Shown piece by piece: positions 1-64,000 of a stretch of 64,000 bases of DNA. The DNA lies in contig CAWAGQ010000003.1 of assembly GCA_963781585.1 (NCBI GenBank), positions 96,001 through 160,000 of the forward strand, written 5' to 3'. The DNA is from an uncultured Gemmatimonadaceae bacterium (GTDB lineage Bacteria; Gemmatimonadota; Gemmatimonadetes; Gemmatimonadales; Gemmatimonadaceae). The translations under genes were made by a program, and so were the position numbers. The notes under the pieces were generated by a model. It ran no database searches. It had not been told where the DNA came from and was given only the letters and a program-made list of their open reading frames with translations. Numbering within the stretch: the stretch's first letter is position 1; every line of letters starts with the position of its first letter.

Positions 1-1
1 C

Positions 2-661
2 ACGCAGATCCGGAAGACCATCGCGAGACGGCTGGCTGAGTCACTCGGTCCCATCCCGACGTTCTATCTCACCGCCGAATACGACATGGAGCAACTGGCC
101 GGGTTGCGCACAGCAATGGCGGAACTGGGCGACGAATACCGGGTGTCGTTCAACGATATCATGCTCAAGGCGACCGCCGCTGCCCTGACGCTGCACCGTG
201 AGTGCAACGCGCACTGGATGGGTGACCACATCCGGTACTTCAACCGCGTCCATCTGGGAATGGCCGTCGCCGTCGAAGACGGTCTCATCACCCCCGTCCT
301 GTTCGACGCTGATCAGAAGGGACTCGGCGCCATCGCCCGGGAAGCCCGCGACCTGGCTGCCCGCGCGCGTGAGCGTCGCCTGGCCCCCGAGGAGTACACC
401 GGCTCCACGTTCTCCGTCTCCAACCTTGGCATGTTCGGGATTTCGCATTTCACGGCGATCATCAATCCGCCGGAGTGCGGAATTATTGCCGTGGGAAGTG
501 TGGAGACGCAGCCGGTCGCGCACGACGGAACGTTGGCCATGCGACGTCGCATGCGGGTGACGATGAGCTGTGACCACCGCGTCATCGATGGCGCAACCGG
601 CGCGAGGTTTCTGCAGACGCTTCGTCGCCTGATCGAGAATCCGCTGCTGCTGGTGTACTGA
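2..661 (+). CDS. pdhC: Pyruvate dehydrogenase E2 (dihydrolipoamide acetyltransferase), C-terminal catalytic part, truncated by the window start
   Basis: Open frame from nt 2 (TQIRKTIARRL...); TFSVSNLGMFG, AIINPP and DHRVIDGA catalytic motifs; lpdA and lipB lie downstream. Confidence 0.93.
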   Translation, partial: TQIRKTIARRLAESLGPIPTFYLTAEYDMEQLAGLRTAMAELGDEYRVSFNDIMLKATAAALTLHRECNAHWMGDHIRYFNRVHLGMAVAVEDGLITPVLFDADQKGLGAIAREARDLAARARERRLAPEEYTGSTFSVSNLGMFGISHFTAIINPPECGIIAVGSVETQPVAHDGTLAMRRRMRVTMSCDHRVIDGATGARFLQTLRRLIENPLLLVY

Positions 662-843
662 CCAGCGCCTGCGGGCGTCGGGTGACGCGAGCCATTCCCC
701 CGACGCGATGCCGAACACATCTTTCGCGGCAATCCCGACCGTTCAGCGGCGACGCCAGCATCACACCGGGCAAGGCGTTGCGCGCGCCGAGCGCGGCGCG
801 TCAGCAGAACGGCCACGAATTCCAGACGCATTCTTCCCCGCAC

Positions 844-3800
844 ATGGCGAACACCGGCCACCGGCAACCCGGGATCTGCCGATCACCGCGGAACCCGTCC
901 GCGGGTCGCGCCGCACGCCTAACGATGATGGCTGCGCTGGCCGCGGCATGCGCGCGGAGCGACCGGCACGGTGTGACCGAACCGCCGCAGGGATTCCAGA
1001 CGGCGGCACTTGCCGTGTCGGTGAGTGGACTTCCTGACGGCGCCGGCGCCGACATCGAGATCACCGGACCCGGTGGCTACGTCATTACGCTGGCGCGCGA
1101 TCAGACTCTCACGGGACTGACCCCCGGCACCTACACGTTCCAGATAGGGACCGTCCACAGCGGGGGCTTCAGCTACGCCGCCGGCCCGTCTTCCAGGACG
1201 GTCACGATCTCCGCCGGATCCACGCCCGTGAACGTGCCGATCGCGTACTCGCTGATCACCGGCGCCCTCACCGTCACCATTTCCGGCCTGCCCGATGGTA
1301 CGTCGTCGGTGGTCACGGTCAGCGGCCCCGCCGGATATCACGCGACCTTGTCGTTGAGCACCACCCTGTCCGACCTCGAGCCCGGAACGTACACGCTCAC
1401 GGGCACACCGGTTGCGGCCGGATCGGATACCTACGACGTGGCCGCGCCCGTCGGCGCGAGCGTCGTTGCCTCGCTCACGCCGACCGCGGCAACCGTCGGC
1501 TATCAGATCACCACCGGCCGACTCGACGTCTCTGTCACGGGCCTCCCGGGAGGGACCGACGCGTCGGTCCACGTGGCTGGGCCGAACGCATTCTCAGCGC
1601 AGGTCACCGCAACCACGACGCTGTCCGGGCTCACTCCTGGTGCGTATGCGGTCACTGCCACGAGCGTCCCCGCCGGTCAGGACTCCTACACCCCGCTGCC
1701 ATCCACTCAGTCGGCAGACGTCGTCGCGTCCGTGACCCCCACGCCGGTCTCGGTGGCGTACGCCATTACAACCGGCCGCCTCGACGTCTCCGTCACAGGC
1801 CTGCCCGGCGCCACGTCCGGAGACGTGACCGTCACCGGCCCAAGCGGATTTCACGCGAGCGTCGGGGCCAGCACGACGCTCACTGCGCTCGTGCCGGGAA
1901 CCTATACCGTCGCTGCGGCCAGCGTCCCGTCCGGGGCTAACGTCTATGCGCCATCCGTGACATCACAGGCCGTCATCGTGACCGCATCGGTTACGCCGGC
2001 GACCGCCGTCGTGACGTACGCGCTTCAGCCGGGAGCGCTTCACGTGGCGGTCGGCGGACTGCCCGGAGGTGTGAACGCAGCGGTGTCGGTCTCCGGTCCG
2101 GAGGGATTCCTGGCGTCGCTGTCGGCGACCCAGACGCTCTCGAATCTCACGCCGGGAGCCTACGTCATCACGGCCAACACCGTGTCCAGCGGCGGCACGA
2201 CGTACGACGCGTCGCCGACGTCCCAGAACGCCACGGTGACGTCAAACGCGACGGCGTCCGCATCCGTGACCTACACGCCGGGCGCGGCCGCGATCAACCT
2301 GACGATCGATGATCTCTACATCACGCAGGTGGTTCAGACGCTCACCGGTAACGTTCCTCTCGTAGCAGGCCGCGACGGTCTCCTCCGGGTGTTCGTGCGC
2401 GCCACGCAGGCCAACAATGCGCATCCTGACGTCCGCGTACGTTTCTACAGCGGTGGCAACCTGGCGAGTACGGTGACGATCACCGCACCTGGCACTTCCG
2501 TCCCGACCAGCATCAACGAGGGGTTACTGCTGTCAACCTGGAACGTGGTCGTACCGGCGGCGCTCCTGCAGCCGGGGCTCGCGGTGGTGGCGGATGTGGA
2601 TCCGGGGAACGTGGTGGGCGAATCGGACGAGGCCGACAACTCGTATCCTGTGTCCGGTACGCCGCTCACCCTCGACGTGCGCAACGTGTCACCGTTCTCG
2701 TTCCGCATGGTCCCGGTCAACCAGATCGCGAACAGCACAACCGGCAACGTGACCGCGGGAAACATCGATCAGTTCCTCACGACACTGAGGCAGATCTATC
2801 CGCTCCTCACCGTCGATACCGACCTGCGCGCCACCTACACCACTGCCGCACCCGCGCTGGAATCGAACGATGGCAATGGCGCGTGGCTGCAGATCCTGAG
2901 CGAGGTGAACGCCCTGCGCACGGCAGACGGATCGTCCCGATACTATTTCGGCGTGGTGCACACCATCTACCACTCCGGGGTCGCGGGCCTCGGATATGTA
3001 CCCGGTCACGCGGCGATTGGGTGGGACTACCTCCCGAGCGCCACCACGGTGACAGCGCACGAGGTGGGCCACAACTTCGGCCGCTGGCATGCTCCCTGTG
3101 GCAACCCGTCGGCTGTGGATCCGCTGTATCCGTACGCGGGAGGCGCCATCGGCGTCTACGGCTACGACGCGACCAGCGGCGTGCTCAAGCCACCAACGAA
3201 TTCGGACCTGATGGGGTATTGCTCCAATGTCTGGATCAGCGACTACAACTACGTGGGGGTGCTGAACTACCGCACCGCGCACCCCGACGTCGTGACCGCA
3301 GGCTTCGGCAACGTGCGGCAGCCAGCGCTGCTGCTCTGGGGAAGAGTGCACAACGGGCGGGTCATACTTGAACCGGCGTACGAGATCGAAGCGCCACCTC
3401 AGCTCCCCGCTCACCCTGGCCGAAACCTCCTCGAGGGCCTTGGAACTTCCGGCGAAATACTTCTTTCCCTGTCGTTCGACGGGGAGCAGGTGGCCGATGC
3501 CGTCGACCCGGACGAGCAGACGTTCGCTTTCGCCGTGCCGCTGGCAACGCTCCGGGGGAGAAGCCTCGCCCGACTGCGCCTTACGGCCTTGGGCCAGCAG
3601 GTTGAGCTGCGGAGCGCCGGCGCACCCGGTGACCCCGTCATTGTCGACGCAGCGGGAGCCCCAACGGCCACGCGAGCCGGGGCCGGCGCACTGCGTGTCC
3701 GCTGGTCGGAGCCGACTGTGAGAGGCGTGCTGATTCGTGACGCCCGAACCGGCGAGATCCTGAGCTTCGCCCACGGCGGAGATGTCACGCTCCGGAGCAC

Positions 3801-3870
3801 GAGTGCGGAGCTGGAGATCGTCGTGTCCGATGGCGTACGGAGCGAGCACCGCCGGATCATCCCGCGATAG
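844..3870 (+). CDS. Lipoprotein with ~5 tandem ~86-aa beta-rich repeats, a CARDB-like segment and a C-terminal zinc metallopeptidase (metzincin, M66-like) domain
   Basis: Lipobox-like LAAAC after an Arg-rich n-region; repeats (V/I)SGLP.G....V.V.GP.G...TL..L.PG.Y; HEVGHNFGRWH (HExxHxxGxxH) and DLMGY Met-turn; start uncertain (682/844/925). Confidence 0.8.
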   Translation: MANTGHRQPGICRSPRNPSAGRAARLTMMAALAAACARSDRHGVTEPPQGFQTAALAVSVSGLPDGAGADIEITGPGGYVITLARDQTLTGLTPGTYTFQIGTVHSGGFSYAAGPSSRTVTISAGSTPVNVPIAYSLITGALTVTISGLPDGTSSVVTVSGPAGYHATLSLSTTLSDLEPGTYTLTGTPVAAGSDTYDVAAPVGASVVASLTPTAATVGYQITTGRLDVSVTGLPGGTDASVHVAGPNAFSAQVTATTTLSGLTPGAYAVTATSVPAGQDSYTPLPSTQSADVVASVTPTPVSVAYAITTGRLDVSVTGLPGATSGDVTVTGPSGFHASVGASTTLTALVPGTYTVAAASVPSGANVYAPSVTSQAVIVTASVTPATAVVTYALQPGALHVAVGGLPGGVNAAVSVSGPEGFLASLSATQTLSNLTPGAYVITANTVSSGGTTYDASPTSQNATVTSNATASASVTYTPGAAAINLTIDDLYITQVVQTLTGNVPLVAGRDGLLRVFVRATQANNAHPDVRVRFYSGGNLASTVTITAPGTSVPTSINEGLLLSTWNVVVPAALLQPGLAVVADVDPGNVVGESDEADNSYPVSGTPLTLDVRNVSPFSFRMVPVNQIANSTTGNVTAGNIDQFLTTLRQIYPLLTVDTDLRATYTTAAPALESNDGNGAWLQILSEVNALRTADGSSRYYFGVVHTIYHSGVAGLGYVPGHAAIGWDYLPSATTVTAHEVGHNFGRWHAPCGNPSAVDPLYPYAGGAIGVYGYDATSGVLKPPTNSDLMGYCSNVWISDYNYVGVLNYRTAHPDVVTAGFGNVRQPALLLWGRVHNGRVILEPAYEIEAPPQLPAHPGRNLLEGLGTSGEILLSLSFDGEQVADAVDPDEQTFAFAVPLATLRGRSLARLRLTALGQQVELRSAGAPGDPVIVDAAGAPTATRAGAGALRVRWSEPTVRGVLIRDARTGEILSFAHGGDVTLRSTSAELEIVVSDGVRSEHRRIIPR

Positions 3871-3877
3871 CGAGTCA

Positions 3878-3972
3878 TCAGCAGTCAGCCTTCGGCACTC
3901 AGCTTTCAGCAGTCAGGTCAGGGCTGTAAGCTGATAGCTGATCGCTGATCGCTGATCGCTGCCAACTGATGG
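3878..3972. repeat. Heptamer tandem repeats arranged as an inverted pair (TCAGCNN x5-6, then GCTGANN x7)
   Basis: TCAGCAG TCAGCCT TCGGCAC TCAGCTT TCAGCAG ... GCTGTAA GCTGATA GCTGATC GCTGATC GCTGATC GCTGCCA ACTGATG. Confidence 0.85.
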
Positions 3973-3996
3973 CTTTTCCTCCCACCCCTGCAAGTC

Positions 3997-5403
3997 ATGG
4001 CTCAGTACGACGTGATCTTCATCGGCGGCGGCCCCGCCGGCTACGTGGGCGCCATTCGCTGCGGTCAGCTCGGACTTTCCACGGCCGTCATCGAGCGCGA
4101 CGGACTCGGCGGCACCTGCGTCCTGTGGGGATGCATTCCCGCGAAGGCGCTCCTGGAAAGCTCGGCGATGGCTTCGCGCATGAAACACGCCGCCGAGTTC
4201 GGCGTGAGCGTGGGAGATGTGAAGCTGGACTACGGCGTCGCGATGAAACGGTCGCGCGCCGTGAGCCTGCAGAATTCCAAGGGCGTCGAGTTCCTCTTCA
4301 AGAAGTACAAGGTCACGTGGATCAAAGGCACCGGGCGCCTCGCCGGGGGATCGTCCGTGGCTGTGACGACGGCGGATGGCAAGGAGGAGAAGCACGAGGC
4401 CAGGAAGGGAATTGTGCTGGCAACGGGATCTCGCGTGCGAGGACTCCCGCAGATCGGCCTCGAGCTGGACAAGACCAACGTCCTGTCGTCTGACGACGCC
4501 CTCACGCTCGAGCGGGCGCCGAAGACGATGGCCATCATCGGCGCCGGCGCAGTGGGTTGTGAATTCGCCGATGTGTTCAACGCATTCGGAACACAGGTCA
4601 CTCTCATTGAGGTGCTGCCCGCCATTCTCCCCATTGAAGACGCCGACGCCAGCACCGATCTCTCACGCTCGTTCCGCAAACGGAAGATCGAGGTCCTGAC
4701 CGCCGCCAGAATCTCCGGCGCGAAAGTCGGCAAGGGGTTGGTGAAGCTCACGGTGGAGACCGGCGGCGAGAAGAAACAGCTCGAGGTGGAACAGGTGCTC
4801 GTCGCGGCCGGGCGTGCCCCGAACGTGGAAGACCTGGGTCTCGAAAAGGCAGGCGTGCAACTGACCGAGCGCGGCTTCATCAAGGTCGACACCACAACCT
4901 ACCAGACGTCCGCCACGAGGATCTACGCGATCGGCGACGTCATCGGCCCGCCGATGCTCGCGCACAAGGGCTTTCGCGAGGGCCACATCCTGGCCGAGCG
5001 CCTGGCGGGTCAGAATCCACACCCGCTGACGTACGACAACATCCCCAATGCCACCTACTGCCATCCCGAGGTCGCCTCGATCGGCCTGACGGAACAGCAG
5101 TGCAAGGACCAGAAGCTCAGCTACAAGGTCGGGAGGTTTCCGTTCTCGGCGAACGGTCGCGCTCGCACCGCCGGCGAGACGGAAGGATTCGTGAAGATCA
5201 TCCGCGACACGAAGTACGGAGAGATCCTCGGCGCTCACATCGTTGGCGCACACGCCACGGAGCTGATCCACGAGCTGGTAGTGGCGCGCGAGAACGAGTT
5301 CACGGTCGAGGAGGTGGAACTCGCCATTCACGCGCATCCGACGCTATCGGAGGCGGTGAGCGAGGCGGCTCTGGATTCGCTCGGGATGATGATTCATGCG
5401 TAG
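3997..5403 (+). CDS. lpdA: Dihydrolipoyl dehydrogenase (E3)
   Basis: GGGPAGY FAD motif, GGTCVLWGCIPAK redox disulfide, GAGAVG NAD motif, HAHPTLSE. Confidence 0.97.
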   Translation: MAQYDVIFIGGGPAGYVGAIRCGQLGLSTAVIERDGLGGTCVLWGCIPAKALLESSAMASRMKHAAEFGVSVGDVKLDYGVAMKRSRAVSLQNSKGVEFLFKKYKVTWIKGTGRLAGGSSVAVTTADGKEEKHEARKGIVLATGSRVRGLPQIGLELDKTNVLSSDDALTLERAPKTMAIIGAGAVGCEFADVFNAFGTQVTLIEVLPAILPIEDADASTDLSRSFRKRKIEVLTAARISGAKVGKGLVKLTVETGGEKKQLEVEQVLVAAGRAPNVEDLGLEKAGVQLTERGFIKVDTTTYQTSATRIYAIGDVIGPPMLAHKGFREGHILAERLAGQNPHPLTYDNIPNATYCHPEVASIGLTEQQCKDQKLSYKVGRFPFSANGRARTAGETEGFVKIIRDTKYGEILGAHIVGAHATELIHELVVARENEFTVEEVELAIHAHPTLSEAVSEAALDSLGMMIHA

Positions 5404-5407
5404 GGAC

Positions 5408-5499
5408 GGCATAGGCCACGGGCCACAGGCCATGGGCCATAGGCGACAGGCCATAGGCGACAGGCCATAGGCGACAGGCCATAGGCGACAGGCCATAGG
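5408..5499. repeat. Heptamer/14-mer VNTR (GGCCATA GGCGACA)n between lpdA and lipB
   Basis: About 13 heptamers including four exact GGCCATAGGCGACA units, ending directly at the lipB RBS (GGAGGAGG). Confidence 0.92.
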
Positions 5500-5509
5500 A
5501 GGAGGCCGG

Positions 5510-6448
5510 GTGACGGTTTCGGAGCTCGTAGCGGTCGATCTCGGCCGGATGGCATACGGCCCCGCGCTCGAGTTCCAGCGCGCGCTGGCCCGCGAGCGCA
5601 TCGAGGGACGCCTGGACCAGGACGTCCTGCTGCTGGTTGAGCACACCCCGGTCGTGACGCTTGGCCGCGCATCGCGCGAGCAGCACGTGCTGGCCACGCG
5701 CGACGCGCTGGCGGCGCGGGGGGTGGACGTCTACGAGGTGGAGCGCGGCGGCGACGTGACCTTTCACGGTCCGGGACAGCTTGTCGGATACCCGATCCTG
5801 GACCTTGGGCATCATCGAAAGGACCTCCACTGGTACCTGCGTCAGGTCGAGGAAGTAATCATGCGGGCATTGGCGCCTTATGGCCTTCTGGCGGAGCGCA
5901 AGCCGGGCTTTACGGGAGTTTGGACGCGGGGGAAGGGTACGCCACCGTTGGTGGCGCGATTGGGCTCTCAGGAGGCTGTGAGCGCCGTGGAGGACGCAGG
6001 GAGACGAGGCGGCGGCCTGGATTCTGTCGGGGCGTCTGCGGGTGCGCCCGCGAAATCGACCCGCGCCCTCGAGGGTGGACTGCCGGCTCGAGCCCGGCAC
6101 CCTTCCCCCCCGGCCCCCGGTTCCACCCCGTCGGGCGCCGGATCATCGCTTCGGAAGATCGCATCAATCGGCGTGCATGCGCGCGACTGGATCACCTGGC
6201 ATGGCTTTGCACTGAACGTCTCCACCGACCTCTCGTACTTCGACCTGATTATCCCCTGCGGAATCTCCGATGTGTCCATGACCTCGATGGCGCGTGAGCT
6301 GCCTGGCGTGGAGCCTGCGCTGAAGGAGGTGACGCACCGCGTGGCACAGGAATTCGCGGACGTGTTCAACTGCGCGCTGCGCTGGGAGCGTCGCGAGTCG
6401 TTCCACGGTGCCGTCGCGGTCGGTTCAGAACGCATGGCGGACGCCTAG
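5510..6448 (+). CDS. lipB: Lipoyl(octanoyl) transferase LipB with a ~73-aa low-complexity insertion
   Basis: EHTPVVTLG, RGGDVTFHGPGQLVGYPI, RKIASIG, HGFALNV, IIPCG motifs. Confidence 0.95.
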   Translation: MTVSELVAVDLGRMAYGPALEFQRALARERIEGRLDQDVLLLVEHTPVVTLGRASREQHVLATRDALAARGVDVYEVERGGDVTFHGPGQLVGYPILDLGHHRKDLHWYLRQVEEVIMRALAPYGLLAERKPGFTGVWTRGKGTPPLVARLGSQEAVSAVEDAGRRGGGLDSVGASAGAPAKSTRALEGGLPARARHPSPPAPGSTPSGAGSSLRKIASIGVHARDWITWHGFALNVSTDLSYFDLIIPCGISDVSMTSMARELPGVEPALKEVTHRVAQEFADVFNCALRWERRESFHGAVAVGSERMADA

Positions 6449-6556
6449 TCGACGCCGCGCACGCTCTCTGCAGCCGGGCGCCTCGGCTTGTTAGATTCGT
6501 CGCGTCAGTCGGCGCACTCGCTGGCCGGCTGTGCTTCCGTCACCCCGAGGACGTTC

Positions 6557-6952
6557 ATGAGAATCGTGTCCACCGTAAGACGCACACCACTGGCAGCGGT
6601 CGTGATCGCCGCGACGGTTGCACTGGCCGCCTGCAAGGACTCCCGTATCGCGCAGCTCCAGGTCGGCATCAGCAAGGACTCCATGCTCAAGGTCCTGGCG
6701 AACGGCGCACCAGTCGGCGACTCGCTGCCTCTTGTATATCGCCACAACAGCTACCTGGTGTCGGGCAAGTTCTTCGACGTCTACTACTACGATCGCAAGG
6801 GTCGCAAGTACGGCGAAACGAAGGTCATCCGGCAGAAGGACGTGGTACCCATCTTCGTCGTGGATGGCGTCGTAGATGGATGGGGCTGGTCGCACAGCGA
6901 CTCACTGCAGGCGCAATACAAGATCCCGGCGCGCGAAGATCTCCTGAAGTAG
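6557..6952 (+). CDS. Small hypothetical lipoprotein
   Basis: Signal peptide with LAAC lipobox; typical codon usage; followed by a hairpin. Confidence 0.7.
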   Translation: MRIVSTVRRTPLAAVVIAATVALAACKDSRIAQLQVGISKDSMLKVLANGAPVGDSLPLVYRHNSYLVSGKFFDVYYYDRKGRKYGETKVIRQKDVVPIFVVDGVVDGWGWSHSDSLQAQYKIPAREDLLK

Positions 6953-6979
6953 ACCTCTCGGCGCGCCGGGCAAGAGAGC

Positions 6980-7016
6980 GAGGGACGGACCCGACGGGCA
7001 GGGTCCGTCCCTCTTT
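6980..7016 (+). terminator. Probable intrinsic terminator
   Basis: 13-bp perfect stem GAGGGACGGACCC/GGGTCCGTCCCTC followed by TTT. Confidence 0.6.
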
Positions 7017-7077
7017 GCGCCCGCTGCATCCGCGGGAGAAGCAATCCTCTGAAGTCCCCCCCGAAAACGCATGGTAG

Positions 7078-7117
7078 CAAAACACGCCGGGCCCCACCCG
7101 AAGGTGGAGCCCGGCGT
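7078..7117 (-). terminator. Intrinsic terminator of the large Ig-like surface protein gene
   Basis: 15-bp stem with TTCG loop on the minus strand followed by GTTTTG, ~30 nt after the stop at 7147. Confidence 0.75.
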
Positions 7118-7146
7118 TTACAGCCACTGCTACGTGAGCCTGAACC

Positions 7147-10100
7147 TTACGGCACCACGCAACCGAGTGTTGCCAGACCGTCGCCGGCGGCGCTCATACC
7201 GACCGCCACGACTGTCTGCGTGCTGACCAGGGCCGACGTAAACGTCGGGCTGGTGTACGTCCAGAACCGGTCCGTGCCCTGATCGAAGATCGAGGGGTTC
7301 GATCCCTGCACGCCAACCGTCGTTCCCAGGAACTGCCAGTAGTTGCCATCATAGGCGAAGAAGGCAACCTGCGGGAACGGCATGTTGGTGATGACCGTGG
7401 TGGTCTTGGCCTCGGCCTGCGCTGAACTGCCGGCGAGGGCCGACGCATCCCTTGACATACCACTGACCCACACCGATCGCACTGAGAAATCGTGCCCGGA
7501 GTGAGCTGCGCCGGCAGGATCGGGGCGACGAACAAGCCAGACGAATCCGGCGTTGCCCCAGCCAAGCGTGGCTTCCATCCGCTTGATGTCGTAGAACTGC
7601 GCGCCGACGAAGGTCGGACCATACGTGGCCGACACGACTGCAGGCGGCGTGGAATCGACGCCCGACACCATGTCGATACCGTTCAGGAAGCCGTGTGGTA
7701 CGGTGTAGCCGGTGGACGCCGAACATCGCGCCGTTACCGACCGGCGTCGCCAGCGTCGCCGCCGACGTTGCCAGCCACGGAGCGTGAACCGGCGGGAAGA
7801 CCGCGTACCGCAGCGGACCACCAGCCATGTTCGGGTAGTTCAGGAACAGCGCGCCGTCTGTGACTTCGAGGTCATCCGAGCCGTTCGGCACGAAGGCCAC
7901 GTTGCTCGCCCCCGGCAACGACGCCGGGAAGTTGATGCCCGTGATGAGCGGAGCTGCGATGTCGATGGCAGCACGACGGCTCAGCGTGGGCGACACGTTA
8001 CCAGCGCGGTCCTTGACGAACGCCAGGTAGTTGTAGTAGCCCGGTGAGGTCGCGGATGAGACCGCCCGTGGTCCCATAGACCGGCACCGATGTCACGACG
8101 ATACGTCGGGTCATCGATGCCGATCGGGAGCGCGACGTTCACGAATGCGCACGCCACGCCGCCTTCCGCGCAGGTGGTGCCCGAGGGCGCCACACGCGTG
8201 ATCTTGCGGGAGTAGTAGTTGTTGTTCAGGACGTCAAAGCCCGACCGCGTATCGCGAATCCGCACGGCGAACTGCGCATTGGTCGAGTTCATGCCTTGGG
8301 TGTTGTTGACCAGGTCGTTCAGGATCGAATCCGTGAGTCACATCGACCGCGAGACGGACTGATGGCGCACGCCGGATAGTTGGTCCATGACCGTGCCGGC
8401 ATCCGTGAACTGGATGGTCGGAGGCGTGGCGTCGACGCCGAACGTCATGACCGTGAGGCTCGGATTCCCGACGAGGTTCACCGTGCGTTTGTTGTGCAGC
8501 ATGTCCTGCACGGTCAGGCGCGCGTCATACGCGTTGTTCGTGAAGTCGATCGGGTTCTCCGGGATGTCGCTGGGATTGGCCGTAAAGGCAACCCAGGTCA
8601 CGCCGGCGACCGCGCGATCATCGTACTCGTACAGGTCGGTCGAGGCGGCGTCGATGCCGACACCCGTGCCGTCCGTCCCGCGGGTCGTGATTCCAGCAGC
8701 CAACCAGCTGAACGGCGTATTCGGCGCCGGAACCGTGTTGTTGTTGATCCAGTTGTTCGGGGCATCCAGCAGCTTCAGCACGGTTCCCGAGGGCGACAGG
8801 TTGTCGAGCAGGAAGCCCTGGTTCATGGAACCCGAGGCCAGGCCGCCGCTGAGCGGTGGCGGAGCCGGTGCCGGTGCGAACGCATTGGACGGCGCATTCA
8901 TCACGCCGCCGACCGTGTTCTGGAAGGCCGCATTCGCGTTGAAGAGCATGACCGAGCCGTCGGTGAACGTCACACCGGTGACATTCGGCAGCTCGCGAAG
9001 CCGCACGCCGTTGACCACCTGCGTGGGATCCGACTGATAGCCGCCCGTGCCCTGCGGGAAGAGCAGGGTCGCATTCTGCGAGCCGCCAAGGCAGGCTGCG
9101 GGCGTGCCCACAGCAACCGCGGCAGCCGGGGCACCAACCGAAGCCGGACCAGGCGTCCACGCAATCGCGCGTGTGCACACGGTCTTGGCGGTGCTGCCAT
9201 TTGGCGTGGTGGGCGTGTAGACAACCGGCACCGATGTCACGGTGACGTCACCCTGCCGCCATTCCTGTCCACCACCCGGAGCGGGACCCGTCGACACGAT
9301 GGACTTGAGGCCGCCGTTCTTCGCGGTGTTGTCCATGGTGACGTAGAAGCCGTCGCTGTTGTTGAAGTTCAGGCCGTACGTATTCGACGCACGCTGCGTC
9401 GGGATCGTAGCTGCCACATTCGCGACTGCCTTCACCACGTGGTTGCCGTTGAGGAAGTTCGCAACGCCCGTGGTAGTGTTGAAGCTGTCGGAGCGGAAAC
9501 TGAGAACAATGACGTCGCCAACGTTCGCGGCGGCGGTATTCGCAGCGGGCTCGATGCCAGCCGCTTCGTACGCGGACCGCTCGCGCATCGCGTTCTGCAC
9601 CGACGGAGAGAAATTCTGCGACGCGACGACGCGGTTGTCGACGAGCACGTCGAGCTGCGTCACCGTCTCGTCATTCGGCGTCAGGTTGACGGCGACGTCG
9701 AGCTGACCGAACGCGTTGGCGACGTTCACCGGCGTGTTCAGGTTGCCGAAGGTGATCGCCTGGATGTTGACGTTGGCGGGCACCGGCGGACGCACCGTGA
9801 CCACGAGCGCCGTGGCGATCGTGGCATCGACCGACGAGGCGACGGTAAACGTGGTGACCGAGGCCGTCGCGGAAACGCCCGTGACCACGATGCCGGAGCC
9901 GGACTTCGTCGCCGTGGCGATCGAAGCATTGCCGCCGCTGATCGCGAAGTCATGCGAGACGCCCGGATCGGCGGTCACGCTCACGGCCACGCCGATGGCG
10001 TTGTTCGCGCCCGGCGCAACGGTCACTGCAGAGGGGTTCACGCTGATCGCCTGTACGCCCTTGCTCGCCGACACCGTAATGGCCGCGGCGCCCTTCTTGT

Positions 10101-10410
10101 TCGCATCGACCGTGGACGCCGCGATGATCGACGCGGTTCCGGCAGCAACGGCCGTCACCATACCGTCGCCGTCGACCGAAGCAACCGAAGCGTTGCTCGT
10201 TGACCAGGTCACAGTCGTCGCGGCACTGCCGTTGACCACGACATCAGCCGCCAGCTGGAAATGGTCGCCAACGTGCAGCGTGGCAGCCGGCGGACTTACC
10301 GTCACGCTGACTACGCCGGCAGCCGGCTGGGTGATGGAGACGTCGTCACCGCAAGCGGCGAAGCTCACTACCGCGCCGACTGCGAGTAACGACCTGAAAA
10401 GCTTCTGCAT
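7147..10410 (-). pseudogene. Large (~1,085 codon) Ig-like (Big_2) surface/S-layer-like lipoprotein gene, interrupted in its 3' third by clustered frameshifts and an in-frame TGA (true pseudogene or consensus error)
   Basis: MQKLFRSLLAVGAVVSFAAC lipoprotein signal; Big_2-like VTWSTSNASVASVDGDGMVTAVAAGTASI; the coding-like sequence continues across ORFs 8338..10470, 7981..8292, 7349..8077 and 7147..7821; start and final stop share one frame. Confidence 0.75.
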
Positions 10411-10648
10411 TCTTTCCCCCTTCTGCAGAGTGTGAGTGTCCTGCTTGACCTGCATTGCCCGCGTTTGCACTTACTCGAACACTTTCAGCCGACTGCGTTG
10501 AATTACGATGTAGATGACCGCACAGCCGACGGCGGACGCAATGCGCCCTCCGCCGCTCTGCTCGAAAGACCCCGGCACCTTCGCCGGAGTCACCGACTCT
10601 CTGGGACACCACAGGCCCGGTATTGCCCGACCGGGCTGAAAGCGGCCC

Positions 10649-10678
10649 AAATTACAGTCCTGCTTGGAATTAGGTCAA
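10649..10678 (-). promoter_or_regulatory. Sigma-70-type promoter for the surface protein gene
   Basis: Minus strand TTGACC-N18-TAATTT, about 240 nt upstream of the ATG. Confidence 0.6.
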
Positions 10679-11163
10679 GGAAACGACGGTTACTTCGTGC
10701 CGCCTCTTCCCGCTGCGCCTCTGCTTCCAGAGCCGTGGCGCCTGGATCCGCCGCCGTCGCGTGAGGCCTGACCGCCTCCGCGCCCACGCGCAGACACCAC
10801 CGGGGACATGCCCGCGCGCGGAGCGCACTGGAGACTCGACATCGCGACGCCACCCGCTGTCCTGCGGTGGGATCGCGGCGGCGAATCTAAGGCTCCCGGG
10901 TTATCCCCGCCAGAGAAAAGTTCAACCAGCACGGAGCGCAAAGCCGGGCCATCAGAGGGAAAGCGGAGCCGAGCTCGACCGCAGCGACGTCCGCCCACAA
11001 CACTGATTCGCCCACCCCTCCCACTCCGGTTGTACCGACGAAGCGATCGTATCTGGCGTCACACATGAACTGCAACGGTCGGCGATGAGTTCTCGGCGAT
11101 CAGTAGCCAACGAATCCGCGGTAACCGATCAGCCGCCTCCGACCTTTGGCCTATATTCCCGCC

Positions 11164-13245
11164 ATGAGCGACCCGCGAGTCTACTCCCGCACCACCAGCG
11201 CGCCCTCGCCGTCCTCGTCCCGCGACCTCGCGGCCTCGCTCAATCCCGAACAGGCCGCCGCGGCAACCTTTGGCGACCAGCCACTCCTCATCGTCGCCGG
11301 GGCTGGCACCGGCAAGACCAGAACCCTGGTCTATCGGGTGGCCCACCTGGTCGACCGCGGCATCCAGCCCGAACGAATCCTGCTGCTCACCTTCACGCGA
11401 CGCGCCGCACAGGAGATGCTGACCCGGGCGGAACGCCTTGTGGGGAGTGCGAGCCGGCGGGTGCACGGGGGCACCTTCCACGCCACGGCGCACCGACTCT
11501 TGCGCCGGTTCGGCGCCGCGGCCGGCCTGGCCAGCGACTTCACCATCATGGACCAGGGCGACGCCGAGGACCTGATGCAGCTGTCGCGCTCGCAGCTGGG
11601 ACTCGCCGATACGAAGCGCCGATTCCCGAAGAAGGAATCGCTCCACTACCTCTATTCCCGCCACGTCAACACCGAGATTCCTGTCTCCGACATCCTCCAG
11701 GAGGAGTTTCCGCGCTTCGCGGAGTTCGAGCAGGACATCTCCCGCGTCTTCGCCGACTACACGCGTCGGAAGAGCGAACGAAACCTGGTGGACTATGATG
11801 ACCTCCTGGTCTTCTGGTGCTCCCTCCTCGAGAGCCCCGGGCCACTGGCGGAGCGAATCCGGCACCTGTACGACCATGTCCTGGTGGACGAGTACCAGGA
11901 CACCAACGTCCTCCAGGCGCGCATCCTCCGCGGTCTGTGCGCCGAACACCGGAACGTCACCGTGGTGGGCGACGACGCGCAAAGCATCTACTCATTTCGC
12001 GGCGCCAGCTTCCGCAACATCCTGGAATTTCCCGAGCAGTTTCCCGGAACCACGATCGTGCCGCTCGAACAGAATTACCGCTCCACGCAGCCCATCCTCG
12101 ACGTCACCAACACGCTCATCTCGCGCGCCGCCGAGCGCTACACCAAGAACCTCTGGACCCATCGTGACGGGGGTGACCGGCCATGGCTGGTGACCACGCG
12201 CGACGAACAGCAGCAGACGCGCTTCGTGGTGGAACGGATTCTCGAGCTGCACGAAGAGGGCATTCCCCTCAGGGAAATGGCGGTGTTGTTCCGCGCCGGC
12301 TACATGTCGGCCGACCTCGAGATCGAGCTCACGAACAGAGAGATTCCCTTCGAGAAGTGGGGAGGTCTCAAGTTCCTCGAAGCGGCACATGTGAAGGACA
12401 CGCTGGCGTTCCTGCGAGTCCTGGAGAACCCGCGCGACGAAGTAAGCTGGTACCGGATTCTCCTGCTGCTGCCCGGCATTGGCGACGTCACGGCGCGTGC
12501 GTGCGTGGACGCCATGGCCCGCGGAGGATGGTCGCTCGACGCGTTCCACGAGTTCGGCGCGCCGCCTCGCGCCCGCACCGCGCACGAACGCCTCGCCCAG
12601 CTCTTCCGCGAGCTGCAGAAGCGACCCTCGGAAGAAGGCGAGGTGGGCGCCGACATCGCGCGCGTTCGCGTCTTCTACGATGACATCCTGCGCGAACGAT
12701 ACGACCGCGTGGAGCCGCGCCTGGCCGACCTGGACCAGCTGCAGGTCATCGCGGGAGGATACCCCAGCCGGAGCGCCTTTCTGTCGGCCATTGCACTCGA
12801 GCCGCCGCAGGCCACCCAGGATCTCGCCGGCGGCAGCGCCGACGAGGACGACGCGCTGGTTCTCAGCACGGCGCACAGTGCCAAGGGGAAGGAATGGGAC
12901 GCGGTGTTCGTGATCTGGGCCGTGGACGGGTGGTTTCCCCTGTCGCGCGCACTGAACGACGACGATGAGACAGAAGAGGAGCGACGCCTGATGTACGTGG
13001 CGATGACCCGCGCCCGCGATCACCTCATGGTCACCTACCCGCTGAACGCCTACACCACGCGTCGTGGAGCCGACTACAGCATCGACCAGCTGTCGCGCTT
13101 CATCGACCGCGGCGTGCGAGAGCTGATGCAGCGCGTGGTGCCGAAGTTCGAGGACGAGCCGTCCGCGGAACCCGCGGTCCCCGCAACAGGGCTGGATCTG
13201 CGTGCGTTGATGCAGCGGCGTTTTGGAGGTGGGGCAAGCGCCTGA
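11164..13245 (+). CDS. UvrD/PcrA/Rep-family ATP-dependent DNA helicase
   Basis: AGAGTGKT Walker A, VDEYQD, VGDDAQSIYSFRGA, LEQNYRS, STAHSAKGKEW, EERRLMYVAMTRA. Confidence 0.95.
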   Translation: MSDPRVYSRTTSAPSPSSSRDLAASLNPEQAAAATFGDQPLLIVAGAGTGKTRTLVYRVAHLVDRGIQPERILLLTFTRRAAQEMLTRAERLVGSASRRVHGGTFHATAHRLLRRFGAAAGLASDFTIMDQGDAEDLMQLSRSQLGLADTKRRFPKKESLHYLYSRHVNTEIPVSDILQEEFPRFAEFEQDISRVFADYTRRKSERNLVDYDDLLVFWCSLLESPGPLAERIRHLYDHVLVDEYQDTNVLQARILRGLCAEHRNVTVVGDDAQSIYSFRGASFRNILEFPEQFPGTTIVPLEQNYRSTQPILDVTNTLISRAAERYTKNLWTHRDGGDRPWLVTTRDEQQQTRFVVERILELHEEGIPLREMAVLFRAGYMSADLEIELTNREIPFEKWGGLKFLEAAHVKDTLAFLRVLENPRDEVSWYRILLLLPGIGDVTARACVDAMARGGWSLDAFHEFGAPPRARTAHERLAQLFRELQKRPSEEGEVGADIARVRVFYDDILRERYDRVEPRLADLDQLQVIAGGYPSRSAFLSAIALEPPQATQDLAGGSADEDDALVLSTAHSAKGKEWDAVFVIWAVDGWFPLSRALNDDDETEEERRLMYVAMTRARDHLMVTYPLNAYTTRRGADYSIDQLSRFIDRGVRELMQRVVPKFEDEPSAEPAVPATGLDLRALMQRRFGGGASA

Positions 13246-13275
13246 TCCGGGAGGGCGGCCGCGGCGGCTCCTGCC

Positions 13276-14367
13276 CTACCCCGCAGGGAGCGGCGAGCCC
13301 AGTGACTTTCGCAGCGCCCCGAACGCATCACCACTCCCTTGGGTGACCTCACGGATTCGTGCGATGGCCGCCCGAAGATCGCCTCCGGTCCTGGTCAGAA
13401 CGGCGTCGAACAGATCCAGGTCGTGCGCATACGCGCGCCGCGCCAGGAGCACGGCGTTGTTGAGTCGAATCCTTGCCATCCGGGTCGGAGGGATCGTGCG
13501 GAGCAGCGGTGCGATGCTGTCAGCCAGTGCACGCCGTCCGCGTGCGTACACGGTGTCGCGCGCGCGAACGCGCGCCGCACTGTCCGCCGGCCACTCGGCA
13601 TAGGCCGAATCGAGGGACCGCGCCAGTGCCCGCCAGAATCCGGACATGACCTTCTCGTCGGCCCATTCCAGGTCGGCCTGTCGCGCCGCGTCGTCGTCCC
13701 CGCGCGCGCGAAAGAACGCCGCCGCGCCGCGTGCCCCGACAAACGACGCAAACGATTCGTCGAACTCCACCTGGCCTTTCAGGAACTCCGTGTTGTGCAG
13801 CAGCTCATGGATGACGGTGTTGGCCAGATCGACCGTGTCCCGCCCCAGCGCCGTAGAGAGCAAGGGATCGTTGAACCAGCCTAACGTGGAAAACGCGCTC
13901 GATGCCCCCAGGACTGTATCGAAACCGCGCCGCTCCAGATCGTCGCGCGCCTGCCTGGCCGCGTCGAAGTCGAAGTACCCTTTGTACGGCACCGACCCCA
14001 CGATCGGAAACCACCAGCGGACCGGCTCGAGCCGGTCCCGGTACGCCGCCGTGAGCACCAGGACGAGCGTGTCGTGATCCACCCTGGCGTAGGTCGTGAA
14101 GCTCTCGCCCGCTCGCAGCCCCAGATCGTCACCCGCGAAGCGCCGGGCGTCGAGCACCAGCCGGAGACGCTCTCTGATCTGCGGGGACACGCTGCTATCC
14201 GCCACCATTGCCGTGATGGAACGACGTCGCAGGAGAATGCGCGTCTCTTCCCACGCGCCACGAAGCAGGTACCGTCCGGCCGGCAGCGCCAGCACCAGCG
14301 CCACGCCGAGCGCGAACAGTCCGGCGGCCAACTGCAGCACGCGGCGGCCTAACGTGCGAAGCGTCAT
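13276..14367 (-). CDS. Putative zinc aminopeptidase (secreted or membrane-anchored)
   Basis: N-terminal TM; WWFPIVGSVPYKGYF, AFSTLGWFNDP, IHELLH...ESFA motifs. Confidence 0.8.
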   Translation of the reverse strand: MTLRTLGRRVLQLAAGLFALGVALVLALPAGRYLLRGAWEETRILLRRRSITAMVADSSVSPQIRERLRLVLDARRFAGDDLGLRAGESFTTYARVDHDTLVLVLTAAYRDRLEPVRWWFPIVGSVPYKGYFDFDAARQARDDLERRGFDTVLGASSAFSTLGWFNDPLLSTALGRDTVDLANTVIHELLHNTEFLKGQVEFDESFASFVGARGAAAFFRARGDDDAARQADLEWADEKVMSGFWRALARSLDSAYAEWPADSAARVRARDTVYARGRRALADSIAPLLRTIPPTRMARIRLNNAVLLARRAYAHDLDLFDAVLTRTGGDLRAAIARIREVTQGSGDAFGALRKSLGSPLPAG

Positions 14368-14533
14368 CTCAGATCAACCCTCGTGCGAAGGCTCGTCACG
14401 ACTCACCGCCGTTGCCGGATCTGTATCCGGCGGGAGGAAGCGAAGTGGCCACGCGCGTCAAAGCAGTATTGACTCATCGGTAAGTTACATGCTCGCAGAA
14501 CCTTACGTCGCGAGCGGAAGCGTAGAGCCCGCT

Positions 14534-14562
14534 TTGCCAGCCTGCCCCTCGACGAGTAAGTT
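14534..14562 (+). promoter_or_regulatory. Putative sigma-70 promoter giving a near-leaderless dnaE mRNA
   Basis: TTGCCA-N17-TAAGTT ending 9 nt before the dnaE ATG; no Shine-Dalgarno visible. Confidence 0.45.
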
Positions 14563-14571
14563 TGCACTCGA

Positions 14572-17500
14572 ATGTCCTTCGTCCATCTGCACTGTCATTC
14601 GGAGTATTCACTCCTCGACGGCGCCAACCGCATCGACGACCTCGTCGCGCGCGCGCTCGAGTTCGAGCAGCCTGCCCTGGCTATCACGGATCACGGCAAC
14701 CTCCACGCCGCCTGGGAGTTCCAGGAGAAGGCCAGAGCAGCGGGCCTCAAGCCGATCATCGGCATGGAGGCCTACGTCGCCCCGGGCGATCGACGGTCGC
14801 GGGTCCGTCCAGCTCCTGGCGCCAAGCCCTACTTCCATCTGGTCATCCTCGCCCGGGACGAAAAGGGATATCGCAACCTGGTCAAGCTGTCGTCGCTTGG
14901 ATTCACCGAGGGGTTCTATTCGCGCCCACGCGTGGACCGCGAACTCCTCGAGCGCTTTCGCGAGGGACTGATCGTATCGTCGGCATGCATGGCGGGTGAA
15001 ATCGCCACCCATCTGATGGCGGACCACTGGGATCTTGCCCGCGAGACCGCGAGCTGGTACGCCGAGCGCTTTCCGGATCGCTACTACCTGGAGGTGCAGG
15101 CCCACCAGAGCGAAGGACAGGCCGAGCTCAACGAACGCGTTCTCCGCCTGGCGGCCGAGACGGGACTGCCGGTCATCGCGACCAACGACTCGCATTTCCT
15201 TCGTGCCGAGGACCATGACGCCCACGACGTGCTCCTCTGCATCGGGCTCGGGAAGGACCGGGAGGAGAAGGACAGGCTCCGCTACGATCGCGGTCTCTAC
15301 TTCAAGAATGCCGACGAGGTCCGCGCGCAGTTTCCCACGCGCCGCGACGTGCTCGAGAACACGCTCCGAATCGCCGACGAGTGTGGGTTCGATCTCGAGA
15401 AGAAGTACTCGGTCCCGTCATTTCCGCTGCCCGCGGGAGTCACGAGCGAGAACGAGCTGCTCGTCCAGCTGGCGACCGAGGGCGCCAGGCAGCGCTATGG
15501 AGACCCGCTCCCGGCCGATGCGCACCAGCGGCTGGACTACGAACTGCGCGTCATCACCGAGACGGGGTACGCCGGCTACTTCCTGATCGTGGCGGATTTC
15601 ATCCGCGCCGCCAGGGAGCGCGGAATCCCGGTTGGACCGGGACGCGGGTCGTCCGCGGGATCGCTCGTCGCCTACGCCCTGGGCATCACCAACGTCTGCC
15701 CCCTTCGCTACGACCTGCTCTTCGAGCGCTTTCTCAATCCGGAGCGGGTGTCGATGCCGGATATCGACGTCGACTTCTGCTTCGAGCGGCGCGGCGAAGT
15801 GATCGACTACGTCCGCGAGAAATATGGCAAGGACGCCGTGGGGCAGATCGTCACGTTCGGCACCATGAAGTCGCGCGCCGCGATAAAGGACATCGGGCGG
15901 GTACTCGGCTTCACACCGGCCGAGACCGACGCACTGGCGAAGCTCGTCCCCAACCAGCCGAACTACTCGCTGTCGGTCAAGGGTGCCATCGAGAAGGTCG
16001 GCGAGGTGCGCAAGCTGTATGAGAACGACGACCGGTATCGGCAGCTGCTCGACTATGCGGTGAAGCTGGAGGGGCTGTCCCGCCACACCGGGGTGCACGC
16101 TGCCGGCGTGGTCATCGCTCCCGGTCCCCTGGACGACTACGTCCCCATCTGCACTCAGGAGACGAAGGGGTCCGGCGGCCGCGAGTCGGAGCGATCGCGG
16201 GATCAGGGCTCTGGCAATCGGGAACGGGCCGATCGGGCGGGAGGAAGCACGAGGGACGACCAGCGCGTCATTGTGACCCAGTACGACATGACCGCACTGG
16301 AGAAGGTGGGCATGTTGAAGATGGATTTCCTGGGTCTCACCACGCTCACGGTCATCCACGACGCCCTGCGTGCGATCGAGGAACGCAGCGGAACGACCGT
16401 CGATCTGGATGCGATCCCGTTCGAGGATCCGCCCACCTACCGCATGCTCCGGACCGGTCGCACCGTCGGTGTGTTCCAGTTCGAATCGCCGCTGGCGACG
16501 GACATCCTCCGCAACATGCGCTGCGATCGATTCGACGATCTGGTCGTTTCCAACGCCCTGATGCGACCGGGGCCGCTCGACGCCGGGATGCACCGCGTGT
16601 ACCAGCGGCGCAAGCGGGGCGACGAGCCGGTCGAGTACGCGCTCCCGGAACTCCGCCCGATTCTCGAGCCCACCTTCGGCGTGATCACGTATCAGGAACA
16701 GCTGATGCGGATTCCGCAGGTGCTGGCCGGCGTCACGCTCGGCGAGGCCGATGTGCTGCGGAAGGCGGTGGGCAAGAAGGACGCGGAGCTGGTGCGGATC
16801 GAGCTCGACAAGTTCATCGAGAAGGCGGTGGCCCGCGGACACGACCGGCGGGTCATCATCGAGATCGCGGGACAGATCGAGACGTTCGGCCGCTACGGAT
16901 TCCCCAAAGCGCATTCGGTAGCGTACTCGATCGTTTCGTATCACACGGCGTGGCTCAAGTGCCACTATCCGGCCGAATTCATGGCCGCGCTGTTGTCGTC
17001 GTCCATCGGCGACACCGATGCGGTGGTGAAGTACATCAATGAAGCGCGGGAGATAGGTCTCGAGGTCCTGGCGCCCGACGTGAACGAGTCGGGATACAAG
17101 TTCACGGTGGTCGGTGATCGACGGTTGCGCTTCGGCCTCGGGGCCATCCGGAATGTGGGTCGCGCGGCGATCGATTCGATTCTCGCCGCGCGCGCCGACC
17201 GCCCGTTCGGCTCGCTGTTTGATCTCTGCGAACGGGTGGACCTGCGGCTGTGCAACAAGCGCGTGTTCGAGGCGCTCATCTACTCGGGGGCGTTGGACAA
17301 TCTCGAGGATGGCGGACACCGGGCGCAGCAGATCGCCGCGCTCGACGCGGCGTTGCAGGAGGCGTCGCTCCGACAGGGCGAGCGCCAGAGTGGGCAGGGA
17401 TCGCTGTTCGGCAGCCCGCTGGTCGAGACGACAACCGACGCGACGCCGCCGGGCGATCCCGCCCCGCAGCTGCCCAACGTCGCCCCGCTGGCCGAGTCCG

Positions 17501-18240
17501 AACGCCTCACGCGGGAGAAGGAGATCCTCGGGTTCTACATCTCGGGCCACCCGCTGGAGCCGTACCGCGCGGAATGCGAGCTGTTCGCCACCCACTCGAT
17601 CGCGCAGCTCGGCGCCTGGACCGACGGCGGCATGACGTTAGGCGCCGTGGTCACCGCGATCCGCCGCCAGGTGAGCCGACGCTCGGGCGCTGAGTTCGCC
17701 CGGCTCATCATCGAGGACTTCACGGGCACGCTGGAGGCGCTGGTCTTCCCGGAGGCGTGGGCGGCGCTCTCCGACCGGATCCGCACCGACGTCCCGGTGC
17801 TCATCCGGGGCGGCTATTCGCGACGCGACCAGGGTGCCGAGAATCCGACCTTCATCGTGGAGTCGGTTCAGCGATTCGAGGAACTGCGCGTGAGCGGGCA
17901 GGTCGCGGTGTCGATCGAATTGACGGACGAACATCGAACGGCGCCGCCCGTTCCCAGCGCCCAGCGCGCCGGCGTCGAGCTGGACGACGACGCCGTCGCG
18001 CCGGGAGACAACGGGAGCAGGCAGCGGCTGGCGCTCTCGCCCGACATCTTTCGCGATGTCAGAGCCGTCGTCGATGCGCACCCCGGCGCCGCGCCGGTGG
18101 AACTGCGATGGTCAGACGGCAGCGGTAACCTGTCGCGCCTGCGATCCCGCACCCTCAAGATCGCCGCCAGCAGCTCGGCGCTGAACGAACTGCGCGCGCT
18201 GCTCGGCCACGAGCGGGTGCGCCTGGTACGGGGAGGCTGA
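14572..18240 (+). CDS. dnaE: DNA polymerase III alpha subunit
   Basis: FVHLHCHSEYSLLDGA PHP domain, GPGRGSSAGS, RVSMPDIDVDF, KMDFLGL, C-terminal OB fold. Confidence 0.98.
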   Translation: MSFVHLHCHSEYSLLDGANRIDDLVARALEFEQPALAITDHGNLHAAWEFQEKARAAGLKPIIGMEAYVAPGDRRSRVRPAPGAKPYFHLVILARDEKGYRNLVKLSSLGFTEGFYSRPRVDRELLERFREGLIVSSACMAGEIATHLMADHWDLARETASWYAERFPDRYYLEVQAHQSEGQAELNERVLRLAAETGLPVIATNDSHFLRAEDHDAHDVLLCIGLGKDREEKDRLRYDRGLYFKNADEVRAQFPTRRDVLENTLRIADECGFDLEKKYSVPSFPLPAGVTSENELLVQLATEGARQRYGDPLPADAHQRLDYELRVITETGYAGYFLIVADFIRAARERGIPVGPGRGSSAGSLVAYALGITNVCPLRYDLLFERFLNPERVSMPDIDVDFCFERRGEVIDYVREKYGKDAVGQIVTFGTMKSRAAIKDIGRVLGFTPAETDALAKLVPNQPNYSLSVKGAIEKVGEVRKLYENDDRYRQLLDYAVKLEGLSRHTGVHAAGVVIAPGPLDDYVPICTQETKGSGGRESERSRDQGSGNRERADRAGGSTRDDQRVIVTQYDMTALEKVGMLKMDFLGLTTLTVIHDALRAIEERSGTTVDLDAIPFEDPPTYRMLRTGRTVGVFQFESPLATDILRNMRCDRFDDLVVSNALMRPGPLDAGMHRVYQRRKRGDEPVEYALPELRPILEPTFGVITYQEQLMRIPQVLAGVTLGEADVLRKAVGKKDAELVRIELDKFIEKAVARGHDRRVIIEIAGQIETFGRYGFPKAHSVAYSIVSYHTAWLKCHYPAEFMAALLSSSIGDTDAVVKYINEAREIGLEVLAPDVNESGYKFTVVGDRRLRFGLGAIRNVGRAAIDSILAARADRPFGSLFDLCERVDLRLCNKRVFEALIYSGALDNLEDGGHRAQQIAALDAALQEASLRQGERQSGQGSLFGSPLVETTTDATPPGDPAPQLPNVAPLAESERLTREKEILGFYISGHPLEPYRAECELFATHSIAQLGAWTDGGMTLGAVVTAIRRQVSRRSGAEFARLIIEDFTGTLEALVFPEAWAALSDRIRTDVPVLIRGGYSRRDQGAENPTFIVESVQRFEELRVSGQVAVSIELTDEHRTAPPVPSAQRAGVELDDDAVAPGDNGSRQRLALSPDIFRDVRAVVDAHPGAAPVELRWSDGSGNLSRLRSRTLKIAASSSALNELRALLGHERVRLVRGG

Positions 18241-18242
18241 CC

Positions 18243-19211
18243 ATGGCGAGCACCCCAACGCTGGAGTTCGAACGGCCGATCTTCGAGCTCGAGAAGCAGA
18301 TCGACGAGCTCAAACGCCTGGCCGGCGATTCCCAGCTCCGCGTGGACGAGGAAATCGCGCCGCTGCAGCGGAAGCTCACCGAGTTGCGGCAGGAAGTGTA
18401 CCGCAACCTGACGCCGTTGCAGCGACTCCAGGTGGCCCGCAGCAGCAAGCGCCCTTTCACGCTCGACTACATCCAGCTGTGCTTCACCGATTTCATCGAG
18501 TTGCACGGGGACCGGCTCTTCCGCGACGACGCGGCCATCGTGGGCGGGTGGGCACGCCTCGACGGCGAGACCGTGATGGTGATCGGCCATCAGCGGGGGC
18601 GTGACACCAAGGAGAACCTCAGGCGCAACTTCGGGATGCCCCACCCCGAGGGATACCGAAAGGCGCTCCGGCTGATGCGACTCGCCGAGAAATTTCACGT
18701 GCCGGTCATCACGCTGATTGACACCCCGGGGGCCTGGGCCGGGCTCGGAGCCGAAGAACGGGGTCAGTCCGAGGCCATCGCCCACAACCTGCTCGAAATG
18801 AGCCGGTTGGAAGTTCCCATTCTGGCAACCGTGATCGGCGAGGGCGGTTCGGGAGGTGCCCTCGCGCTTGGCGTCGCCGACCGCGTGCTGATGATGGAGA
18901 ACGCGGTCTACTCGGTGATCACGGTCGAAGGGTGCGCGGCCATTCTGTGGAAGGACGGCAAGAGCCCCGAGATGCGGGAGCGCGCCGCGGGGGCCCTGCG
19001 AATCACCGCGAGCGATCTGCTGGATCTCAAGGTCATTGACGACATCGTACCGGAGCCGATCGGCGGCGCCCACACCAACCACGAGGTGGCGGCCCACGCC
19101 CTCAGAGACGCACTCCTGAGCCACCTCGAGGACCTGCGCAAGCTCAAGCCGGACAAGCTTGTCCGGCGACGCCGGGAGAAGTACCTGAAGATGGGACAGT
19201 GGGTGGAATAG
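18243..19211 (+). CDS. accA: Acetyl-CoA carboxylase carboxyltransferase alpha subunit
   Basis: ELHGDRLFRDD, NFGMPHPEGYRKA, IDTPGA, GEGGSGGALA; canonical dnaE-accA order. Confidence 0.97.
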   Translation: MASTPTLEFERPIFELEKQIDELKRLAGDSQLRVDEEIAPLQRKLTELRQEVYRNLTPLQRLQVARSSKRPFTLDYIQLCFTDFIELHGDRLFRDDAAIVGGWARLDGETVMVIGHQRGRDTKENLRRNFGMPHPEGYRKALRLMRLAEKFHVPVITLIDTPGAWAGLGAEERGQSEAIAHNLLEMSRLEVPILATVIGEGGSGGALALGVADRVLMMENAVYSVITVEGCAAILWKDGKSPEMRERAAGALRITASDLLDLKVIDDIVPEPIGGAHTNHEVAAHALRDALLSHLEDLRKLKPDKLVRRRREKYLKMGQWVE

Positions 19212-19506
19212 GGCGCGAACCCACATGGCACCGTCGCTCAGCATCCGGACGCCTGAACCCTGACTGAGCGCTTGACCTGACGGCAGACGCCAGACAGCTA
19301 TCAGTGAGCAGCCGTCGGTATTCACAGGCAGCGTCAGCAGCTCTCGGTTTCAGAGGACGCCGTCTCGTCAACGACCGTTGAACAGGTGGCAGGAGGAAGC
19401 TGTCTGGGGTCGCCGATCTGTCCGCTGGTCGCTGCCTCCTTCGATCCGCCGGCTCTATTTGTCCGCCGCGCGCGGGCGGCTGGACTACGACTGACAAACT
19501 GACCTG

Positions 19507-20682
19507 ATGTCTCATCTGATCGAAATCATCTTCAAGGGCAATCGAAAGGAGTTCTTTCTCTGGGAGGAAGAATCGCCTCCTCCGGTCCGCGCCCCGGTCG
19601 TCGTCGAAGCCGACCGGGGCGAGGACCTGGGGTACGTGCACGCCAACGGCGAGCTGGCCCGGAAGCGTGCGGCGGGGTGCGCGCACGGCCCAGGCGCCGA
19701 ACCCGTGACGCAGGGAGCGCGTCGGGTCGCGTCGGATGAGGACGTGCGACGCCTGGAGCAGGTGCGCGGGCAGGACGAGTCCGCGCGCCGGAGAGTCATC
19801 GAGCGGGTAAAGGCGAACGGCCTGGCAATGAAGATCACCGACGCCGAGTGGCGTTGGGACCGCCGCAAGCTCACGATCTATTTCACCGCCGAAAAGCGCG
19901 TGGACTTCCGCAATCTGGTGCGTGACCTCGCTTCGACGTTTCGAACGCGGATCGAACTCAAACAGATCGGAGTGCGCGACGAGGCCAAGCGACTGAGTGG
20001 TATAGGGCGATGCGGCCGCGAATACTGCTCGGCGTCGTGGCTGCCGGACCTGCGGCCCGTGAACCTGGGTGTGGCGAAGGACCAGCGGCTGTCGCTCAAT
20101 CCATCGCAGATCTCGGGGGCTTGTGGTCGGCTCATGTGTTGCCTCCGCTACGAGCACGAGTTCTACGTGAAGCAGCGGAAACGTTTTCCAAAGGAAGGCA
20201 GGACCGTGGTCACCAGTCACGGCGAAGAGCGGATCATGGCGAACGACATCTTCCGCGAGCGCGTGACCCTGCGCAACGCGGACGGGGAACTGCGCACGGT
20301 GCTCCTGGCGGATTTCCGCCGGGAGGTCGGCGTCGGCACCACTCAGGAGATGCCTGCCGACGAGGAGACGCCGGTGCTCGCGATGGAAGGACTCACCGAC
20401 GAGGTGATCCGGCTTCAGGATACGGCCGAACTTCCGGCCTGGCGGCCGCGCCAGCCGGCCGAGCAGGCGCCACGCCAGTTGCCCGTGGTGTCCGCCGAGC
20501 CTGACGAGTCGGAGTCGGTGGAACCGGCGGAGGTCGCGGACGAAGCGAGTGACGCCACGGCGGGACCCGCGGGGCCCGAGCGCCGCCGCCGGAGGCGCCG
20601 CGGCCGTCGCGGGGGCCGGAAGCGCGGCGATCGCCGCCCGCCCGGCGACGAAAGCTCCGGCGCCCCAGGAGCGCCTGCGTGA
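19507..20682 (+). CDS. ricT: PSP1/RicT (YaaT) family Fe-S protein with an acidic and Arg-rich C-terminal tail
   Basis: YFTAEKRVDFRNLV, RIELKQIGVRDEAK, CGREYCS, ISGACGRLMCCLRYE. Confidence 0.9.
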   Translation: MSHLIEIIFKGNRKEFFLWEEESPPPVRAPVVVEADRGEDLGYVHANGELARKRAAGCAHGPGAEPVTQGARRVASDEDVRRLEQVRGQDESARRRVIERVKANGLAMKITDAEWRWDRRKLTIYFTAEKRVDFRNLVRDLASTFRTRIELKQIGVRDEAKRLSGIGRCGREYCSASWLPDLRPVNLGVAKDQRLSLNPSQISGACGRLMCCLRYEHEFYVKQRKRFPKEGRTVVTSHGEERIMANDIFRERVTLRNADGELRTVLLADFRREVGVGTTQEMPADEETPVLAMEGLTDEVIRLQDTAELPAWRPRQPAEQAPRQLPVVSAEPDESESVEPAEVADEASDATAGPAGPERRRRRRRGRRGGRKRGDRRPPGDESSGAPGAPA

Positions 20683-22211
20683 GTCGCTTCTACCTTACCA
20701 CCGCCATCGACTACGCGAACGGCGAGCCGCACTTCGGTCACGCGTACGAGAAGATCGGCGCCGACGTCATTGCGCGATACCGACGCCTGCGGGGCGACGA
20801 CGTGCACTTCCTCACCGGCATGGACGAGCACGGCCAGAAAGTTGCCCAGGCGGCGGTCGAGCGCGGCGTGTCCCCGCAGGAACTGGTGGACGAAATCGCC
20901 GAGCGCTTCCGATCCATGTGGGAAAGGCTGGGTATCTCGTTCGACCAGTTCATCCGCACCACCGACCCGGCGCACGAGCGCGGGGTACGGGCGTTGATCA
21001 AGCGGATCCACGACAGCTCACCCGACGATTTCTACGAGCGCACATACGAAGGGTGGTACTGCGTCGGCTGCGAGCTGTTCAAGCGCGAGGGCGAGATCGC
21101 CGACGGCAAGTGCGTCCTGCACCCGACGCGCGAGCTGGAGTGGACCACCGAGCGCAACTGGTTCTTCCGGCTGGTGAGGTACCGGGACTTCCTTCTGCGC
21201 CTTCACCGGGAACGCCCCGAGTTCCTCCAGCCGGAGTCCCGGCGCAATGAGGTGCTCGCGCTGCTGGAGCACGGCCTGGAGGACATCTCCGTCACACGCT
21301 CTCGACTGGCGTGGGCGATACCGTTCCCGCTGCCGACCGCCGACGGTGAAGTCCAGGGCACATGGGTCTGGTTCGACGCCCTGCCGAATTACCTCACCGC
21401 CACCGGATACCCGGATCGCCAGTGGCGGGAGCGCTGGCCGGCCGATCTTCACGTCATCGGGAAAGACATCACCCGGCTTCACTGTGTGATCTGGCCGGCT
21501 ATGCTGCAGGCCGCCGAACTACCCCTCCCTCGCAGGGTCTGGGCACACGGATTCGTGAACTTCGGCGGTGAGCGCTTCAGCAAGTCGGCCGGGGTGAAGC
21601 TCGAGCTCCAGGCGTCGGTGGACCGGTACGGCGCCGACGCGTTCCGATATTTCCTGCTTCGCGAAGTGCCTTTCGACGCGGACGGAAATTTCAGTCTCGA
21701 CCGCTTCGATGAGCGATACACCGCGGACCTGGCCAACGCCTTGGGGAACCTCGCCAGTCGCACAGTGGCCATGATCGAGCGATATCGGGAGGGCCTGGTC
21801 CCGGCCGGGCCGCGCACGGTGGTGGACGAGGCCGACGCGGTGGACTACGGGGCCTATCATGAGTCGATGGGCGACGGGCGCGGATATCTGCTGCACGAAG
21901 CACTGCAGGCCATCTGGCGCGCGGTTCGCCGCGGGAACGAGTACGTGGACCAGCGCGCGCCGTGGAGGCTCGCCAGGGATCCCGCGGCGGCGTCATCACT
22001 CGACGAGACGCTGGCCTCGCTCGTCCGGCAGCTGGCCCGATTTGCAGTCGCGCTCTTCCCATTCATGCCCGCGAAGAGCGATGAGCTGTGGCGGACGCTC
22101 GGGGCGCCCGGCGAGCTGGCGGCCCAGCGTTTCGACGACCTCATGTCGGTCGACGCGGCCGGTTGGCGCGTTGCGAAAGGGGCGCCGCTGTTTCCGAAAG
22201 CGGAAGACTAG
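20679..22211 (+). CDS. metG: Methionine--tRNA ligase (short form, no C-terminal tRNA-binding domain)
   Basis: FYLTTAIDYANGEPHFGH, TGMDEHGQK, CVGC zinc knuckle, WFDALPNY, GKDI, RFSKS (KMSKS). Confidence 0.96.
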   Translation: MSRFYLTTAIDYANGEPHFGHAYEKIGADVIARYRRLRGDDVHFLTGMDEHGQKVAQAAVERGVSPQELVDEIAERFRSMWERLGISFDQFIRTTDPAHERGVRALIKRIHDSSPDDFYERTYEGWYCVGCELFKREGEIADGKCVLHPTRELEWTTERNWFFRLVRYRDFLLRLHRERPEFLQPESRRNEVLALLEHGLEDISVTRSRLAWAIPFPLPTADGEVQGTWVWFDALPNYLTATGYPDRQWRERWPADLHVIGKDITRLHCVIWPAMLQAAELPLPRRVWAHGFVNFGGERFSKSAGVKLELQASVDRYGADAFRYFLLREVPFDADGNFSLDRFDERYTADLANALGNLASRTVAMIERYREGLVPAGPRTVVDEADAVDYGAYHESMGDGRGYLLHEALQAIWRAVRRGNEYVDQRAPWRLARDPAAASSLDETLASLVRQLARFAVALFPFMPAKSDELWRTLGAPGELAAQRFDDLMSVDAAGWRVAKGAPLFPKAED

Positions 22212-22217
22212 GAGCGC

Positions 22218-22799
22218 TCAGGGCTTCTTCGGCGCCCCGAAATCCACCTTGGGTGCTTCGCGCGCTTCGGGATTGGACACTTCGAAGTAGGTGCGCTCCT
22301 TGGCCCCGATCACCTTGGCGGTCAGCACGGCCGGAAACCGGCGGATGTACGTGTTGTACTGCTGGACCGCCGTGTTGTAGTCGGTACGCGCGGTCGCAAT
22401 CCGGTTCTCGGTCCCTTCGAGCTCATCCTGCAGCCGCAGAAAGGCCTGATCCGACTTGAGCTGCGGATACGCCTCCACGGTGACCATCAGCCCGCGCAGC
22501 GCGGTGCTCAGCTGTTCGTTGGCATTCGCCATCTCGACCGGATCTCCCTTCTGCACGGCGCCTAACAAGCCGGCCCGTGCCTGGGTGACCTGCGTGAACA
22601 CGTTGAGTTCCTGCGCCGCCTGTCCCTTGACGGTCTGCACCAGATTCGGCACCAGGTCGGCGCGGCGCTGCAGCTGCACCTCGATCTGCTGCTTGCCCAC
22701 GTTCACCTGCTCGTCCAGGGTCTGGATCCGGTTGTACCCACACCCGGTGGTCCCGATCACCAGCGCGGCCACAAACCACTGACGTCGCCCCATTGTCAT
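22218..22799 (-). CDS. lemA: LemA family protein
   Basis: QLQRRADLVPNLV, EAYPQLKS, ELEGTENRIATAR, YNTYIRRFP. Confidence 0.95.
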   Translation of the reverse strand: MTMGRRQWFVAALVIGTTGCGYNRIQTLDEQVNVGKQQIEVQLQRRADLVPNLVQTVKGQAAQELNVFTQVTQARAGLLGAVQKGDPVEMANANEQLSTALRGLMVTVEAYPQLKSDQAFLRLQDELEGTENRIATARTDYNTAVQQYNTYIRRFPAVLTAKVIGAKERTYFEVSNPEAREAPKVDFGAPKKP

Positions 22800-22816
22800 C
22801 TCCAGTTAGGCAGTTA

Positions 22817-22990
22817 TCAGGTCAGCCATCCGCGATCAGATCATCAGCGATCAGCCGTCAGCGATCAGCCGTCAGCGATCAGCCGTCAGCGATCAACCAT
22901 CAGCCTTCGGCCATCCGCCCGTCTCGATCCATCCGCCCAATCCGTTCCCAACCGCCTGATCCGTCCTTTCGTCCTTCTCCGCCATTCGCT
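22817..22990. repeat. Heptamer VNTR (TCAGCGA TCAGCCG)n followed by degenerate ATCCG(C/T)CC repeats
   Basis: About 14 TCAGCNN-type units at 22822-22920; looser 9-10-nt repeats to 22990. Confidence 0.88.
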
Positions 22991-23716
22991 TCAGGTCTCT
23001 CCCTCGAACCGATCCAGAAACTCCACCAGCCCCGCCACACCGCCCAGATACTGCTCCACCAATCCCAGCACCGCCGAAGTGTCCAGCGGCTCGCGACCCT
23101 CGCCACGCCCGCGTTCGGTGACCCGCCGGATTGGCTCGAGGTCGATTCCCGTCCGGGCACCAGCGCGATTGAGCATCGACGGGGAATCCGCCGGTGGTTC
23201 CTCGCCCATCAGCCAAAGCGTCGCCCGCAGCAGCACCAGAATCGAACCCACGCTCGCTGCCATGAGATCGCGCAGCGCGGACGCGTCCCCTCCGGCTGAC
23301 AGTATCGCGTGCCGCAACCGCAGCAGCTTGCTCATCGCTTCGTGCTCGAGCTGCAGCCGAAGATCCCGCCGCTCCACGCGAATGCCGTCCAACGGAAGCG
23401 CGCCATGAAGCACCCGGTGATGCGCGAGAATATCCGAGTATTCGATCGGGAAGATATCCGCCGAACTGCGCCACTCCGCCAGCGTCAGGGTGAGCGGGGG
23501 TGGATTCCCCGCTTCGCGCCACGATCGCGCCACAGCCGATTCCTGGCGCAGGTGTTCCATGGTGATCCGGTCCACCACCACCAGCACATTGAGGTCTGAG
23601 CGCTTGGCCACGTGCTCGCCGCGTGCCGCCGAGCCGTAGAGCACCACGCACTGGAGCCCGTTCCCGTACGCGAGCGTCAGCTGCCTGACGAGTTCGTCCA
23701 GCGTCATCTGGGCCAT
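22991..23716 (-). CDS. Pol-beta-like nucleotidyltransferase-domain protein with a helical C-terminal domain
   Basis: VVLYGSAARGEH..RSDLNVLVV; SADIFPIEYSDI motif. Confidence 0.8.
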   Translation of the reverse strand: MAQMTLDELVRQLTLAYGNGLQCVVLYGSAARGEHVAKRSDLNVLVVVDRITMEHLRQESAVARSWREAGNPPPLTLTLAEWRSSADIFPIEYSDILAHHRVLHGALPLDGIRVERRDLRLQLEHEAMSKLLRLRHAILSAGGDASALRDLMAASVGSILVLLRATLWLMGEEPPADSPSMLNRAGARTGIDLEPIRRVTERGRGEGREPLDTSAVLGLVEQYLGGVAGLVEFLDRFEGET

Positions 23717-23719
23717 AGG

Positions 23720-24601
23720 TCACCAACTCCCGCTTGAGCCACCGCCGCTGAAACCGCCTCCGCCTCCAAATCCGCCGAATCCGCCGCCGCCCCCGAAGCT
23801 GCCGCCTCCAAATCCACCGCCACCCCCACCCCCGCCCCATCCGCCACCCCAGTACGAGCGTCGCCGGCGGCCGCTGAGCTGCGACGCCAGCATGAGGGTG
23901 AGGCAGCCATTGCATCCGGTCCGTCCGCCGCGCCGGCGCCCGGCCACGCTCGTCAACAGCACGAAGATCACCACGAACACCAGGAGCACAGCCCCCGGCG
24001 GAATCCCTCTCGCTCCCGGCGATCGGGGAGTGCGAGGACCTGCTTGCGGCGGTAAAACCGCGGTATCCAGCGAAAACTGAAACTCCGCCGCGAAACGCTC
24101 CGCCACGCGGCGCGCGATCAGCAGCAGGGCGCCGTCGTAGTCCTGGCGCTGGAAGTATGGGATTGCTTCCCGTTGAATATCGCCCGTCTCTGCGTCGGTC
24201 AGAAAACCCTCGCTCCCCCGGCCGGTCTCGATCCGGATCTGTCCCCGGCCGTCGGAGCTCGTCTCCTTGGGCACCACCAGGATCACCACGCCGGCGTTGC
24301 GGGCCCGATTGCCGATCGCCGCGTTGGACCCCACCCCCCATTGTCGGCCGATCTGCAGCGCCACCTGCGCCACATCGCGCCCACCCAGATCGGGGAGCGT
24401 AGCCACTGCCATCTCGCCGCCCGATTTCTCGTGTACATCGAAGGCGATCCGGTTGATCCGGTCGATCGTCCCCTGCGAGAGGACGTGCGCGGAATCGACC
24501 ACGATCTCGGCCGCCGCAGTGCCGAATCCACGCGGAGGTGCCGGGACCTGGATCTGCTGCGGGGCCAACATGGTCACCAGGCCCAGCATCAGGCCCCTCA
24601 T
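23720..24601 (-). CDS. TPM domain (YgcG-like) membrane protein with a Gly-rich tail
   Basis: Signal peptide, QWGVG...NAGVVILVV, RIETGRGSEGFLTD, TM helix, GGFGGGGGFSGGGSSGSW end. Confidence 0.9.
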   Translation of the reverse strand: MRGLMLGLVTMLAPQQIQVPAPPRGFGTAAAEIVVDSAHVLSQGTIDRINRIAFDVHEKSGGEMAVATLPDLGGRDVAQVALQIGRQWGVGSNAAIGNRARNAGVVILVVPKETSSDGRGQIRIETGRGSEGFLTDAETGDIQREAIPYFQRQDYDGALLLIARRVAERFAAEFQFSLDTAVLPPQAGPRTPRSPGARGIPPGAVLLVFVVIFVLLTSVAGRRRGGRTGCNGCLTLMLASQLSGRRRRSYWGGGWGGGGGGGGFGGGSFGGGGGFGGFGGGGGFSGGGSSGSW

Positions 24602-24775
24602 CGAGGGGCCTCGCGACTGATCAGAAGTGAGACCGGGGCGATAGTGGTCACGCGGGGATCGATAGCAGCTTGAAGTGCGGCTGTGACGCGCCGCGGTGGC
24701 ACGCCGTCCGCCCTCGGGTAGGTGTATGTTTCCACGACACTCAACAATACGAAACCGACAGTCGGGGTGTTTCCG

Positions 24776-25474
24776 ATGCGGCTACAATCGAGATTGCTCG
24801 GGCTTGTCTGTGCTGCCACGTTGACGGGATGCGCCGGCGGAGCCGACGCCCGGTCCGACTCTGCGATGAAGCCGGCCGCCGAAGCCACGCCGCCTGCCGC
24901 GCGAGACGCCCCCGATCCGCGCGTCAAGCGTGCAGACCTCGCGCGCATCACCGGCGACTCGTCGGCCCGTATCTGGCTCGTGATCCTGAGCGACTTCGAG
25001 TGCCCGTACTGCAAGGAGTGGCACGATGTAACCTATCCCGCAATCAGGCGGGAGTACGTCGAGCCCGGGAAGGTCCGCGTCGCCTACGTGAACTTCCCCA
25101 TGCCCATGCATCCGAACGCCGTCCCCGCCGCCGAAGCCGCGATGTGCGCCGGCGCGCAGGACCGCTTCTGGTCGTACCATGATAGCCTCTTCGCGACGCA
25201 GAACGAGTGGGCGTCGATGCCGAATCCGCAGCCGGTGTTCGATCGGCTGGGAGCGGCACTGCAGCTCGATGCCGCATCGTTTTCCGAGTGCCGCAGCAAC
25301 CATGTCATGCTTCCGATGATCCAGGCCGACCGGCGGCGCGGGGACGCTGCCGCGGTGAATGGCACTCCGACATTCCTCGTTGGCGGACGCAAGATCGTCG
25401 GAGCCGCGCCGTTTTCGGAGTTTCAGAAGACGCTCGACGCGGTCCTTTCGGAGGCGGCGCGCAAGGGACGGTAG
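24776..25474 (+). CDS. DsbA-family thioredoxin-like lipoprotein
   Basis: LTGC lipobox, SDFECPYC, VNGTPTF cis-Pro loop. Confidence 0.88.
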   Translation: MRLQSRLLGLVCAATLTGCAGGADARSDSAMKPAAEATPPAARDAPDPRVKRADLARITGDSSARIWLVILSDFECPYCKEWHDVTYPAIRREYVEPGKVRVAYVNFPMPMHPNAVPAAEAAMCAGAQDRFWSYHDSLFATQNEWASMPNPQPVFDRLGAALQLDAASFSECRSNHVMLPMIQADRRRGDAAAVNGTPTFLVGGRKIVGAAPFSEFQKTLDAVLSEAARKGR

Positions 25475-25477
25475 CTC

Positions 25478-26761
25478 GTGCACCCGGCTCTACGTCTGGC
25501 GTACGGCACCGCGGGCCAGCTTGCACGTGCGGCCGCGGTAATCGTTCCGCCGGGCGACGCCAAATGGCGTCGTTCTCTGCGCGCTCGTCGCGGCATCAGG
25601 GCGCGGTACGCGGCCTGGTCGGGCCGACGTGACCTGGGGCGCCCGCTGCTCTGGATGCACGCGCCATCGGTGGGAGAGGGCCTTCAGGCGCGGGTTGTCC
25701 TCGACCTGATCCGCGATCGGCGACCCGACGTGCAACTTGCCTACACGTTCTACTCTCCGAGTGCCGAAGTCTTCGCGCGCTCGCTGGCGGTGGACTTCTC
25801 CGACTACCTCCCGTTCGACACGCCCGGCGACGCGCGGGCCGCCCTCGACGCCTTGCGTCCCACGGCCCTCGTTTTCAGCAAGGTAGATGTGTGGCCGGTC
25901 CTCGTCGATCAGGCCACCCGCCGGAGAATCCGCATTGGTCTGATCAGCGGAACGCTGTCGGCTGCATCTGCCAGACAGGGGAGCCTCGCCGCGGGACTGT
26001 TGCGCGAATCGTACCGCAGACTCGATCGGGTTGGGGCAGTCTCGCAGACAGATGCCGACCGGCTCGTGGCGCTCGGTGTTCTGCCAGAGCACATCAGGAT
26101 CTCGGGGGACACGCGATACGATCAGGCCTTGCAGCGGGCACGCAGCGTGGACCGCGCCGCACCGCTTCTCGCCGGGCTCGATTCGCGCCGCGTGACCCTG
26201 GTGGCCGGCTCGACGTGGCCCGCCGACGAAGCCGTTCTCCTCGAGGCCTGGAACGCGGTGCGTCGCGAAGTCGGCAACGCGCGGCTGATCATCGCGCCCC
26301 ACGAACCGTCGGCGACCCACCTGGAGTCGGTGGAGGCCTGGGCCTCGGGACATGGGCTTCGCGCGGAGCGCCTGCGCGCAACGGCTGTCGGGGCAGCTGA
26401 CGTGGTGCTCGTGGACAGGGTTGGGGTGCTGGGCGAGCTCTATGCCCTGGCTGATGCGGCATTCGTTGGCGGCGGCTTTCATGGAGCGGGCCTGCACTCC
26501 GTTCTCGAACCGGCTGCGTTCGGCGTTCCGGTCGCGTTCGGCCCGCGGCACCAGGGCAACCGCGATGCACAGCTCCTCATCGATCGCGGTGGGGGCGAGA
26601 GCGTCTCTACCGTGGATGACACCATCGAGCTTCTGCTGCAATGGCTGGGCGACAGATCCCTGCGCGCAAGCGCAGGCAATCAGGCTCGCGCCCTTGTGGA
26701 GAGCGGTGTTGGGGCGGCGGATCGATCGTTCCAGCTGGTGATGGACTTGCTGGAGCCGTGA
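25478..26761 (+). CDS. waaA: 3-deoxy-D-manno-octulosonic acid (Kdo) transferase
   Basis: WMHAPSVGE, YLPFD, GDTRYD, AGSTW, IIAPHEP, HSVLEPAAFG. Confidence 0.9.
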   Translation: MHPALRLAYGTAGQLARAAAVIVPPGDAKWRRSLRARRGIRARYAAWSGRRDLGRPLLWMHAPSVGEGLQARVVLDLIRDRRPDVQLAYTFYSPSAEVFARSLAVDFSDYLPFDTPGDARAALDALRPTALVFSKVDVWPVLVDQATRRRIRIGLISGTLSAASARQGSLAAGLLRESYRRLDRVGAVSQTDADRLVALGVLPEHIRISGDTRYDQALQRARSVDRAAPLLAGLDSRRVTLVAGSTWPADEAVLLEAWNAVRREVGNARLIIAPHEPSATHLESVEAWASGHGLRAERLRATAVGAADVVLVDRVGVLGELYALADAAFVGGGFHGAGLHSVLEPAAFGVPVAFGPRHQGNRDAQLLIDRGGGESVSTVDDTIELLLQWLGDRSLRASAGNQARALVESGVGAADRSFQLVMDLLEP

Positions 26762-26876
26762 CGACCACCTGCCCGTCCGCACGCCTGCCTTCGCGCTGAG
26801 CGGGAAGTTCGGGCACTCGACGACGAATGCGACGCCACCTCGAGACCGGATCGCTCGGCGGCGCTTCGAGCTGCTG

Positions 26877-27527
26877 CTACGGCCGAGATCGCGACAGTCC
26901 GGACGCCGTCCAGGCGAGCGAAATCCCGAAGCCATCGTCCCACCCTTCCGACCCGGTGAACAGCGCGCTGGCGCGGATGGCGAGGGTTCTGGTGAGCTCG
27001 AAGCTCGCGCCGAGGTCGAAATCGACGTTCAGATCAGAGTTGTCACGGCGTCCGCTCCGAACATCGACCGAGACGCGCGGATGCACGTACGGCGTGAGCG
27101 CCATGCCGCCCGTCAGGTCGAAGCGGTGCCCGACCGACACGCCGACCGGCATGCGGAACAGGCGGTAGTCCCCGACCGCGAGGTAGGCGCCAAAGGTGAA
27201 CAGGAAATCGAGCGGCATGTCCGCGCTGGACCGGGTGAGCTGCCGCGCGTACTGCCCCCCGACGAAGACCATGGCGTCGGAGTGCGGCGTATTCGGATCG
27301 GCCAGGCCGGCATCGAGAGAAAGCTGGTTCGGCGCGCCAACCTGCTCACGCCACTGAAAAAGCAGTGTGGTCCCCGCGTTTCCAGCGTCTGCGACTCCGA
27401 AGTTGAATTCGCGCGAAGTCACCCGCGGCGGCTGGAAGGCGGGATAGGCCCACGCCTGTGCCTGACCGGACGAGGCGGCGGAGACAGCGAGGCAGAGCGC
27501 ACCCAGGACAACGCGAGATCGAGACAT
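26877..27527 (-). CDS. Hypothetical exported protein, probable outer-membrane beta-barrel
   Basis: Signal peptide ending AQA; alternating amphipathic beta strands; C-terminal GFGISLAW. Confidence 0.6.
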   Translation of the reverse strand: MSRSRVVLGALCLAVSAASSGQAQAWAYPAFQPPRVTSREFNFGVADAGNAGTTLLFQWREQVGAPNQLSLDAGLADPNTPHSDAMVFVGGQYARQLTRSSADMPLDFLFTFGAYLAVGDYRLFRMPVGVSVGHRFDLTGGMALTPYVHPRVSVDVRSGRRDNSDLNVDFDLGASFELTRTLAIRASALFTGSEGWDDGFGISLAWTASGLSRSRP

Positions 27528-27627
27528 TGAAGGTCCGAAGTCAGTGAGCGGTTTGCGTACACGCGCGGCGCGGCACGCCGCCAGATCGTCGAAGGCGAAA
27601 ATTGCCCGTGGCGACTCACTGCTTCTT

Positions 27628-27673
27628 AAAAAGCTGACCGCGGCGGCACCAGTGCTTTGGCGCCGCCGCGGTC
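27628..27673 (-). terminator. Intrinsic terminator ending the susC-susD operon
   Basis: Stem GACCGCGGCGGC/GCCGCCGCGGTC followed on the minus strand by AGCTTTTT. Confidence 0.7.
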
Positions 27674-27702
27674 CGGGACGAACCGCAGATATCCGAGCTC
27701 TG

Positions 27703-28545
27703 CTATTGCGGACGACGATCTACGATGTACACGATCGTCGGATTGGCGTTGGTGCCGGTTTGCCCGGCCGCGCTGCCAACGGTCGTTCTGCCGAAGACCA
27801 GGGCGGTCATGACCGATCCCGGCTCGTTCGACCCACCGATCGCGGACCCGGTCAGCGCGGGGTCGGCGTCCACTCCGGTCTGCGCCAACACGTTCGCCAG
27901 TACCGGTGTGATGGTGCCGGCTGCCGTTGCGCGCATGGCCAGTCCGCCGGTAGCGCGGGTTACGTAGCCCGTTCCGCCGAGAAACGCCACTCCCGAGAAC
28001 ATGGGAGTCGCCGGCGTCGCGTCGCCCGTGGCGGTCGTCGCAAAGACGTCGACCGAACCGGGGGCGCCGGTATTGAGTCCCGGCCCCAGATTGATGACGC
28101 GAAGCGCGATGCTCGCTCCCGGATCCGGGAAATCGTCCTCAAACACGACGAGCTTGTCCGCCATCGGATCGGAGTCAGCACGTCTGGCAAGCCCCACATG
28201 GACAATCGTGTAGTACTTGTTTGCCTCGAAGGTGAGCGTCGCGTCCTGCACGATCTGGGACGTGATCGAGATGTTGGTGCTCGTGGGGAAGATGCGCAGG
28301 TGTCTCGCGCCCGGAGCGGTCCCCTGATACGGCGTGAATCCCCGGTACGCCTGGCCCAGCGCAAAAGGTGAATTCGCGACCGCGTCGATGAAGCGCCAGT
28401 CCATTGCACCCGTATCAGGAACGGCGCTCACGAAACGCGTGTACGCGAGCGGAACCACCGGGGCCAGGAAGGGTCCCTTGTCGTGCGAGCATGCCGTCAC
28501 CAGCACTGCCGACGTGATCGCCAGCCCAACTCTTTTTACGTTCAT
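27703..28545 (-). CDS. Lipoprotein, DUF4397-like
   Basis: GGAGGAG RBS, MNVKRVGLAITSAVLVTAC lipobox, YTRFVSAVPD and LRVINL...VDVF repeats. Confidence 0.75.
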   Translation of the reverse strand: MNVKRVGLAITSAVLVTACSHDKGPFLAPVVPLAYTRFVSAVPDTGAMDWRFIDAVANSPFALGQAYRGFTPYQGTAPGARHLRIFPTSTNISITSQIVQDATLTFEANKYYTIVHVGLARRADSDPMADKLVVFEDDFPDPGASIALRVINLGPGLNTGAPGSVDVFATTATGDATPATPMFSGVAFLGGTGYVTRATGGLAMRATAAGTITPVLANVLAQTGVDADPALTGSAIGGSNEPGSVMTALVFGRTTVGSAAGQTGTNANPTIVYIVDRRPQ

Positions 28546-28600
28546 TCGCACTGCTCCTCCTCGGAGTAGGTCGAGATCCAGTCTGCTTTCCGAAAGTCGG

Positions 28601-29092
28601 TTACCTGATACCGCTCCAGACCCGTGATTGCGCTGGTCCGCCCGAATCCGGCTCCTGTGGACCCGTGGCGTCGGGGGCGCCAATCAGTCCTACCGATTTC
28701 GCCAGCATGACCATCGCCACGGTAGCTCCCCCTGCCAGCAAATAGGTGCGTGCATTCGACAACTTGCGCTCCAGCACACCGCCGACAAAGTCCCGGTTGA
28801 TGCGAACCCTCTCACCACTCCAGCGCGTGGTTTCGCCGTTGAGCTGCGCCACACGCCAGACATCCATGACGTACTGGTCCGAATCGTCACCGGTGACAGT
28901 CCCCTCGAGCCGCAGGACTCCCCCACCCATCCGATCGAAAAGCGCCACCCGTCCGCGGTCCGTGAGCTCGAACGCAACGCGCTTCCCCGCCGGAGGCGCT
29001 GCCGGGTTGTCCACCGGGACATAGACATAGCACCCGGCCAACATTGGCACCGCTCCGGCGGTTGCGAACCACAATCTCCAACTGCGTGACAT
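28601..29092 (-). CDS. Hypothetical lipoprotein in the susCD operon
   Basis: LAGC lipobox; C-terminal hydrophobic segment; starts 6 nt after the susD stop. Confidence 0.7.
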   Translation of the reverse strand: MSRSWRLWFATAGAVPMLAGCYVYVPVDNPAAPPAGKRVAFELTDRGRVALFDRMGGGVLRLEGTVTGDDSDQYVMDVWRVAQLNGETTRWSGERVRINRDFVGGVLERKLSNARTYLLAGGATVAMVMLAKSVGLIGAPDATGPQEPDSGGPAQSRVWSGIR

Positions 29093-29098
29093 CTGAAA

Positions 29099-30757
29099 TC
29101 ACCGAATCTCGAATCCGTAAAGGCTCGCCGGGGAGCTGTAGATTCCACCGCCACCGACGTTGTAGTAGTGCGCCTCGGCGGTCGCGCCATACCGCGCGTC
29201 GAGCTCCGACACCGAGACGGGATACATGAGCGGAGTGGCTTCATACAGATTCTGCCACCCGCGACTGTCAAAGAACCACGCGCCGAGCCACTGCATGCCC
29301 GTTTCCATGCGCTTCTCATATTTCATCGCTTCCATGAGGTTGGCGCACTGCGTGCTGCTGAAGCTGGGACCTACCGGAACGCGCGGCACGCAATTCGGGC
29401 CGGGGATCAACTGAGTGGTTGAGGTCACAACCCCCGAAAGCGCCGGGAGTCCACCCCTCGCCACGCGCGTGTTGTCGATCAGCGCGGCGGCGGCGTTGGC
29501 GTTCCCGGTCCTGATGTACCCTTCGGCCGCGAGCATGTCGACTTCGGCCTTCATGAACTCGGGGACCGACCCGGTGTTTCCGGCCGCCTGGTAATACTGG
29601 AACCGCTGCCAGCTGTAATACGACTGCCCCCAGTTCTGCCCCGGGGAGTCCTGCACATTGTTCCGGATATAGGGGCGAGAGAGATACGATCCCGGAGCAA
29701 CAGAGGCGTCCTGCTGCTCTTTGCGCGTCGCCCCAGCCGGCCAACGCAGATCGCTGGTCTGAAGCAGGAAGAGCGGCCGGTTGTCCTTCGGTGTCGCCAG
29801 CCAGCCATCCCACTGACCGGTGTTGTCTGCGCCGCCAAGAATCATCATCGTCAGCTGGTGCCATCCGGCGTCGACATACGCCTGCGACCCCTGCCACCCG
29901 AAACTCCAGCCGGTCGAGCCGCCAACATTCACCGTCACGTCGGCGCTAATGCCATTGGTTGCGTCGGCGATCACTGCGGCCCAATCGACGGCATCGCGCT
30001 CCGCCTTCGAGCGCGCCACGTCGGCGCGAATACGCGCCTTCCAGGACCGCATCAGGCGTACGAAATCGGCCTTGCTCAGCGTCGTGCCGCTCATCCAGGC
30101 CGGTAATGTCGGGAAACCACCACTCCCCGAGGCCGCCGGCAAGTTCGCCATCGCGATGGCGGAATCGAGGTTCGCCAAAGCCGCGGCGGCCACATCCTGG
30201 TATCCACTCAGCGGCGGAACCGAATCGCTCGGCATGATGTGATTGACAATGGCTGCCGAATCAAACGTCAACGCCAGGTACCCGAGGTTGCACGCAACGT
30301 CGAAGAACCCGAACGCGCGTGCGCGCGCATCCTGACCCGGTGTTCCGATCGTCCCGCCCGCCTTGGTGAGGCGGTCGAGGGCAGCAATGGCGTTCGCTGC
30401 GTTGCGCGAATAGTTGGCGAAGTTGTTCCAGGTGCCGCTAGCGAGCGTCTGCGTTGCCTTGGTGTTGATCAACGGCGGGCGCGGAATCGCGCTGACCGGA
30501 CCCATGTTGTAGTTGTTCAGCCCCGAGAAGATCTCGAAGCTCATCGCCTGCATCTGCTGGAAGGCGTTCGTGTTGAGCGCCTGGTTACGGCATTGCTGGT
30601 ATCCCGATCCGATAGCGGCCTCGATCGAAGAGGGCTGCGAATAGACCCGGACGATGTCCGGATTCTGCAGATTGTCCGCCGTCAGGGGGTCCTTACAGGC
30701 CGTCACCGTCGCCACACAGCACGCCGACGCCGCAAGAACTCTAACCCACGTTGTCAT
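29099..30757 (-). CDS. SusD/RagB family outer-membrane nutrient-binding lipoprotein
   Basis: VTAC lipobox; AEVDMLAAEGYIR, EAMKYEKRME, WFFDSRGW, YPVSVSE motifs; directly downstream of susC. Confidence 0.88.
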   Translation of the reverse strand: MTTWVRVLAASACCVATVTACKDPLTADNLQNPDIVRVYSQPSSIEAAIGSGYQQCRNQALNTNAFQQMQAMSFEIFSGLNNYNMGPVSAIPRPPLINTKATQTLASGTWNNFANYSRNAANAIAALDRLTKAGGTIGTPGQDARARAFGFFDVACNLGYLALTFDSAAIVNHIMPSDSVPPLSGYQDVAAAALANLDSAIAMANLPAASGSGGFPTLPAWMSGTTLSKADFVRLMRSWKARIRADVARSKAERDAVDWAAVIADATNGISADVTVNVGGSTGWSFGWQGSQAYVDAGWHQLTMMILGGADNTGQWDGWLATPKDNRPLFLLQTSDLRWPAGATRKEQQDASVAPGSYLSRPYIRNNVQDSPGQNWGQSYYSWQRFQYYQAAGNTGSVPEFMKAEVDMLAAEGYIRTGNANAAAALIDNTRVARGGLPALSGVVTSTTQLIPGPNCVPRVPVGPSFSSTQCANLMEAMKYEKRMETGMQWLGAWFFDSRGWQNLYEATPLMYPVSVSELDARYGATAEAHYYNVGGGGIYSSPASLYGFEIR

Positions 30758-30782
30758 TTCGTATCCTCGTTGTGGGGTCGTG

Positions 30783-30816
30783 ATGGGGTGGAAGGAATGG
30801 CTCCCTTCCACCCCAT
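30783..30816 (-). other. Intergenic susC-susD stem-loop
   Basis: 13-bp perfect stem ATGGGGTGGAAGG/CCTTCCACCCCAT with no U tract. Confidence 0.7.
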
Positions 30817-30825
30817 GGCGAACGG

Positions 30826-33800
30826 TTAGAAGCGAGTCGTAAGCGTGATCGTGAACGTACGGGTCGGCGGGTAGCCGAAGCTCGTGGTGGCGCCCACCGC
30901 ATCGGAGCTGACCGCGCCACCGCCGGCGCCGGACCCTACTTCTGGATCCCATCCCAGGTAATCGGTGATGGTCCAGAGATTCCGCCCGTCCGCACTGATG
31001 CTCCAATCGCCCACTCCACGGACCGGTCCCACGTTGTACGACAGGCTCACCTCACGCAGCTTCGTAAACGACCCCTTCTGAATCGTGATGTTGTTGCCGC
31101 CGAGCGCGTCGTACATGCCGCCCGTGCCGTTGTTGTTCTCCGGCGACGTACCGCGCCAGTAGTACCCCATCGGCTTCGCGGTCTCGACGGTCTTCCCATC
31201 CTGGTCTTCCCAGCGGACGTTGAAGTCGCCGAGCGACCAGTGAATCTCGTTGTTGTACAGGCGGTTGCCGTAGCTGCCATCCACCAGCGCGTACAGCGTG
31301 ATCCGCTTGTAGTTGAAGTTCTGCGAGAGCGACAGGTGGAAGTCCGGAAGCGTGTTGCCCGAGTGCACGAGAATCTCGGCGCCCGAGGAATCCCGCTGCC
31401 CCATCAGCATCCCCCAGTGCATGGTGTTCTGGCCCATCGGCGTCTGCACCACTCCACCGGCGTTGAGACAGTTGACGATGCCCGTCTGACTGACGTTCAC
31501 GCCGTTGACCTGGCACCCGTTCAGCTGCGACTGCCACAGGTTCTTGGTGATCCCTTCACCCGGATCGTAGCCACCGGTCCACACCAGGAACCCATCGCTG
31601 TTCAGCTGATACGACTTGCCGGCGCCGCAGTCCGACTGGAAGTCCGTCGGCAACTCCGAGCATGCGCGCAGGAAGTGCTTCCCCCACAACTGCCCGATCC
31701 GCTCGCCCACCCGGAACTGGAACTGCGTGTTGCTGTTGGAGTCGGTGTAGCGCGTAAACGGCGGTACATCGAGGCCGGTGATGACGCTGCGCGTGCGGTC
31801 GTACGAAATCCGCGACGTCCACACCACGTTCCGGCTCGTAACCAACGGCACGTTCAACGATGCTTCCCACGTCTTCCCATCCAGCTGCCCCGCGTTCCGC
31901 CACTGCGTGCTGAATCCCGACGACGACGACACCGGCACCGACAACATCTGATCCTTCGTGATGTCCCGCGCATACGTCAGCGTCAGCCCGTACTTGCTGA
32001 ACAACTCGGCGTCGATCCCGTACTCCGTCTCGGTCGTGTTCTCCGGCTTCAGATTCTTGTTCCCGAGCTGGCTCGCCGACAGCGTCCCGCCCGTCCCGAT
32101 GTTGAACGTCTCGTACTGGTACGTCTGTCCGGGCCGGCCACCGGCCGTTCCCACCGACGCCCGCAGCTTGAAGTCGTTGAGCGCGCCCTTGAAGAACCAC
32201 CACGGCTCATCCGACAACCGCCACGCCATCGACGCCCGATAGTACGAGTGCCACCGCTGGGCCGCCCCGAACAGCGAGCTGCCGTCGCGACGATACGTCG
32301 CATCGGCCAGATACCGGCCCTTGTAGTCGAATGCAATCCCGCTCAGCACGCCCATCGCCCGCGCCGACACGTTGCTCGACTGGGGCGCATTCTGCACCAC
32401 CGCGTTCCGGATGTAGAGCACGCCCGGCACGGTCAGCGTGTTGCCGCCGGCCGACACATCATGTCCATCCTGTCGCTCGAAGTTGTACGACGAATTGAGT
32501 CGTACGTTCAGGTCGCGGAAGCCGAACGGATTGTCGAACCGCCCCGTCCCGGTCAGCGACACGTTGTATGCCTGATCGTTGACCGTGCCATGCCCAATCG
32601 AGCCGAGGTAGGCCGTGCTCTGCGACGCCGACGTCACCCGGTAGCCCTTCTCGGTGAGGTCGTAGTTGTCGTTCCGTCGCACGTCGAGGCTCGTCACCGA
32701 CTGGAACTCGAGCCACGAGAGCGGCGTGTAGCGCCCCGTCAACGACCCGAGGTACCGGTCCACGTTGGTCCGCGACTCGGCGTTCTCCGTGTCGTAAATG
32801 AAGTTCTCGTTCTGCTTCCCCTGGTTCATCGGGTTCGATCGAATGAACAGGCGGCCGTAATCGTCGCGCTGCAGGAGATCGACGCCTGCAGGCGCGCGCG
32901 TCAGGCGGAAGAACGACACACTGGGATAGTTGGTCGTCTTGGCGAACGTCGTCGCCATCTGGAAGCTCAAATCCTCGCTGATCGTCTGATCGGCGTTGAG
33001 GCGCGCCGTCTTCCGGCGATACCCCTGCAGACCGCGAATCGAGCCTTCCTGGTAGAGGCCACCAAGACTCGCAAACACGCCGGTCTGCCCGAACCGGGCG
33101 GTCATGTCCAGGTGCGTGTCGTTGTACGCGCCCGGCAGCACCGCCTGCGCAATCGGGTTGTACCGCTTCGGCCAGGGGTTGATCTGGAAATTCCCCTTCA
33201 GGAACGGCTTGGTGGCCGTCGCCGAAATGCCGTAGTCGCGCGTGAACAGGTAGGGATCCAGAGCATCCGGCGTCGGCACGTTGTTGATCCGCCTGGCTTC
33301 CTGCGCGAAATCGACCACCATGCTGCAGATCGGATAACCCGGCACCACGGCGCAGAACTTGTTGTTCGTCTCGTCCATCTCGATCAGATGGTACTTCGAG
33401 AACGGATACTCGGTCTGCACATCCTGGAAGCCGTACTCCGAGCGCACGCTGAAGCGCGCCCCCTGGCCGGCGTTCCGGGCGCCCTTGGTCGTGATCTGGA
33501 TGACCCCGTTCTGGGCGCGCGAGCCGAACGTCGACGACGCCGCCGCGCCCTTGACCACTTCGATGCTCTCGATGTCGTTCGGATCGAGATCGGTCATCGA
33601 GCCGTTCAGAATCACCCCGTCCACCACGATCAGGGGATCGAGCGGCCGGTTGATCGACTTGACCCCGCGCAACAGGATCGACGGCGCGGTGCCCGGCCGC
33701 CCGTTCGGCAGCACGATCTGGGCGCCGGTGACCTTCCCCTGGAGCGCGGTCAGCGCGCTCGCCGAGGGCACCTTGAGGTCGGCCTGGTCGATCCGGTCCA

Positions 33801-34215
33801 CCGTGAACGCCAGCTTCTTCGTCTCCGTCGCACCCGTCACGCCCGTGACCACCACCTCCGAGAGCCGGTTGATGTCCACCTTGAGCGCGAAGTCCTTGGT
33901 GAGCGTCCCGGCGGTGAGGGTGATGAGCTCGGAGGCCGCCACGTAGCCGATGGAGCGCGCACGCAGCATCGCCTGCTGGCCCCGAACCCGCTCCGCCGGA
34001 ATGGAGATGCGGTAGGCGCCCTGCTCATTGGTCGGCACCGAGATCGTCATCTCGGCGATGTAGACCTGGGCACTGTTCAGGGGCTGGCCCTGCTCCGATT
34101 TCACGGTGCCGGTGATGACCAATCCTTGCGCATACGCAGTCCCGGCAAAGACCGCGCACGCCAGCCCGGCGAGCATACCCCTCGCCAAACTGAGTGAGTA
34201 ACGGAACTTCGTCAT
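30826..34215 (-). CDS. SusC/RagA family TonB-dependent transporter (copy 1, with SusD)
   Basis: Signal peptide, N-terminal carboxypeptidase-regulatory-like domain, PLIVVDGV, DIESIEVVKGAAASSTFGSRAQNGVIQITTK, YRRDGSSLFG, NLKPE, C-terminal F. Confidence 0.95.
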   Translation of the reverse strand: MTKFRYSLSLARGMLAGLACAVFAGTAYAQGLVITGTVKSEQGQPLNSAQVYIAEMTISVPTNEQGAYRISIPAERVRGQQAMLRARSIGYVAASELITLTAGTLTKDFALKVDINRLSEVVVTGVTGATETKKLAFTVDRIDQADLKVPSASALTALQGKVTGAQIVLPNGRPGTAPSILLRGVKSINRPLDPLIVVDGVILNGSMTDLDPNDIESIEVVKGAAASSTFGSRAQNGVIQITTKGARNAGQGARFSVRSEYGFQDVQTEYPFSKYHLIEMDETNNKFCAVVPGYPICSMVVDFAQEARRINNVPTPDALDPYLFTRDYGISATATKPFLKGNFQINPWPKRYNPIAQAVLPGAYNDTHLDMTARFGQTGVFASLGGLYQEGSIRGLQGYRRKTARLNADQTISEDLSFQMATTFAKTTNYPSVSFFRLTRAPAGVDLLQRDDYGRLFIRSNPMNQGKQNENFIYDTENAESRTNVDRYLGSLTGRYTPLSWLEFQSVTSLDVRRNDNYDLTEKGYRVTSASQSTAYLGSIGHGTVNDQAYNVSLTGTGRFDNPFGFRDLNVRLNSSYNFERQDGHDVSAGGNTLTVPGVLYIRNAVVQNAPQSSNVSARAMGVLSGIAFDYKGRYLADATYRRDGSSLFGAAQRWHSYYRASMAWRLSDEPWWFFKGALNDFKLRASVGTAGGRPGQTYQYETFNIGTGGTLSASQLGNKNLKPENTTETEYGIDAELFSKYGLTLTYARDITKDQMLSVPVSSSSGFSTQWRNAGQLDGKTWEASLNVPLVTSRNVVWTSRISYDRTRSVITGLDVPPFTRYTDSNSNTQFQFRVGERIGQLWGKHFLRACSELPTDFQSDCGAGKSYQLNSDGFLVWTGGYDPGEGITKNLWQSQLNGCQVNGVNVSQTGIVNCLNAGGVVQTPMGQNTMHWGMLMGQRDSSGAEILVHSGNTLPDFHLSLSQNFNYKRITLYALVDGSYGNRLYNNEIHWSLGDFNVRWEDQDGKTVETAKPMGYYWRGTSPENNNGTGGMYDALGGNNITIQKGSFTKLREVSLSYNVGPVRGVGDWSISADGRNLWTITDYLGWDPEVGSGAGGGAVSSDAVGATTSFGYPPTRTFTITLTTRF

Positions 34216-34598
34216 GTGATCCTCGCGTGTTGAGGGCCTGTTCCGTCTCATCCGCCGCTCAGCCCTCTGCCGGGCGGTGGACCTTCGCTGTTGCACCTAT
34301 GCGCCGGGCGCAGCGGTGCAGGTGGGGGTGGGAGTACCACAGAAGCTCGTCGGGGCGAGATATGCCAAGCGCGTCCTTTCCCACCGCACCAGGGATCTCA
34401 CCCACTTCCCTTCGTGACAGCGCCGCAACGAGGTCGTGACCCCTTTGCGAGCCTGTCTCGCGAAATTCGCCTGCATGCCGATAGTCGGTCCCGGAAAGGA
34501 ATGCGTTGAACCTAACGACGCATGTAGCACCGCCAGGCACGGACCCGGTACCTGCTGACCGGCCCGTCCCCGCGATTTATCGGTTCATGACGAGCCCC

Positions 34599-34627
34599 AT
34601 ATTGCTCGTCCCCACAAGGAAGCGCAA
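34599..34627 (-). promoter_or_regulatory. Putative sigma-70 promoter of susC copy 1
   Basis: Minus strand TTGCGC-N17-CAATAT-GGG; the same hexamers precede copy 2. Confidence 0.65.
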
Positions 34628-34913
34628 GACGGCGTTTGAGGACTCGTTGGGACGGACCGACGCGCCCGCGATGGCGGGGGGACGAGTGGACCTAAGTTCG
34701 CCTCAGGTCAAACGATCCTGCGCTCCCGGGACACCCCCGATCCACGACAAAATCCCGCATCGATTACTCTGATTTCGGGGCATTCCCCAGCTGCTTCCGG
34801 AGGCCTTGAATTACCGGAATCCCGCCGTTCGGAGCACGCCGTTCCGGCCGGCGCCGGCGCCTGCCGCTCTTCTATATAGGAGTGAGCAGACATGGGAATC
34901 AGCGGACCGCGAA

Positions 34914-34963
34914 ACCCTGGAGAGGATGGAGAGTGTCCATCCACTCTCCATCCTCCACCGGGT
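34914..34963 (-). terminator. Stem-loop after susC copy 2
   Basis: 14-bp perfect stem GAGGATGGAGAGTG/CACTCTCCATCCTC with an extended ACCC/GGGT base; weak U tract. Confidence 0.55.
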
Positions 34964-34971
34964 CTTGCCAC

Positions 34972-37900
34972 CTAGAAGCGGGTCTGCAGTGTGAGCGTGA
35001 AGGTCCTCGTGGGAGGATAGCCGTAGCCGGTCGACGCACCCACTGCATCCGAGTTGACCGCTCGGCTGTTGCCCCCGACCTCGGGATCCCATCCCAGGTA
35101 ATCCGTGATGGTCCAGAGATTCCGCCCATCCGCGCTGATGCTCCAGTCACCAACCCCGCGCACCGGGCCGATGTTGTACGAGAGGCTCACCTCACGCAGC
35201 TTCGTATAGGAACCCTTCATGATGGTGATGTTGCTGCCGCCGAGCACGTTGTACATGCCGCTCACGCCGTTGTTGTTCTCCGGCGACGTACCGCGCCAGT
35301 AGTACCCCATCGGCTTCGCCGTCTCGACGGTCTTCCCATCCTGGTCTTCCCACCGGACGTTGAAGTCGCCGAGCGACCAGTGGATTTCCGCGTTGTACAG
35401 GCGGTTCCCGTAGCTCCCGTCCACGAGCGTATACAGCGTGAACCGCTTGTAGTTGAAGTTCTGCGACAGCGACAGATGGAAGTCCGGGAGGGAATTCCCC
35501 GAATGCACGAGAATCTCCGATCCTGTGGAGTCCCGCATGCCCATCAGCATCCCCCAGTGCACGGTGTTCTGGCCCCACGGGGTCTGCACCACACCACCCG
35601 CCGCCAGGCAATTGATGATGCCGGTCTGGCTGACATTCTGACCGTTTACCTGGCAGCCGCCGAGCTGTGACTGCCACAGGTTCTTGGTGATCCCTTCACC
35701 CGGATCGTAACCACCGGTCCACACCAGAAATCCCTCGCTGTTCAGCTGATACGACTTGCCAGCGCCGCAGTCGCCCTGGAACTCGGTCGGCAGCTCCGAG
35801 CACGCGCGCAGGAAGTGCTTCCCCCACAACTGGCCAATCCGCTCGCCGACCCGGAACTGAAACTGCGTGTTGCCATTTCCCGTGGTTCGCGTAAACGGCG
35901 GCACATCGAGGCCGGTGATGACGCTGCGCGTGCGGTCGTACGAAATCCGCGACGTCCACACCACGTTCCGGCTCGTAACCAACGGCACGTTCAACGATGC
36001 TTCCCACGTCTTCCCATCCAGCTGCCCCGCGTTCCGCCACTGCGTGCTGAATCCCGACGACGACGACACCGGGACTTCGAGCATCTGGTCGGTCGTGATG
36101 TCCCGCGCGTAGGTCAGCGTCAGTCCGTACTTGCTGAACAACTCGGCGTCGATCCCGTACTCGGTCTCGGTCGTGTTCTCCGGCTTCAGATTCTTGTTCC
36201 CGAGCTGGCTCGCCGACAGCGTCCCGCCCGAGCCGATGTTGAATGTCTCGTACTGGTACGACTGGCCCGGCCGGCCACCGGCCGTCCCCACCGAGGCCCG
36301 CAGCTTGAAGTCGTTGAGCGCGCCCTTGAAGAACCACCACGGCTCATCCGACAACCGCCACGCCATCGACGCCCGGTAGTACGAGTGCCACCGCTGCGCC
36401 GCCCCGAACAGCGAACTGCCGTCGCGACGATACGTCGCGTCGGCCAGATACCGCCCCTTGTAGTCGAACGCGATCCCGCTCAATACGCCCATTGCCCGCG
36501 ACGACACGTTGCTCGAGCTCGGCGCGCTTTGTACTGTCGCATTCCGGATGTAAAGCACGCCCGGCACCGTCAGCGTCCTGCCTGACGCTGAAACGTCATG
36601 CCCGTCCTGCCGCTCGAAGTTGTACGACGAGTTCAACCGGACGTTCAGATCGCGGAAGCCGAACGGATTGTCGAACCGCCCCGTCCCGGTCAGCGCCACG
36701 TTGTACGCCTGATCATTCGTATTGCCATGCGAGATCCTGCCGAGGTAGTTCGTGCTCTGCGACGCCGACGTCACCCGGTAGCCCTTCTCGGTCAGCGAAT
36801 AATTGTCGTTCCGCCGCACGTCGAGGCTCGTCACCGACTGGAACTCCAGCCACGAGAACGGCGTGAAACGCCCCGTCAACGACCCGAGGTACCGGTCCAC
36901 GTTGGTCCGCGACTCGGCATTCTCCGTGTCGTAGAGGATGTTCGCGTTCTGCTTCCCCTGGTTCATCGGGTTCGATCGGATGAAGAGCCGCCCGTAGTCG
37001 TCCCGAGCGAGCAGGTTCACGCCGGCTGGCGCCCGAGTGAGGCGGAACGTGGAGAACCCGGGGTAGGTCGTCGTCTTCGCGAAGGTGGTCGCCATCTGGA
37101 AGCTCAGATCCTCGCTGATCGTCTGATCGGCGTTGAGGCGCGCCGTCTTCCGGCGATACCCCTGCAGTCCGCGAACCGACCCTTCCTGATAGAGCCCGCC
37201 CAGACTGGCGAACACACCCGTCTCGCCAAACCGCGCCGTCATGTCCAGGTGGGAGTCGTTGTACGCCCCGGGCAGCACCGCCTGCGCAATCGGGTTGTAC
37301 CGCACCGGCCACGGATTGATCTGGAACGTGCCCTTGAGGTAGGGCTTCTTGGCCGTCGCCGAAATCCCGAAGTCCCGCGTGAACAGGTAGGGATCCAGGG
37401 CATCCGGCGTCGGCACGTTGTTGATCCGCTTCGCTTCCTGCGCGAAATCGACCACCATGCTGCAGATCGGATAACCCGGCACCACCGCGCAGAACTTGTT
37501 GTTCGTCTCGTCCATCTCGATCAGATGGTACTTCGAGAACGGATACTCGGTCTGCATGTCCTGGAAGCCGTACTCCGAGCGCACGCTGAAGCGCGCCCCC
37601 TGGCCGGCATTGCGGGCGCCCTTGGTCGTGATCTGGATGACGCCGTTCTGGGCGCGCGAGCCGAACGTAGACGACGCCGCCGCGCCCTTCACCACTTCGA
37701 TGCTCTCGATGTCGTTCGGATCGAGATCGGTCATCGAGCCGTTCAGAATCACCCCGTCCACCACGATCAGGGGATCGAGCGGCCGGTTGATCGACTTGAC
37801 CCCGCGCAACAGGATCGACGGCGCGGTGCCCGGCCGCCCGTCCGGCAGCACGATCTGGGCGCCGGTGACCTTTCCCTGCAGCGCGGTGAGCGCGCTCGCC

Positions 37901-38352
37901 GAGGGGAGCTTGAGGTCGGCCTGGTCGATCTTGTCCACTGTGAATGCGAGGTTCTTGGTCTCCGTCGCGCCCGTCACGCCCGTGACCACAACCTCTGAGA
38001 GGCGATTGACGTCCACTTTGAGCGTGAAATCCCTGGTGAGGGTTCCCGCCGTTAGCGTGATCAACTGCGACGTGGGTGTGTATCCGATGGCGCGTGCCCG
38101 CAGCATCGCCTGTTGGCCCCGTACCCGCGCCGGCGGAATGGAGATACGGTACTCGCCCTGCTCATTGGTCGGCACGGAGATCGCCATCTCCGCGATGTAG
38201 ACCTGTGCGTTGGTCAAGGATTGTCCCTGTGCCGACTTCACCGTGCCGGTGATAACCAATCCTTGTGCGTGCGCCGCTCCGGCAAAGACCGCGCACGCAA
38301 GCGCGACGAACATGCCCCTCGCCGGCCTGTGGGTGTGACAGAAGCGTTTCAT
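34972..38352 (-). CDS. SusC/RagA family TonB-dependent transporter (copy 2, no adjacent SusD)
   Basis: Same motifs as copy 1; collinear and highly similar to 30826..34215. Confidence 0.95.
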   Translation of the reverse strand: MKRFCHTHRPARGMFVALACAVFAGAAHAQGLVITGTVKSAQGQSLTNAQVYIAEMAISVPTNEQGEYRISIPPARVRGQQAMLRARAIGYTPTSQLITLTAGTLTRDFTLKVDVNRLSEVVVTGVTGATETKNLAFTVDKIDQADLKLPSASALTALQGKVTGAQIVLPDGRPGTAPSILLRGVKSINRPLDPLIVVDGVILNGSMTDLDPNDIESIEVVKGAAASSTFGSRAQNGVIQITTKGARNAGQGARFSVRSEYGFQDMQTEYPFSKYHLIEMDETNNKFCAVVPGYPICSMVVDFAQEAKRINNVPTPDALDPYLFTRDFGISATAKKPYLKGTFQINPWPVRYNPIAQAVLPGAYNDSHLDMTARFGETGVFASLGGLYQEGSVRGLQGYRRKTARLNADQTISEDLSFQMATTFAKTTTYPGFSTFRLTRAPAGVNLLARDDYGRLFIRSNPMNQGKQNANILYDTENAESRTNVDRYLGSLTGRFTPFSWLEFQSVTSLDVRRNDNYSLTEKGYRVTSASQSTNYLGRISHGNTNDQAYNVALTGTGRFDNPFGFRDLNVRLNSSYNFERQDGHDVSASGRTLTVPGVLYIRNATVQSAPSSSNVSSRAMGVLSGIAFDYKGRYLADATYRRDGSSLFGAAQRWHSYYRASMAWRLSDEPWWFFKGALNDFKLRASVGTAGGRPGQSYQYETFNIGSGGTLSASQLGNKNLKPENTTETEYGIDAELFSKYGLTLTYARDITTDQMLEVPVSSSSGFSTQWRNAGQLDGKTWEASLNVPLVTSRNVVWTSRISYDRTRSVITGLDVPPFTRTTGNGNTQFQFRVGERIGQLWGKHFLRACSELPTEFQGDCGAGKSYQLNSEGFLVWTGGYDPGEGITKNLWQSQLGGCQVNGQNVSQTGIINCLAAGGVVQTPWGQNTVHWGMLMGMRDSTGSEILVHSGNSLPDFHLSLSQNFNYKRFTLYTLVDGSYGNRLYNAEIHWSLGDFNVRWEDQDGKTVETAKPMGYYWRGTSPENNNGVSGMYNVLGGSNITIMKGSYTKLREVSLSYNIGPVRGVGDWSISADGRNLWTITDYLGWDPEVGGNSRAVNSDAVGASTGYGYPPTRTFTLTLQTRF

Positions 38353-38721
38353 GTGTCCCCCGGGGTGTGAACCCTGTCTTGCGTCGCGATGCAACGCTCT
38401 CCTGGTCAGCGTCACTGCGCGTGCGCACGGCGCCCCTCCTTGCCACCGTGCGTGCTGAGGTGAGACAGCGATACTTCGGATCCTATCGATCTACGGCACA
38501 GCACTCCTTGCGAAAATCCTTCGGAGCCTAACGATGGCACCAAGCAGCGATTGACTCGGACCCGATGAATTCGGACCCTAACTATTAATCCAAAAAGGAA
38601 GGCGGGAGCCAACCCGCCGAAAGTTCAGTCAGAGCCTAACGATACGTGACATCTTGGCGCGTGCAGATTACCTCAGCGCCCGTCGGTTCGTCCCCGGCAC
38701 CGACGCCCTGTCACAGTACCC

Positions 38722-38751
38722 ATATTGCGTCCAACTGCCGGGAAAGCGCAA
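38722..38751 (-). promoter_or_regulatory. Putative sigma-70 promoter of susC copy 2
   Basis: Minus strand TTGCGC-N18-CAATAT-GGG. Confidence 0.65.
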
Positions 38752-38893
38752 GTCACGACTGCCGTGGCGCGCCGATTCCACAGCGTAAGTTGTTATAGAA
38801 ACGGCAGATACATGGCTACGCTGTTTTCTCCCCGTCGACACCGGTCAATGTGCGGATCGGCAGGCCGTGCGCCGAGCACCTTCCCGCGCATGG

Positions 38894-39145
38894 TCAGGCG
38901 GGGCTCGCCTTCTCCGTAATCACCCGCACCTGATCGCCGAGGACCTGCAGAAACCCGCCCTCCACGATGAACCGGCCAGCCGTACCCCCTGGATCGAGAC
39001 GCAGCTCGCCCTGCCCGAGAAGGGTCATCATCGGCGCGTGCTGCGACAGGATCCCGACCTCGCCGTCGAACGCCGGTGCAACGACGCTCGAGACCTCTCC
39101 CTCGAAGAGGACGCGCTCCGGTGAGATCACAGAGACTTTCAGCAT
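38894..39145 (-). CDS. atpC: ATP synthase F1 epsilon subunit (short, N-terminal domain only)
   Basis: VSVISPERVLF, GEVGILSQHAP, VEGGFLQV; follows atpD. Confidence 0.93.
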   Translation of the reverse strand: MLKVSVISPERVLFEGEVSSVVAPAFDGEVGILSQHAPMMTLLGQGELRLDPGGTAGRFIVEGGFLQVLGDQVRVITEKASPA

Positions 39146-39158
39146 GGACCCGGCTCTC

Positions 39159-40634
<1,476 letters not shown>

Positions 40635-41495
40635 CTACTCCAGCGCCGCCGCCCCTCCAACGATCTCGGCGATCTCCTGCGTGATGCCCGCCTGCCGGGC
40701 ACGATTGTACGTCCGCGTGAGCGAGGTCAGCATTTCGCCAGCGTTATCGGTCGCATTCTTCATGGCGGTGCGTCGCGCCCCCTGCTCGCCGGCCGCCGTT
40801 TCCACCAGTGCGCGAAAGACGGCATTCCGCACGTACGACGGCAGCAGCTCCGACAGGATGGCGTCCGCCGACGGGAAGAGCAGATAGTCCGGGGCGTGCC
40901 CCGAGCGCTGCGGCGGATGCACCGGGAGGATCCGCTCCGTGGTGGGGGGCGTCGAGAGCGCCGACCGGAACTGGGCATAGATGACGTAGACCGCGTCGAG
41001 CTTTCCGGAGATGAATCCGCGCATCAGGCCGTCCACCAGCGAGGCCGCATCGTGGGGCGTGGGAGGATCGCTGATGTCGGTGCGCCCGGTCGCGATCTCG
41101 GCACCGATGTAGCGGAAGTAGCCGAGGCCCTTGCGTCCGACGATGTGGAGCTCGGAGGCAACCCCCTCCTCGCGCTGGCGGGCCAGCAACGCGCGGGCCT
41201 CGCGAATGAGATTCGCGTTGAACGCCCCGCACAAGCCACGATTGGACGTGAGCAGGAGTATCGCGGCGCGGCGAATGCGCTCGGGTTGGCGGAGCAGCGG
41301 AAAGCGGTCGGCCAGATCGGGGGTGTAGAGTCCGGCAATCACGTCGGCCAGCGCGCGGGCGTACGGTCGCGCCGCGTTCACCCGATCCTGGGCGCGCTTC
41401 ATTCGCGACGTGGCCACGAGCTCCATGGTCCGCGTGATCTTGCGGGTGTTCTCGACAGTCTTGATACGGCGCTTGAGTTCGCGACCCTTGGCCAT
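40635..41495 (-). CDS. atpG: ATP synthase F1 gamma subunit
   Basis: KITRTMELVA, RGLCGAFN, AMKNATDNA, RQAGITQEIAEIVGGA. Confidence 0.98.
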   Translation of the reverse strand: MAKGRELKRRIKTVENTRKITRTMELVATSRMKRAQDRVNAARPYARALADVIAGLYTPDLADRFPLLRQPERIRRAAILLLTSNRGLCGAFNANLIREARALLARQREEGVASELHIVGRKGLGYFRYIGAEIATGRTDISDPPTPHDAASLVDGLMRGFISGKLDAVYVIYAQFRSALSTPPTTERILPVHPPQRSGHAPDYLLFPSADAILSELLPSYVRNAVFRALVETAAGEQGARRTAMKNATDNAGEMLTSLTRTYNRARQAGITQEIAEIVGGAAALE

Positions 41496-41551
41496 TGGTC
41501 AGGGGCAGTGAGCGGTGACGGATGAGCGGAGCGCGGGCACGCGATGGCCGC

Positions 41552-43123
41552 TCATCCGACGGTGACCTTCTTGTACTCTTCGATCCCTCGCCGCAACGCC
41601 GACTCGGCATCCTTCGAGAGCGTGCGTTCCTTGCGGACGCCATCGCCGACCTGCGGGAACTGCGTGGCCATGAAGTCATGGAAGCCACGTTCCCACTCCC
41701 GGATATCCTTCACCGCGACGTCATCGAGGAATCCGTTGGTCACCGCGAAGATGATCATCACCTGCTGCTCGACCGGCATCGGCTGATACTGCGGCTGCTT
41801 CAGGACCTCCACCGTGCGGGCGCCGCGCTCCAGCTGCTTCTTGGTCGCGGCGTCGAGGTCGGAAGCGAACGCCGAGAACGCCTCGAGTTCGCGGAACTGC
41901 GCGAGGTCGAGGCGGAGACGCCCGGCGACCTGCTTCATGGCCTTGATCTGCGCTGAACCGCCCACCCGGGAGACCGAGATGCCGACGTTGATGGCGGGAC
42001 GGACGCCGGCGAAGAAGAGGTCGGTCTCCAGGAAGATCTGGCCGTCAGTAATAGAAATGACGTTGGTCGGGATGTAGGCCGACACATCGCCCGCCTGCGT
42101 CTCGATGATCGGGAGCGCGGTCAGGCTTCCGCCCGACTTGAAAATCATCTTGTTGTCGACGACATCCGGGTCGTCGCGGAGCTTGGCGGCGCGTTCGAGC
42201 AGGCGCGAGTGGAGATAGAACACGTCGCCTGGGTAGGCTTCGCGGCCTGGCGGACGTCTGAGCACGAGGGACAGCTGGCGGTAGGCGGCGGCCTGCTTGG
42301 AAAGGTCATCGTACACGCAGAGGGTCGGTTTGCCCTCGTGGTACATGAAGTACTCGGCCATGGCACAGCCGGAGTAGGGCGCGATGTACTGCATCGGCGC
42401 CGGGTCCGAAGCGGCGGCGCAGACGACGATGGTGTATTCCATGGCGCCCGCCTGCTTCAGCTTTTCGACGACCGCGGCCACGGTGGACGCTTTCTGTCCG
42501 ATGGCCACGTAGACGCAGATGACGCCCTGCCCCTTCTGGTTGATGATGGTGTCGATCGCGATGGCCGTCTTGCCGGTCCCGCGGTCGCCGATGATGAGCT
42601 CGCGCTGGCCCCGGCCGATCGGGATCATGGCGTCGACGGCCTTGAGCCCGGTCTGCAGCGGCTGGTTGACCGGCTGCCTGACGATGATACCTGGCGCGGG
42701 AGAGTCGACGCGCCGCGTCATGGTGCTGTGGACCTCACCCAGTCCGTCGATGGGACGTCCCAGGGGATCGACCACCCGTCCGACGAGCGCCGGACCGACC
42801 GGCACATCGAGCACGCGCGTCGTCCGGCGCACTTCGTCGCCCTCCTTCAGCTGGAGGTAGTCCCCCAGGATGACGGCGCCGATGTTGTCTTCCTCGAGGT
42901 TGAGGGCGAGGGCGGTGATGATCGCACCGGTTTCCGACGAGGTGACCGCGAGCATCTCTCCCGCCATCGCCTTCTTGAGGCCGTAGATGCGCGCGATGCC
43001 GTCTCGGACCTCGAGCACGGTACCGACCTCTTCGACATCGAGCTCGTGGAGGTCGGCGGCCTCGATCTCGCGCAGGAGGATGTCCTTGATCTCGCCTGGC
43101 CGGAGCAGGGTTTCGCTGGGCAT
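41552..43123 (-). CDS. atpA: ATP synthase F1 alpha subunit
   Basis: [44 protein letters not shown]. Confidence 0.98.
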
Positions 43124-43344
43124 GGAGTGAAAGGAGGGAGTCGGAGGGCTCGGCTACACTCCGGAAGGATCAGGCAGGGAAACCCGATTTCTTCGATCCG
43201 GAAAGCTTGTGAAAATAATCACAAGCGAAGCACCCCAGCAAGGATGTCGGTTCGCTTCTTCTATAGAATAGGTGGATTTGGCCAAAGGCCAAAGGGCGGC
43301 AAACGACGCAGCCTGTTCGCGTCAACTTTCGCCTGCGCCGGCCG

Positions 43345-44169
43345 TCACAACGAACGCCCTGCGCCGCCGGCCGCCCGGCTGCGGGTACGCCCACGGACAA
43401 ACCGTTCGACCAGATCGACCGCCCGCAATCGTGCGAGGGAGCCGGGCCGCGTGCCGGCGATGCGCTGCGCCGTCGTACTCAGGTGTGACGACGACGCGTA
43501 TTCGAGCACACGCGCCACGTCGGCCACGTCATAGCCGGGGTTCTTCGCGAGCTCCGCGGCAGCGAAAAGGCGAACCAGATCGATGATGCGTTTGAGATTG
43601 GCGACGCCGTCACCGCTGAAGGTCCGACTGAGGTGCTCGCGGGTGATACCGAGCGCGGCGGCAATGGTGTCGGTACGGATCGCACGACCGCCATAACCGA
43701 TGAGGAAGCGCCAGGTCGCCTGATGCAGCGTGGAGTGGATTTGCAGGGCGGGAGGCGGATCGCGAAGTGCCCGGGCGAACCGCTGCGTGAAGGTCCGCGG
43801 CAGAACGAGGTCGCGCAGGGCGCCGTCGTCGACGGCTTCAGTGACCACCTCGGCCACATCGCACTCCGCTGCCCGCGCGATCGACGGACCGTCGGTGGGC
43901 CGGAACGGCGTGAGTGCGAAAAATGGGGCGCTGGGGAACTCTCGGGCCAGGGTCACCGCCCGCCAGGCATCTTCGCCAGGCGATGCGAGGTCCACAACAC
44001 AGGCATCGACGAGGTCCGTACGAAAAGCGCGTTCCACCTCGCGCGCAGTGCGGACCATCGTGAGCCGGCATCGCCGGCGGGGAAAGGCGCTGCGCGCCAG
44101 GGAGCGGGAGCGCTCGCGCGAGGCGCAAACGACGATGGTCACGGGCGAGATGAAACCGGCGGCGATCAT
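43345..44169 (-). CDS. AraC-family HTH transcriptional regulator with a receiver-like N-terminus
   Basis: [16 protein letters not shown] and [20 protein letters not shown] pair. Confidence 0.75.
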
Positions 44170-44181
44170 CGGCCGGCCTCT

Positions 44182-44631
44182 TCAGGCAGCGCTGATGCGC
44201 GTCAGCACCTGCACGTGCGCGCGGCGCAGGACATCACGGGCATTTTCGTACGATACCAGCGTCACGGCTTCGTCGAACGGTGCCCAGCGGCAGTCCGTGA
44301 TGCCCTCGTCATGCTGCGGAGAGGTTCGGGCGCTTCCCGTCTCCATCAGAAAGAAGTGGCAAACCTTGTGCACCAGTTCTCCGCGAAACCGGAAGTACCA
44401 ATCCACGGTGTGGACCGCGCCGACCAACTGCAGCTCACCCAGCCCGGTCTCCTCGCGGACCTCACGCATCGCCGCGTCGCGGGGCTGCTCTCCGGTCTCG
44501 ACATGTCCCTTGGGGAAACCCCAGTTGTCGTAGCTGTCCCGGATGAGCAGGTAGAGAGCGTGGTCGTTCTCCCGGCGAACGACGATGCCGCCCGCCGACG
44601 TCTCCATCCGGGCACGAGCCGGAGTTGACAC
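44182..44631 (-). CDS. NUDIX hydrolase (Ap4A hydrolase-like)
   Basis: WGFPKGHVETGEQPRDAAMREVREETG Nudix box. Confidence 0.92.
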   Translation of the reverse strand: MSTPARARMETSAGGIVVRRENDHALYLLIRDSYDNWGFPKGHVETGEQPRDAAMREVREETGLGELQLVGAVHTVDWYFRFRGELVHKVCHFFLMETGSARTSPQHDEGITDCRWAPFDEAVTLVSYENARDVLRRAHVQVLTRISAA

Positions 44632-44633
44632 CG

Positions 44634-45389
44634 TCAGGCTCCCAGCTTCGCGGTCACGTCGATGTCGGCGCGCCCTTCGACAAACTGCCGGACGACCGGG
44701 TCAGTGGATGTCCGGATCGAATCGACGTCACCGACCTCGCGGACCCTGCCCTCGTAGAGCATCGCGATTCGACTCCCCACGCGGTACGCACTGCGCATGT
44801 CGTGGGTGATGACGATGCTGGTGACGCCGAGCTTTTCACGCATGCGGATCATCAGCTCGTCGATGACGGCGCTGGTCACCGGGTCGAGCCCGGTCGTGGG
44901 CTCATCGTACAACAGATACTTGGGCCGAAGGGCAATGGCCCGCGCCAGGCCGACCCGCTTCCGCATGCCGCCCGACAGCTCGGCCGGATACCGTTCCTGC
45001 ACGTTAGGCAGGTCGACCAGTTCGAGGGTCTCGTGTACCCGCTCCTGGATCTCGTCCTCCGAGTGCCGGGCCTGCTTGCGGAGTCCCATGGCGACGTTCT
45101 CGCCGATCGTGAGCGAATCGAAGAGCGCGGCGAACTGGAACACGTAGCCGATGTGGGTGCGCAGCTCGTACAGATCGCGGCGCTTCAGTCTGGGTACTTC
45201 CAGGTCGTCGACGAAGACGGTGCCCCGGTCGGGCGTGAGGAGCCCCACGATATGCTTGATGGCGACCGATTTGCCCGATCCCGAGTATCCGATGATCACC
45301 ATCGTCTCGCCTTCGGCCACGTCGAGGGTGAAGCCGGACAAGACCTTTTTCGCGCCAAAGGACTTGTGGATGTCGACGAGCTGGATCAC
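44634..45389 (-). CDS. ABC transporter ATP-binding protein, MlaF/Mkl-like
   Basis: GYSGSGKS, FQFAALFDSLT, ELSGGMRKRVGLARA, DEPTTGLDP. Confidence 0.9.
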   Translation of the reverse strand: MIQLVDIHKSFGAKKVLSGFTLDVAEGETMVIIGYSGSGKSVAIKHIVGLLTPDRGTVFVDDLEVPRLKRRDLYELRTHIGYVFQFAALFDSLTIGENVAMGLRKQARHSEDEIQERVHETLELVDLPNVQERYPAELSGGMRKRVGLARAIALRPKYLLYDEPTTGLDPVTSAVIDELMIRMREKLGVTSIVITHDMRSAYRVGSRIAMLYEGRVREVGDVDSIRTSTDPVVRQFVEGRADIDVTAKLGA

Positions 45390-45726
45390 GGGATGGCGGG
45401 TCGGGGGTCCGAGCAGGCCGAAGGCCCGGGGCGAGCCCGGATGTGGCCGGGGCGAACGCCTGCAATCAACAGCACGATTGTGACATCCGGAAGGGCTCTA
45501 CTGTGGTGTTCCTGTCTGGACCTGCGCGGGGGCCGATCCGGGGCCAGGCGTTCAACGCGGTGCGCCCGGCGGCTTGATCGCGGAGCCAGGCGACCGGGCG
45601 ACGCTGATCATCAGGTCACCGGGGCCGTTTGCTGGCCCCGGTTGCGCGCGACGACACAGGGGTCCGGCTGTTCACCGGACCCCTGTGACACGACCGACGT
45701 TCGCGAGCGGGTCGACGAAGGGTTCG

Positions 45727-46614
45727 TTAGGCGGCAAAACTGCTCAGCGCCCGGCCAACGTCGCCCTCGCGGAGGCGCTTCAGCGCCCGATCGCGCAACT
45801 GCCGCACGCGCTCGCGGGTGACACCCAGCATCGACCCGATTTCCTCGAGCGTGTGCTCGCGACCGCCCTCGAGTCCGAAATACAGCCGAAGGACTTTCGC
45901 GTCACGCGGAGGCAGCGTGCCGAGGGCGAGCTCGATCTCGTCGGTGAGGAAGCGATTCATCGCTTCCTCCTCGGTGTCGGGCATCTCGTCGGCGACGAAT
46001 CGCTCGATGAGGGAGCGGTCGCCTTCCGGATCCATCGGGGCGTCGAGGCGCACGTCACCGGTGTTGAGAGCCGCCAGCGACTGCACGACGTCCACCGAGA
46101 GTCCGGTGAGGTGCGCCAGCTCCTCGGGGCTGGGCTCTCGACGCAACTTCTGACGCAGAATCTCCGACGCCTTGATGATGCGCGACAGGTCCGCCGTGCG
46201 ATTCAGCGGCACGCGGACGGTGCGTCCCTGACGGGCCAGCGAGGAAAGAATCGCCTGCCGAATCCACCACACCGCGTACGAGATGAACTTCACGCCCTGA
46301 TCCGGATCGAACTTCCGCGCGGCGGTCAACAGTCCCACGTTCCCCTCCCCAATGAGATCAATGAGGGGGAGACCTCGATTCTGGTACTTCTTGGCCACCG
46401 AAATCACGAATCGCAGATTCCGCTTCACGAGCTCCTGAAGCGAATCCTGATCACCGGCACGAATGCGCCTGGCAAGCGCGATCTCCTCCACTGGCTTGAG
46501 GAGGGGATAGGTACTGACCTCGTAGAGGTATTGATCAAGAATGTCGCGCTCCGGTTCGCTGGGCGCGATCCCCGGTGGGGCGGCGCGGCGGCGACGGCGC
46601 TTTACTTCGGGCAT
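45727..46614 (-). CDS. RNA polymerase sigma-70 factor, RpoD/SigA-like without region 1.1
   Basis: NLRFVISVAKKY, DLIGEGNVGL, KFISYAVWWIRQ, TLEEIG...VTRERVRQ. Confidence 0.93.
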   Translation of the reverse strand: MPEVKRRRRRAAPPGIAPSEPERDILDQYLYEVSTYPLLKPVEEIALARRIRAGDQDSLQELVKRNLRFVISVAKKYQNRGLPLIDLIGEGNVGLLTAARKFDPDQGVKFISYAVWWIRQAILSSLARQGRTVRVPLNRTADLSRIIKASEILRQKLRREPSPEELAHLTGLSVDVVQSLAALNTGDVRLDAPMDPEGDRSLIERFVADEMPDTEEEAMNRFLTDEIELALGTLPPRDAKVLRLYFGLEGGREHTLEEIGSMLGVTRERVRQLRDRALKRLREGDVGRALSSFAA

Positions 46615-46794
46615 GTCGGGAAGTCCTCGGCTCCCAATGGGAGTGTTTGAATGGGGCGAGAGCGGCGGAGCTGAGCCACTCATTAAATGGTCAACTCAAT
46701 CGAATCCGCGGCGTTTGGGGTCGGACTGGTTCCGGGAGCCGGAAAAGGTGCTGCAAAAATAGTGCACGCAACGTGTTTCGCCAGTGTGATTTGC

Positions 46795-46823
46795 TTGACT
46801 TCGACAGTACCCCCGGATACTCT
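46795..46823 (+). promoter_or_regulatory. Sigma-70 promoter of the tRNA cluster
   Basis: TTGACT-N17-TACTCT 40 nt upstream of tRNA-Ala. Confidence 0.7.
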
Positions 46824-46862
46824 TTGCGGTTCCTGAAAGGCGGCCTGTCCGGCTGCCAGCCT

Positions 46863-46935
46863 GGGGGCGTAGCTCAGTTGGGAGAGCGCGTGAATGGCAT
46901 TCACGAGGTCAGGGGTTCGATCCCCCTCGCCTCCA
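46863..46935 (+). tRNA. tRNA-Ala (GGC)
   Basis: Cloverleaf, G3:U70 pair, anticodon loop ATGGCAT, GTTCGA T-loop. Confidence 0.97.
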
Positions 46936-46994
46936 TCAGGCCACCCGGCGCCACGAGGCAGCGCAGTTGGAGATGCGAGCGGGGGCCGTCGCAT

Positions 46995-47067
46995 GCGGGA
47001 ATAGCTCAGTTGGTAGAGCACAACCTTGCCAAGGTTGGGGTCGCGGGTTCGAGTCCCGTTTCCCGCT
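46995..47067 (+). tRNA. tRNA-Gly (GCC)
   Basis: GCGGGAA/TTCCCGC acceptor stem, anticodon GCC, U73. Confidence 0.97.
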
Positions 47068-47221
47068 CTGAGTGCCGCCGCTACACTGGAAAAGAGTACC
47101 TGAATGAGTGATATCGAGCGGGCCTCCTGCCATACGTGGTCTAATGGCTGATTGGTTCAGCACGCCGGGACCGTAGTCTGGAGGGCAGCCGACCCGCCGG
47201 TGACGGTGGGAGGGCGACACG

Positions 47222-47295
47222 GGGCGGTTAGCTCAGTTGGTTAGAGCGCCACGTTGACATCGTGGAGGTCACAAGTTCGAGTCTTGTACCGCCCA
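47222..47295 (+). tRNA. tRNA-Val (GAC)
   Basis: GGGCGGT/ACCGCCC acceptor stem, CCACG-TTGACAT-CGTGG arm. Confidence 0.97.
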
Positions 47296-47427
47296 TCTGC
47301 GAGACCCGAGGGCCGGATCGCGTTCGGCGCGACGCTCGGCGATCCTGCACGACACGCAATCCAGGATCCTGAGCAAATGACTGTACGGCAACGACTTGTG
47401 ACATTTCATTGCCGCGCGCCCGATGGC

Positions 47428-47457
47428 TTGACGATGCTGCGAGGGTCCTCTTAGCTT
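47428..47457 (+). promoter_or_regulatory. Putative second sigma-70 promoter for tRNA-Arg/Pro
   Basis: TTGACG-N18-TAGCTT. Confidence 0.5.
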
Positions 47458-47547
47458 GCGCCGGCCGCGGCGGCGGGGAGGGTCAGGGCAAGCAAACCGT
47501 CACTGCGGTCAGGTGGCCTCTGTGCATGTCGCTCAGATGGCCCCGTT

Positions 47548-47621
47548 GCGCCCTTAGCTCAATTGGATAGAGCATCTGACTACGGATCAGAAGGTTGGGA
47601 GTTCGAGTCTCTCAGGGCGCG
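47548..47621 (+). tRNA. tRNA-Arg (ACG)
   Basis: GCGCCCT/AGGGCGC acceptor stem, TCTGA-CTACGGA-TCAGA arm. Confidence 0.97.
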
Positions 47622-47654
47622 TGGAGGCAGCTGATGAAGGTTGGATCCGGGATT

Positions 47655-47728
47655 CGGGGCGTAGCTTAGCCCGGTAGAGCGCCTGCTTCGGGAGCAGGAG
47701 GTCGCTGGTTCAAATCCAGTCGCCCCGA
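47655..47728 (+). tRNA. tRNA-Pro (CGG)
   Basis: CGGGGCG/CGCCCCG acceptor stem, CCTGC-TTCGGGA-GCAGG arm. Confidence 0.97.
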
Positions 47729-47788
47729 CTGACGAGCGCGCGACGCTTTCCGCGCGCAGACGCCCCGCGAGATGCGGGGCGTCTGCTT

Positions 47789-47962
47789 TCACCGCGGCGT
47801 CCTGGCCATCTGTTCCCAGACCGGCCCGGCGGCAGGACGGACCTCGGGGGCTTCGCCTAACGAGCCCAGCGCACCGTTCCGACCTGCTGTGATCCCAAAA
47901 TCGCGCAGGACGCGCTCCATCTGACGGAGCATTGCTTCCGAATCCAGCAGCAGGTCGGTCAT
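47789..47962 (-). CDS. Short hypothetical protein downstream of the flgM-like gene (possibly a remnant)
   Basis: MTDLLLDSEAMLRQMERVLRDF helical N-terminus, then low-complexity sequence; start uncertain. Confidence 0.3.
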   Translation of the reverse strand: MTDLLLDSEAMLRQMERVLRDFGITAGRNGALGSLGEAPEVRPAAGPVWEQMARTPR

Positions 47963-48011
47963 CGGCCTGTGCATCGCGCGCCCGGGGTCCGCGAAGGATG
48001 CGCGGAGCGGG

Positions 48012-48314
48012 TCAGAGATCACCGACATCGAGAATGCGCCACGCCACAACGGCCATCACGGCGTCCGACTCATATAGGCCCGCTGCGAGCCGCTGGCGGA
48101 TCAATCCCAGCCGGTCGGCCGCATCGCGCGCGACGGGACAGAGCGCGCCCGACTCCGCGGTCCGACGCTGCGAACCATCCGCCAGCACGTACGGATCGAT
48201 CTCGCACCGTGTCTCATTCGCGCTCTCGACTTCATTGCAACCGGGGAACCTGTCCCGGCCGGGCACTTCGAGTGGCCGTGAAGAGTGTTCGCGGTCGGCA
48301 GGCGGGAAAGTCAT
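48012..48314 (-). CDS. flgM: FlgM-like anti-sigma-28 factor
   Basis: C-terminal DRLGLIRQRLAAGLYES...VAWRIL resembles the FlgM sigma-28-binding helices; GGAGG RBS; sigma-28 promoter directly upstream; near fliA. Confidence 0.6.
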   Translation of the reverse strand: MTFPPADREHSSRPLEVPGRDRFPGCNEVESANETRCEIDPYVLADGSQRRTAESGALCPVARDAADRLGLIRQRLAAGLYESDAVMAVVAWRILDVGDL

Positions 48315-48335
48315 TGTATTCCTCCTCCACCCTTC

Positions 48336-48362
48336 TTATCGGCACGGCTTTCTCGTGAGTTA
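48336..48362 (-). promoter_or_regulatory. Sigma-28 (FliA) promoter
   Basis: Minus strand TAAC-N15-GCCGATAA versus the consensus TAAA-N15-GCCGATAA. Confidence 0.8.
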
Positions 48363-48580
48363 AGCGCTCGCAGCCGTTGAATGCCGGGCTGCCAGAGGGC
48401 ACTAATTCGTGCGAGGAGCGACTAGCGCAAGTCGTTGCGGCATAGACGAATCCACCGCCGCCGCGGCGGACCATCCCGGTCGGTTGCGAGGAGCGAGCCG
48501 GAGCGTCAAATGGGAAGGAATTGCCGAGCTCAGGCATCCCGCGACGCCGGATTCTCTCTTAAACAGGCGGCACTCACGGC

Positions 48581-50014
48581 ATGGCGAACATTTTGTGCGT
48601 CGACGACGAGTCGTCGATCGGACTGATCCTCGAGGACACCCTTACGCGTGCGGGTCACCACGCGATCGGCGCGCGGAATGTCGCGGAAGCCATGCAGGTT
48701 CTCTCGCGCGAGACGGTAGACCTGATCATCTCGGACTATCGCATGCCGGGACTGACGGGTCTGGAGTTCCTGGCCCTGCTGCAGGGCGAAGGCGTCGACA
48801 TTCCGCTCATCATGGTCACCGGGTACGGCAGCATCGAGCACGCGGTTGCGGCCATCAAGGCCGGGGCGATCGACTACATCACGAAGCCCATCCGCACGCA
48901 GCAACTGGAGTTGGCGGTGGAGCAGGCGTTGGAGTTTGTGCGGCTCAGGCGTGAGAACGACGCGTTGCGTCGTGAAGTGACCGAGTTGCGCAACGAGCGA
49001 CAGATCATCGGCGAGAGCGCCGCCATGCGCGGCATACTCCAGACGATCGCGATGGTGGCGCCAACTCGCGCCACGGTACTGCTGCAGGGCGAAAGCGGGA
49101 CGGGAAAGGAGCTTCTGGCTCGGGCCATCCACGATCTCAGTGACCGGCGAGACCGACCCTTCATCAAGCTCAATTGCGCCGCGCTGCCCGAGGGATTGAT
49201 CGAGAGCGCCCTGTTCGGACATGAGCGCGGGGCCTTTACCGGCGCCGTGAGGCGCGTGGAGGGGGCATTCGAACGCGCGCACGGGGGCACGTTGCTTCTG
49301 GACGAGATCTCGGAGATGAGGCTCGACATGCAATCGAAGCTGCTGCGCGTTCTGCAGGAGCAGGAGTTCGAGCGCGTGGGAGGAACATCTCCGATTCGCG
49401 TGGACGTGCGGATCATCGCAACCACGAATCGCGACCTGGTGGCCGAAGCGGCGGCCGGGAGCTTCCGCCAGGACCTGTACTACCGACTGGCGGTGGTGCC
49501 GATCGTCATCTCGCCTCTGCGGGATCGGCAGGAAGACATTCCCCAGCTCGCGCTGCGGTTTGCGATGCGCGCCGCCGCCGATACCGGGAAGCAGATCTCC
49601 GGGATTTCCCCCGAAGCCCTTGACCTGCTGTTGCGCTACCCCTGGCCAGGAAACGTGCGCGAGTTGCAGCACGCCGTGGAGCGCGCGGTCATCCTGAGCC
49701 ATGAGCCGGTGCTTCTGCCGCGCCACTTCGAGGCACAGCAGGGAGGTTCGGCGAACCCGCTTGCCCAGCAGACGCAGGCAACGGTCTCGCCGCAGGAGGA
49801 TGCCCCCGGTGCGCAGACGTTCGTGGCTCCGCCGGGCAGTGTCGTGCTCCACTCTCTGAATGTCGACGACGCCGAACGCGTCCTGATCAAACGGGCGCTC
49901 GAGGTGACGCACAACAATCGCACTCGTGCCGCAGAGTTGCTGGGTATTTCCGTGCGGACGCTCAGAAACAAGCTCAACGTGCGACACGTGGTGGCCGAGA
50001 CCTCAACGGCGTAA
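48581..50014 (+). CDS. Sigma-54-dependent response regulator (NtrC/FleR/FlrC-like): receiver, AAA+ and Fis HTH
   Basis: VDDE / ISDYRMP receiver, GESGTGKE, GAFTGA, WPGNVREL, NRTRAAELLGISVRTLRNKL. Confidence 0.93.
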   Translation: MANILCVDDESSIGLILEDTLTRAGHHAIGARNVAEAMQVLSRETVDLIISDYRMPGLTGLEFLALLQGEGVDIPLIMVTGYGSIEHAVAAIKAGAIDYITKPIRTQQLELAVEQALEFVRLRRENDALRREVTELRNERQIIGESAAMRGILQTIAMVAPTRATVLLQGESGTGKELLARAIHDLSDRRDRPFIKLNCAALPEGLIESALFGHERGAFTGAVRRVEGAFERAHGGTLLLDEISEMRLDMQSKLLRVLQEQEFERVGGTSPIRVDVRIIATTNRDLVAEAAAGSFRQDLYYRLAVVPIVISPLRDRQEDIPQLALRFAMRAAADTGKQISGISPEALDLLLRYPWPGNVRELQHAVERAVILSHEPVLLPRHFEAQQGGSANPLAQQTQATVSPQEDAPGAQTFVAPPGSVVLHSLNVDDAERVLIKRALEVTHNNRTRAAELLGISVRTLRNKLNVRHVVAETSTA

Positions 50015-50169
50015 GGGAAGAAAGGACCGTCAACGCTCGGAAGAGATTTCCCCGGCGGACGAATTCTGCCGGCATCAACAGGAGATCTGCTGGAGTAGGA
50101 TCGGGGCGATCGAAGAATGTGACGCGATTCGTAAGTGATAGAGGCGAGCTAACTTGAGTGCTTTCCACG

Positions 50170-50202
50170 GAGGGCCGGGCGACAGTCGCCGGGCCCTCTT
50201 TT
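50170..50202 (+). terminator. Intrinsic terminator
   Basis: GAGGGCC-G-GGCGAC...GTCGCC-G-GGCCCTC stem followed by TTTT. Confidence 0.6.
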
Positions 50203-50217
50203 CGTTGGGGAAACCGT

Positions 50218-50233
50218 TGGTGCGAGCGTTGCT
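50218..50233 (+). promoter_or_regulatory. Sigma-54 (-24/-12) promoter for fliA-flgN
   Basis: TGGTGCGAGCGTTGCT with correct GG-N10-GC spacing, ~110 nt upstream of fliA. Confidence 0.65.
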
Positions 50234-50343
50234 TTTGGATGAGGTCGGCGCGCTGGGCGTGTGCCCAGTGCGCGGGCATCGGAGCAGGTCGACCGGTGCG
50301 TGGGCGAACAGTGGCCGGACCTCCTTGCTGGAGCATCACTCGC

Positions 50344-51102
50344 ATGACGATCGATTCTGTCTGGGCCGCCTTTGCACAGGGCGACGATGCCGCACGGGAC
50401 ACGTTGCTGCGTGAGCACCTGAATCTGGTTCACCACGTGGCGCGGCAGCTCGCAAGAACCCTCTCTGCTGCTGTCGAGTGCGACGAGCTCGTGGGCTGTG
50501 GCGTGATTGGCCTGATGAACGCACTCAATGCGTTCCAGCCGTCGCGGGGCGTTGCGTTCAGCACCTTTGCGGTGCCGCGCATTCGGGGCGCGATCCTCGA
50601 CGAGCTGCGTCGCCAGGATATCGTGCCTCGGTCGGTGCGGCGGAGGAAGCGGGAGGTGGCAAGAGCGAGAGAGTCACTGTCTCACAGGCTGCTCCGCCAG
50701 CCCAGCGAGCGGGAAGTCGCCGGAACCCTGTGCATCGACGTCGACACCCTCTGGAGATGGCGCGCGGACCATGAGTCGTTCGTGGAGGTCTCGCTGGATG
50801 AAGGCGTGGGCGACGACGCCAGGGACCGCGGTCTCACGCTCGAGTCGGTCACTCCCGACTCAAGCGAAGCGGTCGACGAGGTCCTCCATCGAGAGGAACA
50901 CCACGCTCTCCTGCGCGAAGCGATTGGTGAGTTGAAGGAACAGGAACGGGTGGTGCTCACGCTCTACTACTTCGAGGAATTGAAACTGCATGAGATTGCC
51001 GAGATTCTGGGGGTGACGGAGTCCCGGGTCTCGCAGGTGCGGACGAAGGCGCTGGCGCGGCTGCGCACCCAGCTCGCCTCGCGGCAGATGGCCGTGGCGT
51101 GA
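50344..51102 (+). CDS. fliA: FliA/WhiG family sigma-28 factor
   Basis: FSTFAVPRIRGAILDELR, LYYFEELKLHEIAEILGVTESRVSQ. Confidence 0.92.
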   Translation: MTIDSVWAAFAQGDDAARDTLLREHLNLVHHVARQLARTLSAAVECDELVGCGVIGLMNALNAFQPSRGVAFSTFAVPRIRGAILDELRRQDIVPRSVRRRKREVARARESLSHRLLRQPSEREVAGTLCIDVDTLWRWRADHESFVEVSLDEGVGDDARDRGLTLESVTPDSSEAVDEVLHREEHHALLREAIGELKEQERVVLTLYYFEELKLHEIAEILGVTESRVSQVRTKALARLRTQLASRQMAVA

Positions 51103-51584
51103 CGCACTCAGGGGCAGGCGCGCAGGGCGCCAGCCGATCGCACCGCACCTGGCCCCGCGGGGCGCGCCTCGGGACGAGCCGCCTCGGCGCAGAAACCCGC
51201 GGGACCTCGCGGGAGGTACTGCTGCTCGGGCTGCTGGACGCGCTCCAAAGTGAGCGCCGCCTGCTCGAGGCGGCAGCCGGTGTGCTGGTGCGGCAGCGCG
51301 GCGCGTTGCTTGCCTCGGCCGCCGACGAGATCCGTGACTGCACATATGCGGCGCAACGGGTGCTGCTTACGTTAGGCGAGGCGCGCAAGTGGCGCCGGGT
51401 AATCGCCGAGCGACTGGGCGCCGCAGACCTGCCGGTGCCGTGCCTGCCGGACCGACTCGCGCTCCCGCCGGACGATGAGGTGACGGTGGCGGTCCGTGAG
51501 GCGGAGGATGCCGCGCGCCGACTGGCGGACGACGTGACCGAGAACCGTCGGACACTTCGACTGGTCGTTGCGTCAGCGGAGTAG
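51099..51584 (+). CDS. flgN: FlgN-like flagellar export chaperone
   Basis: All-helical LLDALQSERRLL...QRGALL...ENRRTLR pattern; overlaps the fliA stop. Confidence 0.5.
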   Translation: MTHSGAGAQGASRSHRTWPRGARLGTSRLGAETRGTSREVLLLGLLDALQSERRLLEAAAGVLVRQRGALLASAADEIRDCTYAAQRVLLTLGEARKWRRVIAERLGAADLPVPCLPDRLALPPDDEVTVAVREAEDAARRLADDVTENRRTLRLVVASAE

Positions 51585-51673
51585 CCGCCCGCGCACACGC
51601 TTGTCTGGCCGCACCGCGGCAGTTAGTCTTTGCCCACGGCGCGCCGGGGCCCCCCCGGGACGAGGACGCCGAT

Positions 51674-51747
51674 GCGCGAGTAGCTCAGCTGGATAGAGCG
51701 TCGGCCTCCGGAGCCGAAGGTCGTGGGTTCGAATCCCGCCTCGCGCG
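51674..51747 (+). tRNA. tRNA-Arg (CCG)
   Basis: GCGCGAG/CTCGCGC acceptor stem, TCGGC-CTCCGGA-GCCGA arm. Confidence 0.97.
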
Positions 51748-51887
51748 CTTCAGGACCGCAACGCCTTTCCCCTCCGCGCGCATTCGCCGCACGGCCGGAC
51801 CGATGTTCCTTCGCGCCTGAGCATCCCGCGCAGCACCCTCCCCTGTCTCCGTACGCGCGCCCCCGTTCCGCCATTCGCAGCGCCACC

Positions 51888-53132
51888 GTGGACATAGCCG
51901 AGCTGAAACAGAAGTCGGTCCCCGAGCTGCTCGAACTCGCCGCCAGCCTCAACATCCCCAATACATCGGGGCTGCGGAAGCAGGACCTCATCTATCGCAT
52001 CGAGCAGCAACTGCTCGATGCGTCTACCGCTTTGCACGGCGAAGGCGTGCTGGAGATTCTGCCGGAGGGTTACGGGTTTCTGCGAAGCCAGGACTGGAAC
52101 TACCTCGCTGGCCCCGACGACATCTACGTATCGCCCTCGCAGATCAAACGCTTCAGCCTGCGCACCGGCGACACCATCCGGGGTGAGGTGCGGCCACCGA
52201 AGCCATGGGAACGCTATCTGGCACTGCTCAAGATCGAGACGATCAATTTCCTGACACCTGACCTGGATGCGCCGCGGCCGATCTTCGACAACCTGCGGCC
52301 GGTCTATCCCGACGCGCGGCTGCACCTCGAGAACGGCGACCTGAACATGCGGATCGTGGATCTGGTGGCGCCAATCGGGAAGGGACAGCGCGGGCTGATC
52401 ACGGCGCCACCGCGCGCCGGAAAGACCATCCTGCTCCAGAAAATGGCCAATTCAATTTCGGAGAATCATCCCGAGGTCACGCTGATCGTGCTGTTGATCG
52501 ACGAGCGCCCGGAAGAAGTCACGGACTTCCGCGAAAACGTTCCGGGGGCGGAAGTCATCAGCTCGACGTTCGACGAACCACCGGAGCGTCACGTGCAGGT
52601 CGCCGAGATGGTGATCGAGAAGTCGAAGCGTCTGGTGGAGGTGGGGAAGGACGTGGTGATCCTGCTGGACTCCATCACCCGACTGGCGCGCGCCCACAAT
52701 GCCGTCCTGCCGCAATCGGGGAGAATCCTGTCCGGTGGCCTCGATGCGCAGGCGATGCAGAAGCCCAAGCGCTTCTTCGGCTCGGCCCGGAAGATCGAGG
52801 GCGGTGGCTCCCTGACGATCGTCGCCACCGCACTCATCGAGACAGGCTCGCGTATGGACGAGGTGATCTTCGAGGAGTTCAAGGGTACGGGGAACATGGA
52901 GCTGGTGCTGAGCCGGGACATCGCGAACCGACGGATCTTCCCGGCGATCGATATCAACAAGTCCGGCACGCGGCACGAGGAACTGCTGCTCGATCAGGAG
53001 GAGCGCAACCGGGTGTATCTTCTCCGTACCTTTCTCGCGGATATGCCATCGGAAGACGCGGTGGTTTTTCTGGTGAAGCAGATGCAGCGCACGAAGACGA
53101 ACCGGGAATTCTTCCAGGCGATGGCGACGTGA
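51888..53132 (+). CDS. rho: Transcription termination factor Rho
   Basis: [46 protein letters not shown] start inferred. Confidence 0.97.
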
Positions 53133-53605
53133 CCCACGCGTCAGGTGAGACGCGCGTTGGGGCGACGCCCGGCGACGCCGGCGGCGGGACTGGTCGGGTT
53201 CTCGCGGTCGATCTGGGTGATCGACGGATCGGCCTGGCGATCAGTGATCCGACGGGTACCATCGCCTCACCCAGCGGTCACATCGTTCGCCGCGCCGGCA
53301 AGCGGGTACCGGTGGCGGCGATTCTCGATCGCGCCAAGGAGCTTGGCGCGACGGCGTTCGTGGTCGGCCTGCCTCTGGACGAGGACGGGAACGACACACC
53401 GCGCGCGGCCGAGGCCCGGGAACTTGCCGCGGCGATCGAGAGCCGCACCGGACGTCCCGTGCGACTGCACGACGAGCGCTTCACGACCGCCGCGGCGCTA
53501 CGGGCAATCCGGGAGATGGGAGGCCGGACTCGCGGTCGCAGGGGCGACGTGGACGCGCTCGCCGCCACGGTGTTGTTACAGCACGCACTCTCGATGACTC
53601 GCTAG
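53129..53605 (+). CDS. ruvX: RuvX/YqgF pre-16S rRNA nuclease
   Basis: [36 protein letters not shown]. Confidence 0.93.
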
Positions 53606-53614
53606 GAAGGAAGG

Positions 53615-54664
53615 ATGGTGGACACCCGGCATTGTGGTCGTCACGCGGTGACACGGAGCAGAAGCGCCGTATCGGTCGCACGACTGGCGAGCCTGAGCGT
53701 TGCAGTGGCATGCCTGCAGACTGGCTGCGCGGGTGGTACGCGAGGGAGCGTGCGCGTGGTCGTGCCGCCCGGTGCGAGCATGAGGACCGCGGCCGAATCG
53801 CTGGCAGTCCACGGTGTGATCGCGTCGGCCCGAATGTTCCGGCTCTATGCCACCGTGCGCGGGAGCGACCGCCACCTCCGTGCAGGCACCTATCTGTTGC
53901 GCCGCGATGCATCGTGGGCGGACCTGCTGGACGGGCTGGTCTCGGGACGGGGCCTCGTGTATACGGTGACCGTCCCCGAAGGTTGGGAGGTGAAGCAGAT
54001 CATTCCAGCGCTGGCGAGTCACGTGGGTGTTCCCGCGGAGTCGTTGGAGGTTGCGGTACGGGACACCGCACTTCTGCACCGGCTGGACGTGCCGGCTCCG
54101 ACGCTGGAGGGCTACCTCTTCCCGGAGACGTACGTGTTCCCGGACGGTGCATCGGCGCGGGACATCGTGCGCACGATGGTGGCCGAATTCGAGCGCCGAT
54201 GGAAGCCCGAGTGGAACGACAGGCTCGCCGCCCTGGCCATGTCCCGGAATGACATCATCACCCTCGCGTCGATCATCGAGAAGGAAGCCAGGCTTCCCGA
54301 GGAGCGGCCGGTGATTTCGGCGGTGTACCAGAATCGGTTGCGGCTGGGGATGCCCCTTCAGGCCGATCCCACGGTACAGTTCGCGTTAGGCCACCACGTC
54401 GCCCGAGTCCGGTCGCGGGATCTGGCAGTGAAGTCGAGCTACAACACCTATCTCACGCCGGGATTGCCGCCGGGACCGATCGCGTCGCCGGGGACCGCCA
54501 GCATCGAGGCGGCGCTATTCCCGGCCTCGGTGAAGTACCTGTATTTCGTGGCGCACCCCGACGGCCATCACGAGTTTCGCCGGACGTTCCGCGAGCACCA
54601 GGAGGCGGTGCGTCTGGTCCGCGCCGAGCGGCGCGCGCTGGAGCGGGCGGGCAAGTCCCCGTGA
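53615..54664 (+). CDS. mltG: Endolytic murein transglycosylase MltG
   Basis: LEGYLFPETY, LASIIEKE, LQADPTV, YNTY..PGLPPGPIASPG, YLYFVA. Confidence 0.95.
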   Translation: MVDTRHCGRHAVTRSRSAVSVARLASLSVAVACLQTGCAGGTRGSVRVVVPPGASMRTAAESLAVHGVIASARMFRLYATVRGSDRHLRAGTYLLRRDASWADLLDGLVSGRGLVYTVTVPEGWEVKQIIPALASHVGVPAESLEVAVRDTALLHRLDVPAPTLEGYLFPETYVFPDGASARDIVRTMVAEFERRWKPEWNDRLAALAMSRNDIITLASIIEKEARLPEERPVISAVYQNRLRLGMPLQADPTVQFALGHHVARVRSRDLAVKSSYNTYLTPGLPPGPIASPGTASIEAALFPASVKYLYFVAHPDGHHEFRRTFREHQEAVRLVRAERRALERAGKSP

Positions 54665-54761
54665 CGGCGCCGAGCCGCGACCGGCTCGGCCTCCTGAGGC
54701 GCCCGCGTGCACGCCGCGCGAGCGCGCCCGGCGGCGCCTTTCCTGCCATCGGTATCTGGCG

Positions 54762-55928
54762 ATGGGCGATTCGGCGACGGTGAGCCGGCGGGGGGCGCTG
54801 CGCTGGGAGCGCGGGCACCCCTGGATATTCCGGAGCGACGTGACGCACCGGCCGGGAGTGACCGCCGGCGGGGTGCGAGTTCGCGACGAGCGGGGGCGAT
54901 GGCTCGGGATCGCACTGTGGAGTCCGGCGTCGGAAATCTCGCTGCGTCTGCTCGACACCAACGCCGATGCACAGCTCGACGACCTGTGGTGGGCCGCTCG
55001 CATGAGAGGAGCGGTGGATCGCCGGGCACCGATCGGCGCCGTGTCAAACGCTTGCCGTCTGATCCATGCGGAAGGGGACGCGCTGCCGTCCCTGGTTTGT
55101 GACCGCTACGATCGCTGGCTGGTGCTGCAAATCCTGAGCGCGGGACTCGAAGCATACCGCGACCCGATCGTGAACGCCCTCGTTGGGCTGACGAACGCCG
55201 AAGGTGTGCTGGCGCGGAACGACGTACCCCTCCGGTCGCGCGAGGGACTGGTTCGCGAAACCACCGTGCTCCACGGAGAGGTACCGCAGGTGCTGGAGGT
55301 GCAGGAGTATGGCGTCCGGATGCGGGTTGCCCCGTGGACCGGCCAGAAGACGGGGGCGTTTCTCGATCAGCGCGAGAGCCGGCACCGCATGGGGGCGCTG
55401 GCGCGCGGCCGGGCGCTCGACTGCTTCTGCTACCACGGCTCCTTTTCGCTCCACATGGCGGAGCGGGCAGAGCGCGTCACGGCGATCGACTCGTCGAGCG
55501 AGGCAGTGACGCGGGCCATCGAGAACGCCCGGCTCAACGCCCTGGCGAACGTGGACGTGATCGAGGAGAACGCCTTCGACTTCCTGCGTGCCGCCGACCG
55601 CGCCGGAGCGCGCTTCGACACGATCATCCTGGATCCACCCGCGTTCGCGAAGAGCCGTGACACGGTGGAGAGTGCGCTGCGGGGATATCACGAGATCAAC
55701 CTGCGCGCCATGCGGATCCTGGAGCCGGGCGGTCTGTTGTATACCGCGAGCTGCAGCTATCACGTGACGAAGCCGCTATTCCTCGAAATGGTCGACCGGG
55801 CGGCCGCGGACGCGGGACGCCGGATCCAGCTGAGGGAGCTGATCAGTCAGCCCATCGACCACCCCGAGATCCTCACGATCCCCGAGACCGGATACCTGAA
55901 GGGTGCCATTGTCGAGGCGCGAGACTAG
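54762..55928 (+). CDS. Class I SAM-dependent rRNA methyltransferase (RlmI-like)
   Basis: GHPWIF PUA domain, GQKTGAFLDQR, LDPPAF, ASCS, ETGYLK. Confidence 0.9.
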   Translation: MGDSATVSRRGALRWERGHPWIFRSDVTHRPGVTAGGVRVRDERGRWLGIALWSPASEISLRLLDTNADAQLDDLWWAARMRGAVDRRAPIGAVSNACRLIHAEGDALPSLVCDRYDRWLVLQILSAGLEAYRDPIVNALVGLTNAEGVLARNDVPLRSREGLVRETTVLHGEVPQVLEVQEYGVRMRVAPWTGQKTGAFLDQRESRHRMGALARGRALDCFCYHGSFSLHMAERAERVTAIDSSSEAVTRAIENARLNALANVDVIEENAFDFLRAADRAGARFDTIILDPPAFAKSRDTVESALRGYHEINLRAMRILEPGGLLYTASCSYHVTKPLFLEMVDRAAADAGRRIQLRELISQPIDHPEILTIPETGYLKGAIVEARD

Positions 55929-55939
55929 CGCGGCGCGAA

Positions 55940-56734
55940 TCATCGCTGGCAGTGCGGGCAGAAATAGGTCGACCGGGCCCCCTGGGTGATGCGCCGGATT
56001 CTGCCGGCGCAGCGACGACAGCGCTGTCCCTCGCGATCGTAGACGGCAAAGCGGGCAGGGGCTGATCGGGTCGCTGCCTGCCGAAGGTAGCGGACCGCCA
56101 GTCGTCGCGCCCGCTCGATGACGCGGCGCATGGCGTGCACCAGCCGCGCGACCCGGGCGCGTGAAAGGTGCTGCGCCGGCACGCGCGGATCGATCCGCGC
56201 GCGCCAGAGGACCTCCGCCACGTAGATGTTCCCCAGCCCGGCCACCACACGCTGATCGAGGAGCGCGTTCTTGATCGTGCCGGGGCGCCTGGCCAGGGCC
56301 CGCCGCAACCTCTCCGCGTCGAGCCGCGGATCGTCGGCTTCGGGGCCGAGATCGGGAAGCGGGTCGCTGCCGGCGGGGTGCAGCGAGACGGCCGAGAGGG
56401 CCCGCGGGTCCGCGAGCACCAGACGTCGGCCGCTGTCGAAGGTGATCACGACGCGGGCGTGCGCCGGCAGCGGGTCGGCGCCGGTCACGACCTGCCAGTC
56501 TCCGGTCATGCGAAAGTGCACCTGCAGCAGGCGTCCGCTCGTCAGGCGGAAGAGCTGGTATTTTCCGCGGCGCAAGACCGCGCCAACGCCGTCACCCGCC
56601 AGGGAGCGTGCGGCTCGAGCGGGGAGGACACGCCGCTGCGCGGGGTGCCTCACCTCCACACTCGTTATGACGCGCCCCCGCGCGGCGGCGCGCGCCACGG
56701 TGGCAGCGGCTTCGACTTCGGGGAGTTCCGGCAT
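55940..56734 (-). CDS. mutM: Formamidopyrimidine-DNA glycosylase
   Basis: MPELPEVE, RRGKY, HFRMTG, AGLGNIY, CRRC...FCPHCQ zinc finger. Confidence 0.96.
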   Translation of the reverse strand: MPELPEVEAAATVARAAARGRVITSVEVRHPAQRRVLPARAARSLAGDGVGAVLRRGKYQLFRLTSGRLLQVHFRMTGDWQVVTGADPLPAHARVVITFDSGRRLVLADPRALSAVSLHPAGSDPLPDLGPEADDPRLDAERLRRALARRPGTIKNALLDQRVVAGLGNIYVAEVLWRARIDPRVPAQHLSRARVARLVHAMRRVIERARRLAVRYLRQAATRSAPARFAVYDREGQRCRRCAGRIRRITQGARSTYFCPHCQR

Positions 56735-56840
56735 GTTTGCTCCACGAAATCTGCCTGACGCGAGGATCGTGCAGAAGCCGCAACCCTTGCGCGCCTAGCG
56801 AGACTGTCTAGGTTTGAGGCGTCACCGATCGCGCGGAGTC

Positions 56841-57653
56841 ATGGCGCAAAGAGCTCACCTCTCGCTCCGGTACGAATACGAACTGTACGTTGAGCAGGAG
56901 ATCGAGACCTACAAGGACTCGATCCCGCGGTCGGCGATTCTCCGTATCGGCGATGAGGCGGTGGCCATCCTGCGTGAGCTCGAGCAGCCGGAATTCGACG
57001 AGCTGGTCATCTGGGCCGAAGTCGATCGCATCATTCGGCGTCGTCTCCGGCTTCCGAACTATGTCAGTTGGCGCCGCCGCCGCCTGAAACTGCTTGCCCA
57101 GTACCGGCGACCCGAGCATTGGGGCCTTGCCGCCGACGCCCCGCTGGTTCGCGAGATCATCCCCGACTCCGAAACCCGCGTCCTGGTGGCCGGGATCCGT
57201 CAGCAGGGGCCGGTACTCTACCTGGCCGCGAAAGGATGTCGCGTGACCGCGCTCGAAGAGGATGAGGAGGCCGTGGAACGCGTGATCGCGGCGGCGGGCC
57301 AGGTCGGCCTGACCTCCAGAGTGAATGGCCGCGCCGTGGGACTCGACGCCTGGGCACCCGATGCGCCACTGCACGCTGTGGTCTGCACCCCGGCGGCGTT
57401 CGAACACCTCTCATCCGACGAGCGCGTTCGCGTGATCGAGCTGCTCAAGAGCGCCACGATGGATGGCGGCGTGCACCTGGTTGAGACGCTGGTGGCGGGG
57501 CAAAACGAGCAGGGGCGGGGCGACAAATCGCGCCGCGCTCCCGGTGTCCTGAGCGACGCGGAGCTGCGTGCGCGGTATCGCGGATGGGACATCAGCATCG
57601 TACGCGACGAGCGATCCAACCGGACTTTCCTGGCGCGAAAGAGCGTCGCCTAG
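56841..57653 (+). CDS. Hypothetical protein: helical N-terminal domain plus a degenerate SAM-methyltransferase-like fold
   Basis: LYLAAKGCRVTALE and GGVHLVE resemble TehB/class I MTase strands but the GxGxG motif is absent. Confidence 0.6.
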   Translation: MAQRAHLSLRYEYELYVEQEIETYKDSIPRSAILRIGDEAVAILRELEQPEFDELVIWAEVDRIIRRRLRLPNYVSWRRRRLKLLAQYRRPEHWGLAADAPLVREIIPDSETRVLVAGIRQQGPVLYLAAKGCRVTALEEDEEAVERVIAAAGQVGLTSRVNGRAVGLDAWAPDAPLHAVVCTPAAFEHLSSDERVRVIELLKSATMDGGVHLVETLVAGQNEQGRGDKSRRAPGVLSDAELRARYRGWDISIVRDERSNRTFLARKSVA

Positions 57654-58062
57654 CTTCGCGCTGCCTGCCACCCGGGCTTTCCACGGGCGGCTGCTGGTGG
57701 TGTGGCAGAACGATACTGGTTGCCGATTGGCGACGTGTCTTTTCGCGACAGCCGAGGCGAACCGCGGCACGGCGACGCTGGCTAACACGGCGCGCACGTG
57801 GAGGTTGCACGCGACGTCGGTCCGGGCACCAATAGTGCCAAGCGGTGCTCGCGGAACGCGTCCCATACTAATAGTCGCGGCGGCCGCATTCGGTGAACCG
57901 TTCTCGCCGACTGCGGCCGCAACGCGTGGGGCTTGGCGCGTAGGTGCGATAATCGGGTCGCGAGCGCGGTTCCTCGTTGTCGATCGGGAAACAGGCGGCG
58001 CCAGGTTTCCCGTCCGGCACGGACGACATCCACTGAACTGGCGCAGCGAGAGGAATCATTCG

Positions 58063-58221
58063 GTGCCCAAGAGCCGTCAGACCGTAGCGGTTGAGCAGGA
58101 GCCCATCGGCATCATCATCTCGCGGGGACGCATTGTCGAGCCGTCGCCGCGGGTCACCGCATTCGTATGGGGGATCGGCGACGAGCCGGAGGAGGAGATT
58201 GCGACGCCAAAGCCCGCCTAG
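58063..58221 (+). CDS. Small hypothetical protein (52 aa, MPKSRQTVAVEQEPIGIIISRG...)
   Basis: GAGAGG RBS before GTG; GC3-rich codons; terminator downstream. Confidence 0.55.
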   Translation: MPKSRQTVAVEQEPIGIIISRGRIVEPSPRVTAFVWGIGDEPEEEIATPKPA

Positions 58222-58315
58222 GGCATTGGACCCTCCGGACCGCTCCCGAAGGCCATTCCGGAAGCGGCCCGCCTGAGAACGCGAGCTCGGGGTCCGGGGG
58301 GAAGACACTTGCGGA

Positions 58316-58352
58316 AACAAAAAAGCCGGCGCAAAGCGCCGGCTTTTTTGTT
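58316..58352. terminator. Bidirectional intrinsic terminator
   Basis: AACAAAAAAGCCGGCGC-AAA-GCGCCGGCTTTTTTGTT. Confidence 0.92.
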
Positions 58353-58367
58353 GGGCCGACCGCGTTA

Positions 58368-58412
58368 CTACTTCTTCTTTTTCTTCGCGGCCTTCTTCTT
58401 CTTCGCAGCCAT
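58368..58412 (-). CDS. 14-aa lysine-rich micropeptide MAAKKKKAAKKKKK
   Basis: GGAG 6 nt before ATG; ATG GCT GCG AAGx4 GCC GCG AAG AAA AAGx3 TAG TAA; terminator 12 nt after the second stop. Confidence 0.75.
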   Translation of the reverse strand: MAAKKKKAAKKKKK

Positions 58413-58635
58413 TGAAAGCTCCATGGTCTGGAGTTGAACACCGATCCAATCCCCCGGTGGACTGGTCGGCAGCAACCGGATGTGCGAACACCCGATTGGT
58501 TCTGCGCGCCGGACTGCGGCGCTTTACTGCGACAGTCGATCTGGGCCCGTCTCTTATCAAACAGATCGCGACGTCACGCGGCTTGGCGAGTACCGACGAT
58601 TCGCGCGCGCCCGCGTTTCAGCCGAAGTTGCCAGA

Positions 58636-58644
58636 ATTATATCA
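58636..58644 (-). promoter_or_regulatory. Extended -10 promoter for the micropeptide transcript
   Basis: Minus strand TGATATAAT, a perfect TGnTATAAT in a ~68% GC background (GC estimated by eye). Confidence 0.7.
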
Positions 58645-59292
58645 CGTCAGGTGAACGCATACAGCTGAGTCGACGGCAGCGGGGCCGGCGGCCAAGTGCG
58701 GAGCGATGAGCCAGCATCACCTCGGGGGAGCGAGCGCCCGCCGTCGAATGAGGTGAGTTCATCTCGGTTGAGCGCGCTCCCGGCCACAGCCGCCGAGGGG
58801 CTCATCGAGGAAGGAGCGAGTAGCGCGTTCTGGAGAATATGTGATTGGGTTAGAACCCACGCAGCAACCTCGCGCGCACACACGTGCGACGGGAGCGAAT
58901 ATAGGATACCGCGAAATCGCACGCAATACTCTCGCGAGCCGGCGTAGTCGCTCGAAGGATCGGACCCGCGTCGTCGTGGGCCCGCGACGCGATGTCGGCC
59001 GAGGCAGCACGCGCGTCGATCGCCGAGGGAGAACGACGCGCGACGCCGGCAAAATTCGCGAAGCGCAGATCGACGTCCTTCGATTCGCGGCGGCACCGCA
59101 TCGCGGACACCGCGCCGTGCATGGGACGGCGACCGGGGACGCGCGATACGCTGGCGGGCGCCGCCGATCGCACGATCCGGGCTCCTCTCCACCTCCCCTT
59201 CTCTGTCCTCGCCTCCTAGAATCCTTATGAGAGCCCAAGGGCCAGAGGCCAAGGGCTCGAGGCGAGAGTCGTTTCTTTATTTGCCGTGACGA

Positions 59293-62200
59293 ATGCCAAC
59301 ACTCTCCATTGACGGTCGATCGGTTACGGTTGCCGAAGGCGCCACCATCCTGGACGCGGCGCGCGTGCTCGAGATCGACGTCCCGACGCTCTGCTGGTAC
59401 CCCAAGCTGCCGGTAGTCGGCAATTGTCGCATCTGTCTGGTCACCGTCGCGGGGAATCCCAAGCTGGTTCCCGCGTGCGCCACCCAGGCCGCGGACGGTA
59501 TGGAAGTCACCACCGAGTCGCTCGCTGCGGTGAAGAGCCGGCACGGCGTGCTCAGCATGCTGCTCGAGCGTTATCCGGCAGCTGACATTCCGGAAACGGG
59601 GTATCGCAACGAATTCGAAGCGCTCGTCCGGCGCTACGACGTCCCGTCCGTGCGGCGATCGGGTATGGCCCTTCGCGCGGGGGACGAGCGCGACGGCGAC
59701 CCGATCATTCAGCACGATATGAGCCTCTGCATCCTGTGCACGCGGTGTGTCCGGGCCTGCGAGGACATTCAGGTGGTTGGGGTGCTCGACGTGGCGAACC
59801 GGGGTGATCACACGGAGATCATCGTGGGAGCCGACGGAAATCCCGAACACGCCGGGTGCACCTGGTGCGGTGAGTGCGTTCGCGTGTGTCCCACCGGCGC
59901 CATCCACGACATCATCCCGATGGCGATTCGCATGGCGGACGGCCAGTCCGCGAGTCGGGTGAGCTCCAAGGACATGCCGCCCGCGGACCGAACCGTGCGC
60001 AGTGTCTGTCCGTACTGCGGCGTCGGATGTCAGATCGATCTCCAGGTCCGCGACGGCAGCGTGGTACACGTGCAGAGCCCGTGGATCGAGGAGAACACGC
60101 CCAACCAGGGCTCTACCTGTGTGAAGGGGCGCTTCGGGACCGACTTCGTGCAACATCGCGACCGCCTGGGTGTGCCGCTCATCCGCCGTGGCTGGGTGAA
60201 GCGCGCCGGCGGCTGGGTCTACGATCCCGCGGACGACGGTGGCGGACGATGGGGACGACGCGGTGGACCGTGGAACCTGGTCCAAGACGAGGCGAGGACG
60301 CGGAAGCGACGGCCGCCATCGAATCCGCTGGTGACAGCGCCCACCGGGATCGGCCCATTGGGAGACGCGCGCGACCGCGTCGCCACGCCGCACGAGTGGT
60401 ATGAGCCGTTCCGCGAGGCGACGTGGGAAGAAGCCCTGGAACTCACCGCGCAGGAGCTTGTGAGGCTGAAGAACACCCACGGTCCCAACTCGCTGGCCGT
60501 GTTCCAGTCCGCCAAGTGTACGAACGAAGAGAACTACCTGCTCCAGCGCATGTTCCGCGGCGGACTGGGCACGAACAACGTCGATCACTGCACGCGCCTC
60601 TGTCACTCGTCGTCGGTGAGCGCGATGCAGCGGTCCATGAACACCAGCGCCGCGTCGGGCTCGATGCGGGAAGTCGAGACCGAGGCAGACGTGGTTTTCC
60701 TCCTGGGAGCCAACACCACGGAATCGCACCCCGTCTTCGGGGCCGCGATAAAACGGGCAGTCAAGCGCGGAGCGACGCTCATCGTGTGCGACCCACGGCG
60801 CATCGAGCTGGCGCAGCGCGCCCACATTCATCTGCAGGCCCTCCCGGGTACCGACGTCGCGCTCCTGAACGCGATGCTGAACCACATCCTGGCGCTGGGG
60901 CTCGAAGACGAGGAGTTCATCGCCGCACGCACGCACGAGTTTGCGGCAGTCCGCGACGCCGTGCGCCCCTACACCCCCGAGCGCGCCGAGACGATCACCG
61001 GTGTTCGGGCGGACCTCATCCGGCGGGCGGCCGAGCTCTACGCGCGCGGGCCAAGATCCTCGACGCTCTGGGCGATGGGTCTGACCCAGCACCGCACGGG
61101 CACCGACATCGTGGCCGCCCTGCTGAATCTCATCCTCGCCACGGGAATGATCGGCCGATGGGGCGCCGCCATGCTCCCCATCCGCGGACAAAACAACGTG
61201 CAGGGCGCGAGCGACGTGGGCGCCATCCCCATGGTCTACACGGACTATCAACCGGTCACCGACCCCGCGATCCGGCACGTGTTCGCGTCCGCCTGGGGCG
61301 TGCCGGATGAGCGCATCCCGCTCGAGGTCGGGCTCAAGGTGACAGACATCGTGCAGGAGGACAGTCCGGTACGCGGCATGTTCATCATGGGGGAGAACCC
61401 CATCCTGTCCGATCCCGAGGTCTCGCACGCGGAACACTGGTTCCGTGAACTCGAGTTTCTCACCGTCCAGGACCTCTTCCTGACGGAGACGGCACGGTAC
61501 GCCGACGTCGTACTTCCCGGTGCTTCGTTCGCCGAGAAGACGGGCACGTTCGTCAACACGGAGCGACGAATCCAGCTGTCGCACCAGGCGATCGATCCAC
61601 CAGGCGTGGCGCGCGCCGATCTCGACATCATCATCGATCTGTCCAACCGGATCGGTCTGCCGACGCGGTTCCGCAACTCGGCCGAGGTCATGGACGAGAT
61701 TGCGAGCGTCACACCATCGTGGCGCGGTGTCTCGCACCGCCGGCTGGAGGAATCGGGCGGGCTCCAGTATCCGGTGCCGCACGAAACGCACGGGGGCACC
61801 GACTTTCTGTTCGCGGAGTCGTTCCCGACCGCCGACGGCCGCGCCACGTTCGTTCCGGTGGAGTTTCTGCCGCCGGCGGAGCTGCCGGACGACGACTATC
61901 CGTTCATGCTCAACACCGGGCGCCAGATGTACCACTGGCACACCGGGACGATGACCCGGCGGTCCTTCGCGCTCGACGCCCGCGAGCCAGGCCCCATCGT
62001 GGAGCTCAATCCCGAAGACGCGCGGGAGCTGAACGTGCTCGACGGCGATGAAGTGGTGGTCGCATCGCGCCGCGGCATGGTGAGGATTTCCGTGCGGATG
62101 TCGGGCCGCGTGGCGCGGAAGCAGGTCTTCATCCCGATGCACTATCGAGAGGCGGCGGTTAACCTGCTCACGAACCCGCAGTTGGATCCGTATGCGGGGA

Positions 62201-62310
62201 TCCCCGAATTCAAGGTCTGTGCCGTGTCTGTCGCCAAGGCGGGAAGAGAGGAAACGAGGTCGACGGCCGGCCGGACTCCGAAAGCGGAGGTCGCGCACCC
62301 GGGAGATTGA
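59293..62310 (+). CDS. fdhF: Formate dehydrogenase alpha subunit (FdhF/FdsA-like molybdopterin oxidoreductase with N-terminal 2Fe-2S and 2x4Fe-4S domains), Cys type
   Basis: PTLC...GNCRICLV...AC; CILCTRCVRAC; CTWCGECVRVCP; CPYCGVGC...CVKGRFG; DHCTRLCH; IRGQNNVQG; TGR...HWHTGTMTRR. Confidence 0.9.
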   Translation: MPTLSIDGRSVTVAEGATILDAARVLEIDVPTLCWYPKLPVVGNCRICLVTVAGNPKLVPACATQAADGMEVTTESLAAVKSRHGVLSMLLERYPAADIPETGYRNEFEALVRRYDVPSVRRSGMALRAGDERDGDPIIQHDMSLCILCTRCVRACEDIQVVGVLDVANRGDHTEIIVGADGNPEHAGCTWCGECVRVCPTGAIHDIIPMAIRMADGQSASRVSSKDMPPADRTVRSVCPYCGVGCQIDLQVRDGSVVHVQSPWIEENTPNQGSTCVKGRFGTDFVQHRDRLGVPLIRRGWVKRAGGWVYDPADDGGGRWGRRGGPWNLVQDEARTRKRRPPSNPLVTAPTGIGPLGDARDRVATPHEWYEPFREATWEEALELTAQELVRLKNTHGPNSLAVFQSAKCTNEENYLLQRMFRGGLGTNNVDHCTRLCHSSSVSAMQRSMNTSAASGSMREVETEADVVFLLGANTTESHPVFGAAIKRAVKRGATLIVCDPRRIELAQRAHIHLQALPGTDVALLNAMLNHILALGLEDEEFIAARTHEFAAVRDAVRPYTPERAETITGVRADLIRRAAELYARGPRSSTLWAMGLTQHRTGTDIVAALLNLILATGMIGRWGAAMLPIRGQNNVQGASDVGAIPMVYTDYQPVTDPAIRHVFASAWGVPDERIPLEVGLKVTDIVQEDSPVRGMFIMGENPILSDPEVSHAEHWFRELEFLTVQDLFLTETARYADVVLPGASFAEKTGTFVNTERRIQLSHQAIDPPGVARADLDIIIDLSNRIGLPTRFRNSAEVMDEIASVTPSWRGVSHRRLEESGGLQYPVPHETHGGTDFLFAESFPTADGRATFVPVEFLPPAELPDDDYPFMLNTGRQMYHWHTGTMTRRSFALDAREPGPIVELNPEDARELNVLDGDEVVVASRRGMVRISVRMSGRVARKQVFIPMHYREAAVNLLTNPQLDPYAGIPEFKVCAVSVAKAGREETRSTAGRTPKAEVAHPGD

Positions 62311-62398
62311 GGTGCGGGCATACGAGGCTCGTCGGGTGTCTTCATGGTGCAATGCCGGGCCCCGCCGGGCCCTTCAGTCGTCCCGATCCGGAGACCAT

Positions 62399-62899
62399 GT
62401 GAACCCTCTTCGCCGGACCGTGCGCGCCATTCTCTCACTCGTTGGAGTGTCCGCCCTCGGCGCGTGCTCGATCTTCAGCAATCCGGACCCGTCGAAGGTC
62501 GATGTCCGCTCCAGCACCGAGGCGGCCGACCTCGTCCTCGGCGACACGGCGCGCATCACGATCGACGTCGTGAACGTCAGCGCGGCCATCGTGCGGGTGG
62601 GGCAAACCAACTGCAACGGTGATTTCGTCTTCGTGAACGCGCGTGGCGCGACGTTCCATCCCGCCGAATACATGCCGTGCACTCTGGCCCTCACGGCGCC
62701 CACCGAGCTGGCTCCGGGCGACACCTTGCACATGCAGGCCTTCACGACGGGGCGTGCGGTGCCTGAAGGGTCGCAGGCCGCACCCATCACGCTGGCACCG
62801 GGCACCTACACGATCCGACCGACGGTGGCAGTGTCGGAAGGCAGCGCCACCGCGGTCGCGGCGCGGAGTACGCCGGCCCGCATTACGTTCCGTGACTAG
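62399..62899 (+). CDS. Hypothetical lipoprotein, beta-sandwich-like
   Basis: GGAG RBS, GTG start, LGAC lipobox. Confidence 0.65.
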   Translation: MNPLRRTVRAILSLVGVSALGACSIFSNPDPSKVDVRSSTEAADLVLGDTARITIDVVNVSAAIVRVGQTNCNGDFVFVNARGATFHPAEYMPCTLALTAPTELAPGDTLHMQAFTTGRAVPEGSQAAPITLAPGTYTIRPTVAVSEGSATAVAARSTPARITFRD

Positions 62900-63099
62900 G
62901 CCAGCATTCGGACACTGACCAACGGCCACGGCCGCAGGGCAGACGCCACAGGCCAAGACGGTCAGCGCATTCCCGCGCTCATAGCTCACAGCGACGCAGC
63001 GGAGTTTGCGGCTGGAGTGGCGACGCGGTAGCGTGGTGCAGACTTCGGCGCCTCTGGGTCGGGCGCCGCGCCCTCTCACCATCAGCCACGCGCTTTCCA

Positions 63100-63891
63100 A
63101 TGGATCTGGGGCTTGCGAACAGGGTCGCTCTGGTCACCGGCGCATCGTCCGGCCTCGGCCTGGCCATCGCGCGCGAATTGAGCCAGGAGGGCGCATCGGT
63201 CGCGATCGTTGCCCGACGCGAGGACGTCCTTCGCCAGGCGGCGGGAGCGATTTCCGCTGCCACGAAGCGGCGTGTTCTGCCGATACCCGGTGACGTCTCG
63301 CGCGACGGCGAAGCGGCGCGGGTGGCGAACCTGGCCGCCGAGAATCTCGGCCCGGTGGACATTCTCGTCGCCAACGCCGGTGGGCCGCCCGCCACGATGT
63401 TCGATTCAACGACGGAGGAGCAGTACCTGGCGGCGATCCGCGTCAACCTCCTGGCCTCGGTGTGGCTGGCGCGGGCCTGCGTACCTTCCATGCGCGCGCG
63501 GAAATGGGGGCGCGTGATCTTCCTGTCGTCCTTCGTGGCGAAGATGCCTCTCGTCAACCTGATTCTTTCCAACACGGCACGCGCAGGGCTGCTGGGGTTT
63601 GCGAAGACGCTATCCAACGAGTGCGCCGCCGACAATGTGCTGGTCAACTCGGTACTGCCGGGGCACTTTGACACACCGCGCGCTCTGGAACTGGCGCGCA
63701 TGCGTGCCGAACGGGAGCACCTTTCGGTGGAAGAGCTCCTGAAGGGGCGGGTGGCGCACACGCCGATCCGCCGGGCTGGTGATCCGCGCGAGTTCGCGGC
63801 GGTCGTCGCGTTCCTGGCCAGCGAGCGCGCGAGCTACGTCACCGGGACGGCCATCCAGGTGGATGGAGGCCAGGTCCCCACGATCGTCTGA
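63100..63891 (+). CDS. SDR family oxidoreductase
   Basis: TGASSGLG, VDILVANAGGP, FLASERASYVTGTAIQVDGG. Confidence 0.93.
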   Translation: MDLGLANRVALVTGASSGLGLAIARELSQEGASVAIVARREDVLRQAAGAISAATKRRVLPIPGDVSRDGEAARVANLAAENLGPVDILVANAGGPPATMFDSTTEEQYLAAIRVNLLASVWLARACVPSMRARKWGRVIFLSSFVAKMPLVNLILSNTARAGLLGFAKTLSNECAADNVLVNSVLPGHFDTPRALELARMRAEREHLSVEELLKGRVAHTPIRRAGDPREFAAVVAFLASERASYVTGTAIQVDGGQVPTIV

Positions 63892-63928
63892 CCGAGATCC
63901 TGTCGTTCGCACCCTCCAATTCCCGATT

Positions 63929-64000
63929 ATGAGAGCGCTGGTGAAGGTTGCAGGGGGACACGGCTTTTGCCTGAAGGAGACACCCGAGCCGGAGATTCGC
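63929..64000 (+). CDS. tdh: Probable L-threonine 3-dehydrogenase or related zinc-binding dehydrogenase, N-terminus (truncated by the window end)
   Basis: MRALVKVAGGHGFCLKETPEPEIR resembles Tdh N-termini; only 24 codons visible. Confidence 0.5.
   Translation, partial: MRALVKVAGGHGFCLKETPEPEIR

Follow-up and report, generated by a model that had tools for sequence, protein, structure and literature searches.

A conserved lysine-rich micro-ORF of Gemmatimonadaceae and the structured leader RNA that precedes it

Can an open reading frame (ORF) of 14 codons, most of them for lysine, be a gene in its own right? The question is raised by the minus strand of the 64-kb stretch of DNA analysed here (the window), which belongs to a genome (G000) of 5.7 Mb and 67% GC by whole-genome count. 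An initial annotation had proposed a hidden stand-alone transcription unit there, and the elements that it named (an extended −10, a GGAG Shine–Dalgarno (SD) sequence, an ATG, 14 codons, the stops TAG TAA and a terminator) are all present on that strand (Table 1). The encoded peptide MAAKKKKAAKKKKK comprises nine lysines (8 AAG and 1 AAA codons) and four alanines in 14 residues. The terminator consists of an A-tract (58349-58344), a GC stem (58343-58336 with 58332-58325), a UUU loop and a U-tract (58324-58319), and RNAfold predicts it as a 17-bp hairpin; it begins ~15 nt past the second stop and not 12 nt. A genome-wide search found this ORF to be the sole lysine-dominated micro-ORF of the genome, and no tRNA or tmRNA lies at the locus. 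The unit is flanked by a convergent plus-strand ORF (57568-58221), for which no family match was found, and by a divergent gene for a molybdopterin oxidoreductase.

Table 1 Features of the micro-ORF unit (window coordinates)
Feature	Position	Strand	Basis and remarks
Extended −10 TGATATAAT, without a good −35	58644-58636	minus	Read from sequence; predicted start ~58629
Genus-specific 5′ extension of the predicted transcript	58539..58629	minus	Alignment diverges upstream of ~58538 in other genera
Conserved structured leader RNA, ~125 nt	58413..58538	minus	R1/R2 match 58395-58538, including the first 6 codons (G000:C3:154395-154538)
P0, 5′ strand UCGCAGU	58526..58532	minus	MFE fold; paired with codons 2-3 GCUGCGA (58409-58403); closes the junction
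P1 hairpin GCGCCG-CAGUC-CGGCGC	58506..58522	minus	Fold; helix 2: 92% paired, 5/6 pairs change on both sides
Junction helix GAAC (58502-58499) / GUUC (58439-58436), around P2 and P3	58436..58502	minus	Helix 3: 75.7% paired, 4/4 change on both sides
P2 hairpin, 11 bp, CAAUCGGGUGU / ACAUCCGGUUG, variable loop	58473..58498	minus	Helix 4: 94.8% paired, 11/11 change on both sides
P3 hairpin: P3a GCCG/CGGU, P3b CCAGUCC/GGAUUGG, hexaloop ACCGGG (58458-58453)	58440..58470	minus	Fold and covariation
P4 hairpin CUCCA-GACCA-UGGAG, holds the SD GGAG	58419..58433	minus	Fold
GGAG Shine–Dalgarno	58422-58419	minus	Read from sequence; 6 nt ahead of ATG (58412-58410)
Micro-ORF, 14 codons, MAAKKKKAAKKKKK	58371..58412	minus	Read from sequence; conserved family
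Tandem stops TAG (58370-58368) and TAA (58367-58365)	58365..58370	minus	Read from sequence
Intrinsic terminator, GCCGGCGC stem, flanking A/U tracts	58319..58349	minus	Sequence and fold; possibly bidirectional

A BLAST comparison with 40 relatives yielded long matches to the second species of the genus (G001, 93%) and to three genomes of three other genera (G024, G015 and G016, 81-85%), with a partial match in G023; among the other matching genomes of the 22 of 41 found by BLAST, mostly the AAG run or the terminator alone was matched. The 14-residue peptide is identical in G001. The ORF is kept in the aligned relatives while its sequence varies (MAAKKKKAAKKGGKKKK and MPMKKKAKKSTKKAAKKSTKKAAKKK are examples), and all of its indels are multiples of three, which is weak evidence of coding because (AAG)n runs expand by three through slippage. 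We assembled a larger family with R1, a covariance model built from ten sequences with the leader structure in which P4 was left unpaired, and aligned 32 distinct members to it. A K/R/A-rich ORF stands at the model end in all 32 aligned loci (in 31 as identified by a filter and in L145 by inspection), and the 12 strongest further model matches likewise end in such an ORF. In 31 of 31 members the ATG is preceded, at a distance of 5-9 nt, by an SD of the form GGAG(A), and every member listed has a GC-rich hairpin after the ORF; the tandem TAG TAA is restricted to G000 and G001 among the family members listed.

The composition of the products is narrow. Over ~960 codons in 31 members, K accounts for 47%, A for 29%, R and T for 6% each and G for 5%, and D, E, F, W, Y, L, I, C, H, N and Q are absent, leaving no acidic, aromatic or large hydrophobic side chain. 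All four Ala codons are used and 95% of Lys codons are AAG, and K/R exchanges run through unrelated codons (AAG to CGC, CGT or AGA). Lengths extend from 14, 14, 17, 18, 19, 20 and 21 to 110 and, in L145, 134 residues, with a median of ~22; the window ORF and its same-genus twin are the shortest. On this comparative footing, the 14-codon ORF is a genuine conserved gene under protein-level constraint. Conservation of the ORF and its ribosome-binding site in relatives had been set beforehand as a test of the initial annotation, and both are conserved across genera; start and terminator are conserved with them, and the proposal of a hidden unit with a genuine poly-lysine micropeptide stands. An in-frame ATG at 58424, overlapping the SD, is also present as had been noted. 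We rejected it as a conserved start, because it is in frame in several relatives and replaced by CTG, CAG, TTG or AAG in others, besides its overlap with the SD.

Genes this small fall under the length limits of gene callers, and an exact look-up of ten members in a collection of 15 billion proteins, which returned 0 of 10, is consistent with that. Searches of NCBIfam at E up to 1 with five members of 26-105 residues gave nothing relevant and no ribosomal-protein model. The sole Pfam hit among six members was that of L145 (134 residues) to HC2, which scored 29 bits where the cut-off is 40; the 14-residue window peptide is too short for the Pfam tool. Comparison with PDB sequences returned only low-complexity or sub-threshold matches. 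The family thus has the Lys/Ala-dominated low-complexity repeat composition of H1-like nucleoproteins and lacks an HC2 match above the cut-off.

The alignment also showed that ~125 nt ahead of the ATG are more conserved than the flanks of the ORF. Here the first reading, which was right in seeing a real micropeptide unit, had missed a folded leader, which takes up the greater part of the ~215 nt separating the ATG from the promoter. The window leader is predicted to fold well below its background (z −5.9), and the conserved fold is kept when the genus-specific 5′ extension is added (z −4.0). When 16 homologs were folded singly, P1-P4 formed in each, and the P0 closure in most but not all. P0 (helix 1) is the weakest helix, with 77% of cells paired and four of six pairs changing on both sides, and its 3′ strand is also under coding constraint. 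P3a and P3b (helices 5 and 6) are ~98% paired, and nine of their 11 pairs change on both sides. The ACCGGG hexaloop is identical in 32 of 32 members; a low-complexity polycation is not an obvious fit for the recognition of such a specific hexaloop.

Across the 32 distinct sequences, 33 of 38 pairs in the leader change on both sides. Pairing holds in 90.5% of cells, compared with 69.2% in shuffles (0 of 500 reach 90.5%) and 28-47% with the partners slid, figures that come from an alignment fitted to the model, which favours the structure, and from related sequences, so that the shuffle counts are not probabilities. The window leader and ORF score highest of all against the model (157.9 bits). 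Rfam 15 (4227 models) holds no match to the leader at E up to 10 beyond far-sub-threshold noise, and ten diverse member loci gave no match at Rfam gathering scores. We found no description of the unit or leader in the literature searched, and a search on the phylum found no description of a dedicated RNA motif. Judged by sequence comparison, the leader is a previously undescribed structured RNA with well-supported covariation, and it is the most distinctive and novel part of the locus.

Could the leader act on translation? The SD is paired in 31 of 31 MFE folds, with a mean pairing probability of 0.79. Among 150 ordinary long ORFs of the same genome with a GGAG SD, the mean is 0.70 and the median 0.74, and 58% lie at or above 0.7; we therefore rejected pairing probability as a distinctive sign of SD occlusion, since 0.79 in the family stands against 0.70 in the controls of a GC-rich genome. 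A contiguous local hairpin of at least 5 bp over the whole SD occurs in 18 of 31 members versus 53 of 418 control genes. One compensatory base pair flanks the SD, as CUCCA/UGGAG in nine members and CUCCU/AGGAG in seven, and in the remaining subgroups three SD bases pair with a differently placed partner, 5′ in some and 3′ in others. These folds make it plausible that P4 is real, though it is much less secure than P1-P3, and the leader probably controls translation of the micro-ORF.

The spread of the unit is narrow. Within the window's family (Gemmatimonadaceae, f1), R1 matched 17 of the 31 other genomes, once per genome; in 11 other families of the phylum it matched none of the 119 genomes searched. 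R2, which is broader, matched 53 of 62 f1 genomes (52 of 61 without G008, an unpublished genome), 4 of 27 in family f3 and 2 of 61 in family f2, its weak matches being driven in part by the ORF-start bases in the model. Four loci with matches of 26-30 bits (L199, L202, L205 and L206) were rejected as members: they lie before an unrelated 58-aa ORF that begins MAAKKKP and probably owe their scores to those bases. In f3, micro-ORFs of 17-21 residues with a terminator follow a shorter, related leader, in which a 9-bp hairpin with the loop ACUGGG, ACUAGG or ACUUCG is followed by GUUC(A/C)A and then the SD. Independently of the leader, the pattern MAAKKK.AKK was found in 28 of 401 genomes (19 of 93 in f1, 8 of 166 in f2 and 1 of 5 in f3) and in 0 of 136 genomes of nine other families, and the reversed-pattern control gave 0. 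A wide 16-mer scan of genome contigs returned at least 118 stretches, mostly chance matches in unrelated phyla; 11 among the matches listed are true members, of Gemmatimonadota type wherever titled, so that the scan is no guide to other phyla. As far as these sequence searches reach, the micro-ORF family spans the window's family and, with a simpler leader, sister families.

Many of the MAAKKK.AKK matches are longer proteins of 95-127 residues, in which an N-terminal tail of the micro-ORF type precedes a SWIB/MDM2 domain (Pfam PF02201); the window's genome has one such K-tail SWIB gene, on contig C11. The micro-ORF looks like a tail-only relative of these genes by its sequence. Of 19 distinct K-tail SWIB genes, nine have a hairpin with the ACCGGG loop 37-50 nt ahead of the AUG (seven by rule and two, with a bulged stem, by eye), on stems that differ; the SWIB gene of the window's own genome is without it. 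For scale, hairpins with this loop and a stem of at least 5 bp number 54 in 11.4 Mb, that is, on both strands of the genome. That the loop hairpin is kept on both micro-ORF and SWIB mRNAs points to shared recognition by a common factor.

The promoter is the more local part of the unit. The 64-kb window has one site for TGNTATAAT where 0.04 would be expected, with at least one site in 4 of 100 shuffles, and the extended −10 TGATATAAT has three sites in the entire 5.7-Mb genome. With ORF, SD and terminator found together in 32 of 32 homologous loci, the earlier judgement that this combination of signals exceeds chance is borne out. G001 has TGATATAGT at the equivalent position, and alignment with other genera shows that the extended −10 is not conserved outside the genus; the 5′ extension is likewise conserved in G000 and G001 only. 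A simple consensus scan listed neither the promoter, which is without a −35, nor the terminator of the unit. Across genera, a TTGACA-like hexamer recurs 5′ of the leader at variable distance, and no convincing −10 was seen after it in the aligned genera. The sole support for the predicted start of transcription, near 58629, is that the −10 is so rare.

The surroundings also differ between loci. In 7 of 32, a gene for a TldD/PmbA-family peptidase on the same strand ends just before or inside P1, and the TldD/PmbA genes of the window's genome lie on other contigs. The setting in the window, between the convergent ORF and the oxidoreductase gene, fits a unit that was relocated carrying its own promoter. 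We rejected a functional tie to the TldD/PmbA gene, which is found at seven of 32 loci only and is absent at the window, and treat it as context.

None of the public sequencing runs contained the window's own sequence (shares of 0.08-0.10 only). In four of four RNA runs from three studies, a contig of a close relative, with 6-7 differences over 156-175 nt, spans leader and ORF. This is a weak hint that leader and ORF are transcribed in close relatives, because DNA may be present in the libraries and the contigs leave the RNA ends undefined. The same four runs give no coverage of 58556-58750 and so lend no RNA support to a start near 58629; their contigs come from relatives that differ upstream, and this is thus not evidence against such a start.

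What does the unit do? We consider it likely that it encodes a translated, H1-like polycationic micro-protein under a new cis-regulatory leader. Transcription would start from the extended −10 and run through a 5′ untranslated region of ~215 nt, with the P0-P4 leader in it, and through the 14-codon Lys/Ala polycation to the intrinsic terminator. The leader would serve as a cis-acting element of translational control: because the SD is inside P4 and codons 2-3 are paired in P0, the ribosome would need both P4 and P0 open. The part recognised by a signal may be the P2/P3 junction together with the invariant ACCGGG hairpin, and our preferred guess for the signal is feedback by the polycationic products or a factor common to this unit and the lysine-tailed SWIB gene. 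The peptide itself would most likely be a minimal histone-H1-like counter-ion for polyanions, whether DNA, RNA or polyphosphate. We place it among H1-like polycations because of its composition, the continuum up to AKK-repeat members of 89-134 residues, the sub-threshold HC2 match and the paralogy with SWIB-fused tails, and on these grounds the H1 analogy drawn in the initial annotation is supported.

A classical riboswitch is a possible but unlikely alternative. In such a system the P2/P3 junction would bind an ion or small molecule, perhaps Mg2+, a polyamine or an alarmone, which would decide whether the SD hairpin forms; the peptide would be an output of this signal and not its own regulator. 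The multi-helix junction with its invariant unpaired nucleotides and strong covariation would suit this reading, as would an SD within a hairpin directly 3′ of the junction; no Rfam class matches, so the class would be new. Riboswitches usually serve transport or metabolic genes of several kinds, whereas the leader is tied only to genes whose product starts K-rich, and their context yields no candidate ligand. The narrow spread also argues against it: R1 matched none of the 119 genomes searched outside the family, and R2 matched few in f2 and f3.

The likelier reading, a polycation under translational control, can be carried one step further. The leader might be an RNA sensor of the balance between polycations and polyanions, in which lysine-rich products, directly or via a shared factor, bind the ACCGGG hairpin and its junction and close the SD and start. 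Since this hairpin is also present on the SWIB mRNA in several genera, the micro-ORF and SWIB mRNAs would form a small post-transcriptional regulon limiting free polycations that bind nucleoid or polyphosphate. We regard this step as quite doubtful; if it were true, no known autoregulated component of a nucleoid or condensate would be smaller than this 14-residue peptide.

It is improbable that the product is a tiny protein of the ribosome, or one associated with it (like bTHX, bS22 or eL41), whose leader is an autoregulatory operator mimicking an rRNA site. The gene is single copy and present in most genomes of the family, its product is extremely basic, and ribosomal-protein operators are typically leaders that serve a single gene; the 9-mer ACCGGGGGA is also present in the 16S rRNA of this genome. 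In 16S rRNA, however, the 9-mer is a helix strand and not a hairpin loop, and the segment fails to covary with the leader loop in f3; mimicry through the shared 9-mer was rejected for this lack of co-variation. The 23S rRNA was not located in the assembly, and the comparison covered 16S rRNA. A range of 14 to 134 residues with free repeat number also misfits a fixed rRNA pocket, five members of 26-105 residues match no NCBIfam model, and five of six members match nothing in Pfam.

In a non-coding reading, the locus would be an Hfq-type small RNA, the (AAG)n run an A-R-N motif for protein binding before the terminator and the ORF incidental. A-R-N is the pattern bound by Hfq, and the AAG repeats agree with it. 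The leader is more conserved than the ORF, and short RNA-library contigs span the two. Against this, ATG and SD are properly spaced in 31 of 31 members and an in-frame stop always precedes the terminator. Replacement of K by R through CGN codons breaks the A-R-N pattern yet keeps the charge, the residue set stays restricted over ~960 codons in members of up to 134 residues, and the N-terminus is common to SWIB proteins that are certainly translated. We judge this purely non-coding reading very improbable; a dual function is conceivable.

Hardly more credible is a decaying, non-functional remnant of a longer gene, whether this was one of the long H1-like members or a SWIB gene of which the 5′ part is left. 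The window ORF is the shortest member and has left the TldD/PmbA neighbourhood seen in seven relatives, but the peptide is identical in the second species of the genus, family lengths are continuous (14, 17, 18, 19, 20, 21 and up), and leader, SD, ATG and terminator are intact, with the top model score and a rare, strong −10 upstream. A lysine-codon leader peptide of an attenuator sensing charged tRNA-Lys is scarcely conceivable: nine Lys codons in 14 precede a terminator and there are sub-threshold Rfam matches to Thr and Leu operon leaders, but these reach 32.5 and 27.2 bits (Thr_leader and Leu_leader) against 55 and 50 and align the terminator hairpin alone, no same-strand gene lies downstream (the plus-strand ORF at 57568-58221 converges), no alternative antiterminator is apparent, and members of 61-134 codons are not leader peptides.

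Among known systems, a polycationic micro-protein under its own leader stands nearest to the H1-like Lys/Ala repeat proteins, such as chlamydial Hc1 and Hc2, Pseudomonas AlgP and the C-terminal domain of PhaF, which have the same short repeats of K, A and small residues and which the long family members of 89-134 residues resemble. Two reports describe H1-like Lys/Ala repeats as binding DNA, polyphosphate granules or specific RNAs (PMC9239181; PMC12818456). Within the same sources, the K/A repeats of PhaF are said to bind specific transcripts in a lysine-dependent manner and to activate translation (PMC12818456), and AlgP to associate with polyphosphate granules (as stated in PMC12818456; PMC9239181). 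The window product, at 14 residues, and the family median of ~22 are far below any H1-like protein described, and the micro-ORF family differs further by a dedicated structured leader, the lack of a folded domain and the lack of an above-threshold model match.

A second likeness is to plastid SWIB-4, in which an H1 motif is joined to a SWIB domain and which binds and compacts DNA (PMC4154389). The MAAKKKAAKK-type N-terminus is common to the micro-ORF and the Gemmatimonadota K-tail SWIB paralogs, and the ACCGGG-loop hairpin stands before the SD in 9 of 19 of these as in the micro-ORF leader; the PF02201 domain is theirs alone, the micro-ORF being tail only, and only the micro-ORF has the full P0-P2 leader. 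The autoregulatory leaders of ribosomal proteins and other cis-regulatory leaders in Rfam likewise serve one gene for a small basic protein, hold the SD in a helix, as P4 is predicted to do, and are restricted by lineage, but the micro-ORF leader is without an Rfam match, its product is of low complexity and variable length, and 16S mimicry was negative.

A lysine-rich product of this kind would be cut to pieces by trypsin ahead of proteomics, and comparative evidence alone reveals here selection at the protein level on an ORF of 14 codons. The leader contributes a structured RNA motif not described before, whose covariation is unusually clean and which accompanies only genes with a poly-lysine start. 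If the leader responds to its own product or to a shared factor, it would offer a simple system in which to study the dosing, by bacteria, of highly charged, potentially toxic polycations that bind nucleic acids or polyphosphate, and would represent a new class of leader for the phylum.

The micro-gene unit, comprising the lysine-rich micro-ORF with its structured leader and terminator, explains only positions 58316–58644 of a gap of ~1.07 kb (window 58222–59292) that extends from the end of a plus-strand ORF at 58221 to the start of an oxidoreductase gene at 59293. No family-matching ORF was found within this gap, and its segment 58645–59292, which the unit does not explain, may contain the oxidoreductase gene's own regulatory region.

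Features within the window and lysine-tailed SWIB/MDM2 genes elsewhere
Feature	Location	Positions	Strand
Five-tRNA cluster (Ala, Gly, Val, Arg, Pro)	window	46862–47729	+
Separate tRNA-Arg	window	51674–51748	+
Lysine-tail SWIB/MDM2 gene, same genome	contig C11 (outside the window)	about 350230–350618	
Lysine-tail SWIB/MDM2 family, loci in related genomes	L163, L168, L170, L172, L195–L198, L200 and others		

At seven loci in related genomes (L003, L006, L014, L076, L135, L137 and L142), the 3' end of a gene for a TldD/PmbA-family metallopeptidase lies shortly before or within leader helix P1; in those relatives the two genes may therefore share a transcript. The window's own genome carries two TldD/PmbA-family genes, on contigs C5 and C8, both remote from the micro-gene unit. 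Over long stretches outside the window, these contigs encode near-identical proteins in the same gene order, including the TldD-like protein and a 191-aa K/P/A-rich H1-like protein, among others. This agreement in both sequence and order suggests either that C5 and C8 derive from two strains that are close relatives or that part of the assembly is duplicated; the reported contamination of the assembly is 7.19%.

Weak matches to the leader model were obtained at a conserved 58-aa ORF (MAAKKKP...AGRIIGEGAAAVPELVRLL..EAKVL; L199, L202, L205 and L206), whose first codons are identical to those of the micro-ORF and which looks like an unrelated small protein. We also observed a family of 95–127-aa proteins in which a SWIB/MDM2 domain is fused to a MAAKKKAAKK-type lysine tail. 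The regions upstream of these genes share ...CCCTATTGCG...(T)TTACTTTCGAG..., a possible promoter or, alternatively, a further conserved element of a leader.

The core of the leader hexaloop (window 58458–58453), like its equivalents in f3, another family of the phylum with micro-ORFs (L010, L011, L176 and L208), is self-complementary in most variants, namely CCGG, CUAG and, via wobble pairs, CUGG; an ACUUCG variant does not fit this pattern. Self-complementarity of the core would make loop–loop kissing of two RNAs possible and would allow, for example, the micro-ORF mRNA and a SWIB mRNA to act as candidate partners.
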